Below are positions 1 through 64,000 of a DNA stretch of 64,000 nt, one piece after another; within the stretch, counting starts at the first letter, position 1; the number at the start of each line of letters is the position of its first letter. The notes beneath the pieces were generated by a model. The model was not told where the DNA came from. It made no database searches and saw only the letters and a list, made by a program, of their open reading frames with translations. The DNA comes from Escherichia phage vB_EcoM_ASO1A: the sequence record MZ726791.1; one strand, given 5' to 3'. A program made the position numbers and the translations under genes.

Positions 1-2292
1 ATGACACCTGAGATGTTCAGCCTTTTGAGTTCTGGTGTATATACCTTTAAAGAAAGGGCAGTGATTCGTGAACTGTCATGTAACGCAGTAGATGCTCAGA
101 AAGAAGCTGGAAAAGAGAACATCCCATTCCATGTGCATTTACCTACTCGTTTTGAGCCTTACTTCGAAGTTCGTGATTTTGGAACTGGATTGACTCATGA
201 TAAAGTTATGAGTTTGTACCTAAACTATGGAGCTTCTACGAAGAATGACTCTAATGACTACATTGGTGCAATGGGTATCGGCTCAAAGTCACCATTTGCA
301 ATTGCTCAGTCATTCACAGTATCTAGCTATGTTGATGGTGTTGTTAATAAGTACTCTGTTTATCTTGAGAATGGTATCCCTCAAGTAACTAAGCTGACAA
401 CTAACCCAACAAAAGAACCTAATGGTTTAGCTGTACGTGTGGCGGTTGCTGACCACCGTATCTCAAAGTTCTTTGAAGAAGCTGGGAATGTGTACTCATA
501 CTTCACTGTAAAACCAGAAAGTAATATTGAGTACGACGATGTATTAGCAGATATGAACGTCATTGCCCGTGAAGAAGGTGTTTATGATGCCATGATTCAT
601 AAGCACAGCTGGCGTTCTAGTGATAACAGGACAGAGTTTAATGTGGTGATGGGTAACATTGCCTACCCTGTTAACATGGAAGCATTACTTGGTGATGATT
701 TCTTCAAAGTATTGCCAGAATTTTTCCGTAGGAGCGTAGACCTTGTAAACATCTACATGCCTATTGGTTCAGTCGCTATTGCAGCTTCTCGTGAAGCATT
801 GCAGATGAATGACACGACAAAAAATGTTATCATTGAGGCTACTAAAAAGATAACTGAAGCAATTACAAAGGATGTTATCAAGAAAGTTAACAGTCAACCT
901 ACACTCATGGATGCTGCACAGGCTTATGCTGAGTTACGTTTGAACTCACGAGAGATGTTTAATGCTGTGTGTCCAAAGTTAGAGTGGGGAGGCGTTAAGC
1001 TTGATTCTCTGGAAGAAGAATTACTAAACATTCGTCGTGGAATTATCTACGCAGAAGACGGCTCAGTCATTTATGAACGTGACGGTAAAGGTAATATTAA
1101 GGTTGATAGGAACGGAAACAACATCCCTAAAGTAGATTATCTTTATGACCCAGTTGCTTATGTCAAGTTCAACTCTTTAGAGAGTAAGATTCGTGCAACA
1201 GCACTTTCCTACACTCAAGAGGCAAGTATGTTCAATATCTTTGGCGCAATGCGTAAAAGCCAAATTGAACAGTTTTTGTTTGTTATAAATGACCGTCGCA
1301 ATAAAAATGGTACTGAGAAGACTGTAGGACGCAACCAAATCTTGCGTGGTGCATGTCGAGACTATGCCAGTGAGTCAAGTCTGTTTCACAGATACAATGG
1401 TATTGTGTTTGTATTCTCGACTGAAAAAGAGTTAGATGATTTAATCAATCTACATAAACTTGATAAAAGCTTGTTAAAGATTGTGAAAATGTCTGATAAG
1501 GAGCACCATTACCAGCGCAAAGAAGCTGTAAGGGGTGTTGTAAAACTCTGGAAAGCTGTTCCAGCAGAAGGTGTAGCTTCCTATAAAGAGGTTTCAGAGG
1601 ACTTTGATACAATTGAAGAACCTCAGCTTTACATTAAGGCAGTTGGTGACACAGTTGATGGCGAATGTTTTTGCTCATCTCCAGAAGATGTAGCCAAGTC
1701 AGTTGCTAATGTTACAGGGAAGACAGTCTATGTTTTCCGAAAAGCAAATTGGAAAAAGATACCAGAAGACTGGATTGAAGTAGATGAGAAACTCTTGAAC
1801 GACAGCTTAACTGATGTTCATTGGATTAATCATAACAGGTATATGACACGTATCTATATGAATGGTGTCCTTGACCTTACAAGCAGTTGGATTATTGCCA
1901 GAAACTTTACGTTCAATAACAGGAAGATTTCTCGTGGCTATTGCTATTCACGGGATACAAACAAAACTATCTTCCTAGAAGGAAATGAAGATGCTGTAGA
2001 GGCAATGTTCGGTAAAATCCAATACGTTGCTGCACCATTTGCATACACTTATACTATTAGTGTATTGAAAACTTTGAAAGACTGTCTTGACAATGATACA
2101 AAGCTTTACAAGAAAATTAAGAAAGCTGGTGACCGTATGGTCATTAAGGTGACAAACTACCTTTCAAAAAGAAAACAAGAAAACTTCTTGCTTTCTCATT
2201 TAGATTGGAATAAAGTGTCACCCATCGAAGTGAGTAAGTTCTTAGGTTTTGATGTGAAGTGTGTTCCAGAAGGAACTACAGTTTACGATTAA
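1..2292 (+). CDS. rIIA: rIIA-like protein with GHKL-type ATPase motifs; N-terminus may be cut by window edge
   Basis: ORF begins at base 1; RELSCNAVDA (N-box-like) and RDFGTGL (G1-box-like) near N-terminus resemble T4 rIIA; followed by rIIB-like gene. Confidence 0.7.
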   Translation: MTPEMFSLLSSGVYTFKERAVIRELSCNAVDAQKEAGKENIPFHVHLPTRFEPYFEVRDFGTGLTHDKVMSLYLNYGASTKNDSNDYIGAMGIGSKSPFAIAQSFTVSSYVDGVVNKYSVYLENGIPQVTKLTTNPTKEPNGLAVRVAVADHRISKFFEEAGNVYSYFTVKPESNIEYDDVLADMNVIAREEGVYDAMIHKHSWRSSDNRTEFNVVMGNIAYPVNMEALLGDDFFKVLPEFFRRSVDLVNIYMPIGSVAIAASREALQMNDTTKNVIIEATKKITEAITKDVIKKVNSQPTLMDAAQAYAELRLNSREMFNAVCPKLEWGGVKLDSLEEELLNIRRGIIYAEDGSVIYERDGKGNIKVDRNGNNIPKVDYLYDPVAYVKFNSLESKIRATALSYTQEASMFNIFGAMRKSQIEQFLFVINDRRNKNGTEKTVGRNQILRGACRDYASESSLFHRYNGIVFVFSTEKELDDLINLHKLDKSLLKIVKMSDKEHHYQRKEAVRGVVKLWKAVPAEGVASYKEVSEDFDTIEEPQLYIKAVGDTVDGECFCSSPEDVAKSVANVTGKTVYVFRKANWKKIPEDWIEVDEKLLNDSLTDVHWINHNRYMTRIYMNGVLDLTSSWIIARNFTFNNRKISRGYCYSRDTNKTIFLEGNEDAVEAMFGKIQYVAAPFAYTYTISVLKTLKDCLDNDTKLYKKIKKAGDRMVIKVTNYLSKRKQENFLLSHLDWNKVSPIEVSKFLGFDVKCVPEGTTVYD

Positions 2293-2297
2293 AGTGT

Positions 2298-2327
2298 TTG
2301 ACAAGGGGCTTCAAAGCCCCTTAGAAT
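2298..2327 (+). promoter_or_regulatory. sigma70-like promoter upstream of rIIB-like gene
   Basis: TTGACA, 17-18 bp spacer containing GGGGCTTCAAAGCCCC hairpin, TAGAAT. Confidence 0.45.
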
Positions 2328-2371
2328 ATCCTCACAAAATGATTTATTAACTAACAAGAGAGAGTAATAAG

Positions 2372-3481
2372 ATGACTACTAAAACTAAAGCACAGATTGA
2401 CGCAGAAATTTACAAACTGGTTAAAGAAGGTAAGCTGACTAAAACAGCTATTGCACAGAAATTTAATACTTCAACCCGTTCAGTCGGTCGTGCTGTAGAG
2501 CGTCATGAAGCAACCTTAAAAGGTAAGAAAAAGGTAGCTTCTAAACCAGCTACGAAGACTTTGAAGCAAGTTGCTAAGACCTTTAAAAAGAAAGCTGACA
2601 AGCCAGTTAAAAAGGTTGTTAAAGATTCTGTACAGAAAGCTCCAGTAAATAAACTGCACGAAGCTATGCAGAAAGATGACAAGATTGAGTACATGATTAC
2701 TGGCGACTCTGTAATTATGACTTACGGTTCAGAATCTGAAATTGTTGAGTCTACTCATCCGAACTATCAAGAGATTGTAGTTCATGTTGTGAAAGGTGAG
2801 TTCAAGAAAGCCTTTGAACTGATGAACATTCGTAAGTCTATCGAAAACTTCACGCAGGGAGCTATCACAATCAAAGGTGATAAGCTATTCTACGGTGCTG
2901 TTGAGATGCGTTCTACTCTGGTTGACCGTATACTTCACATGATGAAGACTGGTGATAAAGGTTTTGAACGACTTGTAATGTTCTTCGAAAAACTGATGGA
3001 AAACCCATCTAAAGATTCTGTAGAACAACTTTGGGGATTCATATCTCACCTTGATGTTGAAATTGATGAAGAAGGCTACATCATTGGTTGGAAGAAAGTC
3101 TCTACTCGTGAAGGCAAGCTGGTTGACTCCCGCACCTGCAAAGTACCTAATGATTTGGGTAACATTGTAGAAATGCCACGTTGGATGGTTGATAATAACC
3201 GTAACGTGACTTGCTCTCAAGGTCTTCACGTTGGTGCTTGGGATTATGTTCGTTACTTCTCAGGTGATACAATTCTGAAGGTTCGTGTCCATCCACGAGA
3301 CGTTGTATCCGTACCAACTGATTACAACGATATGAAGATGCGCTCGTCTCGTTATGAAGTTGCAGCAATCGTTGATAATCAACGTAAAGTACTGAAAGCA
3401 TGGGATGGCAAGACTGAAGCTTTGCATGTCATCGTTGGCACTGCTGGTGAACTTATCTCTCAGCGTAAACGTGAAATCTAA
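2372..3481 (+). CDS. rIIB: rIIB-like protein
   Basis: Immediately downstream of rIIA-like gene; LFYGAVEMRSTLVDRIL segment resembles T4 rIIB from memory; lysine-rich N-terminal region. Confidence 0.55.
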   Translation: MTTKTKAQIDAEIYKLVKEGKLTKTAIAQKFNTSTRSVGRAVERHEATLKGKKKVASKPATKTLKQVAKTFKKKADKPVKKVVKDSVQKAPVNKLHEAMQKDDKIEYMITGDSVIMTYGSESEIVESTHPNYQEIVVHVVKGEFKKAFELMNIRKSIENFTQGAITIKGDKLFYGAVEMRSTLVDRILHMMKTGDKGFERLVMFFEKLMENPSKDSVEQLWGFISHLDVEIDEEGYIIGWKKVSTREGKLVDSRTCKVPNDLGNIVEMPRWMVDNNRNVTCSQGLHVGAWDYVRYFSGDTILKVRVHPRDVVSVPTDYNDMKMRSSRYEVAAIVDNQRKVLKAWDGKTEALHVIVGTAGELISQRKREI

Positions 3482-3496
3482 TAAGTAATTTCTTAA

Positions 3497-3522
3497 AAGG
3501 CTGCTTCGGCGGCCTTTTTTTA
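3497..3522 (+). terminator. rho-independent terminator
   Basis: AGGCTGCTTCGGCGGCCT hairpin followed by T7 run. Confidence 0.7.
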
Positions 3523-3582
3523 TTTGTATTTTGTGCAGAGTGCTGTATAATTGTTGTCACGATAAACTAAACAGGAGAACCA

Positions 3583-4131
3583 ATGAAGAAATTGATTCTA
3601 GGTTTGTGCTTAATGCTTACAGCACACTTATCTTATGCAGTTGACTGCCCAGAGCTATCAATTAGCCAAAAAGTAAACATGTTAAAAGCTTACCAGTATG
3701 GTGAGAACAACATGGGTAAAGGTTGGGGTATCACTCTAGCTGCTATAGCCTTACAAGAGTCAGAGTTAGGTCTGAAGGTAGAGAATAAAAAGACACATGA
3801 TTATGGTATTTTCCAGAATCACTTGAAGACTGTTGTAAAGCGTAACAAAATTAGTCCTAATGTGGCTAAAAAGAAACTCTTAAAAGACTTTAACTATGCT
3901 GCGAAGGAAACTCACAAAGAGCTTGAGTTTTGGACAAAGGTGCATGGTCAGCCAAAGTCAAAGAAGACTTTACAAAAAGTTTTAGCATCATATAATGCTG
4001 GGTATTCGTACAAAATCCCTAAAGCTAAGAAATATTCTCAAGATGTCTATAACAACATGAAAGTCATTGCTCAATGTGAATTTGCAACAAACATTTCTAA
4101 GGTAAACCATGAAAAAATTAAAAAAGTCTGA
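3583..4131 (+). CDS. secreted lytic transglycosylase-like protein (SLT motifs)
   Basis: N-terminal signal peptide MKKLILGLCLMLTAHLSYA; ES catalytic pair, GIFQ and SYNAGYS motifs spaced as in family-1 lytic transglycosylases; AGGAG RBS. Confidence 0.55.
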   Translation: MKKLILGLCLMLTAHLSYAVDCPELSISQKVNMLKAYQYGENNMGKGWGITLAAIALQESELGLKVENKKTHDYGIFQNHLKTVVKRNKISPNVAKKKLLKDFNYAAKETHKELEFWTKVHGQPKSKKTLQKVLASYNAGYSYKIPKAKKYSQDVYNNMKVIAQCEFATNISKVNHEKIKKV

Positions 4132-4804
4132 TGAAGTGCTGTGTCATGCTTACGACTTACATCCTCATGAGTTAGGTCTTGATTCCTGTGTATGGACTCC
4201 AGAACAGTGTAGGGATTTTGAAGACACTGCAAGAGAAGTTGTATGTTCACTCGAAGAGTTCCACACATCAGAGCCAATTGTGAATGTTGTAGATAAAGAG
4301 ACTGGACAAACTATAGGTGTAAGTCGTGATAGCTTAGTCATAGTCAATAAAGACCTTGTAGAAAAAGGTAACCTCATCTTAGCAGATATTGATGGTGTTC
4401 TTACAAATTTTAATCACGAAGATTGCTCAACGGAATTGACTGATGGGTCATTCTCACAGTACACTAATCTTCTTGACTCTGTAAGAGCAAAACCAACGTA
4501 TGTCTTTAGTATTATTGATGCAATTGCTAATCATGCTGCCATTGGACTCTTGACAGCGAGAGGTGAATCTCAGAGAATACCTACTGAGATGTTTTTAAGG
4601 CACAATATAGAGCATGATTACTTGCTTTTTATGCGTGGTTTTGGAACTAACTCTATAAGTGTAGAAAGTTTGAAAGTGAGGATGATTCAGTCTTGCATCC
4701 TGCCTTACTTTAATATAGTATGTTTTATAGAAGACACAGAGAAGAATGTGCAGAAGGTGAACAGAATCCTTCCACACATTAAAACCATGTTAGTTAAACA
4801 TTGA
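4109..4804 (+). CDS. HAD-superfamily hydrolase-like protein
   Basis: DIDGVLT (DxDGx motif I) and LLTARG motif; overlaps upstream gene by 23 nt. Confidence 0.4.
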   Translation: MKKLKKSDEVLCHAYDLHPHELGLDSCVWTPEQCRDFEDTAREVVCSLEEFHTSEPIVNVVDKETGQTIGVSRDSLVIVNKDLVEKGNLILADIDGVLTNFNHEDCSTELTDGSFSQYTNLLDSVRAKPTYVFSIIDAIANHAAIGLLTARGESQRIPTEMFLRHNIEHDYLLFMRGFGTNSISVESLKVRMIQSCILPYFNIVCFIEDTEKNVQKVNRILPHIKTMLVKH

Positions 4805-4814
4805 GAGAAAACTT

Positions 4815-5279
4815 ATGAACAATATCATTACGGTAGCACTGGACGATACGGTAAACAAATCTGCAATAGTTCGTAAAATGATTCAAGGTAACTTTGAAGG
4901 TAAAATTTTTCGTGCTGTTAATGTAAAAGCTGATGGCAGCATTCGTGAATATCGTGCATTATTGAATGTTAAAAAACACGTAAAAGGTGCTGGTTCAACT
5001 ACTGCACACAAAGAAAACCTGATGACTATCTATGATATGGGCAAGGCTTCAGAGTTAGGTGCTGAAGGTATCGTTAAAGAAGGTGCTCCGTATCGCTCTT
5101 TCAATCTGGAAACTACTCTTATGCTTTCCTTTACAAGTGGTTCTAAAACAATCACTTATCTCTTTACTGATGCTGCAACGGTATCTGCTATTAAGGATAG
5201 CACTGTCAAAGCTGGCGTAGTTGCTGCTGCAAAAGCTTCTTCGATGGCTGCGAATATCCTTGCTAAAGTCCTCGGTTAA
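4815..5279 (+). CDS. hypothetical protein
   Basis: 154-aa ORF ending before hairpin terminator at 5291. Confidence 0.45.
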   Translation: MNNIITVALDDTVNKSAIVRKMIQGNFEGKIFRAVNVKADGSIREYRALLNVKKHVKGAGSTTAHKENLMTIYDMGKASELGAEGIVKEGAPYRSFNLETTLMLSFTSGSKTITYLFTDAATVSAIKDSTVKAGVVAAAKASSMAANILAKVLG

Positions 5280-5290
5280 GGTTAAGATAC

Positions 5291-5313
5291 AGGCTCCTTC
5301 GGGAGCCTTTTTC
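5291..5313 (+). terminator. rho-independent terminator
   Basis: AGGCTCCTTCGGGAGCCT hairpin plus T run. Confidence 0.7.
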
Positions 5314-5331
5314 ATTTTAGGAGATTGTTAA

Positions 5332-5679
5332 ATGACATTTAAAGAGTTCTGTCAAGCTACTTTCATAATTGTTTTCTTAGTTGGTGCAGGTGTCTGGGGA
5401 GGATACTCTTACAGAGACTATCAAGTTGCTGAAACTGAGCTAAATAATGAGAAACTAATAAGTGTTGCTAAAGATGCTTATCAGGAAGGTTTAGCCACAC
5501 TCAGCACCAATTACAAAAATGATTTGAAAGATGTGCTTGCTAAGAATAAGCATACAAAAGAGGTACTAACATATGAAAAAACTAAGCCAGAGTTTTATAA
5601 TGTTTGTGTTACTGATAACTATGTCAGGGTGTTCAACGAACAAAGTGAGCAGTACATTCAAAAACTCCCAAGTAAGTGA
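5332..5679 (+). CDS. membrane protein with N-terminal TM helix (i-spanin-like architecture, tentative)
   Basis: AGGAG RBS; hydrophobic segment FIIVFLVGAGVWGG near N-terminus; 3' end overlapped by lipoprotein gene in +1 frame. Confidence 0.4.
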   Translation: MTFKEFCQATFIIVFLVGAGVWGGYSYRDYQVAETELNNEKLISVAKDAYQEGLATLSTNYKNDLKDVLAKNKHTKEVLTYEKTKPEFYNVCVTDNYVRVFNEQSEQYIQKLPSK

Positions 5680-5842
5680 GGGTGATAAGTACACCCAAGA
5701 AGAATCACGGTATATCATCAAAGGCAACACAGGCAGCGATGTAGCAGCAGCCCTTGAGTTCTATCGTGACGGCTTTTACCAGTGCACAATCAAAGCTAAC
5801 AACCTTATTGACATGATTTTATTAGGGAATAAGCAGCAATGA
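5573..5842 (+). CDS. lipoprotein (o-spanin-like architecture, tentative)
   Basis: AGAGG RBS; signal peptide with lipobox ITMSGC; starts inside preceding ORF in +1 frame. Confidence 0.4.
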   Translation: MKKLSQSFIMFVLLITMSGCSTNKVSSTFKNSQVSEGDKYTQEESRYIIKGNTGSDVAAALEFYRDGFYQCTIKANNLIDMILLGNKQQ

Positions 5843-6108
5843 CAGAGAATCAAGATACTTTTTACGTAGAAGGGTACTTACTGTTACCACGACCAAAAGA
5901 GACTTATATGCGAATTGATTTCTCACCAACCATTATGGATAATGTGATGTGCCATATCTTTATGCAAGGTGTCACAGCACAGCTTAAACATGTTGGTAAA
6001 GAGTGCAAAATAAAGGTTGACACTCATCCAGAAATCAAAGAGAATCACTACACATGGTTCTTACCAGATTCTAAAGAAATCTTAGCAGTTCTTAAAACGA
6101 GGAAGTAG
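5839..6108 (+). CDS. hypothetical protein
   Basis: 89-aa ORF, start overlaps previous stop. Confidence 0.4.
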   Translation: MTENQDTFYVEGYLLLPRPKETYMRIDFSPTIMDNVMCHIFMQGVTAQLKHVGKECKIKVDTHPEIKENHYTWFLPDSKEILAVLKTRK

Positions 6109-6110
6109 CT

Positions 6111-6437
6111 ATGCAGATTAATGGAAGAGACTTTGTAGCCGTTTACTATGATAACAATAAAGAAGTTGGTGTAGCACAGGTAACCTATGGCAATGGTAAG
6201 TGGCTATATGGAACAATCGCAGTAGTAGGAACAAGAAGTGATACAAAAACTTTTAAAGATTGTGTTGACCTTCTTGAAGAATCCATCCACAATCATTGGT
6301 GTCTGATATGGATGACTGATAACGAAGTGATGGAGCGTTTCAAAAAGATTGATATCAACATTGACAGTATTGAGCATGTTGATTTATATGAACTAACTGA
6401 GAAGGTAAACTATGAAAGTAATACTAGCCAGAGATAA
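6111..6437 (+). CDS. hypothetical protein
   Basis: 108-aa ORF with GAGGA RBS, tightly packed. Confidence 0.45.
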   Translation: MQINGRDFVAVYYDNNKEVGVAQVTYGNGKWLYGTIAVVGTRSDTKTFKDCVDLLEESIHNHWCLIWMTDNEVMERFKKIDINIDSIEHVDLYELTEKVNYESNTSQR

Positions 6438-6639
6438 AAAGACACGAAAACTTATAAGGTCAGCAGTATTCATTGGACGAAATGAGGTCATCCCATTTAC
6501 AGCAAATGATGTGATAGCTTACAGGAAGAACTTAGTATTCACTGACTGCTTACGTGGCTTCATCTCTGAACCATTGGAAGACTTTAAAAGTCGTTGTGGT
6601 AAAGGTATCATCATTCAAGAGGCAATTATTCATGGCTGA
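6412..6639 (+). CDS. hypothetical protein
   Basis: 75-aa ORF, AAGGT RBS. Confidence 0.4.
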   Translation: MKVILARDKKTRKLIRSAVFIGRNEVIPFTANDVIAYRKNLVFTDCLRGFISEPLEDFKSRCGKGIIIQEAIIHG

Positions 6640-6832
6640 CTTCTGTAAAGACTGTTCTATCGAAATGTTCGGACGTGATACAGGTGACTTAAAAGGTCTT
6701 ATCACTGAAGATGATTTTAAAGCTGGTTATGCAATGCCAGTAATCTGTGAAGGTTGTGGGTGCATCTGGGTAGACCATGAGGGGCAACGTGTAAAACCTT
6801 CAGAAGATAAAGAATCTTGGGAGAGATGCTAA
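6632..6832 (+). CDS. small Cys-rich protein (possible zinc ribbon)
   Basis: Internal ATG with AGAGG RBS inside track ORF 6554..6832; CKDC and CEGCGC pairs. Confidence 0.35.
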   Translation: MADFCKDCSIEMFGRDTGDLKGLITEDDFKAGYAMPVICEGCGCIWVDHEGQRVKPSEDKESWERC

Positions 6833-7618
6833 ATGGGTATTGTAAAAATCATCAATGGTGATATCTTTGCTGCATTTGATAAAGGTAAGTTTGACATCAT
6901 TGGTCATGGTTGTAACTGCATGAACCTAATGGGCGCAGGTATCGCTGACAAGATTTCTAAACTTTACCCAAAAGCATATGAGACCGATACAGAAGTTTAT
7001 CTCTATGCAGGTGGTATAGGTCACAAACCCTGTGAGAATTTACTAGGTAATTTCTCTGTAGCACGCTTAAAACAAGGTCGTATAGCTAACCTTTACACTC
7101 AGCTTAAGACTGGTAAAGATGCCCGATACAGTGCTTTAGAGTCATCTTTGAAGCAACTTAACAGATACTGTGAAGTTAATCAGTTGAAGAAAGTTGGTTT
7201 ACCTATGATTGGTGCAGGTATCGGTGGACTTGACCCTCAAGCCGTCACAGTTATCATCAATCAGGTGATGAAGAGTGTAGATGTTTATCTATATGTCTAT
7301 GAAGGAGAGATGTACCACAAGTTACTCTCAGGTTGGAAGAACTACTGTGAACCAGAATACTTTGCAGGTGTAGCAGTGTTCACAGATAACGCAGTTACCC
7401 TCTTCAGACGAAGAAAAGGTAAGATACATCAAAGTAACCCTCCGGTTGAAAAGATGTCTCTAAGTAACGCTCTAGTTACCCACCTGTCAAAGAGCAATCA
7501 CAGAATTGCTGTAACATTTGGTAGTGATGCAGAAGCTTATATCTATGCAAGAACTGATGAGGATATTGAGGCAATCTTCTCTTCACCAGAAGTTACCTTC
7601 TTAGACGCAAAGAACTAA
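6833..7618 (+). CDS. macro-domain protein (ADP-ribose binding/hydrolase-like)
   Basis: NGDIF...DIIGHGCNCMNLMGAGIA and LPMIGAGIGGL segments match macro-domain signature pattern (GDIT...NAAN...GGGV; FPAISTGxYG). Confidence 0.55.
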   Translation: MGIVKIINGDIFAAFDKGKFDIIGHGCNCMNLMGAGIADKISKLYPKAYETDTEVYLYAGGIGHKPCENLLGNFSVARLKQGRIANLYTQLKTGKDARYSALESSLKQLNRYCEVNQLKKVGLPMIGAGIGGLDPQAVTVIINQVMKSVDVYLYVYEGEMYHKLLSGWKNYCEPEYFAGVAVFTDNAVTLFRRRKGKIHQSNPPVEKMSLSNALVTHLSKSNHRIAVTFGSDAEAYIYARTDEDIEAIFSSPEVTFLDAKN

Positions 7619-7679
7619 GAAACTCTGTAGGATATTCACAATAGCCTAAGCCTTTCTTATCTGGTAAATTTTTCAGGTA

Positions 7680-7880
7680 AGGAGGGCTTTTTCATTTCAG
7701 ATTTGTGCAGGTAGAGTTCTGTAGAGAAATCTATAGAGAAAATTTTGAACTCCAAAGAGAAAATTCATTTTCAAACTGTGCAGGTAATCTCCAAAGAGCT
7801 TTTTCATTTTCAAAACGTGCAGACCCCGCTCAGGTCGGGCAAGAAAAATCATTTTAGAATTGTGCAGGTAGGTTTTTATA
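7680..7880. repeat. four imperfect tandem repeats (~45-55 bp) ending in TGTGCAGGTA
   Basis: Recurring TTTCATTT..N..TGTGCAGGTA units at about 7691, 7757, 7803 and 7848. Confidence 0.6.
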
Positions 7881-7888
7881 GACAGCCA

Positions 7889-7929
7889 GCCCAACCCCTC
7901 TCCCCCTCTTACTCCCCCTCTCCCAAAAA
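7889..7929. repeat. pyrimidine (C/T)-rich tract
   Basis: AGCCCAACCCCTCTCCCCCTCTTACTCCCCCTCTCCC, compositionally unlike surrounding AT-rich DNA. Confidence 0.6.
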
Positions 7930-8046
7930 GTCAAGAGAAAAATTTGTAGCGGATTGAAAAATAATTCTTGATTTGCGTTCTGTTTTGTGGTAGTCGTGCG
8001 CACCCGTTTCATTACAGTTTTGCCAAAAATATTTTTAAAATTTTTA

Positions 8047-8075
8047 TTGACTCTTTGAACGTGGTTATCTAATAT
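8047..8075 (+). promoter_or_regulatory. strong sigma70-like early promoter
   Basis: TTGACT, 17 bp spacer, TAATAT. Confidence 0.6.
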
Positions 8076-8079
8076 TTAC

Positions 8080-8138
8080 ATCAACGGGGAGGGAATGACC
8101 TTCCCCACTAAATAAAATCCTAAACTGGAGATTCAAAA
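8080..8138 (+). promoter_or_regulatory. conserved leader cassette type A (copy 1)
   Basis: ATCAACGGGGAGGGAATGACCTTCCCCACTAAATAAA..CTAAACTGGAGATTC hairpin plus SD directly before ATG. Confidence 0.7.
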
Positions 8139-8327
8139 ATGGCATCAAGAAAAATTAAAGTTGGCGATGAGGTTAACATTAAGCACGAATACTCTTACAA
8201 AATGCTAACTATACGCTCTTATAAGGTTTATCAGGTGGAAGCTATCCACAAAGATAATACTTTTTCCTTAAAAGGGTATAGCGAACGTTTCCCTGCTGAA
8301 CTCTTTGAGAAATGGAGCGCGAAATAA
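8139..8327 (+). CDS. hypothetical early protein
   Basis: ORF directly after type A leader. Confidence 0.5.
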   Translation: MASRKIKVGDEVNIKHEYSYKMLTIRSYKVYQVEAIHKDNTFSLKGYSERFPAELFEKWSAK

Positions 8328-8533
8328 TGCTTTACAGTCGTGAATTGATGGTTACAACTAACGTTAACACAAAGGTAAAACGTTTTTACATGCAAATTTG
8401 TGGCGTATGGTCTAGAATATCAGAAGCTGACTATTGCAACTATGTAGAAACAGCTATAAACTCTAATTGCTACCTTACAAGAAATACTAAGAATTTTACA
8501 AGGCAAACAGCGATTTACTATTACGATAAATAA
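8327..8533 (+). CDS. hypothetical early protein
   Basis: ATG at 8327 with GGAG RBS inside track ORF 8312..8533. Confidence 0.4.
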   Translation: MLYSRELMVTTNVNTKVKRFYMQICGVWSRISEADYCNYVETAINSNCYLTRNTKNFTRQTAIYYYDK

Positions 8534-8620
8534 AAGTACTTTACAAGGGGCTTATAGTTCGATAAAGTAAGCCTCAGATAAAGAGCTTTACCACTCAATC
8601 CTAAATTGGAGAACTTAAAA
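8534..8620 (+). promoter_or_regulatory. conserved leader cassette type B (copy 1)
   Basis: AGTACTTTACAAGGGGCTTATAGTTCGATAAAGTAAGCC.CAGATAAAGAGCTTTACCACT..CCTAAATTGGAGA. Confidence 0.7.
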
Positions 8621-8914
8621 ATGGCTATTATCAAAAACGTTGTAATTACTGCAAAGACTCGTGATGACGCTCGCGTTATGGCTAAAAAGTTATGCGGGAA
8701 AGTGGTTGACAATGGAAAACAATCTGCTGTAAGGTGGGGCGTGAAGGTTGATAAACAGTTGAAGTTAAAAAATTCACCGATAAACCTTTTTACATGTGTA
8801 AACACTATCGGGAAGACAAATGTATACACGAAAAAGGCATACATTAGACGCGTAGCATTAACATCCCCCATTCGTACAATGAGAAGTTATGCAAAGCTGA
8901 AAATTAACAAATAA
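8621..8914 (+). CDS. hypothetical early protein
   Basis: ATG 8621 after GGAGA RBS; track start 8606 is a TTG inside the leader. Confidence 0.5.
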   Translation: MAIIKNVVITAKTRDDARVMAKKLCGKVVDNGKQSAVRWGVKVDKQLKLKNSPINLFTCVNTIGKTNVYTKKAYIRRVALTSPIRTMRSYAKLKINK

Positions 8915-8999
8915 AGTACTTTACAGGGGGCTTAAAAGCTGATACCTTAAGCCCCAGATAAAGAGCTTTACCACTAAATCCTAAACTGGAGATTCAAAA
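8915..8999 (+). promoter_or_regulatory. conserved leader cassette type B (copy 2)
   Basis: Same motif family as 8534-8620. Confidence 0.65.
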
Positions 9000-31841: not shown

Positions 31842-33443
31842 ATGGACTTAAATGCTGTTAAGCAGAAGCGAGTGGAAGATGTTAGGAAAGTCCTAGCTGG
31901 AGAGTTGGGGCTTTCTGATGAAGTAAAAGAAATTATTAAATCATTCGGTAAAGACCCCTCTAAATTCCTTCCAACTCAAATTCTGACTTTATTAAGATAC
32001 ACACCAGACCAAGTTCGCCTTATCTTTAAATTGATGACTGATAAGAACTATGTAGCCCCTCAGCCGGGTTCTCAAGAGGTCTTTTTAAATACTAATGCTG
32101 ACTTGGTACTCTATGGTGGTGCTGCTGGTGCTGGTAAGACTGCCGCATTGTTAATGGACTCTTTAAGATTTATTGAAGACCCTAACTATAATGCTGTATA
32201 TTTCCGTCGAAATACAACACAGTTACAAGGTGGTTTATGGCCTGCTGCAAAGAAACTATTTGGTAAGTTTGGTGGGATTCCTCACGAGCAGAAAATGACT
32301 ATCACATTCCCTTCTGGGGCAACTATCAAGTTTACCTATCTAGAACTTGAAAAGCACGCTGAAGGTCATCAGGGTATTGAATACTCAGCTATTTACTTTG
32401 ACGAAGGTACACACTTCTCTGCTTCACAGATTTCATACCTACAAACCCGTCTACGTTCTGGTGCTGAAGGTGATTCATACATGAAGATTTCTATGAACCC
32501 AGACAGAGACCACTTTATTTACGATTGGGTAGAACCTTTCTTAGATGAAGAAGGTTATCCAGACCCTGAAAAGTGTGGTCGTATTCGTTGGTATGTAATG
32601 AATGATGGTGTGATGGTTTCTGATTGGGAGAGAGACAAGATTCTTGAAATGTTCCCTCTTGAGATTCCTCAAACATACACCTTCATCTCTGGTACAATTG
32701 ATGATAACCCAATTCTTGACTTCTTAGAACCTAAGTACCGTGGTAAGTTGGAAAACAACACTCCTGTAAACGTTGCAAGACTTCGTTTCGGTAACTGGAA
32801 GGCTCGTGCAGAAGGTTCAAATTATTGGCAAAGACAATGGTGTGAAATTGTTGATTCACTCCCAGAAGATGTATTTGATGTTAGAGCATGGGACTTAGCA
32901 GCAACTTTACCATCTGAGATTAACCCTAATCCAGACTGGACAGCAGGTGTTAAGATGGGTAAATCTAAAAAAGACGGTTGCTATTATATCATTGATGTAG
33001 TAAGATTTAGAGATAGACCCTCTGGAGTCGAAACACAAATTAATTTGACTGCTGAAAGTGACGGTAAGCGAACTGGTATTTTTATCCCTCAAGACCCAGG
33101 CGCTGCTGGTAAATCCTACGCAACATCCCTCATCAGGAAACTTGCCGAGAAAGGTTATCGAGCAAGAGCCAAACCAACAAATAAAGATAAAGTTACCCGC
33201 TTTGCGGGATTTTCTGCTGCTTCTGAAGCTGGACTTGTAAAAGTCTTGAGAGGTAGTTGGAATGAAGCTTACTTTCAAGAACTTGAAGGCTTTTGTGGTG
33301 ACGGTAAAACTAAAGATGACCAAGTGGATGCTACCAGTGATGCTTTCAACAGTCTTAACGAAGTTAAATTATTCAAGCCACCATCAATGGGTGCTCACAC
33401 AGATTTAGTGAGAGGAAACCCATATGAGGGGCTTAGACGTTGA
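31842..33443 (+). CDS. terL: terminase large subunit
   Basis: Walker A LYGGAAGAGKTAAL, Walker B-like IYFDEGTH, C-terminal nuclease-type acidic residues; ATG 31842 after GGAGG RBS. Confidence 0.8.
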   Translation: MDLNAVKQKRVEDVRKVLAGELGLSDEVKEIIKSFGKDPSKFLPTQILTLLRYTPDQVRLIFKLMTDKNYVAPQPGSQEVFLNTNADLVLYGGAAGAGKTAALLMDSLRFIEDPNYNAVYFRRNTTQLQGGLWPAAKKLFGKFGGIPHEQKMTITFPSGATIKFTYLELEKHAEGHQGIEYSAIYFDEGTHFSASQISYLQTRLRSGAEGDSYMKISMNPDRDHFIYDWVEPFLDEEGYPDPEKCGRIRWYVMNDGVMVSDWERDKILEMFPLEIPQTYTFISGTIDDNPILDFLEPKYRGKLENNTPVNVARLRFGNWKARAEGSNYWQRQWCEIVDSLPEDVFDVRAWDLAATLPSEINPNPDWTAGVKMGKSKKDGCYYIIDVVRFRDRPSGVETQINLTAESDGKRTGIFIPQDPGAAGKSYATSLIRKLAEKGYRARAKPTNKDKVTRFAGFSAASEAGLVKVLRGSWNEAYFQELEGFCGDGKTKDDQVDATSDAFNSLNEVKLFKPPSMGAHTDLVRGNPYEGLRR

Positions 33444-33459
33444 TAGCTAGGTGAGAAGA

Positions 33460-34926
33460 ATGGCAGATATTACAGAAACACAAGAAAGCTTACCACCATT
33501 TAGAATGGGTGAAGTAGGTTCTTTGGGTCTGAAGGTTAAGAATGGAAGAATCTATGAAGAACCTCGTCAGGCACTAAGGTTCCCTGAAAGTATTAAAACT
33601 TTCCAATTAATGATGCGTGACCCTGCTGTAGCAGCATCTGTAAATATTATTAAGATGTTTGTCAGAAAAGTCAACTGGAGATTCGTACCTCCAAAGGGAA
33701 AAGAGCAAGACCCTAAAATGCTTGAAAGAGCAGACTTCTTTAATTCTTTAATGGATGACATGGAGCATGATTGGGCAGATTTTATTAATTCTGTAATGTC
33801 ATTCTGCACTTATGGGTTTTGTGTTAACGAGAAAGTTTATAAGAAGCGACAGGGTAAAAAAGGAAAGTACCAGTCAAAATTTGATGATGGTCTAATTGGA
33901 TGGGCTAAATTACCAATCAGAAACCAATCAACACTTGATAAGTGGTATTTTGACGAAGACTTTAGAAAAGTTACTGGTGTTAGACAGAATCTGAGAAATG
34001 TTTCACATATTGCTGGAGCAATTAATCTTGGAGAAAGACCACTAACAAGAAAACTTCCACGAGCTAAATTCATGCTGTTTAAGTATGATGATGAATATGG
34101 AAACCCAGAAGGTCGTTCACCATTACTTAATGCCTATGTACCGTGGAAGTATAAAGTTCAGATTGAAGAGTACGAAGCCGTTGGTGTTTCAAGAGACTTG
34201 GTAGGTATGCCAAAGATTGGTTTACCACCAGATTATCTGGATGAAAATGCAGAACCTGAAAAGAAAGCTTTCGTACAATACTGCAAAACTGTTGTTAACG
34301 ATATGATTGCTAATGATAGAGCAGGTTTAATCTGGCCTAGATATATCGACCCAGATACTAAAGAGGATATTTTCGAGTTCTCATTAGTTTCTAGACAGGG
34401 TGCTAAAGCATACGATACAGGTTCTATTATTGACAGATATTCCAAGCAGATTATGATGGCATTTATGTCAGATGTTCTTGCTATGGGTCAGTCAAAATAT
34501 GGTTCATTCTCTCTTGCAGATTCTAAGACAAGCTTACTAGCAATGTCAGTGGATATTCTGCTGAAGCAAATTAAGAACGTAATTAACCGTGATTTAGTTG
34601 CACAGACTTATGCTCTTAATATGTGGGACGATGAAGAACATGTACAAATCACTTATGATGATATCGAAACTCCAGACCTTGAAGCAATTGGTTCTTATAT
34701 CCAGAAGACTGTTGCAGTAGGTGCTTTGGAAGTTGACAAAGAGCTATCTAACAAGCTTAGAGAGCATATTGGTCTTCCTCCTGCTGATGAGTCTCAACCA
34801 GTATCTGAAAAGCTTTCTCCAAATAGTCAAAGCCGTTCAGGAGATGGTTATAAGACCGCTGGAGAAGGTACTGCAAAGACACCTTCAGCGAAAGACCCAA
34901 GCACAGCAAATAAGGCAAATAAATAA
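33460..34926 (+). CDS. portal protein
   Basis: About 490-aa ORF immediately after terminase, acidic/Pro-rich C-terminus; position in module. Confidence 0.65.
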   Translation: MADITETQESLPPFRMGEVGSLGLKVKNGRIYEEPRQALRFPESIKTFQLMMRDPAVAASVNIIKMFVRKVNWRFVPPKGKEQDPKMLERADFFNSLMDDMEHDWADFINSVMSFCTYGFCVNEKVYKKRQGKKGKYQSKFDDGLIGWAKLPIRNQSTLDKWYFDEDFRKVTGVRQNLRNVSHIAGAINLGERPLTRKLPRAKFMLFKYDDEYGNPEGRSPLLNAYVPWKYKVQIEEYEAVGVSRDLVGMPKIGLPPDYLDENAEPEKKAFVQYCKTVVNDMIANDRAGLIWPRYIDPDTKEDIFEFSLVSRQGAKAYDTGSIIDRYSKQIMMAFMSDVLAMGQSKYGSFSLADSKTSLLAMSVDILLKQIKNVINRDLVAQTYALNMWDDEEHVQITYDDIETPDLEAIGSYIQKTVAVGALEVDKELSNKLREHIGLPPADESQPVSEKLSPNSQSRSGDGYKTAGEGTAKTPSAKDPSTANKANK

Positions 34927-35426
34927 TGGCTGAAGTTATCTCTATTTCAAATGCTACACGAGTGCATTCGTATAGAGGTGTTCTTATTATCACTGACAAA
35001 TTATCTGTAGGGGCTGGCTCAAGGGTCAGCCTTTCAGGTTATGTAAGTGATGGTGGAACCTCTGACGTTTTCACTATTTGTAGGTTACTTGATGCTCCAA
35101 TGAGTGGAAAACCGTTTATTTCAGGAAATTGTAGTGAAATTGTTAAAATTCCATTTGACAGTTCATGCCTTTTGGGTGTAAAGTTATATAACTGCGAGAA
35201 TAAACGTATCAATGTTAATAGCATTGAAGTCGCTTTCATTACCCTCGACACTGCATTTCAATCTCCAATGACAGTTAATAAAGAAACAAACAGACTTGAA
35301 TACATTTTTTCACAAAATGATTACAAAGTACTTGTCAAAGGCAAAGTATATGATATGATTGTAAATGTGGTAGATGAATCTGGTAACCATTCAACAGTCC
35401 TTAAACAAAAAGTAAGGTTTAATTAA
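34926..35426 (+). CDS. hypothetical head-associated protein
   Basis: 166-aa ORF between portal and protease genes. Confidence 0.45.
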   Translation: MAEVISISNATRVHSYRGVLIITDKLSVGAGSRVSLSGYVSDGGTSDVFTICRLLDAPMSGKPFISGNCSEIVKIPFDSSCLLGVKLYNCENKRINVNSIEVAFITLDTAFQSPMTVNKETNRLEYIFSQNDYKVLVKGKVYDMIVNVVDESGNHSTVLKQKVRFN

Positions 35427-35758
35427 TGGGAACATTAACTATTGATGGTAAGAATAAAATCCTCGCCACGCTAACCCCAACGACTATTATTTTACACAAT
35501 GTAGACCCAACGGCAGACCCTACAGCAAATAAGGTTACTCAGCCAGTGGCTATTTATTTTTCTGAACCGGATAATGGCTTAATTGCCTCAGAAGATACAG
35601 TTAATATTACTGTCCCAGCTTCTGCAACGGTCTCACACTATAGCTTGTGGGATGCTAACGATAAATGCGTGGCAACTGGTGCTCTTAGCAAACCTCAATT
35701 CTTTGCTGAAGAAGGTATCTATGTTATCTCTTCAGTCTCTGTAGATTTAAACAAATAG
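35426..35758 (+). CDS. hypothetical head-associated protein
   Basis: 110-aa ORF, start overlaps previous stop. Confidence 0.45.
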   Translation: MGTLTIDGKNKILATLTPTTIILHNVDPTADPTANKVTQPVAIYFSEPDNGLIASEDTVNITVPASATVSHYSLWDANDKCVATGALSKPQFFAEEGIYVISSVSVDLNK

Positions 35759-35769
35759 GGTGAGTAAAA

Positions 35770-37116
35770 ATGAGTTCGAATATCTTCAGACTTGCTGATA
35801 GATTATTCAACCAACCTTTACTAGCCACTGAATCATTAGCTCACTCAGCAGCAACTTATGTGAATAACAGATTGCTGGGTGATGTCCAAGCAGCAGTAAA
35901 CTTTGATAAACCCAAAGGTGAAGCAAGAAGTCTTTTAAAAGTAAAAGATGACATTGCTATTATTCCTATTATGGGTGGTTTAACCCATCGTATGACATTC
36001 ATTGATGCAATGTGTACAGGTGGATTAAGCTCTTATGAAGGTTTGCGTAGAGGCTTTGACGAAGCTTTAGCAGATGAGTCAATCAAGACTATTGTTCTGC
36101 ACATCGATTCTGGTGGTGGTGAAGCTTCAGGTTGCTTTGAATTAGCACGTCACATTATGGCTTCAAGAGGCCAAAAGAAAATTATTGCTTATGTAGATGA
36201 GTTCGCTTGTTCCGCTGCATACGCTCTTGCATCTTCTGCTGAAGAAATTATTGCATCACCAGATGCAGATGTTGGTTCTATTGGTGTAATTATGGTTCAT
36301 CAGGAATTAACTAAGGCATTTGAAAAGAATGGCGTAACAATTAACGTCATCAAAGCTGGTGAGTTTAAAGGTATGGGTTCACCATTCCAAGCACTCTCAG
36401 AAGAAAGCAAAGAAAGACTTCAAAAGAGAATTAATGATACCTACGCAACCTTTACAGGTTTTGTAGCCGAATCTCGTAATCTCTCTGAAGAAGCTGTAAA
36501 GAATACTGAGGCGAATGTTTATTCTGCTCAGGAAGCTCTTGAACTTGGTTTAATTAACTCAATCATGTCTCAAGATGATTTCTTAAATTACTTACAAGGT
36601 TCTGAAGAGGCTCCTGTAAGTTTAAACGTTAACAATTCAGGTGAAGAAATGACTGAACAAGAAAAGCAAGAACTAGAAGCTTTGCGTCTTCAGGTTGCTC
36701 AAATGAAAGCTAAAGAACAGGAAGCTGCTTTGTCAGATTTGACTAATAAGATTTCTGCTTCTGCTGAAGCTTTTGGATTTGATGCAAAAGAAGCTGCAAC
36801 GACTATTTTAGGTGCTGGTCTTGATAACCCTCTGAGTGTTCTGTTTATGAATGCTATGGAAGGTGCTAACCAGAAACTTAATGAAACTATCGCGTCCCAT
36901 GCTTCTGCAATGGAAGAAAAAGAATCAGAAATTACCAAGCTGAAAGAAACTGCTGGTGCTGTTCTTGAACATTCCAACGCTATGGAAGAAATGGGTAATG
37001 ACGGCGAAGCTGATTTGGTTGAAGAAGAAAAAGAACCAGCTAAGAATGCTTCCGAAGACACCGCTAAACAACGCAAACTGGCTCTCCAGAATGCTCTAAA
37101 ATCTCTTATCAAATAA
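35770..37116 (+). CDS. prohead protease (S49/SppA-like) fused to scaffold-like coiled-coil C-terminal region
   Basis: LHIDSGGGEASG and FACSAAYALASSAEEI segments resemble ClpP/S49 serine protease core; C-terminal Glu/Ala/Lys-rich helical region. Confidence 0.7.
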   Translation: MSSNIFRLADRLFNQPLLATESLAHSAATYVNNRLLGDVQAAVNFDKPKGEARSLLKVKDDIAIIPIMGGLTHRMTFIDAMCTGGLSSYEGLRRGFDEALADESIKTIVLHIDSGGGEASGCFELARHIMASRGQKKIIAYVDEFACSAAYALASSAEEIIASPDADVGSIGVIMVHQELTKAFEKNGVTINVIKAGEFKGMGSPFQALSEESKERLQKRINDTYATFTGFVAESRNLSEEAVKNTEANVYSAQEALELGLINSIMSQDDFLNYLQGSEEAPVSLNVNNSGEEMTEQEKQELEALRLQVAQMKAKEQEAALSDLTNKISASAEAFGFDAKEAATTILGAGLDNPLSVLFMNAMEGANQKLNETIASHASAMEEKESEITKLKETAGAVLEHSNAMEEMGNDGEADLVEEEKEPAKNASEDTAKQRKLALQNALKSLIK

Positions 37117-37127
37117 GGAACACAATA

Positions 37128-37505
37128 ATGGCATATCAAGGTTTTACTAAGTTAGGTAAAAGAGAACCTCTGAATGATATCATTCTTTGGGAACAGGTTA
37201 CCCCAACAGGCCACTCTCGTAAAGAGTATACTCCAAAAGCTTCTACAGAATACCGTGTAGGTGAAGTTCTGAAAGCAGATGGCTCTAAAGTTGCAGCAGG
37301 AGAAGAAGCTCAGGCTGATTCTGTATGTATCGTTAACTTTTATGCAGACCTGCAACTGTCTTACCACGGTCAGTTGAAAGTGGTTGGTATTTACCGCGAC
37401 GCAGAACTGAAAGACATGCTTACTCTTGAGTCAGATGTTAATGCTGATGAAGTCAAGAAAGCACTGGCTGCTAAAGGTATTGATTTCGTACCAACTGGCC
37501 TGTAA
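37128..37505 (+). CDS. hypothetical head protein (possible decoration protein)
   Basis: 125-aa ORF between protease and major capsid genes. Confidence 0.45.
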   Translation: MAYQGFTKLGKREPLNDIILWEQVTPTGHSRKEYTPKASTEYRVGEVLKADGSKVAAGEEAQADSVCIVNFYADLQLSYHGQLKVVGIYRDAELKDMLTLESDVNADEVKKALAAKGIDFVPTGL

Positions 37506-37538
37506 TAACAATAATAAGACATTCTGGAGAATTTTACA

Positions 37539-38642
37539 ATGTTGACTAATTCTGAAAAAAGCAGATTTTTCCTTGCTGACCTGACTGGTGAAGTCCAGTC
37601 TATCCCAAATACTTATGGGTATATTTCCAACTTAGGTCTGTTCCGTTCAGCACCAATCACCCAAACTACTTTCCTTATGGACTTGACTGATTGGGATGTT
37701 AGCTTGCTTGATGCGGTAGACCGTGATAGCCGTAAAGCAGAGACTAGCGCACCTGAGCGTGTTCGTCAAATCAGCTTCCCAATGATGTACTTCAAAGAAG
37801 TTGAAAGCATCACTCCTGATGAAATTCAGGGTGTACGTCAGCCAGGCACTGCAAACGAACTGACTACTGAAGCTGTAGTACGTGCTAAGAAGCTGATGAA
37901 GATTCGTACCAAGTTCGATATTACTCGTGAGTTCCTGTTTATGCAAGCTCTGAAGGGTAAAGTTGTTGATGCTCGTGGTACGCTGTATGCTGACCTGTAC
38001 AAGCAGTTCGACGTTGAGAAGAAGACTGTTCACTTCGACCTTGACAACCCTAATGCTGACATCGACGCTTCTATTGAAGAACTGCGTATGCACATGGAAG
38101 ACGAAGCTAAGACTGGCACTGTAATCAACGGTGAAGAAATTCACGTAGTTGTTGACCGTGTATTCTTCAGCAAACTGGTTAAGCATCCTAAGATTCGTGA
38201 CGCTTATCTTGCACAGCAGACTCCGCTGGCTTGGCAACAGATTACTGGTTCTCTGAGAACTGGTGGTACTGACGGCGTTCAGGCTCACATGAACACCTTC
38301 TACTACGGTGGTGTTAAGTTTGTCCAGTACAACGGTAAGTTCAAAGACAAGCGTGGTAAGGTTCATACTCTGGTGAGCATTGATGGTGCTGGTGCAGAGG
38401 TTGGTGTAGGACACGCTTTCCCTAACGTTTCTATGCTTGGTGAAGCAAACAACATCTTCGAAGTGGCTTATGGTCCATGTCCTAAGATGGGTTACGCAAA
38501 TACACTTGGTCAGGAACTGTACGTATTCGAATATGAAAAAGACCGTGACGAAGGTATTGACTTCGAAGCTCACTCTTACATGCTGCCATACTGTACTCGT
38601 CCTCAGTTGCTGGTAGATGTTCGTGCTGACGCTAAAGACTAA
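37539..38642 (+). CDS. major capsid protein
   Basis: 367-aa ORF directly downstream of protease/scaffold; position and size typical of HK97-fold capsid genes. Confidence 0.6.
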   Translation: MLTNSEKSRFFLADLTGEVQSIPNTYGYISNLGLFRSAPITQTTFLMDLTDWDVSLLDAVDRDSRKAETSAPERVRQISFPMMYFKEVESITPDEIQGVRQPGTANELTTEAVVRAKKLMKIRTKFDITREFLFMQALKGKVVDARGTLYADLYKQFDVEKKTVHFDLDNPNADIDASIEELRMHMEDEAKTGTVINGEEIHVVVDRVFFSKLVKHPKIRDAYLAQQTPLAWQQITGSLRTGGTDGVQAHMNTFYYGGVKFVQYNGKFKDKRGKVHTLVSIDGAGAEVGVGHAFPNVSMLGEANNIFEVAYGPCPKMGYANTLGQELYVFEYEKDRDEGIDFEAHSYMLPYCTRPQLLVDVRADAKD

Positions 38643-38663
38643 TATTCTTAAGGAGGGTTATGA

Positions 38664-39113
38664 ATGTGTTATACAGGCGACCCAGCCAATAACCCTCTTG
38701 ATAGAGTAAGAATCCTCTGCACAGACACCAATAATGATGAAATTCTTATTGAACAGTCTGTGCTAGAGTGGTTCTATCTAGAATCTGGAAAGGATGAAAA
38801 GAAAGCAGCCATCAAAGCTCTTAAATATTTACTCTTTCAAGTAGCCAAGATGGGAGATGAGAAGGTTGGTGGTGTTTATTTACGTAACTCTTCCAGATTC
38901 AAATCTCTGAAAGCTGTTTATGACGACCTTGTTAAAAGCTCTGTTTCAGGACTACCCTATGCAGGTGGTATTAATCAGTGTGACATTGATATGCGTCGTC
39001 AGAATCCTTGCTCTGTCAAGAAATACACAGAATATGGTGATGCTGCCAGATACGAAGGCAGAGATTACTGCAACCGTGTTAATGGCGTATTTATTATCGA
39101 GCGAGATGAATAA
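38664..39113 (+). CDS. head-tail connector/adaptor protein (by position)
   Basis: 149-aa ORF in head-tail joining block. Confidence 0.4.
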   Translation: MCYTGDPANNPLDRVRILCTDTNNDEILIEQSVLEWFYLESGKDEKKAAIKALKYLLFQVAKMGDEKVGGVYLRNSSRFKSLKAVYDDLVKSSVSGLPYAGGINQCDIDMRRQNPCSVKKYTEYGDAARYEGRDYCNRVNGVFIIERDE

Positions 39114-39595
39114 TGGTTAAAAGGGTTATTCACCCCGCTAGAGCAAAATTAGTCGGGGCTATGAAGAACTTGCAAACGGCTAATGCTCAAGTTGGGTATT
39201 TTCAAGAACAAGGTCAACATAGCTCTGGTTTTTCTTATCCTGCTTTAATGTATTTACAAGAAGTTATTGGGGTTCCTTCAGCTTCTGGTAAAGTATATCG
39301 TAGGTTGTTTGAAATCACTATGATGCTAAACAGACAGACCTTGTTAGAGCAGACTAAGAAGAATCTATATAAGCAACTTAGCAGTCTCAACGTAGACCCC
39401 TCAGATACCTTAGAAGCATTTGCAAAGAATGCTCAAAAGGCAATTAAAAGAGGTTTTGGTAATTCTGCTATCCTCCCTCCTAACGCACCTTCCACAGTCA
39501 AGAAAAAAGGCTTTAATGCACCTCTTGTTGAGACAGGTGACTTAAGGGATAACCTTGCTTATAAAATTTCTACTAAGAAGGGTATTAAGAAATGA
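39113..39595 (+). CDS. head completion protein (by position)
   Basis: 160-aa ORF. Confidence 0.4.
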   Translation: MVKRVIHPARAKLVGAMKNLQTANAQVGYFQEQGQHSSGFSYPALMYLQEVIGVPSASGKVYRRLFEITMMLNRQTLLEQTKKNLYKQLSSLNVDPSDTLEAFAKNAQKAIKRGFGNSAILPPNAPSTVKKKGFNAPLVETGDLRDNLAYKISTKKGIKK

Positions 39596-39993
39596 GACTC
39601 TTAAACAGACACAGCTTTGTAGTAAAGCGTAAAGTCTCTGAAGACGGTTATTATAATGATGATGGTGATTGGGTAGCTTCACAAGATATTGTAGAGGTTA
39701 ACTGTAAAGGTAATATCCAGCCATATATCAAAGGTTCTGTAAAGAATGGTACACAGATTGCTTTACCGGAAGGTATTAGACTAACCGATACAAGAATCCT
39801 GTATACTACATATAAACTTAGAACTTCAGATGATGTAGAGTGGAATGAGTCTGATATTGTTATGATTGATGGTCATGAGTATGAAGTATTTATGACTATG
39901 GATTGGTCACAGCAATTAGCCCATACATCCCATTATGAATATATCATTATTAGAAGGGATAAAATGAATGCAGTTAGAAACAGCAGAACTTGA
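39592..39993 (+). CDS. tail completion/neck protein (by position)
   Basis: 133-aa ORF. Confidence 0.4.
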   Translation: MRLLNRHSFVVKRKVSEDGYYNDDGDWVASQDIVEVNCKGNIQPYIKGSVKNGTQIALPEGIRLTDTRILYTTYKLRTSDDVEWNESDIVMIDGHEYEVFMTMDWSQQLAHTSHYEYIIIRRDKMNAVRNSRT

Positions 39994-40567
39994 AAAAGGT
40001 CTAGTTAGAACCTTAGTGGATGTTATTGGTCACAGATTAGCTCGTGATAAAAATAATAGACCAAACGTAATTAGAGCTTACCCTTCTGATAACTCAAATG
40101 ACAAAGGTTTAAAACCTGACCAGCCATTTATTACCGTATATTGTCAAGATGCTGCAACACCTTATGGTTGGGTTCTTGATAAGTTTGTTGAAGATGATGT
40201 AGTTTGTTACAGAATTGCTTTTCAGATTCCTGTATTAATTACGGTAAATGGTAAAGGTGCTCACAGTATTATGCTTGAGCTTAAACAAAGATTAGAGATG
40301 AGTTCAGTCAGAGATTTAATCCTTGAAGAAACAGGAGCTACAGTATTAGACACTGGAGCAATCCCTAACGATTACACTTATCTCAATACAGATTTCGAAA
40401 ATTCTGCGCCTCTTGTTGTAACTCTTGTAAAAAACTCAGTCCTGAAAGATGAACGTGGAAGTATTATTGAGCGTGTCATTGTTGATGGTGAGTTGGTTTA
40501 TGAAGAAGGGCAAGAGCCACCAGAATATACTATCCATCTAGATGTAGACTCCAAAGGGGTAAAATAA
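39968..40567 (+). CDS. neck/tail terminator protein (by position)
   Basis: 199-aa ORF immediately before sheath gene. Confidence 0.4.
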   Translation: MQLETAELEKGLVRTLVDVIGHRLARDKNNRPNVIRAYPSDNSNDKGLKPDQPFITVYCQDAATPYGWVLDKFVEDDVVCYRIAFQIPVLITVNGKGAHSIMLELKQRLEMSSVRDLILEETGATVLDTGAIPNDYTYLNTDFENSAPLVVTLVKNSVLKDERGSIIERVIVDGELVYEEGQEPPEYTIHLDVDSKGVK

Positions 40568-41920
40568 ATGTGGAATCCAATTGTTAATGTAGATATTACA
40601 TTGAACACCGCAGGAACTACAAGAGAAGGTTTTGGTTTGCCACTATTCTTAGCTTCAACAGATAACTTTGAAGAAAGAGTGCGTGGTTATACTTCCTTAA
40701 CTGAAGTTGCTGAAGATTTCGATGAGAATACTGCTGCATATAAGGCTGCTAAACAACTTTGGAGTCAGACTCCTAAAGTAACTCAGCTTTATATTGGTAG
40801 ACGCGCTATGCAGTACACTGTATCAATTCCTGATGAGGTTACTGAGAGCACGGACTACTCAATTACTGTAGCTGTCGGTGGGGGAATGTCACAACCATTC
40901 CAGTACACCTCACAAGGTGAAGATACTGCCGAGAATGTATTACAACAGTTTAAAACACAGATTGAAGCTGACCAATCAATTAAAGATAAAGTTTCAGTCA
41001 ATGTTACTGGTAGCAACGGTTCTGCCACAATGGTCATCTCCAAAGCTGGTGACAATGATTTCGTGAAGGTAACCACTACAGCACAAACTGTGTCTATTGC
41101 AAGCACAACTGCTGATACAGCGTCAACTGCTCTGGCAGCTATTGAAGCTTATTCTACCGACTGGTATTTCATTGCAGCAGAAGACAGAACTCAACAGTTT
41201 GTTTTGGCAATGGCTTCTGAGATTCAGGCTCGTAAGAAAATCTTCTTCACAGCTAACTCTGATGTAGCAGCACTGCAAGGTACAGAATTAAATAGTGCAA
41301 ATGATGTTCCAGCACAGCTTGCTAAGAGTATGTATACTCGCACAGTTTGCTTGTGGCATCACACAGCGGCAGAAGATTATCCAGAGATGGCATATATTGC
41401 TTATGGCGCTCCATACGATGCAGGGTCAATTGCTTGGGGTAATGCTCAGTTGACTGGTGTAGCTGCTTCTTTACAGCCAGCTAATAAGAGACCTCTGACA
41501 AGCATTCAGAAGTCAGCTTTAGATGTACGTCACTGTAACTTTATCGACCTTGATGGTGGTGTTCCAGTGGTTCGTAGAGGGATTACTTCTGGTGGGGAAT
41601 GGATTGATATCGTCCGTGGTGTTGACTGGTTAGAATCAGACCTGAAAACTTCTCTGAGAGACTTGCTAATTAACCAGAAGGGTGGTAAGATTACTTATGA
41701 TGATACTGGTATTACCCGTATTCGTCAAGTCATTGAAACCTCTCTACAAAGAGCAGTCAACAGAAACTTCCTGTCATCTTACACAGTTAATGTTCCTAAA
41801 GCCTCTCAAGTTGCTTTGGCAGACAAGAAAGCTCGTATCCTGAAAGATGTTACCTTCGCAGGTATCTTAGCAGGGGCTATCTTGGATGTTGACTTGAAAG
41901 GTACAGTGGCTTACGAATAA
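40568..41920 (+). CDS. tail sheath protein
   Basis: 450-aa ORF followed by 148-aa tube, chaperone pair and tape measure: canonical contractile-tail gene order. Confidence 0.55.
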   Translation: MWNPIVNVDITLNTAGTTREGFGLPLFLASTDNFEERVRGYTSLTEVAEDFDENTAAYKAAKQLWSQTPKVTQLYIGRRAMQYTVSIPDEVTESTDYSITVAVGGGMSQPFQYTSQGEDTAENVLQQFKTQIEADQSIKDKVSVNVTGSNGSATMVISKAGDNDFVKVTTTAQTVSIASTTADTASTALAAIEAYSTDWYFIAAEDRTQQFVLAMASEIQARKKIFFTANSDVAALQGTELNSANDVPAQLAKSMYTRTVCLWHHTAAEDYPEMAYIAYGAPYDAGSIAWGNAQLTGVAASLQPANKRPLTSIQKSALDVRHCNFIDLDGGVPVVRRGITSGGEWIDIVRGVDWLESDLKTSLRDLLINQKGGKITYDDTGITRIRQVIETSLQRAVNRNFLSSYTVNVPKASQVALADKKARILKDVTFAGILAGAILDVDLKGTVAYE

Positions 41921-41935
41921 TAGAGGTAAATTGGA

Positions 41936-42382
41936 ATGGCTATGTATCAGCAATATTCCCCTAAAGACGTTGTATGTAGCTGGAATGGTATTGCCATTGA
42001 AGGCTTTGCCCCAGACTCATTTTTACGTCTACAGAGAACATCACCACTTATCACACCAGTTGTAGGTGCAGGTGGTCAGGTTGCTCTGACAAGAAATGCA
42101 GACAAGACAGGTACTATTGAGATTGAGCTAATGCAGACTTCTCTCTCTAACCAGATGCTTTCTGCAATTCAAGCTAAACAAGACAACATGGAACTTGAAG
42201 AAGATATCTCTTCTAACTTCGTAATCTACGACCCATCAGGCTCTGTTCTGGCAACTGGTATTAATGCTTGGTTGCAGGAATTACCACAGATTGAACTTGG
42301 GCGTGACCAGAACTCTAAAACTTGGATTTTTGGTTGTGAGAAGCTAGACTATACTTCAACAATTCCAGCGTCAAGTGTTTAA
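41936..42382 (+). CDS. tail tube protein
   Basis: 148-aa ORF between sheath and chaperone genes. Confidence 0.5.
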   Translation: MAMYQQYSPKDVVCSWNGIAIEGFAPDSFLRLQRTSPLITPVVGAGGQVALTRNADKTGTIEIELMQTSLSNQMLSAIQAKQDNMELEEDISSNFVIYDPSGSVLATGINAWLQELPQIELGRDQNSKTWIFGCEKLDYTSTIPASSV

Positions 42383-42394
42383 TAAATCCTATAA

Positions 42395-42427
42395 GGGGGA
42401 GACTTTAAAAGGTCTTCCCCTTTTTTG
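42395..42427 (+). terminator. rho-independent terminator after tube gene
   Basis: GGGGAGACTTTAAAAGGTCTTCCCC hairpin followed by TTTTTTG. Confidence 0.65.
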
Positions 42428-42454
42428 TTTCTTTTAAAGTATTAAGGAATCACA

Positions 42455-42853
42455 ATGAAAACAGAATCTAGAGTAATTAATGGTAAGAAAGTAAATATCG
42501 TTCTGCTTGGGGCAAGAGATGGTATTAAGATGTCTATGAAGTTGGGTAAAATTGTTGTTCCAACCTTTGCACAGATGCTATCAAGTCTGACTGATAAAGA
42601 TAAGAAAGAAGCTCCAATGGTTCCATTTAAAGACCTTGTTGAAGCTTGTTTTGACAGAATTGAAGAAATTAACCTTGAAGAGATGGCTACCTTATTATTT
42701 CAAGGGGCAACTGTTGACGACTTCCCACTTAATATTGATACGTACTTCCAAGCAAACTACGGTGAGTTTATTGATTACTTAGCATTTGCGCTGGAGGCAA
42801 ACTTCGGAAGTTTTTTCGAAGCAAGCATTTTCAAAAGCCTAACTTCTCAGTAA
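42455..42853 (+). CDS. tail assembly chaperone (G-like)
   Basis: 132-aa ORF between tube and tape measure; slippery heptamer T-TTT-TTC at 42811-42817. Confidence 0.55.
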   Translation: MKTESRVINGKKVNIVLLGARDGIKMSMKLGKIVVPTFAQMLSSLTDKDKKEAPMVPFKDLVEACFDRIEEINLEEMATLLFQGATVDDFPLNIDTYFQANYGEFIDYLAFALEANFGSFFEASIFKSLTSQ

Positions 42854-43094
42854 ACATGGGTAACACTCTACAGACACCACTAACTGATGCTGCTGTAGAG
42901 GCAACCTATGAAGAAGCAGACGAGATGAAATTTGTGCTTGCTATTTATGGTATGGAAGGGTGTAAAGAAACACTTGACCAACTCTTTGCTATGACATTCT
43001 CTGATTTATTATCATTGAGACAATTTCTTGAGATTCAGAGGTCGTATAAAGAGGAAATTGCTTACAACGAACTTAGAAGAGCAGGAAAAATGTA

Positions 43095-43095
<1 letters not shown>
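42811..43095 (+). CDS. -1 frameshift extension of tail assembly chaperone (GT-like product)
   Basis: After a -1 slip at TTTTTTC the frame from 42817 is open through the 42856 ORF frame to stop at 43093-43095. Confidence 0.5.
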
Positions 43096-51111
<8,016 letters not shown>

Positions 51112-51113
51112 TA

Positions 51114-52286
51114 ATGGCAGTAGGTGAAATTCAAATTAGTGCCTTGCCTCAAGCAGCCTTACCAATTGACCTTAGTGATATCTTCCATCTTAAGCAGGGT
51201 ATTGAGGATAAGAGGTGTACTCTTGAGCAATTACTTGCTCCACACGCAAGCCTAAGAAATAACCCTCATGGTGTTACTAAAACACAAATTGGTTTAGATA
51301 ATGTTATTAATGCTCTTCAGTTAGTCGCTGCAAATAACTTATCAGATATTGTTAATGTAGCTGAGGCAAGAGCAAATCTACAGATTATGTCTTCAGAAGA
51401 GGTTAATAACCTTGTCCAGCAACATATCAAGGACAAGAGTAACCCACACAATACAACTAAGGCACAGGTTGGTTTAAGTAATGTTCAGAACTGGACAACA
51501 TCTAATCTGTATAACGAAGATGCAGATAAGTATGCTACAGCAAGAGCAGTAAATAACTTGTACAAGGCTGTTCAGGCTTCTTATCCAGTAGGTACTATCC
51601 ATCTTTCTATGAACTCTGCAAACCCTTCTACATACTTAATTTGTGGAGGTACTTGGGAGTTAGTTTCAAAAGGTAGGGCATTGGTTGGCTATGACTCTGA
51701 TACAAGACCAGCAGGTTCTGTATTTGGTGCTTCAACTGTCACTTTGTCAGTTAATAACATGCCTCAACACTCCCACTCTGTGTCTCTTAGCGGTGGTGGT
51801 CACACTCATAATGCAACTGTGTCAATCTCAGTTTTTGATTATGGGGCTAAGACTACAAACTCTTTTGACTATGGGACAAAAGCTACTAACACAACTGGTA
51901 ACCATACACACAGTGTGTCAGGTAACACAAGCACCAATGGTACTCACAACCATGATGTGTATCCTAGAGAAAATGATGGTACTGGTAATGCTGTAGCTGA
52001 CTCTGATGGTGGTGGTGCAAGAAGGACATCAAGGACTTCTAGTGACGGTGCGCACTCACACAGCTTTAACGTCACATCTGGTGCATCAGGTGACCACAGC
52101 CACACGGTTGGTATTGGTGCTCACAGCCATACAGTTGGTATTGGTTCACACACGCACAGTGGCACTGTAACAGTTTCTTCTTCTGAACATACACATAGTG
52201 GTAATACAAATAGTGTTGGTGGAGGTCAGGCAGTTAATATTGAGCAGCCATCCTTCGTACTGTATGTATGGCAGAGAACAGCTTAA
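51114..52286 (+). CDS. tail fibre protein with His-rich (HxH) C-terminal tip
   Basis: TKTQIGLDNV and TKAQVGLSNV fibre-type repeats; C-terminal HSHSVS, GAHSHTVGIGAHSHTVGIGSHTHSG; ends VWQRTA. Confidence 0.65.
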   Translation: MAVGEIQISALPQAALPIDLSDIFHLKQGIEDKRCTLEQLLAPHASLRNNPHGVTKTQIGLDNVINALQLVAANNLSDIVNVAEARANLQIMSSEEVNNLVQQHIKDKSNPHNTTKAQVGLSNVQNWTTSNLYNEDADKYATARAVNNLYKAVQASYPVGTIHLSMNSANPSTYLICGGTWELVSKGRALVGYDSDTRPAGSVFGASTVTLSVNNMPQHSHSVSLSGGGHTHNATVSISVFDYGAKTTNSFDYGTKATNTTGNHTHSVSGNTSTNGTHNHDVYPRENDGTGNAVADSDGGGARRTSRTSSDGAHSHSFNVTSGASGDHSHTVGIGAHSHTVGIGSHTHSGTVTVSSSEHTHSGNTNSVGGGQAVNIEQPSFVLYVWQRTA

Positions 52287-52332
52287 TTTCTTTACAGGGG
52301 CTATAAAGCCCCTTTTAAGAGGAAAATATATA

Positions 52333-54687
52333 ATGGCAGATTACAAGTTGAGTGAATTAAACTCAATCGATACAATCCGTTCAGATGACCTTCTTCATGT
52401 CAGGGTTAAAAAGAGACCTGAAATGTTGGGTGATGAAGACCGTCGAATGACCTATCAAGATTTCTTAGCATCTTTCAAGCTTGAAAGATTTGTTCAGATT
52501 GCTGGTAGTACTATGACGGGTGACTTAGGGATTGTTAAGTTACTCTATGGTGGCAAGGCAGTATTTGACCCAACAGGTTCTTCTGAGATTACTATTGGGG
52601 ATGTTTTAAAGACTTTTAAAATCAACGCAAATGGCCTTAAACTAACTATCGCAGATGCTTCAAGGTCAGCAACTGTTTATCATACTCTGAATAAACCAAG
52701 CCCTAATGAACTTGGTATGAGAACTAATAAAGAGAATGATGCAAGATACTCAAAATTAGCTGTAAATAATACCTTTAGAGGTACTCAAGCTATCCTCTCT
52801 GACAATGAAGCGCTCATTATTAAAAATATCACTCAAGGTGCCCCACTCTATCTTCGTGGTCAAGATGCAGATGGTACTAACAGATGGTATCTAGGTAATG
52901 ATAATAGGGGCACAAATAATCTTGTATTGAAGAATGTAAAGTCTGACGTTTCAATTGCTATTTTAGAGAATTTGGTGACAGTCAACAGAACTCTTCAAAT
53001 TGCTGGCCAAGTTCAGCCTTCAAGTTTTGCTAACTTAGATGCTAGGTATTTTACCCAGACAGCAGCTAATCAGAGATTTGCGCAGTTAGCTGGTAATAAC
53101 ACTTTTACTGGTACTAACACTTTCTCTAATTTTGTTGCTAAGAAGAATGCTGAAGCCATCACTCTACAAAATGTGGACACTGCCCCCTCTTTATATATTC
53201 GAGCAAGAAAGTCAGATGGGAATTATAAGTGGTACATTGGTAATGACGGTGATGAGAACATTTTAAAAATCTATAACTATCTAACAAAAACACAAGTCTC
53301 ACTAGGTAACACTATTGCCATGAGCAAAACAGTTCAAATTGATGGTCAAGTACAACCTTCTGATTGGACTAACATTGATTCTAGATATATTCCGGCAGCC
53401 ACTTTGAGTAATCTCCCTAAACTTAATGTGTCTAATACTTTCACAAATGTGCAAACTATTGTATCTAACAACGAGGGTTTGGTATTAAGGAACTTGACAC
53501 AGGGGCGGCCACTATATATCCGTGGTGTTGATACTGAGAATGTTTCTAGATGGTGGTTAGGTGTAGGTGGTTCAAACTCTAATGTGGTAACACTTAACAA
53601 CAACTATTCTAACACTAAAATCTCACTTGGTGGCTCATCAGTAATGACTAACAAGAGCTTAGCTATTACTGGTCAAGTACAACCTTCTGACTTCTCTAAC
53701 TTAGATGCTAGATACTATACCCAAGCTGCCGCAAACGCAAGATATATGCTTGCAAGCATCACTGGTTCGGCTTCTGAAGCAGATGGTGGTGGTGGTGTTG
53801 CATGGGATGCAAAAACAGGTCTTTATAAGGTTACTAACACCACTGGACGGTATTCTTCACTTGTATATCACATGTTTTTAGGGACTGGTTCTACACCGTC
53901 TGCACAATTAAAGTTTTCGTTTAAAAATGGTGGGATGTGGTATAGAGCATCAAGAGATGCCTATGGCTTCGAAGTTAATTGGTCTAAAGTTTACACGGAA
54001 GCACAAAAACCAACCCCTTCAGAGATTGGTGCATACACTAAAGCTGAAACTGACCAGAAAATTGCAACAGCAATTAGTGACTCTACAGACCTTAATAAAA
54101 TCTATCCAGTAGGTATTGTAACGTGGTTTAACAGTAATGTTGACCCTAACACAGCACTACCTGGGTTAACTTGGACGTACCTGAATAATGGTGTTGGTAG
54201 AACTATCAGAATCGCAGCAGCAAACGGTTCAGATGTTGCTACAACTGGTGGTTCAGACTCTGTGACGTTAGCTGTTGGAAACTTACCATCACATACCCAT
54301 AGTTTCTCTGCTACCACTTCATCTTTTGATTATGGTACGAAGAACACTAATAGTACTGGTGCGCACACTCACTCAGTTAGTGGTACTGCTGCAACTTCTG
54401 GGCAACACGCACACAGAATTTCACAGGGTGACAACGCTAACGTTCCATCAGGTAGGGTCGCATCTTCGAACTCTGCTCAGACTCATGTTGGATGGACTGA
54501 AAATGATGGTGCTCACACCCACTCAGTTAGTGGTACTGCTGCATCTGCTGGGCAACATGCTCACTCTGTAGGCATTGGTGCTCACAGGCACACAGTCAGT
54601 GGTAACACTGGTGGTACAGGTTCTGGGTCAGCATTTAGTGTTACTAACCAGTTCTATAAGTTAATGGCTTGGGTGAGAACTGCTTAA
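52333..54687 (+). CDS. long tail fibre protein with paralogous His-rich C-terminal tip
   Basis: ATG 52333 after GAGG RBS; repeated QIAGQVQPS segments; C-terminal GAHTHSVSGTAA x2 and HAHSVGIGAHRHTVSG; ends AWVRTA. Confidence 0.65.
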   Translation: MADYKLSELNSIDTIRSDDLLHVRVKKRPEMLGDEDRRMTYQDFLASFKLERFVQIAGSTMTGDLGIVKLLYGGKAVFDPTGSSEITIGDVLKTFKINANGLKLTIADASRSATVYHTLNKPSPNELGMRTNKENDARYSKLAVNNTFRGTQAILSDNEALIIKNITQGAPLYLRGQDADGTNRWYLGNDNRGTNNLVLKNVKSDVSIAILENLVTVNRTLQIAGQVQPSSFANLDARYFTQTAANQRFAQLAGNNTFTGTNTFSNFVAKKNAEAITLQNVDTAPSLYIRARKSDGNYKWYIGNDGDENILKIYNYLTKTQVSLGNTIAMSKTVQIDGQVQPSDWTNIDSRYIPAATLSNLPKLNVSNTFTNVQTIVSNNEGLVLRNLTQGRPLYIRGVDTENVSRWWLGVGGSNSNVVTLNNNYSNTKISLGGSSVMTNKSLAITGQVQPSDFSNLDARYYTQAAANARYMLASITGSASEADGGGGVAWDAKTGLYKVTNTTGRYSSLVYHMFLGTGSTPSAQLKFSFKNGGMWYRASRDAYGFEVNWSKVYTEAQKPTPSEIGAYTKAETDQKIATAISDSTDLNKIYPVGIVTWFNSNVDPNTALPGLTWTYLNNGVGRTIRIAAANGSDVATTGGSDSVTLAVGNLPSHTHSFSATTSSFDYGTKNTNSTGAHTHSVSGTAATSGQHAHRISQGDNANVPSGRVASSNSAQTHVGWTENDGAHTHSVSGTAASAGQHAHSVGIGAHRHTVSGNTGGTGSGSAFSVTNQFYKLMAWVRTA

Positions 54688-54766
54688 TCCCTTGTTGACT
54701 GATTGTTAAGATGGTGTTAATATTCTTTATGGGTATTCTCACCATCTTGGCTGATGAGGTGATTAA

Positions 54767-54961
54767 ATGCCTACAATCCTAGCAATTCTTCTAAAAAATC
54801 TAGGTAGCTTCTTCTGGAAACTCATTTTATCCCTTCTAAGTGAATACATGATTGAGAAAGTGTTCTTTAAGCTTGCAAGATACCTTGCGAGTAAAACAGA
54901 CACACCTATTGATGATGAGTTCGTAGATAACTTAGAAAAAGCTTTTAAGGGGGAGAAATAA
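54767..54961 (+). CDS. small membrane protein (holin or fibre-assembly candidate)
   Basis: 64-aa ORF with N-terminal hydrophobic helix ILAILLKNLGSFFWKLILSLL. Confidence 0.35.
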   Translation: MPTILAILLKNLGSFFWKLILSLLSEYMIEKVFFKLARYLASKTDTPIDDEFVDNLEKAFKGEK

Positions 54962-55333
54962 ATGAAGTGGCTAGAGGAAGCTTTTAAAAATAATATTGGT
55001 GCAATTGTAGTTGGTATTTTTAGTGTTATTGGGATGTATACCACGATGCAAGTTTCAAGTGGTAAACAAGAAGTGTCTGTCACAACAAAGTTACAGCAGT
55101 TGGATAATTATTCCAAAAGTAACTATTCAGCTATTCGTGATTTACAGTCTGACATGAGACTGATTCAGCTAGGGATGGAGAACCAGAAAGTTCAGTTAGA
55201 GAATGTTAAGGGTGAAAACGCAAAACTTACCAAAACTCTTGATAAATTCTCTGACAGTGTGAACAATCTGGCTCAATCAGTATCAGCCCTCCAAGCTATT
55301 ACTGAGAAGAACACAAAGAATACTGAAAAATAA
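54962..55333 (+). CDS. membrane-anchored coiled-coil protein
   Basis: 123-aa ORF; TM helix IGAIVVGIFSVIGMYTT then heptad-like region. Confidence 0.4.
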   Translation: MKWLEEAFKNNIGAIVVGIFSVIGMYTTMQVSSGKQEVSVTTKLQQLDNYSKSNYSAIRDLQSDMRLIQLGMENQKVQLENVKGENAKLTKTLDKFSDSVNNLAQSVSALQAITEKNTKNTEK

Positions 55334-55339
55334 AGTTTA

Positions 55340-55366
55340 AGGCTCCTTTTTACGGGAGCCTTTTTT
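55340..55366. terminator. bidirectional rho-independent terminator between convergent blocks
   Basis: AAGGCTCCTTTTTACGGGAGCCTTTTTT: hairpin flanked by A run and T run. Confidence 0.7.
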
Positions 55367-55369
55367 GTT

Positions 55370-56269
55370 TTACTTACCTACTGACAGAGGTGCTTCAATC
55401 TTCCCTGCATGTTGGTAGTTGTTAATGCCACCAATAAAATCACTTGCAGTAAGGTGTTTTAAATCACTTAGAGTGTTAAGCTGCACACCAATCTCAAAAG
55501 TAGGTGCATGGAACTCTTCATTATTCATCAGTTCATAAACCTGTTTCATATGGTTCTGATAAATCTGAGTATCTCCAAAGACGCCTATCAAGTACCGTGG
55601 AGTGTATCCAGTCATCTTGCAAAGAACTTCCAGAATAAAACCATAAGATGCAATGTTAAATGGAAGTCCTAAAAAGGTGTCTACAGAACGTTGATACCAT
55701 TGTAAGTCAACTTCACCTTCGTTAGTGATATAAATCTGAAACAGAACATGACAAGGTGCTAAAGCCATTGAGTTAGCTGCAATATCTGCTGCATTCCAAG
55801 CATTAACAAGCATGTAACGGTCTGTGATATCACCTTTCATCTTCGTTACTAAGGTCTCTAACTGGTCTACAACACAACCATTATGACCTTCAAAGTTTCT
55901 CCACTGAACCCCGTAGATTCTCCCACCTGCATCCTCTAACCAGTCTTGTTCAGAAGAATAGTTAGAGCTTAACCAGCGTTTAAAATCATCTGACCAGATA
56001 GTCCAACGTTCTCCATCATTTTCACCCCAAGTGCGATAACGGAGTTCACCAAGCTTATTCTCGCCATTCAGGAACCATAAAGCTTCCCCAATAACTTGCC
56101 GTGTAAACACCTGTTTAGATGTTAAGAGCGGGAAACCAGTTCGCATATCAAAACGAAACTGAGGTGGAGCAAATGCAGAGATAACATCTCCAGTTCGTGT
56201 AGTACGCAGTTCACCAACGGATAAAACATGGTTCAGGATATTTTTGTAACTTGAATCTGCTTGTGACAT
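55370..56269 (-). CDS. thyA: thymidylate synthase
   Basis: RYMLVNAWNAADIAANSMALAPCHVLFQIYI matches ThyA active-site region (AWN...LPPCH...FQFYV). Confidence 0.9.
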   Translation of the reverse strand: MSQADSSYKNILNHVLSVGELRTTRTGDVISAFAPPQFRFDMRTGFPLLTSKQVFTRQVIGEALWFLNGENKLGELRYRTWGENDGERWTIWSDDFKRWLSSNYSSEQDWLEDAGGRIYGVQWRNFEGHNGCVVDQLETLVTKMKGDITDRYMLVNAWNAADIAANSMALAPCHVLFQIYITNEGEVDLQWYQRSVDTFLGLPFNIASYGFILEVLCKMTGYTPRYLIGVFGDTQIYQNHMKQVYELMNNEEFHAPTFEIGVQLNTLSDLKHLTASDFIGGINNYQHAGKIEAPLSVGK

Positions 56270-56270
56270 A

Positions 56271-56816
56271 TCAAAAGTGTCCTTTTACTTGTGGAACATA
56301 GATTTCAAAGGTTGCTTTACCATCTACTGATGGTTTTGACTGAATCTTAGCGAAAATTTGACGGTCATGCAACTTATCAAAGAAATTCTCAAAAGGTAGA
56401 TGCACAGTTGCCTCTTCAGTAACTTCATGGAAAACTGTATGGAACACTACATCAGCATACGGTAAAGCACTGACAAGAATACCTACACCACCAATTACGA
56501 AGACGTCTTCTTCAATATTACTATCAAGATACTTTAAAAATGCTCCAAAAGAATCTTGATGAGCCTTAGCAAACATAACATCATCTTTGGTGAAGTCCAT
56601 ACCATAATAAGGCACAGAATTTGTTAAGATGAGGTTTGTACGTTCTGGTAAAGGTTTACTGCCCAGAGTCTTATAAGTCTCGTTACCCATAACTACTAAG
56701 TTGTCTTTAGTAAGTCTCTTAAACTCTTGCATATCCTGTTTATGTCGAGGCCACGGCATACCAGTTGGAGTACCAAACTCCCCATTTTCACCACTTGCAA
56801 AGATTAATTTAATCAT
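56271..56816 (-). CDS. frd: dihydrofolate reductase
   Basis: MIKLIFA...GMPW...LVVMGNETYKTLG pattern typical of DHFR; adjacent to thyA. Confidence 0.8.
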   Translation of the reverse strand: MIKLIFASGENGEFGTPTGMPWPRHKQDMQEFKRLTKDNLVVMGNETYKTLGSKPLPERTNLILTNSVPYYGMDFTKDDVMFAKAHQDSFGAFLKYLDSNIEEDVFVIGGVGILVSALPYADVVFHTVFHEVTEEATVHLPFENFFDKLHDRQIFAKIQSKPSVDGKATFEIYVPQVKGHF

Positions 56817-57073
56817 TTTGTAAATCCTTTCTTAATAAACCAGTTGATAACATTCTTCACAGCTTTATTGCTATGGTAGATTAAGTGTGGCGTAGGTTGG
56901 TATGAACCATAAGCCCAGAAAGCAATGATTTCATTACATCCTGTACACCTTGTACTCTCTTCAGCAATATGACCGTTGGCTATTTCACTTACCTCACCTT
57001 GTAAGTCTGTACACCCACAATGTGGACATCGGATAGGTGTTCCATCAGACTCATAGCAGTGTTCAATTTTCAT
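56813..57073 (-). CDS. small zinc-ribbon protein
   Basis: CPHCGC ... CTGCNE Cys pairs. Confidence 0.45.
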   Translation of the reverse strand: MKIEHCYESDGTPIRCPHCGCTDLQGEVSEIANGHIAEESTRCTGCNEIIAFWAYGSYQPTPHLIYHSNKAVKNVINWFIKKGFTK

Positions 57074-57589
57074 TTATTTAACCTCAAAAACTGGCTCAAG
57101 AACCAATATAAAGTCTACACAGTCATCTTCTTCATCCAGAATACCATCAAAGTTCTTAGGAACGAAGTCGAAGAGGCTCATAACAAAACAGTCAGAAGTG
57201 ACCTTGATAGTTCCTCCCATGTTCTCTACAGTCAACACTGTACGACTTTCTTTTACCTCCCTCAGAAGATTACCCACAAAGTCATCTAAGAAGTACTTCA
57301 TCAGTGACTTAAAACCTTTAGGGTAATCTGTACCAGAGTATGTTTCAATCTGAGGCACAAGCTTAACATTTATACTAGTCTTTGTTAAGAACGTGTTAGA
57401 GAACATGCTATCAGGTAACTTACAAACAGTCTTTCCAGTATCTTCATGTTCAATCTCAACAAAACCAGCTTCGTCGCCACATGTAACTATTTTAAAAGAT
57501 GCTTCATTCTCATACTGTGAAGCCATAAACTTTTTAAGCATCTCTTTAAGGAAATCTGCATGAGCATCTTGTAAGTAGATATCAATCAT
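57074..57589 (-). CDS. hypothetical protein
   Basis: 171-aa ORF. Confidence 0.5.
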   Translation of the reverse strand: MIDIYLQDAHADFLKEMLKKFMASQYENEASFKIVTCGDEAGFVEIEHEDTGKTVCKLPDSMFSNTFLTKTSINVKLVPQIETYSGTDYPKGFKSLMKYFLDDFVGNLLREVKESRTVLTVENMGGTIKVTSDCFVMSLFDFVPKNFDGILDEEDDCVDFILVLEPVFEVK

Positions 57590-57602
57590 AGTTAATCACC
57601 TA

Positions 57603-57962
57603 TTATGGGAACAGACACTTGATGTCATCGTTTTTAAAAACAAAACTTGTGTAGTTGTGACCATCAACATCCAGCCAAACAGCCTGAACATCTACACCAT
57701 CAAGATTTTGGTAAAGCTCTTTGATGAAGTGGTCTTTTACAATCTTACTGCTAGTTGTTTCCAACTTAATGTTCGAGATTGCTGAACCAACAGCCATATA
57801 GCCCATGACACGTTTCTTCTCAGTATGCTTAATCTTACCATCTTTGTAAGCCATAATGAGATTGGAGAGAATCTTCACACCATAATACTTTTCAAGGTGA
57901 GTAGGTGCACCATAAAAGCCTAATGCGAAATTTTCAGAGTGGATAATGTTTTCACGTTTCAT
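57603..57962 (-). CDS. hypothetical protein
   Basis: 119-aa ORF. Confidence 0.5.
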   Translation of the reverse strand: MKRENIIHSENFALGFYGAPTHLEKYYGVKILSNLIMAYKDGKIKHTEKKRVMGYMAVGSAISNIKLETTSSKIVKDHFIKELYQNLDGVDVQAVWLDVDGHNYTSFVFKNDDIKCLFP

Positions 57963-57963
57963 A

Positions 57964-58293
57964 TTAGTCTGCCAACCTTAAATTAAAATTAACACCAAAT
58001 TTTTCACATACTTCCAACATATACTCAAGAGAGACATTCCCAGTGAGGTGGATTATGTTGGATACACGAGCTTGAGAGATGCCACAAATTTTAGCGACTT
58101 GCTCTTGAGAAAGACCTCTGGATTTAATCTCTCTCTTAAAACGATGTGCAACGAAGTCTCTCATTTCGTCTACATCCATTGGACAAATATAACTCTCCAT
58201 TTCAGCCTCTCTATCAGCCTCCCAATCATCTTGTGGGGCATAAGGGTCAAAAACCTCATTCATCTTTCTTCTTCCGTTTGCGTGAAGTGTCAA
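57964..58293 (-). CDS. helix-turn-helix DNA-binding protein (XRE-like)
   Basis: LSQEQVAKICGISQARVSNI resembles HTH motif. Confidence 0.5.
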   Translation of the reverse strand: MTLHANGRRKMNEVFDPYAPQDDWEADREAEMESYICPMDVDEMRDFVAHRFKREIKSRGLSQEQVAKICGISQARVSNIIHLTGNVSLEYMLEVCEKFGVNFNLRLAD

Positions 58294-58468
58294 TCAATGA
58301 ATCTATGTTTGTAGCCCTAACCTTTTCACGTTCATCATTAAGATAATCATCAAGAGCCTTTTCAATCTGTGAATCATCTTGACAGATGACTGTAAAGACT
58401 GTAAAGCCGTCTGTATCGTCAATTATCTTACCATAACCGCTTCTGGGATGTAACTTTTTAAGAGCCAT
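58256..58468 (-). CDS. hypothetical protein
   Basis: 70-aa ORF. Confidence 0.4.
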   Translation of the reverse strand: MALKKLHPRSGYGKIIDDTDGFTVFTVICQDDSQIEKALDDYLNDEREKVRATNIDSLIDTSRKRKKKDE

Positions 58469-58469
58469 A

Positions 58470-58859
58470 TCAAATACCTGTGCAGCTTCTGTTTTCTAAG
58501 AAATACTCCACACCATACATAGCTTTTTGCATCAAATCTTCTTTAAACTGGATACGGTGGTTGAGCATCGCCTGTACATCAATATCATCACGGTGTTTCT
58601 CTTTAATGTTTGCAGATTGCAGGAAATACTCTGCAAGAACACGATACTGGTAGTCAGTTACCTTATCAGTCATCTCTGTTAAAGACTCTTCAGAGATTGG
58701 TTTAAGTAGTTCACCATTAGCTAGAGCAACACCTTTTACAATCTGGCAAGTATCCTCTGGGACACCTGATAAGTTCACATTTGGCAGTTCTGTTGCATTA
58801 ACTGGTAAACTCATTGCCATAACCATTGCAGCAGCTAATAAAATCTTTTTCATAAACAC
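58470..58859 (-). CDS. secreted/periplasmic protein
   Basis: Signal peptide MFMKKILLAAAMVMAMSLPVNA. Confidence 0.5.
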   Translation of the reverse strand: MFMKKILLAAAMVMAMSLPVNATELPNVNLSGVPEDTCQIVKGVALANGELLKPISEESLTEMTDKVTDYQYRVLAEYFLQSANIKEKHRDDIDVQAMLNHRIQFKEDLMQKAMYGVEYFLENRSCTGI

Positions 58860-59281
58860 CTCAAAGTTATATTAAATTTTGTATGACGTTGAGTATAAAA
58901 ATAAGCTATAACACCTGAACTGTCAACAGATTTTATAGCTTATTTGGCAGATTTTTTATAAGGCTACTGCCATCCTTCCATACCAAACCATACAAGACAT
59001 AGCCATACCCGACCTCACCCTACCGGACATCACTTAAAAACCCTCTTAGAAGACTCTTAAGTGATGCTGGTGAGTACCCGTTGGTTTATGCTGCTCAGTA
59101 TACTCACCAAATTTTCTATGTCAACAACTTTTTATAAAAAAGTTCTGATAGCTATATGTGTCACGAAACAAAAGATTGTAAACAAGACACCCATTGCAAA
59201 AGATGTGTCCAAAAGCTTACTTGCAACGTATGACAATACAAAGACAACCAGTATAAACAGAATGACTGTACTGAACATAGT

Positions 59282-60421
59282 TTATTCATAATCCCTAATA
59301 ACTAGCCCTACAGGAAACTGTAAAGAACCCTTACGAGTCATCTTCTGGAACTGAACAGTTAAAGGCTTCCCGATAAACTCTTCAGGATGTTCAGCAAGAT
59401 ACTGTTTCTTCTCGTGTGTAGTTTTCCATGAAACATCTACAAAGACGTTAGGAAGAGTCTCTACAACGAACTTACCATGACCACGCTTATCGGTCTTTAC
59501 ACCAGTCACTTTAAACTCTTCAGTGTGCATCTTCTTGTGCTTAATCAAGAAGTATGAACGGTGACCACACTCATAGAAGGAGTCTTCAGCAATTGAACGG
59601 TACATTGCACCTTCAAACTTAGCTTCAACCCACTTATCATGGGCTTCGTCAAACGCTTCCCAAGAATTTACACGACGAGACTTAACAGGGACAACTTTAC
59701 AGCCATCTCTAAAGTCATTCAATGGTGAAGTCTCAATAATATCTCTACGCTCAGGCCACGTCTTAGTACTGTCACAGATATCATACCAGTAAAACTTAAG
59801 TAAGTGTCTGTCAGGATTGTCTTCATTTTTAATCATAGAGACGATATCTTCTAAGTCCCACCCATGAGCATAAATCTCTCCATCAAATTCATCAACATCT
59901 TTGTGGAGCCTTAACATTGTCATAATGTCAGGTATTAGTTCAGTAGGGATTTTATAAACAGTATTCTCACGAGAGTATGCTGTAAATACGCTACCAATGC
60001 TTAAGTGTCTTGAAATTCTACAACGGACACCATCAAGTTTTGGTTGAGCATCAGCAGGAAACTTCAGATACTTTGCATGACTAACCTTTGCAGCATCATG
60101 AGCAAGCTGTACACCTACCTTCTCAGTATTCTGTGCAGACTCTTTTGTGTAAGCATAACCTTTGCGGTCAACTTGTTTCTTGTACTTAGCAGAAACTTCA
60201 AAGAGAGCTTGCTGTTCAGCGTTACGCTCATTCTTTTTACCGATGTTTTTAGGCTCTGCTGTGTACTCTTCAAACATCATCTTACCATTTTCTTTACCAT
60301 AGGTTGTAATAACTTTGTCACCTACAGCAACACATGACCAGACATTGAAAGAGCCATCTTTATTTTGTTTGTACAGTATTGTCATTTTATTCCTCTGAGT
60401 GATACCAAGTATTGCAAGCAT
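59282..60421 (-). CDS. ATP-dependent DNA ligase
   Basis: KLDGVRC adenylation motif I (KxDGxR); 379 aa, size of T7-type ligases. Confidence 0.7.
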   Translation of the reverse strand: MLAILGITQRNKMTILYKQNKDGSFNVWSCVAVGDKVITTYGKENGKMMFEEYTAEPKNIGKKNERNAEQQALFEVSAKYKKQVDRKGYAYTKESAQNTEKVGVQLAHDAAKVSHAKYLKFPADAQPKLDGVRCRISRHLSIGSVFTAYSRENTVYKIPTELIPDIMTMLRLHKDVDEFDGEIYAHGWDLEDIVSMIKNEDNPDRHLLKFYWYDICDSTKTWPERRDIIETSPLNDFRDGCKVVPVKSRRVNSWEAFDEAHDKWVEAKFEGAMYRSIAEDSFYECGHRSYFLIKHKKMHTEEFKVTGVKTDKRGHGKFVVETLPNVFVDVSWKTTHEKKQYLAEHPEEFIGKPLTVQFQKMTRKGSLQFPVGLVIRDYE

Positions 60422-60578
60422 TACATGCGTAAAGCTCTAAGTCATTTTTATCTGGTTTATGAAAACAGTTTGCTCCACAGTGGCAACGAAACGGCTTTCC
60501 ACCAACTGTCAGGATGAAGGATTGAACCTTTCCATCAGGAGTTCGTACAGCATTTTCACGGTTATCTTCTTTGCTCAT
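60387..60578 (-). CDS. small Cys-rich protein
   Basis: CHCGANCFHK ... CNACNTW. Confidence 0.4.
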   Translation of the reverse strand: MSKEDNRENAVRTPDGKVQSFILTVGGKPFRCHCGANCFHKPDKNDLELYACNACNTWYHSEE

Positions 60579-60880
60579 TTTCTCTTACCACCAATTTCCA
60601 CGTCGATAACCTGAACACCGACAGCAACATCAAACTTGTGAGTAATACTCTCCACAGTGTAAGTCCAACCATCAATACTAACCCGTTCACCCTCTCGTGG
60701 TACTATTGGGTTTTGTTGAGCCACGGTTGCAGTGGAATAAACAACATCGTAGCAATAGATATAGTTGACTAGAATTTGCATATCAGTACCCTCCATCAAT
60801 AACAGTAGTGTGAGATTGGCCATTTTTGCCATATCTATAAGATGTTGTTGTTTGAGAGTTGGGGCATCTGACAACAACAA
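60575..60880 (-). CDS. hypothetical protein
   Basis: 101-aa ORF. Confidence 0.45.
   Translation of the reverse strand: MLLSDAPTLKQQHLIDMAKMANLTLLLLMEGTDMQILVNYIYCYDVVYSTATVAQQNPIVPREGERVSIDGWTYTVESITHKFDVAVGVQVIDVEIGGKRK

Positions 60881-64000: not shown

What the first reader, a model, noticed from the sequence alone, without database searches (positions are those of the whole stretch)
3583..5842. Lysis-associated cluster next to rII genes: secreted transglycosylase-like protein, HAD-like hydrolase and an overlapping TM/lipoprotein gene pair
3583-4131 encodes a signal-peptide protein with ES, GIFQ and SYNAGYS motifs in the order of family-1 lytic transglycosylases. 5332-5679 (N-terminal TM helix) is overlapped in the +1 frame by 5573-5842, a lipoprotein with lipobox ITMSGC, each with its own RBS. 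That is the embedded/overlapping i-spanin/o-spanin architecture, here 16 kb from the endolysin gene. The o-spanin candidate is not proline-rich, so this remains tentative.
Basis: partly seen in the sequence, partly recalled or inferred. Interest (0 to 1): 0.45.

Follow-up and report, generated by a model that had tools for sequence, protein, structure and literature searches.

The report
Known Felix O1-type spanin genes
This stretch of a Felix O1-like E. coli phage carries the phage's already catalogued two-part outer-membrane-breaking (spanin) gene pair, an exported cell-wall-cutting enzyme of the T4 Vs.1 type and a phosphatase, so it is correctly read but ordinary.

Summary
The window is the left 64 kb of a Felixounavirus; 3400-6100 is 100% identical to Escherichia phage vB_EcoM_ASO1B.

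- **Spanin pair.** 5332-5679 (N-terminal TM helix; PHROG 1152 "Rz-like spanin", E 8e-42) and 5573-5842 (+1 frame, 107-nt overlap, lipobox TMSG|C) are an overlapped i-spanin/o-spanin pair. Kongari et al. 2018 already list it as the "JH2" family, which includes Felix O1. The TM helix and +1-frame lipoprotein ORF recur in eight further loci from diverged phage lineages. In three of these the pair sits directly after the endolysin.
- **4109-4804.** The HAD phosphatase domain of polynucleotide kinase-phosphatase, without the kinase domain.
- **Proline-free o-spanin.** This is not disqualifying: the T4 o-spanin family also lacks a proline-rich region.
- **"Lysis cluster".** It is loose. Two lysis-related elements are separated by two genes with no lysis link and an intrinsic terminator.

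Verdict: observation confirmed, interpretation supported, already known. The only practical gain is annotation. The o-spanin gene is missing from the ASO1B record and truncated in many others.

The parts
3495..3526 (+). Intrinsic terminator after rIIB; it separates the rII genes from the next transcription unit.
   Evidence: GC-rich hairpin plus T-run found by the scan. Annotated as a terminator in MZ726792.
3583..4131 (+). Exported GH23/SLT-fold peptidoglycan-cleaving enzyme, 182 aa, of the T4 Vs.1 family. Signal peptide is residues 1-19 (nt 3583-3639), predicted catalytic residue E59, with conserved Cys22 and Cys165 in the mature part.
4109..4804 (+). 231-aa protein: an N-terminal domain of about 85 aa with unknown function, plus a HAD phosphatase domain of the polynucleotide kinase-phosphatase type. 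No kinase P-loop. Its start overlaps the previous gene by 23 nt.
   Evidence: PHROG 3970 E 2.4e-133, with weak hits only to the phosphatase part of PNK families. Invariant D93-I-D95-G-V, T149-A-R-G, K189 and D209. Homologues pass Pfam PF25109 HAD_PNKP. PDB Pnkp1 4xrp residues 177-298 at E 1.3e-4.
4815..5279 (+). 154-aa protein of unknown function, found almost only in Ounavirinae; no evidence of a role in lysis.
   Evidence: PHROG 2267, unknown function. No PDB sequence hit. Homologues in 298 phage records, almost all Felix O1-like or Erwinia relatives.
5291..5318 (+). Intrinsic terminator ending 3 nt before the i-spanin ribosome-binding site.
   Evidence: Hairpin AGGCTCCTTCGGGAGCCT plus T-run. 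Annotated in MZ726792 and at the same place in phage Mijalis.
5332..5679 (+). i-spanin, 115 aa: short cytoplasmic N-terminus, TM helix at about residues 6-24, periplasmic domain of about 91 aa with invariant E82, K83, C92, Y97 and N102.
   Evidence: PHROG 1152 'Rz-like spanin' E 8e-42. Hydropathy. Alignment A4 of 9 lineages. Annotated i-spanin in ekra and Mijalis. Kongari 2018 JH2 family.
5573..5842 (+). o-spanin, 89 aa, in the +1 frame, overlapping the i-spanin gene by 107 nt. Lipoprotein signal MKKLSQSFIMFVLLITMSG|C20, Ser at +2 (outer-membrane sorting), a mature part of 70 aa (C20-Q89) with no proline, and invariant C71. Its stop overlaps the ATG of the next gene (ATGA).
   Evidence: Lipobox regex. 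80% identical to the Moogle o-spanin P0034. Same geometry as the Mijalis o-spanin. Lipobox ORF conserved in the other loci. Alignment A3: invariant C20, G54, C71, N76, L78. Reduced divergence in the overlap. Not annotated in MZ726792.
21238..21702 (-). Canonical soluble endolysin (T4-lysozyme-like), the partner the spanins depend on, 15.4 kb away.
   Evidence: ORF list. PHROG 7 'endolysin' E 7.5e-58.

Best explanation
The window is a Felixounavirus (Felix O1-like myovirus).

Spanin pair. Genes 5332-5679 and 5573-5842 encode its two-component spanin in the 'overlapped' arrangement. The i-spanin is anchored in the inner membrane by its N-terminal helix, with about 91 residues in the periplasm. 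The o-spanin is exported, lipidated at Cys20 after signal peptidase II cleavage, and sorted to the outer membrane (Ser at +2). Inferred from the lambda and T4 paradigms: the two C-terminal regions bind each other through the peptidoglycan mesh, each with one invariant cysteine available for disulfide-linked oligomers. The complex stays inert until the distant endolysin (21238-21702) removes the peptidoglycan. It then fuses or disrupts the outer membrane as the last step of lysis.

Exported enzyme. Gene 3583-4131 encodes a Sec-exported GH23/SLT-fold enzyme of the T4 Vs.1 family. It most likely cuts peptidoglycan in the periplasm independently of the holin, as an accessory activity rather than as the main lysin.

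Phosphatase. Gene 4109-4804 is a stand-alone PNKP-type HAD phosphatase, probably acting on nucleic-acid 3'-phosphate ends. It is not a lysis protein.

Shown here: sequence features, folds, homology, conservation and gene context. Inferred: topology, lipidation, complex formation, enzymatic activities and the timing of action.
For: - Identity of the phage.
- Spanin family assignment: PHROG 1152 E 8e-42; Kongari et al. 2018 list Felix01, JH2, WV8, UAB_phi87 and Moogle in one overlapped i-spanin family and one o-spanin family; the Moogle paper states that endolysin, i-spanin, o-spanin and putative holin are scattered in Felix O1-like genomes.
- Same 348/270-nt genes with a 107-nt overlap annotated as i-/o-spanin in Mijalis.
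- TM helix plus +1-frame lipobox ORF conserved in Ounavirinae, phiEco32-like, Proteus, Klebsiella and Yersinia phages.
- Homologous pairs lie in canonical cassettes: holin-x-lysozyme-i-o in Proteus 2207-N35, endolysin-i-o in Yersinia P778, endolysin-membrane protein-i-o in Klebsiella e270.2.
- Dual-coding constraint in the overlap.
- SLT fold and motifs; Vs.1 homology.
- HAD_PNKP domain.
Against: - No member of this spanin family has been tested experimentally, as far as the searched literature shows.
- The o-spanin's best PHROG (4180) is labelled 'unknown function', and its hit to a spanin PHROG is weak (phrog_456, E 2e-3).
- The mature o-spanin has no proline, and its AF2 model is low confidence (pLDDT 51).
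- The genes lie in an early-type region behind an intrinsic terminator, with no recognisable promoter of their own.
- The 182-aa protein is below Pfam's SLT gathering score (18.9 vs 21.3 bits), and no function is known for any Vs.1 homologue.
- The window's 231-aa protein itself gives no Pfam hit.
Confidence: 0.85

Rival explanations
1. The TM protein and the lipoprotein form an envelope system with another job, for example superinfection exclusion or receptor masking as with phage lipoproteins such as T5 Llp, or membrane protection linked to rII. They would not be the outer-membrane disruption step of lysis.
For: The genes sit in an early-type region next to rIIA/rIIB, 15.4 kb from the endolysin, directly behind a terminator. 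The o-spanin has no prolines and its main PHROG is 'unknown function'. No experimental test of this family was found.
Against: Homologous pairs sit immediately after the endolysin, with a holin upstream, in three other phage lineages. T4 spanins are also remote from holin and endolysin and also lack a proline-rich region, yet they complement lambda Rz/Rz1. The overlapped TM-protein/lipoprotein arrangement with conserved C-terminal motifs and one Cys in each partner is the spanin signature. The only other lipoprotein ORF in the window has no TM partner and no C-terminal TM segment.
Confidence: 0.07
2. The +1-frame ORF 5573-5842 is a chance open frame and only the 115-aa TM protein is a gene. 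This is how the ASO1B record is annotated.
For: It is not annotated in MZ726792. Many gene callers give only a 73- or 68-aa truncated version without the signal peptide.
Against: The full-length ORF with a positively charged N-terminus, hydrophobic core and lipobox Cys is kept in diverged lineages at 27-45% identity. Divergence in the overlap is halved. It has its own Shine-Dalgarno sequence. Only about 2% of ORFs in the window have such an N-terminus. Expert-curated records annotate it.
Confidence: 0.02
3. The 182-aa SLT-fold protein is a main, signal-peptide-exported lysin that sets lysis timing without a holin. This would match the 'putative lysin' label in some records, rather than an accessory enzyme.
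For: It has a conserved catalytic Glu, a confident GH23 fold and an export signal. It is annotated 'putative lysin' in ekra and Sf17. Papers on Felix O1-like phages note that no holin lies next to the lysin gene.
Against: The phage has a canonical soluble endolysin of PHROG 7. Homologues in T4-like phages (Vs.1) coexist with the e lysozyme and t holin and are described only as conserved ORFs of unknown role. An unrestrained exported lysin made from an early-type unit would be expected to lyse the cell prematurely (inference).
Confidence: 0.08

Closest known systems
'JH2' overlapped two-component spanin family of Kongari et al. 2018 (Felix01, FO1a, JH2, WV8, EC6, UAB_phi87, Moogle, Mushroom, FSL SP-010/012/107; the i-spanin family also includes phiEco32-like phages)
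   Same: Same proteins: FSL SP-107 i-spanin is 100% identical and the Moogle o-spanin 80% identical. The gene lengths, 107-nt overlap and +1 frame are the same.
   Different: Nothing substantive. In this phage's own GenBank record the o-spanin gene is simply not annotated.
Phage P2 LysB/LysC (prototype of the overlapped spanin architecture) and lambda Rz/Rz1 (embedded)
   Same: A type II inner-membrane protein plus an outer-membrane lipoprotein encoded in the +1 frame at the 3' end of the first gene. Periplasmic cysteines are present in both subunits.
   Different: No sequence similarity was found to lambda-type families (different PHROGs). The o-spanin extends beyond the i-spanin stop, so it is not embedded. 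It has no proline-rich region, whereas lambda Rz1 has a penta-proline stretch. It is not part of a lysis cassette.
Phage T4 PseT.3/PseT.2 spanins
   Same: Similar sizes (117/99 aa against 115/89 aa). They lie far from the holin and endolysin, next to a pseT-type phosphatase gene. The o-spanin has no proline-rich region and has a predicted C-terminal helix.
   Different: No detectable homology beyond the TM helix and lipobox (BLASTP and hhalign). Different PHROGs: 739/812 against 1152/4180. T4 genes are separated, these overlap. T4 PseT.3 has no periplasmic Cys and PseT.2 has two; here each subunit has one invariant Cys.
T4-type Vs.1 (PHROG 600) and small 'specialised' lytic transglycosylases such as EtgA of the EPEC type III secretion system
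   Same: A protein of about 180 aa with a signal peptide and a single GH23/SLT domain, carrying the E-S, G-x-x-Q and Y-N-x-G motifs. It is 34% identical to RB69 Vs.1. D73 aligns with the Asp before the G-I-M-Q motif of EtgA.
   Different: EtgA acts with a secretion-system rod protein; no partner is known here. The Cys22/Cys165 pair is absent from RB69 Vs.1. No activity has been shown for any Vs.1 homologue.
Phosphatase domain of T4 Pnkp (PseT) and of bacterial Pnkp1 (PDB 4xrp); Pfam PF25109 HAD_PNKP
   Same: HAD motifs occur in the same order (DxDGx, T-x-R-G, K, D-D/E-D). The profile matches Pnkp1 residues 177-298.
   Different: There is no 5'-kinase domain and no P-loop. Instead there is an unrelated N-terminal region of about 85 aa, so the common database name 'polynucleotide kinase' is an over-annotation.

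Membership tests
Two-component spanin (i-spanin/o-spanin) | i-spanin: a single N-terminal transmembrane helix with the bulk of the protein periplasmic (type II) | tested here: met
   Hydrophobic segment at residues 6-24, KD mean 1.75 over 19 residues and 2.9 over 11, with K4 before it and no other hydrophobic segment. Conserved in 9 lineages. The topology itself is inferred.
Two-component spanin (i-spanin/o-spanin) | o-spanin: signal peptidase II signal with lipobox Cys, and no Asp at +2 (outer-membrane sorting) | tested here: met
   MKKLSQSFIMFVLLITMSG|C20-S21 matches a PS51257-type pattern. C20 is invariant and S21/T22 nearly invariant. No LipoP/SignalP tool was available, and lipidation was not tested.
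Two-component spanin (i-spanin/o-spanin) | Adjacent genes in an embedded, overlapped or separated arrangement, with the o-spanin in the +1 frame when overlapping | tested here: met
   107-nt overlap, +1 frame, o-spanin ends 163 nt beyond the i-spanin stop, giving the 'overlapped' class. Same in Mijalis.
Two-component spanin (i-spanin/o-spanin) | Homology to a catalogued spanin family | tested here: met
   i-spanin: PHROG 1152 'Rz-like spanin' E 8e-42. o-spanin: 80% identical to the Moogle o-spanin. Both phage sets are listed in the Kongari 2018 JH2 families. The o-spanin's own PHROG 4180 carries no functional label.
Two-component spanin (i-spanin/o-spanin) | At least one periplasmic Cys available for intermolecular disulfide links | tested here: met
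   C92 (i-spanin) and C71 (o-spanin) are invariant. Disulfide formation was not tested.
Two-component spanin (i-spanin/o-spanin) | Proline-rich region in the o-spanin (a feature of the lambda Rz1 family only) | tested here: not met
   0 Pro in the mature protein. This is not a defining feature of spanins in general: the functional T4 o-spanin family also lacks it. Relatives in Erwinia, Yersinia and phiEco32-like phages have a few Pro in the linker.
Two-component spanin (i-spanin/o-spanin) | Helical or coiled-coil periplasmic domain of the i-spanin | not tested
Two-component spanin (i-spanin/o-spanin) | Required for outer-membrane disruption after peptidoglycan degradation | not testable with these tools
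   Supported only by context: homologues lie in holin-endolysin cassettes of three other phage lineages.
GH23 / family 1 lytic transglycosylase (Pfam SLT, PF01464) | Lysozyme-like GH23 fold | tested here: met
GH23 / family 1 lytic transglycosylase (Pfam SLT, PF01464) | Catalytic Glu in the E-S motif, followed by the G-x-x-Q and A/S-Y-N-x-G motifs | tested here: met
   E59, Q78, Y137, N138 and G140 are invariant and S60 nearly invariant (>=90%) in 15 homologues. E59 aligns with the Glu of the EtgA N-E-S motif.
GH23 / family 1 lytic transglycosylase (Pfam SLT, PF01464) | Score above Pfam's gathering threshold | tested here: not met
   18.9 bits against a cut-off of 21.3, E 1.2e-3. More distant homologues P0015, P0016 and P0018-20 carry precomputed PF01464 hits.
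GH23 / family 1 lytic transglycosylase (Pfam SLT, PF01464) | Non-hydrolytic cleavage giving 1,6-anhydro-MurNAc (transglycosylase rather than lysozyme) | not testable with these tools
   The fold is shared with hydrolytic g-type lysozymes. D73 aligns with an Asp of EtgA, so the chemistry is open.
T4-type Vs.1 family (PHROG 600) | Full-length homology to Vs.1 of T4-like phages | tested here: met
   PHROG 600 at E 3.6e-57 for the window protein and 3.7e-67 for RB69 Vs.1. BLASTP 34% identity over 172 aa, E 9e-20.
HAD superfamily, PNKP-type phosphatase domain (PF25109) | HAD motifs I-IV (DxDx[T/V], T/S, K, acidic pair) | tested here: met
   D93-I-D95-G-V, T149-A-R-G, K189 and D209 are invariant in 9 homologues.
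HAD superfamily, PNKP-type phosphatase domain (PF25109) | Significant match to the family model | tested here: inconclusive
   The window protein gives no Pfam hit at E <= 0.1. Homologues P0029 (33.6 bits) and Erwinia M7 gp094 (41 bits) pass the 27.6-bit cut-off. The family profile hits PDB Pnkp1 at 1.3e-4.
Polynucleotide 5'-kinase/3'-phosphatase (T4 PseT), as named in many records | N-terminal P-loop kinase domain | tested here: not met
   No GxxxxGK[ST] motif in the sequence (translation). Alignment to T4 Pnkp covers only its residues 150-289. PHROG 505 is matched only at profile positions 158-282 of 295.
SAR (signal-anchor-release) endolysin, considered for the 182-aa protein | Weakly hydrophobic, uncleaved N-terminal TM segment instead of a cleavable signal | tested here: inconclusive
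   An A/S-x-A/S site follows the hydrophobic core here and in homologues (SYA|V, AVA|S, ASA|T), which favours a cleaved Sec signal. No predictor or experiment was available.

The most novel reading that the evidence does not exclude
The Sec-exported Vs.1-type GH23 enzyme and the spanin pair lie in the same stretch downstream of rIIB in the Ounavirinae loci examined (Citrobacter phage Mijalis, Hafnia phage SarahDanielle). They might together form a holin-independent 'envelope-priming' route. In this reading the exported enzyme opens or thins the peptidoglycan mesh during infection, so that the proline-free, helix-ended spanin complexes can assemble or fire. This could help explain why no holin lies next to the lysin gene in Felix O1-like phages.
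Probability: 0.08. Interest if true: 0.5.

Novelty: already known. Interest (0 to 1): 0.1.

Why it matters
The biological gain is small. The spanin pair of Felix O1-like phages has been catalogued since at least 2018, and the Vs.1/SLT similarity was noted in 2006.

The practical value is for annotation:
- The o-spanin gene is absent from this phage's GenBank record.
- The same gene is truncated to a signal-less 73- or 68-aa product in many automatic gene calls.
- The 231-aa protein is widely mislabelled 'polynucleotide kinase', although it has only the phosphatase domain.
- The 182-aa protein can now be called a GH23-fold exported enzyme with good structural support.

These phages are used for Salmonella and E. 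coli biocontrol, so correct lysis-gene annotation has some applied use.

Tried and rejected
- **Homology to T4 spanins.** BLASTP and hhalign against PseT.3/PseT.2 gave only TM-helix and lipobox matches, so this was rejected.
- **Direct PDB sequence searches.** The single 182-aa, 231-aa and 154-aa proteins gave nothing useful. Only family profiles gave hits.
- **NCBIfam.** It gave only sub-threshold noise for all five proteins.
- **o-spanin structure with diverged phage homologues.** The run with close homologues gave a low-confidence model (pLDDT 51). I used it only to say 'disordered linker plus C-terminal helix', and did not use it for fold search.
- **A second spanin candidate.** I checked whether the other lipoprotein ORF (60783-61049, - strand) could be a unimolecular spanin. 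It has no C-terminal TM segment, so this was rejected.
- **Promoter for the spanin genes.** The sigma-70 scan found nothing convincing between the terminator and the RBS, and the overall number of promoter-like hits is not above the shuffled expectation.
- **Literature.** No functional study of Vs.1 or of the Felix O1 SLT-like protein was found.
- **Coordinates.** The first T4 region I fetched was the wrong one. Two PHROG calls failed because the window is offset by 6 nt from MZ726792 near 21 kb.
Full report
**Identity of the window.** Bases 3400-6100 are 100% identical to Escherichia phage vB_EcoM_ASO1B (MZ726792.1; Ounavirinae, Felixounavirus). They are 97-99.6% identical to many other Felix O1-like phages of Escherichia, Salmonella, Shigella and Citrobacter. 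The window starts at rIIA, as that record does. It is not identical to the record along its whole length: coordinates are shifted by 6 nt near 21 kb.

**The observation.**
- The 182-aa product of 3583-4131 begins MKKLILGLCLMLTAHLSYA|VD. That is a charged n-region, an 11-residue hydrophobic core, and Ser/Ala at -3/-1. It contains E59-S60, G75-I-F-Q78 and S136-Y-N-A-G-Y-S142.
- 5332-5679 encodes 115 aa with a single hydrophobic segment at residues 6-24.
- 5573-5842 is in the +1 frame and overlaps by 107 nt. It encodes 89 aa beginning MKKLSQSFIMFVLLITMSG|C, which fits a PROSITE-type lipobox, with Ser at +2 and no proline in the mature part.
- Both genes have Shine-Dalgarno-like sequences.
- The endolysin is at 21238-21702 on the minus strand (PHROG 7, E 7.5e-58), 15.4 kb away.

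**Is the overlapping lipoprotein ORF more than chance?** Three results say yes.
- Only 4 of 224 ORFs of >=50 aa in the window have a lipobox-type N-terminus.
- A TM-helix protein whose 3' end is overlapped in the +1 frame by an ORF with a charged N-terminus, hydrophobic core and lipobox Cys recurs in eight further loci from diverged lineages. These are Citrobacter Mijalis, Hafnia SarahDanielle, Erwinia M7, Yersinia P778, two phiEco32-like coliphages, Klebsiella e270.2 and Proteus 2207-N35, at 25-35% (i-spanin) and 27-45% (o-spanin) identity apart from Mijalis, which is closer at 77% and about 80%. The alignments show invariant C20, G54, C71, N76 and L78 in the lipoprotein, and G24, E82, K83, C92, Y97 and N102 in the TM protein.
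- Against Mijalis, nucleotide divergence is 24.5% and 30.7% in the single-coding parts but 11.2% in the overlap. This is what selection on both frames predicts.

**What the pair is.**
- The TM protein hits PHROG 1152 'Rz-like spanin' at E 8e-42. The lipoprotein hits PHROG 4180 (unlabelled) at 1e-49 and a spanin PHROG only weakly.
- Related records annotate the two genes as i-spanin and o-spanin. The expert-curated Mijalis record has exactly the same geometry: 348 nt, 270 nt, 107-nt overlap, each gene with an RBS.
- Kongari et al. 2018 (PMC6139136) list Felix01, FO1a, JH2, WV8, EC6, UAB_phi87, Moogle, Mushroom and FSL SP-010/012/107 as one 'overlapped' i-spanin family (JH2, 15 members including phiEco32-like phages) and one o-spanin family (11 members).
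- The Moogle genome paper states that in Felix O1-like phages the endolysin, i-spanin, o-spanin and putative holin are scattered rather than in a cassette.
- Independent context evidence: homologous pairs lie in canonical lysis cassettes elsewhere. Proteus 2207-N35 has holin (PHROG 198) - small ORF - lysozyme - i - o. Yersinia P778 has endolysin (PHROG 7) - i - o. Klebsiella e270.2 has endolysin (PHROG 315) - membrane protein - i - o.

**The proline issue.** The T4 o-spanin family also lacks a proline-rich region, has a predicted C-terminal helix, lies far from t and e, and nevertheless complements lambda Rz/Rz1. The present family is not homologous to the T4 spanins. Relatives in Erwinia, Yersinia and phiEco32-like phages carry a few prolines in the linker. 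An AF2 model of the o-spanin from close homologues is low confidence (pLDDT 51). It suggests only a disordered linker (about residues 21-45) followed by a C-terminal helix (54-88) that contains C71.

**Mechanism (inferred from the lambda and T4 paradigms).**
- The i-spanin sits in the inner membrane with about 91 periplasmic residues.
- The o-spanin is lipidated at C20 and sorted to the outer membrane.
- The conserved C-terminal regions (…EKTKPxFYNxCxTDxYxxxFNE in i; …LEFYRDxFYxCxxxxNxLID in o) are the likely contact, each offering one invariant Cys.
- The complex is held inactive by the peptidoglycan mesh until the endolysin acts.
- An intrinsic terminator (5291-5318) ends 3 nt before the i-spanin RBS, here and in Mijalis. 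Spanin mRNA therefore probably arises by read-through of an upstream unit. I found no convincing promoter in between.

**The 182-aa protein.**
- Pfam SLT is just below threshold (18.9 vs 21.3 bits), but the wider evidence is clear.
- More distant homologues carry PF01464.
- E59, G63, Q78, Y137, N138, G140 and Y151 are invariant and S60 nearly invariant.
- The family profile hits EtgA (E 3.3e-4) and goose lysozyme (E 0.01) in the PDB.
- The AF2 model is confident (pLDDT 84.8; residues 20-165 mostly above 90), with the signal peptide disordered.
- It is a homologue of Vs.1 of T4-like phages. Both fall in PHROG 600, and it is 34% identical to RB69 Vs.1 at E 9e-20. Homologues occur in 2128 phage records.
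- Nolan et al. 2006 already noted the marginal SLT match of vs.1 and suggested 'some role in cell lysis'. I found no functional study.
- My reading: a Sec-exported periplasmic peptidoglycan-cleaving enzyme acting as an accessory, not the main lysin. Whether it is a transglycosylase or a hydrolase cannot be decided from sequence. D73 aligns with an Asp preceding the G-I-M-Q motif in EtgA.

**The 231-aa protein.**
- PHROG 3970 is labelled 'polynucleotide kinase', but the weaker hits cover only the phosphatase part of true PNK families.
- The HAD motifs are invariant (D93-I-D95-G-V, T149-A-R-G, K189, D209).
- Homologues pass Pfam PF25109 'HAD_PNKP', and the profile matches residues 177-298 of Pnkp1 (4xrp) at 1.3e-4.
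- The alignment to T4 PseT is confined to its phosphatase half, and there is no P-loop.

**The 154-aa protein (4815-5279).** It is largely restricted to Ounavirinae and of unknown function.

**Is it a 'lysis cluster'?** Only loosely. The order rIIB - Vs.1-like - phosphatase - … - i/o-spanin - … - macro-domain protein is kept in the Ounavirinae loci where that stretch was examined (Citrobacter phage Mijalis, Hafnia phage SarahDanielle), and the Erwinia phage M7 locus shows the phosphatase-to-macro-domain part of it. However:
- the phosphatase and the 154-aa protein have no lysis link;
- a terminator separates them from the spanin genes;
- in RB69 vs.1 sits in a different gene neighbourhood (between regB and vs), and in T4 the region around pseT.3/pseT.2 holds no vs.1 gene;
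- in phiEco32-like phages the homologous spanins have other neighbours.

The region looks like a block of T4-type early or accessory genes: rIIA, rIIB, Vs.1, a PseT-type phosphatase, and a macro-domain protein that shares PHROG 335 with Tk.4.

**Verdict.** What remains useful is annotation. The o-spanin gene is missing from MZ726792. It is truncated to start at M-S-G-C in ekra and in many automatic calls: a 73-aa form with 303 member sequences, and 68-aa forms. The 'polynucleotide kinase' name should be read as 'PNKP-type phosphatase domain protein'.

Noticed in passing
window 60783-61049 (- strand): An unannotated 88-aa ORF with a GTG start and a classic lipoprotein signal (…VALGVIFLAG|C). 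It overlaps the 3' end of the DNA ligase gene by about 47 nt. It matches PHROG 902 (unknown function, E 3e-18) and has homologues in 598 phage records, including many Vibrio phages. It has no C-terminal TM segment, so it is not a unimolecular spanin.
   Followed up: partly
window 5291-5318: An intrinsic terminator ends only 3 nt before the i-spanin ribosome-binding site. The same arrangement is annotated in Citrobacter phage Mijalis. The spanin genes therefore seem to depend on terminator read-through, or on a promoter type that the scan does not recognise.
   Followed up: partly
window 5573-5842; proteins P0038-P0051: Automatic gene calls commonly truncate the o-spanin to 73 aa (start at M-S-G-C, window 5621) or 68 aa, removing the signal peptide. 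The 73-aa form alone stands for 303 member sequences. The ASO1B record omits the gene, and the ekra record uses the truncated start.
   Followed up: yes
window 6833-7618 and 1-4804: The macro-domain 'phosphatase' (Pfam Macro 1e-7) shares PHROG 335 with T4-type Tk.4. In RB69, Tk.4 lies two genes from vs.1. Together with rIIA, rIIB, the Vs.1 homologue and the PseT-type phosphatase domain, this end of a Felixounavirus genome is a block of T4-type accessory genes.
   Followed up: partly
window 4109-4804 with 5332-5842, compared with T4 134002-135781 (L013): In both T4 and this phage, a spanin pair lies within about 1 kb of a PseT-type phosphatase gene, although the two spanin pairs are not homologous. 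This may be coincidence or non-orthologous replacement at a conserved position.
   Followed up: no
window 18387-18920 (- strand): A 177-aa protein with two C-terminal hydrophobic segments (PHROG 4343, unknown function; 'membrane protein' in the record). It lies 2.3 kb from the endolysin and is one conceivable candidate for the holin that papers on Felix O1-like phages describe as not found next to the lysin gene.
   Followed up: no
window about 21 kb, compared with MZ726792.1: The window is not base-for-base the GenBank record. The endolysin is at 21238-21702 in the window against 21232-21696 in the record, so there is a 6-nt indel somewhere between 6.1 and 21 kb.
   Followed up: no
phage collection hits: Near-identical Felixounavirus sequence is deposited under 'Campylobacter phage A126' (MG065668) and under one 'Staphylococcus' phage name. 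These are probably mislabelled or contaminated records.
   Followed up: no

Follow-up and report, generated by a model that had tools for sequence, protein, structure and literature searches.

Two recent papers introduced the term AdfM (anti-DarT factor, macrodomain) for phage proteins (bioRxiv 10.1101/2025.11.20.689424; PMC13309987). In phage T4, tk.4 proved to be needed only on DarTG2-carrying hosts, as seen both in a transposon screen and with a clean knockout; the support for T4 AdfM is genetic and comes from a preprint (bioRxiv 10.1101/2025.11.20.689424). The AdfM of the chimallivirus PhiKZ, gp104, strips DarT2-installed ADP-ribose from DNA in vitro and rescues cells from DarT2 toxicity (PMC13309987), and the PhiKZ/PhiPA3 AdfM is needed for growth on DarTG2 hosts (PMC13309987, Cell Rep 2026). 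Among bacterial enzymes, SCO6735 and BT1257 are stand-alone hydrolases that provide 'orphan' protection against DarT-type toxins (PMC9411070). SCO6735 has Gln85 in its active site and removes ADP-ribose from thymidine in DNA at a higher rate than either DarG or TARG1; it also protects E. coli against DarT. The exchange Q85A inactivates the enzyme and N27S nearly does so. A water-mediated reaction has been proposed in which the Gln holds the distal ribose in position (PMC9411070).

The macrodomain gene and its surroundings

The window analysed here, a stretch of 64,000 nucleotides from Escherichia phage vB_EcoM_ASO1A (MZ726791.1), belongs to a Felixounavirus. It contains a gene whose product consists of two domains, an N-terminal macrodomain and a C-terminal orphan domain. 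The gene and its flanking elements are:

6819..6825, + strand: Shine-Dalgarno-like GGGAGAG, 7 nt 5' of the ATG, read from the sequence
6833..7618, + strand: complete coding sequence with ATG start (ORF listing), 261 aa, 28.9 kDa, pI 8.4
about 7648..7699, + strand: intrinsic-terminator-like hairpin (17 pairs) followed by a T-run, 30 nt past the stop codon, also annotated in MZ726792.1

The TAA stop codon (6830-6832) of the upstream gene directly abuts the ATG, an arrangement that suggests translational coupling of the two genes. The macrodomain gene is the final one in its co-directional cluster and is flanked by small phage ORFs assigned to PHROGs without known function; no darT gene was found among the neighbouring phage ORFs checked. 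A preliminary description of this DNA had proposed that the macrodomain might regulate a phage-encoded transferase at 11992-12534. This ORF gave no Pfam, PADLOC or PDB match and belongs to PHROG 3303, a family of unknown function, and its assignment as an ADP-ribosyltransferase was abandoned.

Downstream of the hairpin and T-run at 7648-7689, the intergenic region 7692-7882 contains three copies of the 21-nt motif TCATTTTNRAANTGTGCAGGT, starting at 7692, 7765 and 7849. The copies lie inside 34-nt direct repeats spaced by about 40-85 nt. None would be expected by chance, and the 64,000-nt window has zero further copies. Among relatives the repeat region is indel-prone, with megablast matches broken into several pieces. 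It may represent a regulatory or protein-binding array.

The approximately 3 kb surrounding the macrodomain gene matched Escherichia phage vB_EcoM_ASO1B (MZ726792.1) almost perfectly, and due to this near-identity the annotation of that record could be used here; the counterpart gene is ASO1B_011, labelled 'hypothetical protein'. Positions 1-15000 of the window were 99.99% identical to MZ726792.1 with one differing base, and the rest was 94-98% identical with indels, indicating a mosaic relationship. As an example of the resulting coordinate drift, a 471-aa ORF lies at 24665-26080 in the window and at 24908-26323 in MZ726792.1. The window is distinct from MZ726792.1 and represents a close relative or a recombinant. 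The sole difference within 1-15000, base 7227 (codon 7226-7228), is a missense difference within the macrodomain gene, giving GGA/Gly132 here and GAA/Glu132 in ASO1B. Residue 132 falls within a Gly-rich loop of the macrodomain (GAGIG[G/E]LD), where relatives mostly have Gly and a few have Ala, with Lys in T4 Tk.4 and two others. The difference may stem from an error in sequencing, be neutral or result from selection on the macrodomain gene.

Macrodomain class and active site

The preliminary description had assigned the gene product to the macro domains on the basis of two Gly-rich segments, both of which were found in the protein, and had named the lack of a profile match or a fold without an ADP-ribose cleft as findings that would speak against it. 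The assignment was borne out. The protein scored 32.4 bits against the Pfam profile PF01661 (Macro; cut-off 22, E 1e-7), residues 25-141 covering profile positions 2-117 of 118, and matched PHROG 335 with an E value of 4.7e-113. The AlphaFold2 model of the full-length protein (pLDDT 92.4, pTM 0.90) has the three-layer α/β/α macro fold, with two Gly-rich loops lining the ADP-ribose cleft. A profile built from 27 homologues was searched against the PDB for the subfamily, a point that the preliminary description had left to such a search. It identified macrodomains with highest significance for TARG1 (2e-17), M. tuberculosis DarG (3.3e-16) and SCO6735 (1.4e-15), followed by Poa1p (2.7e-15), BT1257 (1.3e-14) and T. 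aquaticus DarG (7.7e-14). The nearest relatives by sequence and structure are thus of the ALC1-like class (TARG1/DarG/SCO6735/Poa1p) and not of the MacroD, PARG or macroH2A types; the phage protein is an ALC1-like (TARG1/DarG) class macrodomain. The domain and its active-site elements are located as follows:

6833..7303, + strand: macrodomain, residues 1-157, ALC1-like / TARG1-DarG class
6902..6946, + strand: motif 1, GHGCNCMNLMGAGIA, residues 24-38, from alignments
6914-6916, + strand: codon of N28, aligned with DarG N22, PhiKZ AdfM N23, SCO6735 N27 and the BT1257 Asn
7088..7102, + strand: motif NLYTQ, residues 86-90, with Q90 in the catalytic-Lys column
7202..7234, + strand: diphosphate / distal-ribose loop PMIGAGIGGLD, residues 124-134, DarG-like (PPLGAGNGGL in DarG)

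The column of Q90, on which the MAFFT, HMMER and BLAST alignments agreed, holds the catalytic Lys of TARG1 (K84), DarG (K80) and PhiKZ AdfM (K78). A Gln is present at this position in T4 Tk.4 and BT1257, which were aligned directly, and in SCO6735, for which the equivalence of Q90 and N28 rests on aligned BT1257 (54% identical to SCO6735) and on the published alignment (PMC9411070). N28 and Q90 were invariant in all 27 family members aligned. Since G131 occupies the position of D125 in human TARG1/OARD1, the Lys84/Asp125 dyad of that enzyme is absent from the phage protein; TARG1 further differs by a Ser at the N28 position.

In NCBIfam and PADLOC, the sole match was DarG, confined to the macro portion and well under the equivalog cut-off (NF048014; 47.5 bits versus 250, profile positions 4-150 of 338 only). 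DarG has the catalytic K80 (T. aquaticus numbering) where the phage protein has Gln90, and it is encoded in a toxin-antitoxin operon, whereas the phage gene is viral and has no darT next door. On these grounds identity with the DarG equivalog was rejected, and because the catalytic Lys is missing, the DarG mechanism is not directly transferable to the phage protein. SCO6735 and BT1257 share with it the Gln at the catalytic-Lys position and a conserved Asn two strands off (PMC9411070). These bacterial proteins differ in that the 'mobile loop' after the Gln is five to six residues longer, the phage loop being as short as that of DarG and TARG1, and in having no C-terminal domain.

PHROG 335 contains the 6833..7618 protein together with both phage AdfM proteins. 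The stand-alone macrodomain T4 Tk.4, whose top PDB sequence match is BT1257, aligned to residues 3-157 (E 3e-24), a relationship to be read with the caveat of only 34% identity. The two proteins have in common the motifs HGCNC...MG.G.A, NLYTQ and P.IGAGIG, including the Gln at the catalytic position. With 155 aa, Tk.4 has no counterpart of the C-terminal domain; its gene lies in the tk-vs region, whereas the 6833..7618 gene lies in the rIIA/rIIB region, and of the two it is T4 tk.4 that has a tested phenotype. PhiKZ gp104 is more distant (23% identity, E 3e-4). Its active-site Asn, N23, corresponds to N28, but it has the DarG-type Lys K78, is imported into the phage nucleus and has no C-terminal domain.

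A neighbour-joining tree comprised two groups. The Gln-type clade contained the Ounavirinae two-domain proteins, T4 Tk.4, other phage singletons, bacterial proteins with the motif NAYTQ, and BT1257; the Lys-type clade contained the DarG proteins and PhiKZ gp104. Taken together, the tree and the active-site columns indicate that phage AdfM proteins fall into two mechanistic types, the 6833..7618 protein being of the T4/Gln type.

The yeast member of the class, Poa1p, acts on a small-molecule substrate, ADP-ribose-1''-phosphate, and the widespread 'phosphatase' annotation traces to this activity. That the phage protein processes or sequesters small ADP-ribose derivatives, with ADP-ribose-1''-phosphate, O-acetyl-ADP-ribose and immune signals made from ADP-ribose, such as Thoeris gcADPR or His-ADPR, as candidates, is in our estimate quite unlikely; Poa1p differs from it by a Ser instead of the Gln after the conserved Thr (FTSS).

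An orphan C-terminal domain

The preliminary description had left about 100 additional C-terminal residues unassigned. They correspond to one domain:

7304..7615, + strand: C-terminal domain, residues 158-261, with one helix, six β-strands and a C-terminal helix

In the full-length model (pTM 0.90) this domain is confidently folded and packed against the macrodomain; folded alone, it gave a pLDDT of 77. It had no Pfam match, and PHROG returned only its own family. An HMM search of 1.84e9 representatives detected it only in macro-fused homologues and in one truncated gene call (P0032), while weaker matches were discarded as β-propeller or tandem-repeat artefacts. No relative was found in the PDB, and Foldseek against BFVD returned only the SUSP2 homologue, so the domain has no detectable relative by sequence or fold in the collections searched. 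An hhalign comparison against the corresponding domain of E. coli DarG gave a probability of 0.05%; the domain is unrelated to the DarT-binding domain of that protein. Neither the 10-kb region of T4 at 54-64 kb (nrdC.9 to vs.7) nor the remainder of the window yielded a split-gene counterpart.

The domain was present in 243 phage records, each covering at least 80% of its length and nearly all from Felix-O1-type phages of Escherichia, Salmonella, Shigella or Citrobacter. Of the two domains it is the more rapidly diverging one (54% versus about 80% identity to the homologue P0002), and the two-domain gene retains its place after rIIA-rIIB even in a relative with 35% identity. The C-terminal domain is an orphan fold of Ounavirinae-type phages only, always fused to the macrodomain. 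GU169904.1, a record named Staphylococcus phage SA1, contains at 128378-128683 a copy with 90% identity to the Felixounavirus domain, and single records labelled Campylobacter also carry it; these Staphylococcus- and Campylobacter-labelled records are probably mislabelled or chimeric. In a metagenomic relative of 339 aa (P0026), a Gln-type macrodomain is joined to a different C-terminal region with a PF20274 match, an architecture suggesting that the macrodomain has recombined with various accessory modules.

Because T4 Tk.4 has no counterpart of this domain, the phage protein may have an additional or a different function. Targeting to ssDNA, the replisome or the substrate, and binding of a toxin, are hypothetical roles of the domain. 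Alternatively, the protein might act mainly by blocking DarT2 or another ADP-ribosyltransferase stoichiometrically via the C-terminal module, with hydrolysis secondary or absent; in function it would then have converged on ICP1 AdfB and on the C-terminal domain of DarG. DarG has a DarT-binding domain in addition to its macrodomain, AdfB acts by binding DarT, and the catalytically dead SCO6735 Q85A still inhibits DarT (PMC9411070); the domain is moreover retained at full length in the 243 records in spite of its fast divergence. That N28, Q90 and the Gly-rich loops are strictly conserved, however, speaks for catalysis having been kept; T4 AdfM functions with no domain of this kind, and the domain resembles neither its E. 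coli DarG counterpart nor any PDB entry. We judge neutralisation mainly by binding very unlikely. A combined reading, in which the Ounavirinae protein has arrived by convergence at an architecture like that of DarG, with unrelated components, namely a Gln-type thymidine-ADP-ribose hydrolase and a new, rapidly evolving β-rich domain that blocks DarT2-like toxins or tethers the eraser to ssDNA or the replisome, is speculative and on the unlikely side. If it were true, the C-terminal domain would be a previously unseen toxin-binding or targeting fold, and this could explain how one phage protein handles diverse DarT alleles.

Distribution, host DarTG2 and proposed function

A tblastn search with the macro part matched 2854 phage records; T4-like matches among those listed adjoin vs, which is the position of tk.4 in T4. 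A scan of bacteria with one genome per species identified 91 relatives; the 80 best loci were retained, and in 59 of them the gene could be delimited. The taxa included Rhodobacteraceae, Hyphomicrobiaceae, Planctomycetota, Kingella and Kineococcus. Most of the 59 delimited proteins (from the best 80 of 91 loci) were stand-alone macrodomains of about 151 aa with the motif NAYTQ and the same Asn, and 54 of them had Gln at the catalytic-Lys position. At the best 80 of the 91 loci no match reached the end of the C-terminal domain of the query. When neighbouring gene families were compared between the 59 loci, none was common to more than eight, and a conserved toxin partner was dismissed since the shared neighbours reflected taxon synteny or spurious high-GC ORFs. 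The bacterial relatives have the appearance of SCO6735-like orphan hydrolases and not of toxin-antitoxin partners. Our searches found no characterised member of the short-loop group of about 151 aa with NAYTQ; these proteins may be orphan anti-DarT hydrolases.

DarTG2 is present in the host species, E. coli. The darT-darG operon of NZ_OL790696.1 encodes a DarT of 218 aa and a DarG of 359 aa with NTVNTVGVMGKGIA, NFPTK and PPLGAGNGGL, and that allele alone, labelled DarT/DarG in RefSeq, was carried by 249 of the 5426 complete E. coli genomes (about 4.6%). In NZ_OL790696.1 this macro-type locus (1827-3547) lies directly downstream of the type I restriction specificity gene hsdS; the record is a 4.8-Mb 'plasmid', evidently a misfiled chromosome. 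Literature searches found no link between DarTG and Felixounavirus, and no Bas63 essentiality data on the macrodomain gene.

On balance, we regard it as probable that the phage protein is of the AdfM type and erases, by Gln-type chemistry, the thymidine ADP-ribosylation that DarT2 places on phage ssDNA. The gene product is probably made early in infection. Its N-terminal macrodomain would bind the ADP-ribose that host DarT2 has put on thymidine of single-stranded phage DNA and would cleave the ribose-base bond, so that ADP-ribose is released and the base restored; replication could thereby proceed in DarTG2-carrying hosts. In the active site, N28 would lock Q90, Q90 would position the distal ribose and a water molecule would do the chemistry, as proposed for SCO6735 and without a catalytic Lys. 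Both the substrate, thymidine-ADP-ribose on DNA, and the anti-DarTG2 role in vivo are deduced from relatives. The earlier suggestion of an ADP-ribose eraser acting against a host ADP-ribosyltransferase defence gains support from the roles of the closest characterised relatives, the AdfM proteins of T4 and PhiKZ, and would extend to this phage by analogy.

ALC1-like macrodomains are known to act on multiple substrates, and the protein might instead erase ADP-ribose from proteins (Glu/Asp) or from RNA (uracil base), thereby countering other ADP-ribosyltransferase defences or toxins, or tuning ADP-ribosylation made by the phage. TARG1 and SCO6735, of the same class, also hydrolyse Glu/Asp-ADP-ribosylated proteins; uracil-ADP-ribosylated RNA is reversed by TARG1, DarG and SCO6735, TARG1 acts in addition on ADP-ribose at phosphate ends, and RNA-targeting ADP-ribosyltransferase defences such as CmdTAC exist. 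SCO6735, on the other hand, strongly favours DNA over protein substrates and is inactive on 5'-phosphate and 2'-OH RNA ADP-ribosylation (PMC11833690), and the adenine modification by CmdT has so far been described as irreversible. No phage ADP-ribosyltransferase was found, the ORF at 11992-12534 being devoid of such a signature, and the single genetic phenotype known in the Gln-type clade is DarTG2-specific. A protein or RNA eraser consequently appears unlikely to us, and erasure of thymidine ADP-ribosylation from phage DNA is the main interpretation that most likely holds, by which the protein joins the recently defined AdfM kind. Its features of note are the Gln-for-Lys active site common to T4 AdfM and the lineage-specific orphan C-terminal domain.

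Felixounaviruses find wide use against Salmonella and E. coli, in typing as well as in biocontrol and therapy, and public records label this gene 'hypothetical protein' or 'phosphatase'. Its reading as a probable AdfM-type anti-DarTG2 factor makes it a testable host-range determinant. The distinction between a Lys type (PhiKZ) and a Gln type (T4, Felix-O1-like) bears on the choice of catalytic-dead controls and on inhibitor work, and the compact, lineage-specific C-terminal domain could reveal a new way to target or neutralise ADP-ribosyltransferase toxins.

Follow-up and report, generated by a model that had tools for sequence, protein, structure and literature searches.

A conserved array of direct repeats in a non-coding control region of Felix O1-like phages, with a possible role at a transcription boundary

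We describe an array of four direct repeats (R1 to R4) which lies between two transcription units in a genome of the genus Felixounavirus and which, in the alignments made here, is shown to be under constraint as DNA in four genera. The 520-bp gap that holds the array (7619-8138) is a non-coding control region between the operon running from rIIA to the macro-domain gene and the block of small early genes. The best reading that we can offer, held with low confidence (a probability of roughly 35%), is that the units are protein-binding sites at a transcription boundary, with a C-rich tract next to them that would load Rho. An iteron-like array present once per genome fits a replication origin about equally well. 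A literature search gave no description of these repeats, of an origin or of transcript maps for Felix O1-like phages, and the direct repeats given in the Felix O1 genome paper are different ones. The array appears to be an undescribed control element, modest and of a familiar kind, that of repeat arrays in phage control regions.

Results

All coordinates are those of the window, which is the whole stretch of DNA analysed (64 kb, the first part of the 89,496-bp genome); record MZ726792.1 (phage ASO1B, Felixounavirus, Ounavirinae) shares the same coordinates according to megablast. Upstream of the gap runs the plus-strand operon of rIIA, rIIB and the genes down to the macro-domain gene, and downstream of it, to about 15.1 kb, follow small plus-strand genes with recurrent promoter, terminator and leader cassettes. 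With a crude gene caller based on codon usage the gap ranked fifth among the uncovered stretches, and just two true non-coding gaps in the genome are longer (14666-16311 and 23593-24211). The only features that the depositors placed in the gap in MZ726792.1 are a terminator (7648-7704) and a promoter (8047-8073). The order within the gap is an intrinsic terminator, the four repeat units, a C-rich mirror repeat, a conserved 47-bp block and a sigma-70 promoter. The features, including the neighbouring genes and the two reading frames discussed below, are as follows.

6833-7618, upstream neighbour of the gap: ASO1B_011, macro-domain protein, often annotated as 'phosphatase' (Pfam PF01661)
7648-7704, plus strand: predicted intrinsic terminator of the rIIA-to-macro-domain operon, a stem of 16-17 pairs with G-U pairs followed by a T tract (scan and folding)
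7676-7713, plus strand: R1, GGTAAGGAGGG-CTTTT-TCATTTCAGATTTGTGCAGGTA, core 7692-7709
7697-7894, minus strand: 65-aa reading frame across the repeats, of which some relatives have versions annotated as hypothetical proteins; considered a side effect of the stop-poor repeats
7718-7741, plus strand: 12-bp repeat present twice (TCTRTAGAGAAA), in the double-length interval between R1 and R2
7736-7750: palindromic match to the Fis consensus, between R1 and R2
7745-7957, plus strand: 70-aa reading frame spanning R2-R4 and the C-rich tract, absent from the ASO1B annotation, judged non-coding
7749-7786, plus strand: R2, ACTCCAAAGAG-AAAAT-TCATTTTCAAACTGTGCAGGTA, core 7765-7782
7788-7822, plus strand: R3, TCTCCAAAGAG-CTTTT-TCATTTTCAAAACGTGCAG, core 7804-7821
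7833-7870, plus strand: R4, GGTCGGGCAAG-AAAAA-TCATTTTAGAATTGTGCAGGTA, core 7849-7866
7890-7924, plus strand: G-free C-rich tract of 35 nt (24 C, 8 T, 3 A, 0 G)
7926-7972, no strand assigned: near-invariant A-tract-rich block of 47 bp, AAAAGTCAAGAGAAAAATTTGTAGCGGATTGAAAAATAATTCTTGAT
8007-8022, plus strand: partial and degenerate version of the core, TTTCATTACAGTTTTG, some 25 bp upstream of -35, unconserved outside Felixounavirus
8024-8075, plus strand: predicted promoter of the first early transcription unit, with an A/T-rich UP-like tract (8024-8046), -35 TTGACT (8047-8052) and -10 TAATAT (8070-8075)
8139-8327, downstream neighbour of the gap: ASO1B_012

The pattern TCATTTYNRANNYGTGCA is matched without mismatches at 7692, 7765, 7804 and 7849 and at no further site of the 89.5-kb genome, where three other sites match it with two mismatches, and none of 100 shuffles reached the observed count. 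The four imperfect direct repeats reported by the first-pass annotation of this DNA are thus confirmed as four exact pattern matches, unique in the genome and in excess of the shuffles. Their description as tandem repeats of about 50 bp has to be abandoned, as the spacing from start to start is 73, 39 and 45 bp and the unit is about 37 bp long. Tandem Repeats Finder, run over the region, returned just the doubled 12-bp repeat and missed R1-R4, and this result together with the uneven spacing rules out a regular tandem repeat. All four copies have the same orientation and the core TCATTT-N6-YGTGCA(G). When 46 copies from 12 phages are pooled, the unit consists of a G/A-rich box (GGTAAGGAGGG, ACTCCAAAGAG or GGTCGGGCAAG), a T5 or A5 run and TCATTTY-N5-YGTGCAG. 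A common 3' end had been ascribed to every copy; it is present in R1, R2 and R4, which end in GTGCAGGTA, and not in R3, which ends in GTGCAGAC and lacks GGTA. The 5' half of R1 is at the same time the 3' arm of the terminator with its T tract, and R4 is the copy closest to the units of Erwinia phages. In the Erwinia phages phiEa21-4 and MM7 the four units stand in true tandem with a spacing of 37, 37 and 39 bp, which suggests that the 73-bp interval between R1 and R2 hides a decayed unit, and the doubled 12-bp stretch in this interval may be that unit. The distance from the array to the -35 hexamer downstream is 176-355 bp, and no comparable array precedes the other early promoters in the downstream block.

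The gap matches 288 phage records, all belonging to Ounavirinae except for a few that are mislabelled. The alignments took in Felixounavirus, Suspvirus, Mooglevirus and Kolesnikvirus, and a separate alignment was made of 26 unique sequences. Near-invariant in them are the 3' arm of the terminator together with R1, then R2, R3 and R4, the block 7926-7972 and the UP-like tract together with both promoter hexamers (-35 and -10); the spacers between the units, 7872-7925 and 7973-8025 vary freely. Within the units the bipartite core TCATTT-N6-YGTGCA is invariant and the bases between and around its halves are variable, and this holds between genera with no more than 64-70% identity in the macro-domain protein. 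In every Felixouna-, Susp- and Mooglevirus locus that was examined the copies keep the same positions. The macro-domain protein led to 27 IMG/VR loci, and in these the copies have offsets of 77, 150, 189 and 234 bp from the end of the macro-domain gene, with the exception of one contig that has the first three copies only and then continues into unrelated sequence. The Erwinia phages match the gap DNA at the repeats only, and some Felixounaviruses have three copies. Absence of the repeats from close relatives had been proposed as the observation that would speak against a regulatory array; every relative examined has three or four copies, and this conservation bears out the earlier view to the extent that the repeats are a conserved cis element in front of the early block.

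Outside this group the array was not encountered in the collections searched. A pattern of two copies was found in IMG/VR in contigs of Ounavirinae size only, at one locus per contig, and the array is absent from two more distant contigs whose macro-domain protein is 41% identical. Among 185,579 bacterial and archaeal genomes the same pattern hit only six local repeats, all unrelated and all in metagenome-assembled genomes, and no DNA similar to the region was found in 5,426 complete E. coli genomes. Mimicry of a host element was rejected, since nothing similar was found in these E. coli genomes and nothing relevant in the bacterial and archaeal ones.

Between R4 and the 47-bp block lies the C-rich tract, described earlier as a pyrimidine tract of 40 bp. 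A C-rich tract free of G is indeed present, but it is 35 nt long and includes three A. It is the most C-rich spot of the genome, the runner-up 35-nt window having 17 C, and the binomial expectation for a tract with 24 C, over all windows, is about 2e-5. The tract contains a perfect homopyrimidine mirror repeat, CCCTCTCCCCCTC-TTA-CTCCCCCTCTCCC, with 13-nt arms at 7896-7908 and 7912-7924, and so has the arms (at least about 10 nt) and the short spacer by which H-DNA-forming mirror repeats are recognised. Its minus strand carries the sole G-quadruplex motif of the genome (G3+N1-7 x4), with five G runs of at least three bases. The predicted potential for non-B DNA is therefore real on paper, the likeness to known H-DNA and G-quadruplex motifs (a 13-nt homopyrimidine mirror, a 3-nt spacer and G runs opposite) being one of sequence criteria only. 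As a single strand the tract is predicted to fold at 0 kcal/mol, that is, to have no structure.

The tract turned out to be one allele of a dimorphic cassette of about 52 bp (approximately 7872-7925). The C-rich form of the ASO1B type is present in 68 records, and an unrelated cassette of equal length that is not C-rich (GGTGGGTGCAGGTAGGGATGTCGCCATTTCTCACAAGGCTACCACATCC...), carried for example by BPS17W1, is present in 140, so that about two thirds of the Felixounavirus records carry the alternative. Since the C-rich tract occurs in Felix O1, wV8, UAB_Phi87, Suspvirus and Mooglevirus, and in shorter form in the Erwinia phages, the C-rich form is probably ancestral. A tract that has been swapped in 140 records cannot be essential, and judging by these records it is an accessory that is dispensable or replaceable.

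The flanks of the array are also conserved in part. The 3' arm of the terminator and its T tract are invariant across the 26 sequences, and folding of the block 7926-7972 gave no significant hairpin. The promoter, a predicted sigma-70 promoter with a 17-bp spacer, matches the consensus at 9 of 12 positions, and its TTGAC and TA..AT are invariant in the relatives. The 80-bp window starting at 8007 is 76% A+T, which places it in the top 0.2% of the 64 kb, and 7925-8046 is 70% A+T. The first-pass annotation had put a TTGACT-N17-TAATAT promoter right behind the tract; the promoter is there, annotated and conserved, but begins 122 bp beyond the tract. Inside the array the promoter scan predicted none on either strand. 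A consensus scan of the gap for DnaA, IHF, CRP and sigma-54 sites gave no perfect match, and one-mismatch matches for DnaA and IHF only. MarA/SoxS boxes, sigma-E promoters and middle promoters of the T4 MotA type were considered and rejected by eye, as the needed spacing or the -10 is not conserved between genera. A known RNA family was likewise rejected, as the sole hit of the Rfam search was a chance-level CRISPR-DR in a coding region (E = 0.47).

Discussion

It is possible, in our view, that the units are sites for one sequence-specific protein, probably phage-encoded, that would contact invariant blocks lying about one helical turn apart. They are put forward as binding sites because the bipartite asymmetric core is conserved as DNA, the T5 and A5 versions are interchangeable, the orientation is uniform and each genome has a single locus. 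When bound, the array could set how much polymerase passes the upstream terminator and goes on to the early block, acting perhaps as a roadblock or an insulator with an occupancy that would shift during infection. The C-rich, G-free and unstructured RNA in the read-through transcript could serve as a rut-like loading site for host Rho, and Rho loading would then act as an accessory back-up terminator only in the phages with the C-rich cassette. Early transcription would start independently of this, from the sigma-70 promoter and the A/T-rich tract ahead of it.

Published RT-PCR data on Felix O1, semi-quantitative and not strand-specific, showed ORF14, which is the homolog of the 70-aa frame across the array, to be positive with a peak at 25 min, and ORF13 and ORF16 to peak at 5 min (Whichard et al., PMC3185647 Table 3, Supplementary Table 1). 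The signal on ORF14 indicates that RNA crosses the region with a timing of its own, and the difference between the 25-min and 5-min peaks suggests regulated read-through. This timing, the sense-strand C tract of Rho-like character and the fact that the array abuts the terminator (in the enterobacterial phages it overlaps it) are the reasons for which we rank a role in transcription slightly above an origin of replication. On the other hand, four sites seem more than a roadblock needs, and any Rho role must be dispensable, as the C tract is absent in about two thirds of the Felixounavirus records. A binder among the neighbouring genes was sought and none was found, the Pfam search of 20 neighbouring small proteins having given no DNA-binding or Rep domain; this is a weak negative, since most of them have no Pfam match of any kind.

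The proposed Rho loading can be compared with rut sites such as that of lambda tR1. The tract resembles them in having a C-rich, G-poor and unstructured sense strand just beyond the end of an operon, with 22 YC dinucleotides in 46 nt. It differs from them in that its G-free stretch is only about 45 nt long, against a norm of about 60-80 nt, in that it lies behind a good intrinsic terminator and in that it is missing in most close relatives. The core of the tract, CCCTCTTAC, resembles the boxA/rutA string of lambda, CGCTCTTAC. An antitermination site like lambda nut was nevertheless rejected, as the boxA-like string is not followed by a boxB-type hairpin.

A parallel to the binding-site part of this reading may be the early/late switch of phage phi29, in which four p4 sites lie between the promoters A2c/A2b and A3, as inverted repeats overlapping the promoters. 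Both are intergenic regions of a few hundred bp in a lytic phage with four spaced sites around T- or A-tracts. The units described here differ in being direct repeats, in abutting a terminator and in their position 176-355 bp upstream of the promoter, and we know of no p4-like protein in Felix O1-like phages. By analogy with phi29, a small phage regulator could bind the four sites and reprogramme the nearby promoters. Felix O1-like phages are widely used in typing, diagnostics, biocontrol and therapy, and the motif array could be used as bait for its binding protein, as a target for deletion and as a signature of the subfamily in metagenomes.

We also consider, tentatively, that the array, the mirror-repeat and G-quadruplex tract and the promoter together form an unmapped replication origin of the Felix O1-like phages or, less likely, a site at which DNA entry pauses as in phage T5. 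If either were true, this would be the first defined cis element of these phages, besides the terminal repeat, that occurs once per genome. Taken alone, the origin is a doubtful if serious candidate. In an origin the units would be iterons for a phage initiator, and the polypyrimidine tract, the A-tract block and the strong promoter nearby would aid opening for the primase-helicase. The array is present once per genome, conserved and in one orientation, its four copies exceed the three direct repeats taken as a minimum for iterons, and its gap is among the three largest in the genome that are truly non-coding, with a promoter region very rich in A+T and the mirror-repeat and G-quadruplex tract beside the array. 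The phage also has a T7-like replisome with a Toprim and DnaB_C primase-helicase (Pfam). Origins of the T7 type are activated by transcription, and the searchable literature describes no origin for phages of this group. However, an initiator gene was not recognised in the Pfam search of the 20 neighbouring proteins, the matches to DnaA and IHF sites all have one mismatch, no marked unwinding element lies between the array and the promoter and the C tract is replaced in most relatives. The period of 37-45 bp exceeds the 17-22 bp of classical iterons and amounts to half-integral helical turns. Moreover, origins of the T7 type are not known to need iterons.

Compared with iteron origins such as that of lambda with its four O-protein sites, the array is alike in its three or four direct copies of the same orientation at one non-coding locus per genome, in the flanking A/T-rich DNA and in the purine/pyrimidine asymmetry of the strands. 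It is unlike them in its period (37-45 bp against about 20-24 bp), in having no similarity to known iterons, and in that an initiator gene and perfect DnaA or IHF sites were not found here.

Two further explanations are both unlikely, neither more so than the other. In the first, the repeats would act at the RNA level within the read-through transcript, where an RNA-binding protein might bind them, where they might be sites of processing, or where they might belong to a non-coding RNA of middle time. RNA from the region is detected with a time course unlike that of the neighbours, and every unit runs in the sense direction of the genes on either side, in agreement with this explanation. It is countered by the lack of any match in Rfam, by the promoter scan, which predicted no promoter in the array on either strand, and by the alignments, which upon inspection had no conserved pairing; in addition, the T5 and A5 versions of the unit alternate and swap between lineages, which suits duplex DNA better. 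In the second, the units would be duplicated terminator tails, functionless and kept through close kinship. The resemblance of the 5' half of the unit to a terminator 3' arm with its T tract, and the variation of the copy number between three and four, would be expected of such a relic. Yet the cores are invariant between genera with 64-70% identity in the macro-domain protein while divergence is free in the spacers, in the cassette and ahead of the promoter, and the repeats are the sole DNA match of the gap to the Erwinia phages.

It is very unlikely that the array is a pause site for DNA entry comparable to the injection stop of T5, in which case it would mark the inner edge of a segment of early genes, about 7.5 kb long, that enters first. 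We know of no two-step injection in Felix O1-like phages. The array is about 7.2-8 kb (about 8-9% of the genome) from the right physical end, a distance that follows from the alignment of the terminal repeat of UAB_Phi87 to 15128-15712, and the stretch from the array to this end takes in the entire block of small early genes. In T5, the proposed stop signal consists of conserved non-coding repeats found where the first-step-transfer DNA has its inner edge (bioRxiv 10.1101/866236). The two regions are alike in their conserved non-coding repeats at the inner edge of a terminal segment of about 8% devoted to early takeover, and in the stronger conservation of the repeats relative to the small genes nearby. 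In contrast to the array, the T5 region is about 1.2 kb long and has palindromes and paired DnaA boxes; no perfect DnaA box and no sequence similarity to T5 were found in the gap.

That the array codes for a small repeat protein, through the 70-aa plus-strand or the 65-aa minus-strand frame, is hardly credible, and the earlier opinion that 7745-7957 is not coding has held up. Every lineage has open frames of 60-130 aa here, with a range of 50-130 aa over both strands, several depositors have annotated such frames, and the RT-PCR of Felix O1 was positive on ORF14. Long frames across the arrays nevertheless arise automatically, because the unit is stop-free in two of the three frames of each strand. 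The copies are read in differing frames, as 73 and 37 are not multiples of three, and the frames are broken by indels of 2 and 4 nt between genera. The codon-usage log-likelihood per codon is -0.175 for 7745-7957 and -0.09 for 7697-7894, to be compared with a mean of -0.174 (sd 0.12) for nested spurious frames and +0.08 to +0.34 for 15 neighbouring annotated genes. Neither frame had a match in Pfam, and the conservation of the units has no third-position wobble. The original record of Felix O1 had four overlapping ORFs here, of which a single one, ORF14 (8042-8254), survived the re-annotation of 2010. ORF14 is the exact homolog of 7745-7957, and RefSeq later removed it; spurious ORFs from the repeats are still annotated in many records.

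Least probable of all is a genome terminus or packaging recognition site at the array or the C tract. It was considered since the records Andreotti, LMP34 and TH10 and three IMG/VR loci (L023, L024 and L045) break in or beside the tract, and since no small terminase has been recognised in this phage group (PMC3185647; PMC4837284). It is contradicted by UAB_Phi87's 608-bp direct terminal repeat, established by Bal31 digestion and run-off sequencing (Bardina et al., PMC4837284), as the published repeat aligns to 15128-15712 of the window with 84% identity, about 7.2 kb away. Many records stop about 7 kb past the array, consistent with an end at 15128-15712, and the ends of TH10 overlap by 73 bp, as in a circularised assembly. 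A terminal repeat of 581 bp has also been reported for a Felixounavirus by PhageTerm analysis (PMC8303462). The breaks are better explained by low coverage or by assembly-graph bubbles at a dimorphic cassette prone to form G-quadruplexes, and the C tract is thus to be regarded as a recurrent assembly breakpoint.

Variation within the array and at the C-rich tract

The array of ~37-bp direct repeats in the gap upstream of the first early gene is reduced to three units in a variant allele shared by BPS17L1, VpaE1_ev035 and phiWec174 (loci L016, L017 and L018 of our alignments). In this allele the 3' end of the upstream macro-domain gene also differs (780 versus 786 nt), as does the terminator stem, and the changeover from divergent to ASO1B-like sequence sits in the middle repeat unit, corresponding to window position ~7804; this points to recombination inside the array. 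VpaE1_ev035 (LR699048.1), an evolved variant of VpaE1, additionally carries a 28-bp insertion within the C-rich tract (alignment columns ~310-337), in which part of the tract is duplicated and the palindrome CTGTCTCTAGAGACAG is created.

Within the C-rich tract itself (7890-7924) or beside it, independent assemblies of isolates begin or end, namely the records MN850610 (loci L002/L003), MK482690 (L019/L020) and MT446388 (L021/L022), and so do metagenome contigs, namely the IMG/VR loci L023, L024 and L045. In Andreotti, hairpin-like inverted duplications are found at both ends of the record. The tract has the look of a site where assemblies break repeatedly, not of a physical end. The 608-bp direct terminal repeat mapped in UAB_Phi87 aligns at 15128-15712 with 84% identity, which places the physical ends of the genome within the window, at the meeting point of converging plus-strand and minus-strand gene blocks. 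This stretch is packed with short repeats of the TGTTAAGA/CTTGTWA type.

Between the C-rich tract and the promoter (8047-8075) lies a 47-bp A-tract-rich block (7926-7972) that is near-invariant in Felixounavirus, Suspvirus and Mooglevirus, and no hairpin, promoter or known motif that would explain the block was found in it.

Repeated cassettes and other non-coding regions

Two families of cassettes, each 65-75 bp long and repeated 5-7 times with 84-98% identity, are found in the early block. The first consists of a leader hairpin (GGGGAGGGAATGACCTTCCCC) and a ribosome-binding site, and the second is a promoter-like/hairpin module. The direct repeats of 57 bp and 39 bp that are listed for Felix O1 are probably their counterparts.

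Cassettes of the early block, both families together (window positions; the two at the top are those whose copies follow)
8078-8143
8527-8600
8909-8980
10255-10319
10772-10839
11306-11372
11566-11637
11900-11972
12866-12932
13432-13492
14028-14078
14358-14422

In some relatives (MN850644 (ekra), KT184315, KT184314, MN850633 and MN850580) the DNA separating the first early gene from position 8600 is longer by ~470 bp (window 8139-8600 compared); the surplus is probably one additional small gene. Further downstream, a non-coding gap of 619 bp with 34% G+C (23593-24211) is flanked by divergently oriented gene blocks and is another of the genome's candidates for a control or origin region.

Finally, DNA 92% identical to the Felix O1-like region studied here occurs at 128068-129644 of GU169904.1, a 147-kb record labelled Staphylococcus phage SA1; this record is presumably chimeric or contaminated.

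What the first reader, a model, noticed from the sequence alone, without database searches (positions are those of the whole stretch)
42455..43095. Programmed -1 frameshift site (T TTT TTC) fusing the two tail assembly chaperone ORFs
The heptamer T-TTT-TTC at 42811-42817 lies in the zero frame of the 132-aa chaperone ORF as agT-TTT-TTC. After a -1 slip the new frame (CGA AGC AAG ...) is open and runs directly into the downstream 79-aa ORF (ATG 42856), ending at 43095 next to the tape measure start. This is the conserved G/GT arrangement of tailed phages between tube and tape measure genes, and gives independent support for calling 43095-45323 the tape measure.
Basis: partly seen in the sequence, partly recalled or inferred. 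Interest (0 to 1): 0.5.

Follow-up and report, generated by a model that had tools for sequence, protein, structure and literature searches.

The report
Tail chaperone -1 frameshift site, confirmed
This Felix O1-type phage makes a second, longer tail assembly chaperone when a small share of ribosomes slip back one base on T TTT TTC; this is a well-known phage device already annotated in close relatives, so the finding is correct but ordinary.

Summary
TTTTTTC lies at 42811-42817 in phase agT TTT TTC of the 132-aa ORF 42455-42853 (Pfam Phage_TAC_15). The -1 frame is open from 42775 to 43095 and its stop overlaps the tape measure ATG, giving a predicted 213-aa fusion.

The window is a Felixounavirus, 100% identical to phage vB_EcoM_ASO1B.

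Comparative support is very strong:
- In-phase T TTT TTN followed by a 69-124-aa -1 extension occurs in every lineage examined: 10 GenBank lineages and 73/73 IMG/VR loci (28 clusters at 70% identity or less).
- Synonymous choices are fixed (Ser codon always T-ending, first Phe always TTT), while neighbouring synonymous sites vary freely.
- The T-run persists even where Phe becomes Leu.
- The downstream ORF generally has no start codon or SD of its own.

No 3' stimulatory structure exists in this lineage. An SD-like GAGG/GGAGG 13 nt upstream is conserved at synonymous level (GAG 23/26 against a 0.33 background) and may act as a dnaX-type stimulator.

The frameshift is already annotated in Salmonella phage Meda (same genus, identical site), Moogle and Mordin, and parallels P2 E/E+E' (TTTTTTG). 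I found no experimental proof for this family.

Verdict: real, correctly interpreted, already known.

The parts
42444..42448 (+). Shine-Dalgarno (AAGGA), 6 nt before the chaperone ATG; the single initiation site that serves both products
   Evidence: Read directly from the sequence. An RBS is annotated at the equivalent place in Moogle and Mordin.
42455..42853 (+). Zero-frame tail assembly chaperone ORF ('G'-like, 132 aa); the major product
   Evidence: Pfam PF21822 Phage_TAC_15, E=1.2e-19, 71.6 bits (cutoff 22); phrog_1613 'tail assembly chaperone', 8.8e-49.
42793..42797 (+). SD-like GGAGG, 13 nt 5' of the heptamer; candidate dnaX-type frameshift stimulator (inferred)
   Evidence: The Glu codon that creates GAGG is GAG in 23/26 clusters, against a background of 0.41 overall and 0.33 before G-initial codons (P about 6e-9). 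At 40% identity or less it is 15/16. Anti-SD hybridisation peaks at -6.9 kcal/mol at offsets -21 to -17 (background -0.5). The spacing lies within the 9-14 nt reported for -1 shifts (PMC5009743). The motif is absent in phiEa21-4, P778 and CR8.
42791..42807 (+). Small local hairpin (CUGGAG-GCAAA-CUUCGG) overlapping the GGAGG and abutting the T-run; lineage-specific, role doubtful
   Evidence: -6.5 kcal/mol, 3rd percentile of locus windows. Across 28 lineages the median is the 45th percentile, so it is not conserved.
42811..42817 (+). Slippery heptamer T TTT TTC (X XXY YYZ) where tandem tRNA-Phe slips -1
   Evidence: Phase verified. Conserved in 10 GenBank lineages, including Vequintavirinae at 28-30% aa identity, and in 73/73 IMG/VR loci. 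Ser wobble T in 28/28 clusters and first Phe TTT in 28/28. U_UU.U_UU.C belongs to the efficient class in E. coli (PMC4066793).
42817..43095 (+). -1 frame continuation ('T'-like domain, 92 codons plus TAA); includes the mechanically called 79-aa ORF 42856-43095
   Evidence: phrog_4963 'tail assembly chaperone', 2.8e-55. Protein-level conservation of the extension across lineages. No SD before ATG 42856, and no conserved start in relatives.
42455..43095 (+). Frameshift fusion product, join(42455..42817, 42817..43095), 213 aa; the minor product
   Evidence: The identical 641-nt joined CDS is annotated 'Tape measure chaperone frameshift product' in Salmonella phage Meda.
43095..45323 (+). Tape measure protein gene; its ATG overlaps the TAA of the -1 frame (TAATG)
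   Evidence: phrog_4036 (score 1531.7, full length); Pfam PF20155 TMP_3, 2.3e-17.
41936..42382 (+). Tail tube-position gene immediately upstream (context)
   Evidence: phrog_280 and PF11681. It sits between the sheath gene (phrog_205, 40568-41920) and the chaperone.

Best explanation
This is a programmed -1 ribosomal frameshift of the lambda G/GT and P2 E/E+E' type.

All ribosomes initiate at ATG 42455. Most terminate at TAA 42851-42853 and make the 132-aa chaperone. A minority slip back one base when the two tRNA-Phe occupy UUU-UUC (42812-42817) and re-pair with UUU-UUU (42811-42816). These ribosomes continue at CGA 42817 and end at TAA 43093-43095, making a 213-aa protein with the same N-terminal chaperone domain plus a 92-residue C-terminal domain.

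By analogy with lambda and P2 (inferred, not shown here), the short form coats the tape measure protein. The rare long form links that complex to the tube subunit to start tail polymerisation. A fixed slip frequency sets the ratio of the two forms.

No 3' structure assists the shift in this lineage. The GGAGG 13 nt upstream probably pairs with the anti-SD of the elongating ribosome and enhances slipping, as in dnaX (inferred from conservation).
For: Geometry is verified.

Protein identities:
- Phage_TAC_15 and phrog_1613 for the first ORF.
- phrog_4963 for the second ORF.
- TMP_3 and phrog_4036 for the next gene.

Conservation that does not depend on the motif: a tblastn survey found T TTT TTC in phase with a 92-124-aa -1 extension in Felixouna-, Susp-, Moogle- and Kolesnikvirus, Yersinia P778, Pectobacterium Wc4 and four Vequintavirinae.

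IMG/VR survey:
- 73/73 loci, forming 28 clusters at 70% identity or less, carry T TTT TTN.
- The Ser codon is always AGT or TCT (background 0.33; naive P about 4e-14).
- The first Phe codon is always TTT (background 0.49; P about 2e-9).
- Spacer synonymous sites vary freely.
- In 5 clusters the second residue is Leu (TTA/TTG) but the T6 run is kept.

Independent expression of the second ORF is unlikely. There is no SD before ATG 42856, 25/28 clusters have no SD-preceded start in the first 40 codons, and 8 have no ATG at all. phiEa21-4 and Wc4 have no CDS called in that interval. The extension is conserved as a protein.

Motif strength: U_UU.U_UU.C is in the efficient class in E. coli, gives more than 0.1% shifting without stimulators and is under-represented in E. 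coli genes (PMC4066793).

SD-like element; the spacing fits the 9-14 nt range.

Independent annotators reached the same reading for Meda, Moogle, Mordin and Mijalis.
Against: - I found no experimental demonstration (fusion protein, reporter assay or mutagenesis) for any Ounavirinae or Vequintavirinae phage.
- The efficiency of the shift is unknown.
- There is no 3' stimulatory structure in this lineage (z = +1.15).
- The SD-like element is missing in some lineages that keep the heptamer (phiEa21-4, P778, CR8), so it cannot be essential.
- The IMG/VR loci were retrieved with a peptide pattern that includes [SC]F, so they test codon choice but not the universality of the motif.
- The P values ignore phylogenetic relatedness.
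- The functions of the two products in a contractile-tail phage are inferred from lambda and P2.
Confidence: 0.88

Rival explanations
1. Transcriptional slippage. RNA polymerase occasionally adds an extra U on the T6 run, possibly helped by the hairpin at 42791-42807 just upstream. The resulting mRNAs encode the fusion by standard translation. The protein would be identical (S F F R S K...).
For: The conserved element is a homopolymer run, and 7/28 clusters carry T7. In the window's lineage a -6.5 kcal/mol hairpin followed by AAG-U6 resembles a weak terminator or pause site. U7 and A7 runs are under-represented in E. coli genes in all frames, which has been attributed partly to transcriptional slippage (PMC4066793).
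Against: A T6 run is short for efficient slippage by bacterial RNA polymerase (general knowledge; programmed cases typically use runs of about 8-9 or more). The last position is mostly C (16/28 clusters) and not T, which matches the ribosomal hierarchy U_UU.C > U_UU.U but not selection for the longest run. The conserved GAGG at fixed spacing is a ribosome-specific signal. It persists where the hairpin cannot form (GAG in 7/9 non-Gly lineages), and the upstream region is not generally structured (median 45th percentile).
Confidence: 0.06
2. Two independent genes. The 79-aa ORF is translated on its own from ATG 42856, as most GenBank records annotate it, and the heptamer is incidental.
For: In Felixounavirus an ATG lies 3 nt after the zero-frame stop, so reinitiation is conceivable. 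Most public records list two separate CDSs.
Against: There is no SD upstream of 42856. The ATG is not conserved: Moogle's first in-frame ATG lies elsewhere, and phiEa21-4, Wc4, P778 and 8 IMG/VR clusters have no suitable start. This model also cannot explain the invariant wobble-T and TTT codon choices.
Confidence: 0.04
3. Artefact. A homopolymer sequencing error (T6 instead of T7) splits what is really one gene.
For: Homopolymer runs are prone to indel errors.
Against: The same arrangement is found in about 300 independently sequenced phage genomes and 73 metagenomic contigs. The zero-frame tail after the heptamer (EASIFKSLTSQ) is itself conserved as a protein with a conserved stop region.
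Confidence: 0.01

Closest known systems
Tape measure chaperone frameshift annotated in Salmonella phage Meda (MH586731, Felixounavirus) and Citrobacter phages Moogle, Mordin and Mijalis (Mooglevirus)
   Same: These are homologous genes: 97% aa identity for Meda and about 73% for Moogle. The heptamer is the same. Meda's site is identical over the 91 nt compared, and its joined CDS has the same 641-nt span (PMC4319497, PMC5543628).
   Different: Nothing of substance differs. The window's own record (MZ726792), like most Felixounavirus records, lists two 'hypothetical' or 'tail assembly chaperone' CDSs without the join.
Bacteriophage P2 E / E+E' (-1 shift at TTTTTTG; Christie et al. 2002, as cited in PMC3091744)
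   Same: P2 is also a contractile-tail phage. The gene pair sits between the tube and tape measure genes, the slippery site is a U6N heptamer, and there is no downstream RNA structure. The short and long products share an N-terminus.
   Different: The last base of the heptamer is C here and G in P2. The proteins fall in different families (Phage_TAC_15 here). Gene order is reversed in the P2 map. P2's frameshift has been shown experimentally and this one has not.
Lambda G / GT (G GGA AAG; Levin 1993; Xu, Hendrix & Duda 2004, 2013, 2014)
   Same: Same genomic logic and presumed function: chaperone plus frameshift-extended chaperone between the major tail and tape measure genes, with a fixed ratio and neither product in virions (PMC5009743).
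   Different: Lambda has a non-contractile tail and a different heptamer. No sequence similarity was tested or claimed here.
E. coli dnaX -1 frameshift signal (A AAA AAG with an SD-like element 10 nt upstream and a 3' stem-loop)
   Same: An SD-like sequence lies within the 9-14 nt window 5' of a -1 heptamer. The sequence just 5' of it lacks competing SD-like complementarity.
   Different: There is no 3' stem-loop here. The heptamer and the biological purpose differ. The role of the SD-like element here is inferred from synonymous-site conservation only.

Membership tests
G/GT-type tail assembly chaperone programmed frameshift (Xu, Hendrix & Duda 2004) | Two overlapping ORFs located between the major tail/tube gene and the tape measure gene | tested here: met
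   Tube-position gene 41936-42382, ORFs 42455-42853 and 42775/42856-43095, tape measure 43095-45323.
G/GT-type tail assembly chaperone programmed frameshift (Xu, Hendrix & Duda 2004) | [quoted passage not shown] | tested here: met
   T TTT TTC at 42811-42817, 13 codons before the zero-frame stop. It is the only in-phase heptamer in the overlap.
G/GT-type tail assembly chaperone programmed frameshift (Xu, Hendrix & Duda 2004) | Shift site and two-frame arrangement conserved among relatives whose sequences have diverged | tested here: met
   10 GenBank lineages and 73/73 IMG/VR loci, with synonymous-site statistics.
G/GT-type tail assembly chaperone programmed frameshift (Xu, Hendrix & Duda 2004) | Second ORF lacks its own translation initiation signals | tested here: met
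   No SD before ATG 42856. Relatives have no conserved start: 25/28 clusters lack an SD-preceded start.
G/GT-type tail assembly chaperone programmed frameshift (Xu, Hendrix & Duda 2004) | Fusion protein made in vivo at a low, fixed ratio and required for tail assembly | not testable with these tools
   Needs western blot or mass spectrometry, a reporter assay and heptamer mutants. I found no such data for Ounavirinae.
Pfam PF21822 Phage_TAC_15 (tail assembly chaperone) | Score above the curated gathering threshold | tested here: met
   71.6 bits against 22, residues 9-124 on profile positions 1-124 of 127.
dnaX-type SD-stimulated -1 frameshift signal | SD-like sequence complementary to the 16S 3' end, 9-14 nt 5' of the heptamer | tested here: met
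   GGAGG at 42793-42797, 13 nt upstream. It is conserved at synonymous level in most lineages but not all.
dnaX-type SD-stimulated -1 frameshift signal | 3' stem-loop stimulator 5-9 nt downstream of the heptamer | tested here: not met
   42818-42880 folds at -3.4 kcal/mol, z = +1.15. The L015 cluster gives z = +0.33.
dnaX-type SD-stimulated -1 frameshift signal | Frameshift efficiency falls when the SD-like sequence is mutated | not testable with these tools
   Requires a reporter assay.
Programmed transcriptional slippage | Homopolymer run long enough for RNA polymerase realignment (typically about 8-9 or more A/T) | tested here: not met
   The run is T6 in the window and never longer than T7 in 73 loci.

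The most novel reading that the evidence does not exclude
The tail-chaperone frameshift of this large myovirus clade (Ounavirinae, Vequintavirinae and many uncultivated relatives) may be tuned by a conserved upstream Shine-Dalgarno-like element (GAGG/GGAGG, 13 nt 5' of T TTT TTY) and not by any 3' structure. That would be a dnaX/IS-type 5' stimulator operating in a phage G/GT-type signal. Lineage-to-lineage presence or absence of the element would then set different G:GT ratios.
Probability: 0.5. Interest if true: 0.35.

Novelty: already known. Interest (0 to 1): 0.2.

Why it matters
The practical value lies in annotation. The window's own GenBank record, and most of the roughly 300 Felixounavirus records, list two separate small genes, one of which is very unlikely to be expressed on its own. 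The correct feature is a joined CDS with ribosomal slippage. The site also anchors the functional map of the tail module (sheath, tube, chaperones, tape measure).

The one element that may go beyond current annotation is the upstream SD-like motif, which is conserved at synonymous level. It offers a simple, testable handle on how the chaperone ratio is set in therapeutic Felix O1-type and rV5-type phages.

Tried and rejected
The 63 nt after the heptamer fold at -3.4 kcal/mol, z = +1.15. A hairpin around 42855-42912 begins about 38 nt downstream, too far to act on a ribosome at the heptamer, and the 120-nt fold is not significant (z = -1.16). Some distant IMG/VR lineages do show stable 3' structure (z below -2 in L062, L064 and L079), but the window's lineage does not.
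- **Upstream hairpin 42791-42807 as the conserved element.** Rejected. It is not conserved across lineages, and GAGG persists without it.
- **+1 frame.** Open for only 13-52 codons in relatives and never reaches the tape measure gene.
- **Other shift sites.** The only other XXXYYYZ in the ORF (TTTAAAG at 42626) is out of phase. A U_UU.C tetramer (aT TTC, 42829-42832) lies in the overlap but is not conserved outside Ounavirinae.
- **PDB sequence search with the chaperone profile.** No significant relatives; best E is about 0.04, to coronavirus nsp8, which is noise.
- **Functional data.** The Bas63 PhageMaP preprint has nothing on these genes in the main text and no supplements are held. A search for rV5 frameshift literature found nothing relevant.
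- **Structure prediction and large protein-database searches.** Not run. The family assignment was already above curated thresholds, and a fusion sequence cannot be submitted as a window sequence.

Full report
**Identity of the window**

The 3.5 kb around the finding is 100% identical to Escherichia phage vB_EcoM_ASO1B (MZ726792; Ounavirinae, Felixounavirus). It is 95-99% identical to about 190 other Felix O1-type phages of Escherichia, Salmonella and Shigella. Window coordinates equal record coordinates minus 243.

**Check of the observation**

- TTTTTTC lies at 42811-42817.
- Position 42811 is the third base of a codon of ORF 42455-42853, so the zero frame reads agT TTT TTC GAA (…G S F F E…).
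- The -1 frame is open from 42775 to the TAA at 43093-43095 and contains ATG 42856 in frame.
- The TAA shares its last A with the ATG of the next gene (TAATG).
- A tandem -1 slip gives join(42455..42817, 42817..43095), a protein of 213 aa.
- No other in-phase X XXY YYZ heptamer lies in the 79-nt overlap.

In a crude gene set of the whole window, in-phase heptamers occur 75 times in 18,320 codons. About 0.1 would therefore be expected by chance in an overlap of this size. Only two of the 75 lead into a -1 frame that extends 150 nt or more past the zero-frame stop. Taken on its own, the site is suggestive but not compelling.

**Gene identities**

| Coordinates | Assignment | Evidence |
|---|---|---|
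| 42455-42853 (132 aa) | Tail assembly chaperone | Pfam Phage_TAC_15, 71.6 bits against cutoff 22; phrog_1613 |
| 42856-43095 (79 aa) | Tail assembly chaperone | phrog_4963; no Pfam match |
| 43095-45323 | Tape measure protein | phrog_4036; Pfam TMP_3 |
| 40568-41920 | Tail sheath | phrog_205 |
| 41936-42382 | Tube-position gene | phrog_280; PF11681 |

The gene order is the canonical one for a contractile tail.

**Comparative evidence from GenBank lineages**

A protein-level search that does not depend on the motif (tblastn) recovers relatives down to 24-30% identity. I read the site in every distinct lineage:

- Felixounavirus
- Suspvirus (mistaenkt)
- Mooglevirus (Moogle, Mordin, ESh19)
- Kolesnikvirus (phiEa21-4)
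- Yersinia phage P778
- Pectobacterium phage Wc4
- Four Vequintavirinae (A5-4, CR8, Av-05, TH18)

All of them have T TTT TTC in the same phase, followed by a 92-124-codon open -1 frame that ends at or just before the tape measure gene. The +1 frame is always short.

Only 7 columns are invariant in the protein alignment of nine lineages. Two of these are the Phe-Phe encoded by the heptamer.

Nucleotide similarity between the window and Erwinia phages has decayed everywhere except a 41-nt island at 42800-42840 (92.7% identity), centred on the heptamer. Here two reading frames and the signal overlap.

**Comparative evidence from IMG/VR**

A scan of IMG/VR gave 73 loci. The scan's peptide pattern fixed the amino acids [SC]F but not the codons. 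All 73 carry T TTT TTN in phase: 59 with C, 7 with T, 6 with A and 1 with G. The -1 extensions are 69-119 aa where the contig allows.

Reduced to 28 clusters at 70% identity or less:

| Feature | Observed | Background | Naive P |
|---|---|---|---|
| Ser codon ends in T (AGT or TCT) | 28/28 | 0.33 | about 4e-14 |
| First Phe codon is TTT | 28/28 | 0.49 | about 2e-9 |

The neighbouring synonymous positions are scrambled (AAC 17 / AAT 11; TTC 10 / TTT 9; four Gly codons). In five clusters the second residue is Leu (TTA or TTG), yet the T6 run is kept. Selection therefore acts on the nucleotide run and not on the peptide. These P values ignore shared ancestry and should be read only as orders of magnitude.

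**Is the second ORF a gene of its own?**

- In the window, ATG 42856 has no SD-like sequence upstream.
- Among the 28 clusters, only the Felixounavirus one has an ATG directly after the zero-frame stop.
- 25 clusters have no SD-preceded ATG, GTG or TTG in the first 40 codons, and 8 have no ATG at all.
- In phiEa21-4 and Wc4, annotators found no gene in that interval.
- The extension is nonetheless conserved as a protein across very distant lineages (…L.EL…W..DD…A…LD…).

The extension is therefore translated, and translation most likely enters from the upstream ORF.

**Stimulatory elements**

- *3' side.* The 63 nt after the heptamer are unstructured (-3.4 kcal/mol, z = +1.15). A distal hairpin starts about 38 nt downstream and is not significant. 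Some distant relatives do have stable 3' structure. P2 also lacks a 3' structure (PMC3091744).
- *5' side.* GGAGG sits at 42793-42797, 13 nt before the heptamer. Across clusters the Glu codon that forms it is GAG in 23/26. The background GAG fraction is 0.41 overall and 0.33 for Glu followed by a G-initial codon, giving P about 6e-9. At 40% identity or less the count is 15/16.
- *Anti-SD profile.* Hybridisation to the anti-SD shows a sharp peak of mean -6.9 kcal/mol at offsets -21 to -17, against a background of -0.5. The flank 5' of the peak is free of SD-like complementarity. The Atkins review gives 9-14 nt as the SD-to-site spacing for -1 frameshifting (PMC5009743).
- *Hairpin confound.* In the window's lineage the GGAGG also lies in a small hairpin (42791-42807; -6.5 kcal/mol). 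That hairpin is not conserved, and GAG persists where it cannot form.
- *Limit.* The SD-like element is missing in phiEa21-4, P778 and CR8. It is at most an enhancer.

**Motif strength**

In E. coli the single-codon slippage hierarchy is A_AA.G, then U_UU.C, then U_UU.U. Heptamers of the form H_HH.U_UU.Y are among the most efficient. U_UU.U_UU.C gives more than 0.1% shifting without stimulators, is under-represented in E. coli genes and is used by IS elements (PMC4066793). The predominance of C at the last position here (16/28 clusters) matches this ribosomal hierarchy.

**Rival explanations**

- *Transcriptional slippage* on T6 would give the same protein and is not excluded. It is disfavoured by the short run, by the preference for C over T at the last position, and by the ribosome-specific SD-like signal.
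- *Independent initiation* is contradicted.
- *Sequencing error* is contradicted by the same arrangement in hundreds of independent genomes.

**What is already known**

Salmonella phage Meda belongs to the same genus. Its site is identical over the 91 nt compared, and it carries a joined CDS of the same 641 nt, annotated 'Tape measure chaperone frameshift product'. Moogle and Mordin carry joined CDSs as well. The Moogle and Mijalis genome announcements mention the frameshift and cite Xu et al. 2004 (PMC4319497, PMC5543628). Most other records, including the window's own, list two separate CDSs. I found no experimental test in this family.

**Verdict**

The feature is a textbook G/GT-type frameshift, already annotated in the same genus. 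The added result here is the breadth and synonymous-level strength of its conservation, plus a candidate upstream SD-like stimulator. Interest is low.

Noticed in passing
window 46105-46111: A second in-phase heptamer, A AAG GGG, lies 4-5 codons before the stop of ORF 45323-46120. This motif is listed among the efficient ones in E. coli by Sharma et al. 2014. Its -1 frame is the next gene, 46120-46461 (ATGA overlap), so a slip would fuse the two post-tape-measure proteins. It is absent in Moogle and P778 and present as A AAG GGT in phiEa21-4. It is probably a coincidence of the gene overlap.
   Followed up: partly
window 42393-42432: A strong rho-independent terminator-like hairpin (13 pairs, followed by TTTTTGTTT) sits between the tube-position gene and the chaperone gene. 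It is also annotated in ASO1B, Meda and Mordin. It would lower transcription of the chaperone, tape measure and baseplate genes relative to sheath and tube.
   Followed up: partly
window 42800-42840: A 41-nt island is 92.7% identical to Erwinia phages (Kolesnikvirus), whose chaperone is only about 41% identical at protein level. It coincides with the heptamer and the dual-coding stretch (zero frame EASIFK, -1 frame RSKHFQKP).
   Followed up: yes
GenBank GU169904.1 (Staphylococcus phage SA1), 74360-74755: A 147-kb record labelled as a Staphylococcus phage encodes a chaperone 98.5% identical to the window's Felix O1-type protein. This looks like a mixed or chimeric assembly.
   Followed up: no
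IMG/VR loci L062, L064, L079 (region 3' of the heptamer): Some distant relatives have markedly stable RNA structure within 45 nt downstream of the heptamer (z below -2), unlike the window's lineage. Different lineages of this family may use different stimulators.
   Followed up: no

Follow-up and report, generated by a model that had tools for sequence, protein, structure and literature searches.

T4 gp37 and lambda Stf require a gp38/Tfa chaperone. In T4 gp37, the collar D10 includes residues 811–881 and 1010–1026, the tip subdomain covers residues 932–959, and H929/H931 bind iron, with H929A and H931A both being lethal (PMC6957217). In the adhesin-shuffling model for T-even phages (Tetart et al. 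1996, 1998, as cited in PMC3157838), exchanges fall within, or close to, short conserved motifs on either side of the variable recognition segments. The 2015 paper on VpaE1 described the C-termini of gp74 and gp75 as homologous to the T4 gp37 adhesin, and the 2025 papers on Bas63 and Sf14 reported that both fibres end in gp37-like tips, which are their most variable parts. Specifically, Bas63 cryo-EM with AlphaFold fitting (2025) placed a collar, an HxH needle and a head on both the short tail fibre (STF) and the long tail fibre (LTF). Counting the Felix O1 genome of 2010, gp37-like tips on both fibres have already been reported four times (Felix O1, VpaE1, Sf14 and Bas63), and the value of the present analysis lies in annotation and a sharper recombination map rather than in discovery.

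We analysed 64 kb (64,000 nucleotides, the window) of the ~88-kb genome of Escherichia phage vB_EcoM_ASO1A. The window derives from a VpaE1-like Felixounavirus, matching VpaE1_ev035 with 96% nucleotide identity at 100% coverage; 238 phage records match it, nearly all of them phages of Felix O1-type hosts (Escherichia, Salmonella, Shigella and Citrobacter). Positions 51114–54687 are taken up by two ORFs on the same (+) strand, P1 and P2, in the following setting:

50809..51111, + strand: 100-aa protein directly upstream of P1 (PHROG 4141, without assigned function)
51114..52286, + strand: P1, short tail fibre gene, 390 aa (ORF; 97% amino acid identity to VpaE1 gp74; PHROG 2097 tail fibre, E 5e-137; synteny)
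52296..52316, + strand: intergenic GC-rich hairpin plus U4 between P1 and P2 (RNA fold −16.1 kcal/mol, z −2.7)
52333..54687, + strand: P2, long tail fibre gene, 784 aa (start from annotated orthologues; full-length match to PHROG 4277; amino acid identity 95% to ASO1B and 64% to VpaE1 gp75)

We are highly confident that these are the STF and LTF of a VpaE1-like Felixounavirus, each ending in a T4 gp37-type receptor-binding module. Sequence comparison identifies P1 as the orthologue of VpaE1 gp74 and P2 as that of gp75; synteny and domain plan extend the assignment to Felix O1 gp76 and Bas63 gp26 for P1, and to Felix O1 gp77 and Bas63 gp27 for P2. The ATG of P2 at 52333 agrees with VpaE1 ORF075 and eight further annotated relatives, and a GTG start at 52198 was discarded as a mechanical ORF extension that overlaps the first gene. 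The P2 N-terminus (aa 1–140) has a mean pairwise identity of 89% among 10 relatives. The synteny of the fibre locus is common to the window, VpaE1, Felix O1, wV8, Moogle and Sf13, and the order wedge, wedge, 100-aa protein, STF, LTF, two small ORFs, td and frd is the same in nine annotated relatives. The Felixounavirus Bas63 (STF gp26, LTF gp27) and the Mooglevirus Sf14 (gp52, gp53) likewise have the gene order and domain plan of the window. Specifically, the 489-aa Baseplate_J wedge, 287-aa wedge, 100-aa ORF, STF and LTF correspond to Bas63 gp23, gp24 (285 aa), gp25, gp26 and gp27, and by this gene order the 100-aa protein is probably the long-fibre platform, equivalent to Bas63 gp25. Additionally, the puncture protein of the window is ~99% identical to Bas63 gp021 in PDB 9NDY.

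Both proteins match the T4 gp37 tip structure 2XGF (phmmer against PDB), P1 through aa 146–362 (chain residues 18–228, E 3e-28) and P2 through aa 647–763 (chain residues 92–218, E 1.5e-18), and in each the T4 alignment takes in the two arms of the needle as well as the terminal strand. The Pfam Gp10_C collar scores 63.9 bits in P1, above the cut-off of 27, and 23.9 bits (E 8.8e-5) in P2, below that curated cut-off. Homology of P1 and P2 to the T4 tip runs from the collar through the two needle arms to the C-terminal return strand and includes conserved FDYGTK and HSVGIGAH motifs; by this homology both fibres end in a T4 gp37-type module comprised of collar, needle and head. Domain limits were transferred from T4 gp37 residues through the alignment, as follows:

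51576..51764, + strand: P1 collar, N-terminal part (gp10/gp11/gp12/gp37-D10 type), aa 155–217 (Gp10_C; PDB matches to T4 gp10; T4 811–881)
51765..51953, + strand: P1 ascending needle arm, aa 218–280, HxH 219/230/264/278 (2XGF / T4 882–931 alignment)
51954..52034, + strand: P1 predicted head subdomain, ~aa 281–307 (aligned to T4 932–959; within the hypervariable cassette)
52035..52241, + strand: P1 descending needle arm, aa 308–376, HxH 314/328/337/346/359 (aligned to T4 960–1009)
52242..52286, + strand: P1 C-terminal strand back to the collar, aa 377–390 (...EQPSFVLYVWQRTA), plus stop codon (aligned to T4 1010–1026)
51879..52094, + strand: P1 exchangeable distal-needle and head cassette, aa 256–327 (regional identity drop)
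52753..53742, + strand: P2 shaft, three repeats each ending in GQVQPSxFxNLDxRY (Pfam gp37_trimer, three stretches, E 1.7e-59)
53743..54087, + strand: P2 middle globular domain, aa 471–585, gp37_C / Mu tail-fibre-S-like (Pfam gp37_C E 9e-18; PDB 8JU3 E 2e-21)
54097..54288, + strand: P2 collar, N-terminal part, aa 589–652 (Gp10_C below cut-off; likeness to P1 collar; T4 811–881)
54289..54414, + strand: P2 ascending needle arm, aa 653–694, HxH 654/678/692 (2XGF alignment)
54415..54495, + strand: P2 predicted head subdomain, ~aa 695–721 (aligned to T4 tip subdomain 932–959)
54496..54642, + strand: P2 descending needle arm, aa 722–770, HxH 728/742/751 (2XGF alignment; Pfam Phage_fiber repeat 724–736)
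54643..54687, + strand: P2 C-terminal strand back to the collar, aa 771–784 (...NQFYKLMAWVRTA), plus stop codon (aligned to T4 1010–1026)
54373..54555, + strand: P2 exchangeable distal-needle and head cassette, aa 681–741 (regional identity drop)

Each fibre is presumably a homotrimer. Beyond the shaft, the chain would form a gp10/gp12-like collar, extend from it along one arm of the six-stranded needle, build a small distal head and return as the second arm, while the last ~14 residues (..W-x-RTA) would re-enter the collar. This chain reversal, together with inward-pointing histidines, is suggested by the 2XGF alignment and the published Bas63 models; a single-sequence AlphaFold2 model of P1 aa 142–390 (window 51537–52283) was unusable (pLDDT 35.7). 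The original prediction of receptor-binding tips thus holds for the module as such and errs in placing the contact at the C-terminus, since by homology the receptor-contacting head would be a hairpin turn halfway along the His-rich region, with W-x-RTA leading back into the collar. The terminal strands of P1 and P2 each have a mean pairwise identity of 90% among relatives. Upstream of the module the two shafts differ, as had been predicted: that of P1 is short, and P2 carries the three gp37_trimer repeats, with a DNA repeat family at 52999, 53338 and 53665, and the Mu-S-like gp37_C domain. The P1 collar matches both Pfam Gp10_C and PDB chains of T4 gp10, and gp12 chains are absent among the P1 PDB matches at E ≤1. 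P1 as a homologue of T4 gp12, with its Zn-binding receptor domain, was rejected accordingly, the link running only via the shared collar and gp10; by its domain plan the short fibre is a truncated version of the long fibre.

P1 contains nine HxH motifs (aa 219, 230, 264, 278, 314, 328, 337, 346 and 359) and P2 six (aa 654, 678, 692, 728, 742 and 751), which take up 18 of the 24 histidines of P1 and 12 of the 16 of P2. Composition-preserving shuffles of each whole protein (n=20,000) gave means of 1.4 and 0.3 HxH, respectively, and among the remaining window ORFs of ≥100 aa the count never exceeds two. One of the strings initially quoted was slightly off, P1 having GDHSHTVGIGAHSHTVGIGSHTHSG in place of GAHSH...; the others are present, P2 containing GAHTHSVSGTAA twice (aa 676–687 and 726–737) plus HAHSVGIGAHRHTVSG. 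The predicted common W-x-RTA end is found as VWQRTA in P1 and AWVRTA in P2. In the MAFFT alignment, all seven T4 motifs (883, 915, 929, 966, 980, 989 and 998) have an aligned HxH in P1, and six of the seven do in P2, in which the seventh is missing; the predicted likeness to T4 gp37 is borne out in that the motifs align with the iron-coordinating HxH of 2XGF. The two extra motifs of P1, 230 and 359, lie one per arm and adjoin the collar. Compared with T4, the nine motifs of P1 predict a longer needle, and the lack of the seventh in P2 a shorter one. Neither the two extra motifs nor the missing seventh has a structural precedent in T4. Bas63 as published has seven HxH in its STF and six plus an HHxH in its LTF, as against nine and plain HxH in the window; the STF difference is located in the cassette, the bumzen-type STF cassette being without the two distal ascending motifs.

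Across 10 Ounavirinae, HxH histidines that lie outside the cassette never change, while neighbouring residues vary. Specifically, H219/221, H230/232 and all five HxH of the P1 descending arm are invariant in 10 STFs, and H654/656, H678/680, H742/744 and H751/753 of P2 in 10 LTFs. That the HxH runs merely reflect low complexity or composition and have no structural metal role is hardly credible: beyond the repetitive look of the sequence nothing favours it, and it is effectively refuted by the shuffles (observed counts reached in 0/20,000 for either whole protein), the one-to-one pairing with the 2XGF iron ligands, the retention of HxH across genera while adjoining residues change, and the lethal H929A and H931A mutants of T4 (PMC6957217). 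We infer instead that the motifs bind metal. Each HxH would face the needle axis, and three chains would supply six histidines coordinating one metal ion (Fe2+ in T4), giving up to nine predicted sites in the short fibre and six in the long one. The metals would rivet the thin needle, and the receptor would be contacted by the head, not the histidines.

The two tips are related to each other over 190 aa at 38% identity (BLASTP, E 4e-28), which, together with the HxH counts, upholds the original prediction of paralogous HxH-rich tips. The homology had been placed in the last ~130 residues; it exists, and extends over a larger region, ~aa 155–390 of P1 and 589–784 of P2, which includes the collar upstream of the His-rich part. 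The proposed duplication and divergence likewise stands for the scaffold: by these alignments the two proteins are paralogous in collar, proximal needle and C-terminus, whereas similarity between the P1 and P2 heads is not detectable (z ~0; 0.1), nor is it between the P2 and T4 heads. The collar, collar-proximal needle and C-terminus would represent an old paralogous pair kept across Ounavirinae. Alternatively, the two tips may have been gained separately from different donors, not by duplication within the Ounavirinae lineage. Cassettes demonstrably move horizontally, as the T4-like LTF cassette of VpaE1 (94% nucleotide identity to T4 gene 37) and the 69–73% relatives of the window LTF cassette in ST32-like phages illustrate, and lambda Stf, T-even gp37 and many more belong to the tip family as well. 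Nevertheless we regard separate donors as rather unlikely, because the scaffolds are nearer to each other (collars 38% identical, z 12.9) than to T4 (27%; z 6.7 and 1.7) in pairwise comparisons, share the W-x-RTA end, and are both conserved in Felixounavirus and Mooglevirus.

Unlike the scaffold, the distal needle and head are hypervariable. Mean pairwise identity falls to 37% in the P1 cassette, compared with 72–91% in its flanks, and to 25% in the P2 cassette, compared with 80–90%. Against ASO1B, P1 has 87–100% nucleotide identity upstream of 51893, 33–59% over 51894–52080 and 83–95% downstream; P2 has 100% over 53400–54116, 28–47% over 54387–54551 and 90–95% after 54582. Identity falls and recovers within the conserved FDYGTK..HxH and HSVGIGAH regions that flank the cassette. 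Database matches of the P1 cassette are discontinuous, with 25 records at ≥91% and the next at 50%. The P2 middle domain is also hypervariable (mean pairwise identity 27%), the window showing 98–100% nucleotide identity to ASO1B and 28–55% to ULIM9 and VpaE1; all four combinations of middle-domain and cassette alleles occur, and by this pattern the middle domain is swapped independently of the head cassette. Together with flanks that are 95–100% identical around unrelated cassettes in close relatives, these observations agree with the predicted recombination module, and the distal-needle and head cassette has clearly been exchanged by recombination, as judged from the mosaic pattern.

The exchange would take place among related phages, across phage families and also between the two fibre genes of Salmonella phages of the Felix O1 type. 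In the LTF slot of VpaE1, the cassette is 94% identical in nucleotides to T4 gene 37 over 270 nt between flanks of 41–42%, and the P2 cassette is 69–73% identical to that of ST32-like phages of 52–53 kb. Felix O1a and OPT-SAL01 each carry one cassette in both fibre genes (207 nt at 87% and 198 nt at 79%). P1 is nearly the same protein as VpaE1 gp74, whereas gp75 is only 63–64% identical to P2, with different alleles of both the middle domain and the head cassette. The VpaE1 LTF cassette is T4-like (92% amino acid, 94% nucleotide identity), while that of the window is ~51% identical to T4, and the LTF receptor of the window is expected to differ from that of VpaE1.

Comparison with T4 and lambda further places the module. 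Lambda Stf belongs to the same His-rich tip family (lambda orf-314 match), and the window cassettes follow the T-even/lambda logic of exchange at short conserved motifs. Differing from those systems, exchange here also occurs between two fibre genes of one genome, no chaperone or adhesin gene travels with the cassette, and the P1 and P2 heads are unrelated in sequence to the T4 head. The T4 fibre is kinked and built from four proteins, whereas the module of the window belongs to a fibre made of a single protein and joined directly to a simple Mu-like baseplate. A tblastn search of the 64-kb window with T4 gp38 gave a best E of 4.8, and the ORFs downstream of P2 (54767–54961 and 54962–55333) have no tail-fibre-assembly family match in Pfam or PHROGs. 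Since no gp38/Tfa homologue is detectable in the window, fibre assembly must differ from that of T4 gp37 and lambda Stf. We tentatively propose, stopping just short of calling it probable, that the distal needles and heads of both fibres draw on one pool of chaperone-independent cassettes, free to move between STF and LTF genes and between phage families (Felixounavirus, Tequatrovirus and ST32-like), with the His-box and FDYGTK codons serving both as metal ligands and as recombination micro-homology. Were this the case, Felix O1-like phages could be retargeted by changing head identity and needle length (6 to 9 metal sites) at defined junctions.

The head receptor would most likely be LPS core sugars. 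Because the head segments of P1 and P2 have no detectable similarity, two receptor specificities, as originally suggested, are plausible, and the phage probably recognises two distinct structures on the cell surface, which would amount to a division of labour between the fibres. That both fibres instead bind the same receptor, the duplication serving redundancy or avidity, appears distinctly unlikely in the window, given the head comparison (z 0.1), the lack of any P1–P2 shared DNA repeat >35 nt, and the different distribution of the two cassettes among relatives. The nearly identical head cassettes of the Felix O1a and OPT-SAL01 fibres do speak for it, indicating that an identical-head configuration is viable and perhaps selected in Salmonella phages. 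A further possibility is that the STF tip acts mainly as a latch docking the folded fibre on the tail sheath, as in the Bas63 virion the STF head is lodged at sheath ring 10, between sheath domains D2 and D3. We consider this very unlikely as its main role, since the head cassette is the most variable STF part, while Felixounavirus structural proteins, including the sheath, are mostly within ~5% of Bas63; such hypervariability is predicted by receptor tracking, not by docking to a conserved partner. The tip could also combine the latch role with receptor binding.

Salmonella typing makes use of Felix O1-like phages, which are also candidate agents for biocontrol and therapy and whose host range is set by both fibres. 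Under the preferred reading of exchangeable receptor-binding heads, the junctions for host-range engineering would be STF ~aa 256–327 and LTF ~aa 681–741, between FDYGTK..HxH and HSVGIGAH, and the cassette map explains why near-identical phages (the window, ASO1B, ULIM9 and VpaE1) should differ in host range.

As a minor feature, the hairpin at 52296..52316 was not called by a strict terminator scan, although the wV8 and Moogle annotations place a rho-independent terminator at the same site; it may be a weak terminator or attenuator.

The 3.6-kb fibre region belongs to a Felix O1-like myovirus, is 96% identical over its full length to that of Escherichia phage VpaE1_ev035, and is matched in 238 phage records with hosts nearly all of the Felix O1 type (Escherichia, Salmonella, Shigella and Citrobacter). 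The 'VpaE1_ev' records are natural isolates from infant stool, and we rejected their use as laboratory-evolved variants revealing host-range mutations. The region is filled by two plus-strand genes, encoding P1 and P2, whose counterparts the Bas63 cryo-EM study calls the short (STF) and the long (LTF) tail fibre.

Genes at the fibre locus
51114-52286, + strand: gene 1, short tail fibre P1, 390 aa
52333-54687, + strand: gene 2, long tail fibre P2, 784 aa
Upstream of P1: Baseplate_J wedge protein of 489 aa, second wedge protein of 287 aa, then a 100-aa protein

On the 3' side of P2, two small ORFs are followed by thymidylate synthase and dihydrofolate reductase on the opposite strand, and the gene order around P1 and P2 is that of Felixounavirus. 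A GTG at 52198, taken as the P2 start in a mechanical ORF list, was discarded because it lies inside gene 1 and every annotated orthologue begins at the ATG corresponding to 52333; antisense and out-of-frame ORFs within both fibre genes were unsupported. A scan for sigma-70 promoters around the fibre genes remained at background level (14 found versus 11.7 expected). Between the two genes, at 52296-52316 on the plus strand, a GC-rich hairpin (GGGGCU-AUAA-AGCCCC; -16 kcal/mol, z -2.7) precedes a UUUU run, and phages wV8 and Moogle have a rho-independent terminator annotated at the corresponding site. This hairpin could lower the expression of the long fibre relative to the short one; incomplete LTF occupancy is described for Bas63 virions. 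The two small conserved ORFs directly 3' of the long-fibre gene (54767-54961, +, 64 aa; 54962-55333, +, 123 aa) fall into PHROGs 402 and 4038, which have no assigned function, and a tail-fibre-assembly signature was not found in either. The 123-aa product has a hydrophobic N-terminal segment and a coiled-coil-like tail, and is annotated as 'holin' in some relatives.

Both fibres end in related, histidine-rich regions. P1 contains nine and P2 six HxH (His-x-His) motifs, every one in the C-terminal part, against shuffled means of 1.4 and 0.3; the observed counts were reached in 0 of 20,000 shuffles, and no other ORF of the window with 100 aa or more has above two. The original prediction of two fibres with HxH-rich C-termini is thus borne out, together with the W-x-RTA that ends both proteins; the His strings quoted there are present, with one letter off (GDHSH, not GAHSH). 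The C-termini are indeed homologous (BLASTP, 38% identity over 190 residues, E 4e-28), over about 200-235 residues and not the 130 that had been proposed. No third tip copy was found elsewhere in the window by tblastn. In regional alignments, the collars of P1 and P2 share 38% identity (z 12.9), compared with 27% to T4 (z 6.7 for P1 and 1.7 for P2), while no similarity among the P1, P2 and T4 heads was detectable (z about 0). The collars being closer to each other than to T4 and the heads dissimilar, these sequence comparisons argue for an old paralogy of the scaffolds, with the heads as unrelated inserts.

Both C-terminal regions match the receptor-binding tip of T4 gp37 as solved by crystallography (2XGF), P1 at aa 146-362 (E 3e-28) and P2 at aa 647-763 (E 1.5e-18). 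A Pfam gp10-type collar scores over the curated cut-off in P1 and slightly under it in P2, and P2 additionally carries a Phage_fiber repeat, three gp37_trimer repeats and one gp37_C domain. No chain matching P1 or P2 was found in PDB 9NDY, although this entry includes the puncture protein. The T4 gp37 limits (collar 811-881 and 1010-1026; stem 882-931 and 960-1009; tip 932-959; Islam et al. 2019, PMC6957217) were transferred to both proteins through a MAFFT alignment.

Domain limits of P1 and P2 by MAFFT alignment with T4 gp37
Collar: P1 aa 155-217 and 377-390; P2 aa 589-652 and 771-784
Needle arms: P1 aa 218-280 and 308-376; P2 aa 653-694 and 722-770
Head: P1 aa ~281-307; P2 aa ~695-721

All seven T4 HxH motifs (883, 915 and 929; 966, 980, 989 and 998) align with HxH in P1, which has two extra, at 230 and 359, one per arm and adjoining the collar; P2, with its six, lacks an equivalent of T4 998. 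The two extra motifs fit a lengthened needle for the short fibre and the missing one a shortened needle for the long fibre, and the Bas63 paper makes a similar comment on its own LTF needle. Since by homology the chain folds back, the predicted receptor-contacting head would be the centre of the His-rich region, and the shared W-x-RTA end, originally read as the tip, corresponds to a strand going back to the collar. A single-sequence AlphaFold2 monomer of P1 aa 142-390 (window 51537-52283) was unusable (pLDDT 35.7, pTM 0.17).

Next, STF and LTF were aligned across Ounavirinae (n=10: the window phage, VpaE1, ULIM9, Felix O1a, wV8, bumzen, ASO1B, BPS17S6, Moogle and Sf13). The collar-proximal HxH histidines are invariant at 219/221, 230/232, 314/316, 328/330, 337/339, 346/348 and 359/361 of P1 and at 654/656, 678/680, 742/744 and 751/753 of P2.

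Mean pairwise identity by region (n=10)
N-terminus: STF 91%, LTF 89%
Collar: STF 83%, LTF 86%
Proximal needle arms: STF 72%, LTF 80-87%
C-terminal strand: STF 90%, LTF 90%
Distal needle and head (P1 aa 256-327; P2 aa 681-741): STF 37%, LTF 25%
LTF mid-domain (aa 471-560), hypervariable: 27%

The middle globular domain of P2 (53743-54087, +, aa 471-585) is the Pfam gp37_C domain and matches the structure of Mu fibre protein S, 8JU3 (E 2e-21). It is as variable as the head and, in close relatives, is swapped independently of it, so the long fibre may have here a second module for recognition.

The distal needle and head of each fibre form an exchangeable cassette with sharp mosaic boundaries in sliding nucleotide identity. 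Specifically, the ASO1B LTF is 100% identical to that of the window over 53400-54116, 28-47% over 54387-54551 and 90-95% past 54582, with a like drop in its STF at 51894-52080. The LTF of ULIM9 has the cassette of the window (84-100%) and another mid-domain (30-55%), while in VpaE1 both differ from the window. Mid-domain and cassette alleles are thus found in all four pairings, a pattern that requires recombination between the two segments and, together with the sharp boundaries, upholds the earlier proposal of the fibre tip as a recombination module. Identity drops and recovers within two conserved stretches, the FDYGTK..HxH region 5' of the cassette and the HSVGIGAH His-box 3' of it. In the classical T-even model (Tetart et al. 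1996, 1998, as cited in PMC3157838), adhesin segments are exchanged inside or close to conserved motifs.

The clearest case lies in VpaE1, whose LTF cassette (positions 9205-9474 of the VpaE1 sequence used) shares 94% nucleotide identity (253/270) with T4 gene 37 nt 2700-2969 and 92% protein identity with gp37, between flanks of 41-42%. The block starts at the FDYGTK codons and stops slightly beyond those of HSVGIGAH. Judged by sequence, this looks like a recent exchange between Felixounavirus and Tequatrovirus, and the T4-like cassette may be the reason for the E. coli B-type specificity of VpaE1. ST32-like phages of 52-53 kb carry relatives of the window LTF cassette at 69-73% identity. For both cassettes the database matches are discontinuous, that of P1 having 25 records at 91% or above and then none over 50%, the signature of discrete alleles.

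Additionally, one cassette occupies both fibre genes in Felix O1a (sequence positions 1815-2021 and 4265-4471; 207 nt at 87%) and OPT-SAL01 (1814-2011 and 4265-4462; 198 nt at 79%), whose STF and LTF heads are near-identical as protein on collars that are only distantly related, implying exchange between the two loci. This repeat is absent from the window and from four other E. coli relatives (ULIM9, ASO1B, wV8 and bumzen). Within the long-fibre cassette of the window, the ascending and descending needle arms (54346-54414 and 54496-54564, +) contain a 69-nt direct repeat of 84% identity, encoding ..GAHTHSVSGTAA.SGQHAH in two copies, which suggests recent duplication or conversion.

HxH-bearing gp37-like tips on both fibres of Felix O1-type phages are not new. 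In 2010, the paper on the Felix O1 genome described the C-termini of both fibre proteins as gp37-like. In 2015, the VpaE1 paper found gp74 and gp75 both homologous to the T4 adhesin, their N-termini being conserved and their C-termini variable. Two papers of 2025 describe a pair of tail fibres each: in Sf14 the longer has a T4 gp37-like distal tip, and in Bas63 both fibres show a collar, an HxH needle and a head, with the di-histidine motifs counted and variability placed at the tips. Our modest additions are the exact domain and cassette coordinates in the window genome, the predicted 9 sites in the short fibre and 6 in the long, the recombination evidence from four allele combinations, the near-identical VpaE1/T4 cassette, and the single cassette that Salmonella phages of the Felix O1 type carry in both fibre genes.

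By homology to T4 and the Bas63 models, each fibre would be a trimer with metal ions along the needle axis holding it together, every ion being coordinated by six histidines (one HxH per chain), and the head would then bind a surface structure; trimerisation, metal binding and receptors are thus inferences for P1 and P2. The receptor of VpaE1 is a truncated LPS core, and Felix O1 relatives are described in general as LPS-dependent. The window STF is 97% identical to that of VpaE1 (head cassette about 93%), and its LTF head is unlike the T4-like one of VpaE1, from which we infer that the two phages share their STF ligand and differ in that of the LTF. Whereas T4 and lambda have a gp38/Tfa-type chaperone, no such gene was detectable in the 64-kb window; according to the Sf14 paper, each fibre of that phage is apparently one protein, and homologues of Mu fibre chaperones are not encoded there.

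A third HxH-bearing virion protein of the window, not named in the original prediction, is the 207-aa central spike or 'puncture apparatus' (47438-48061, +), which is ~99% identical to Bas63 gp021 (PDB 9NDY chain G). It has its own motif, H188/H190, in ..NEHTHHYYW.., which the papers on Bas63 and Sf14 take for an iron site at the tip of the spike.
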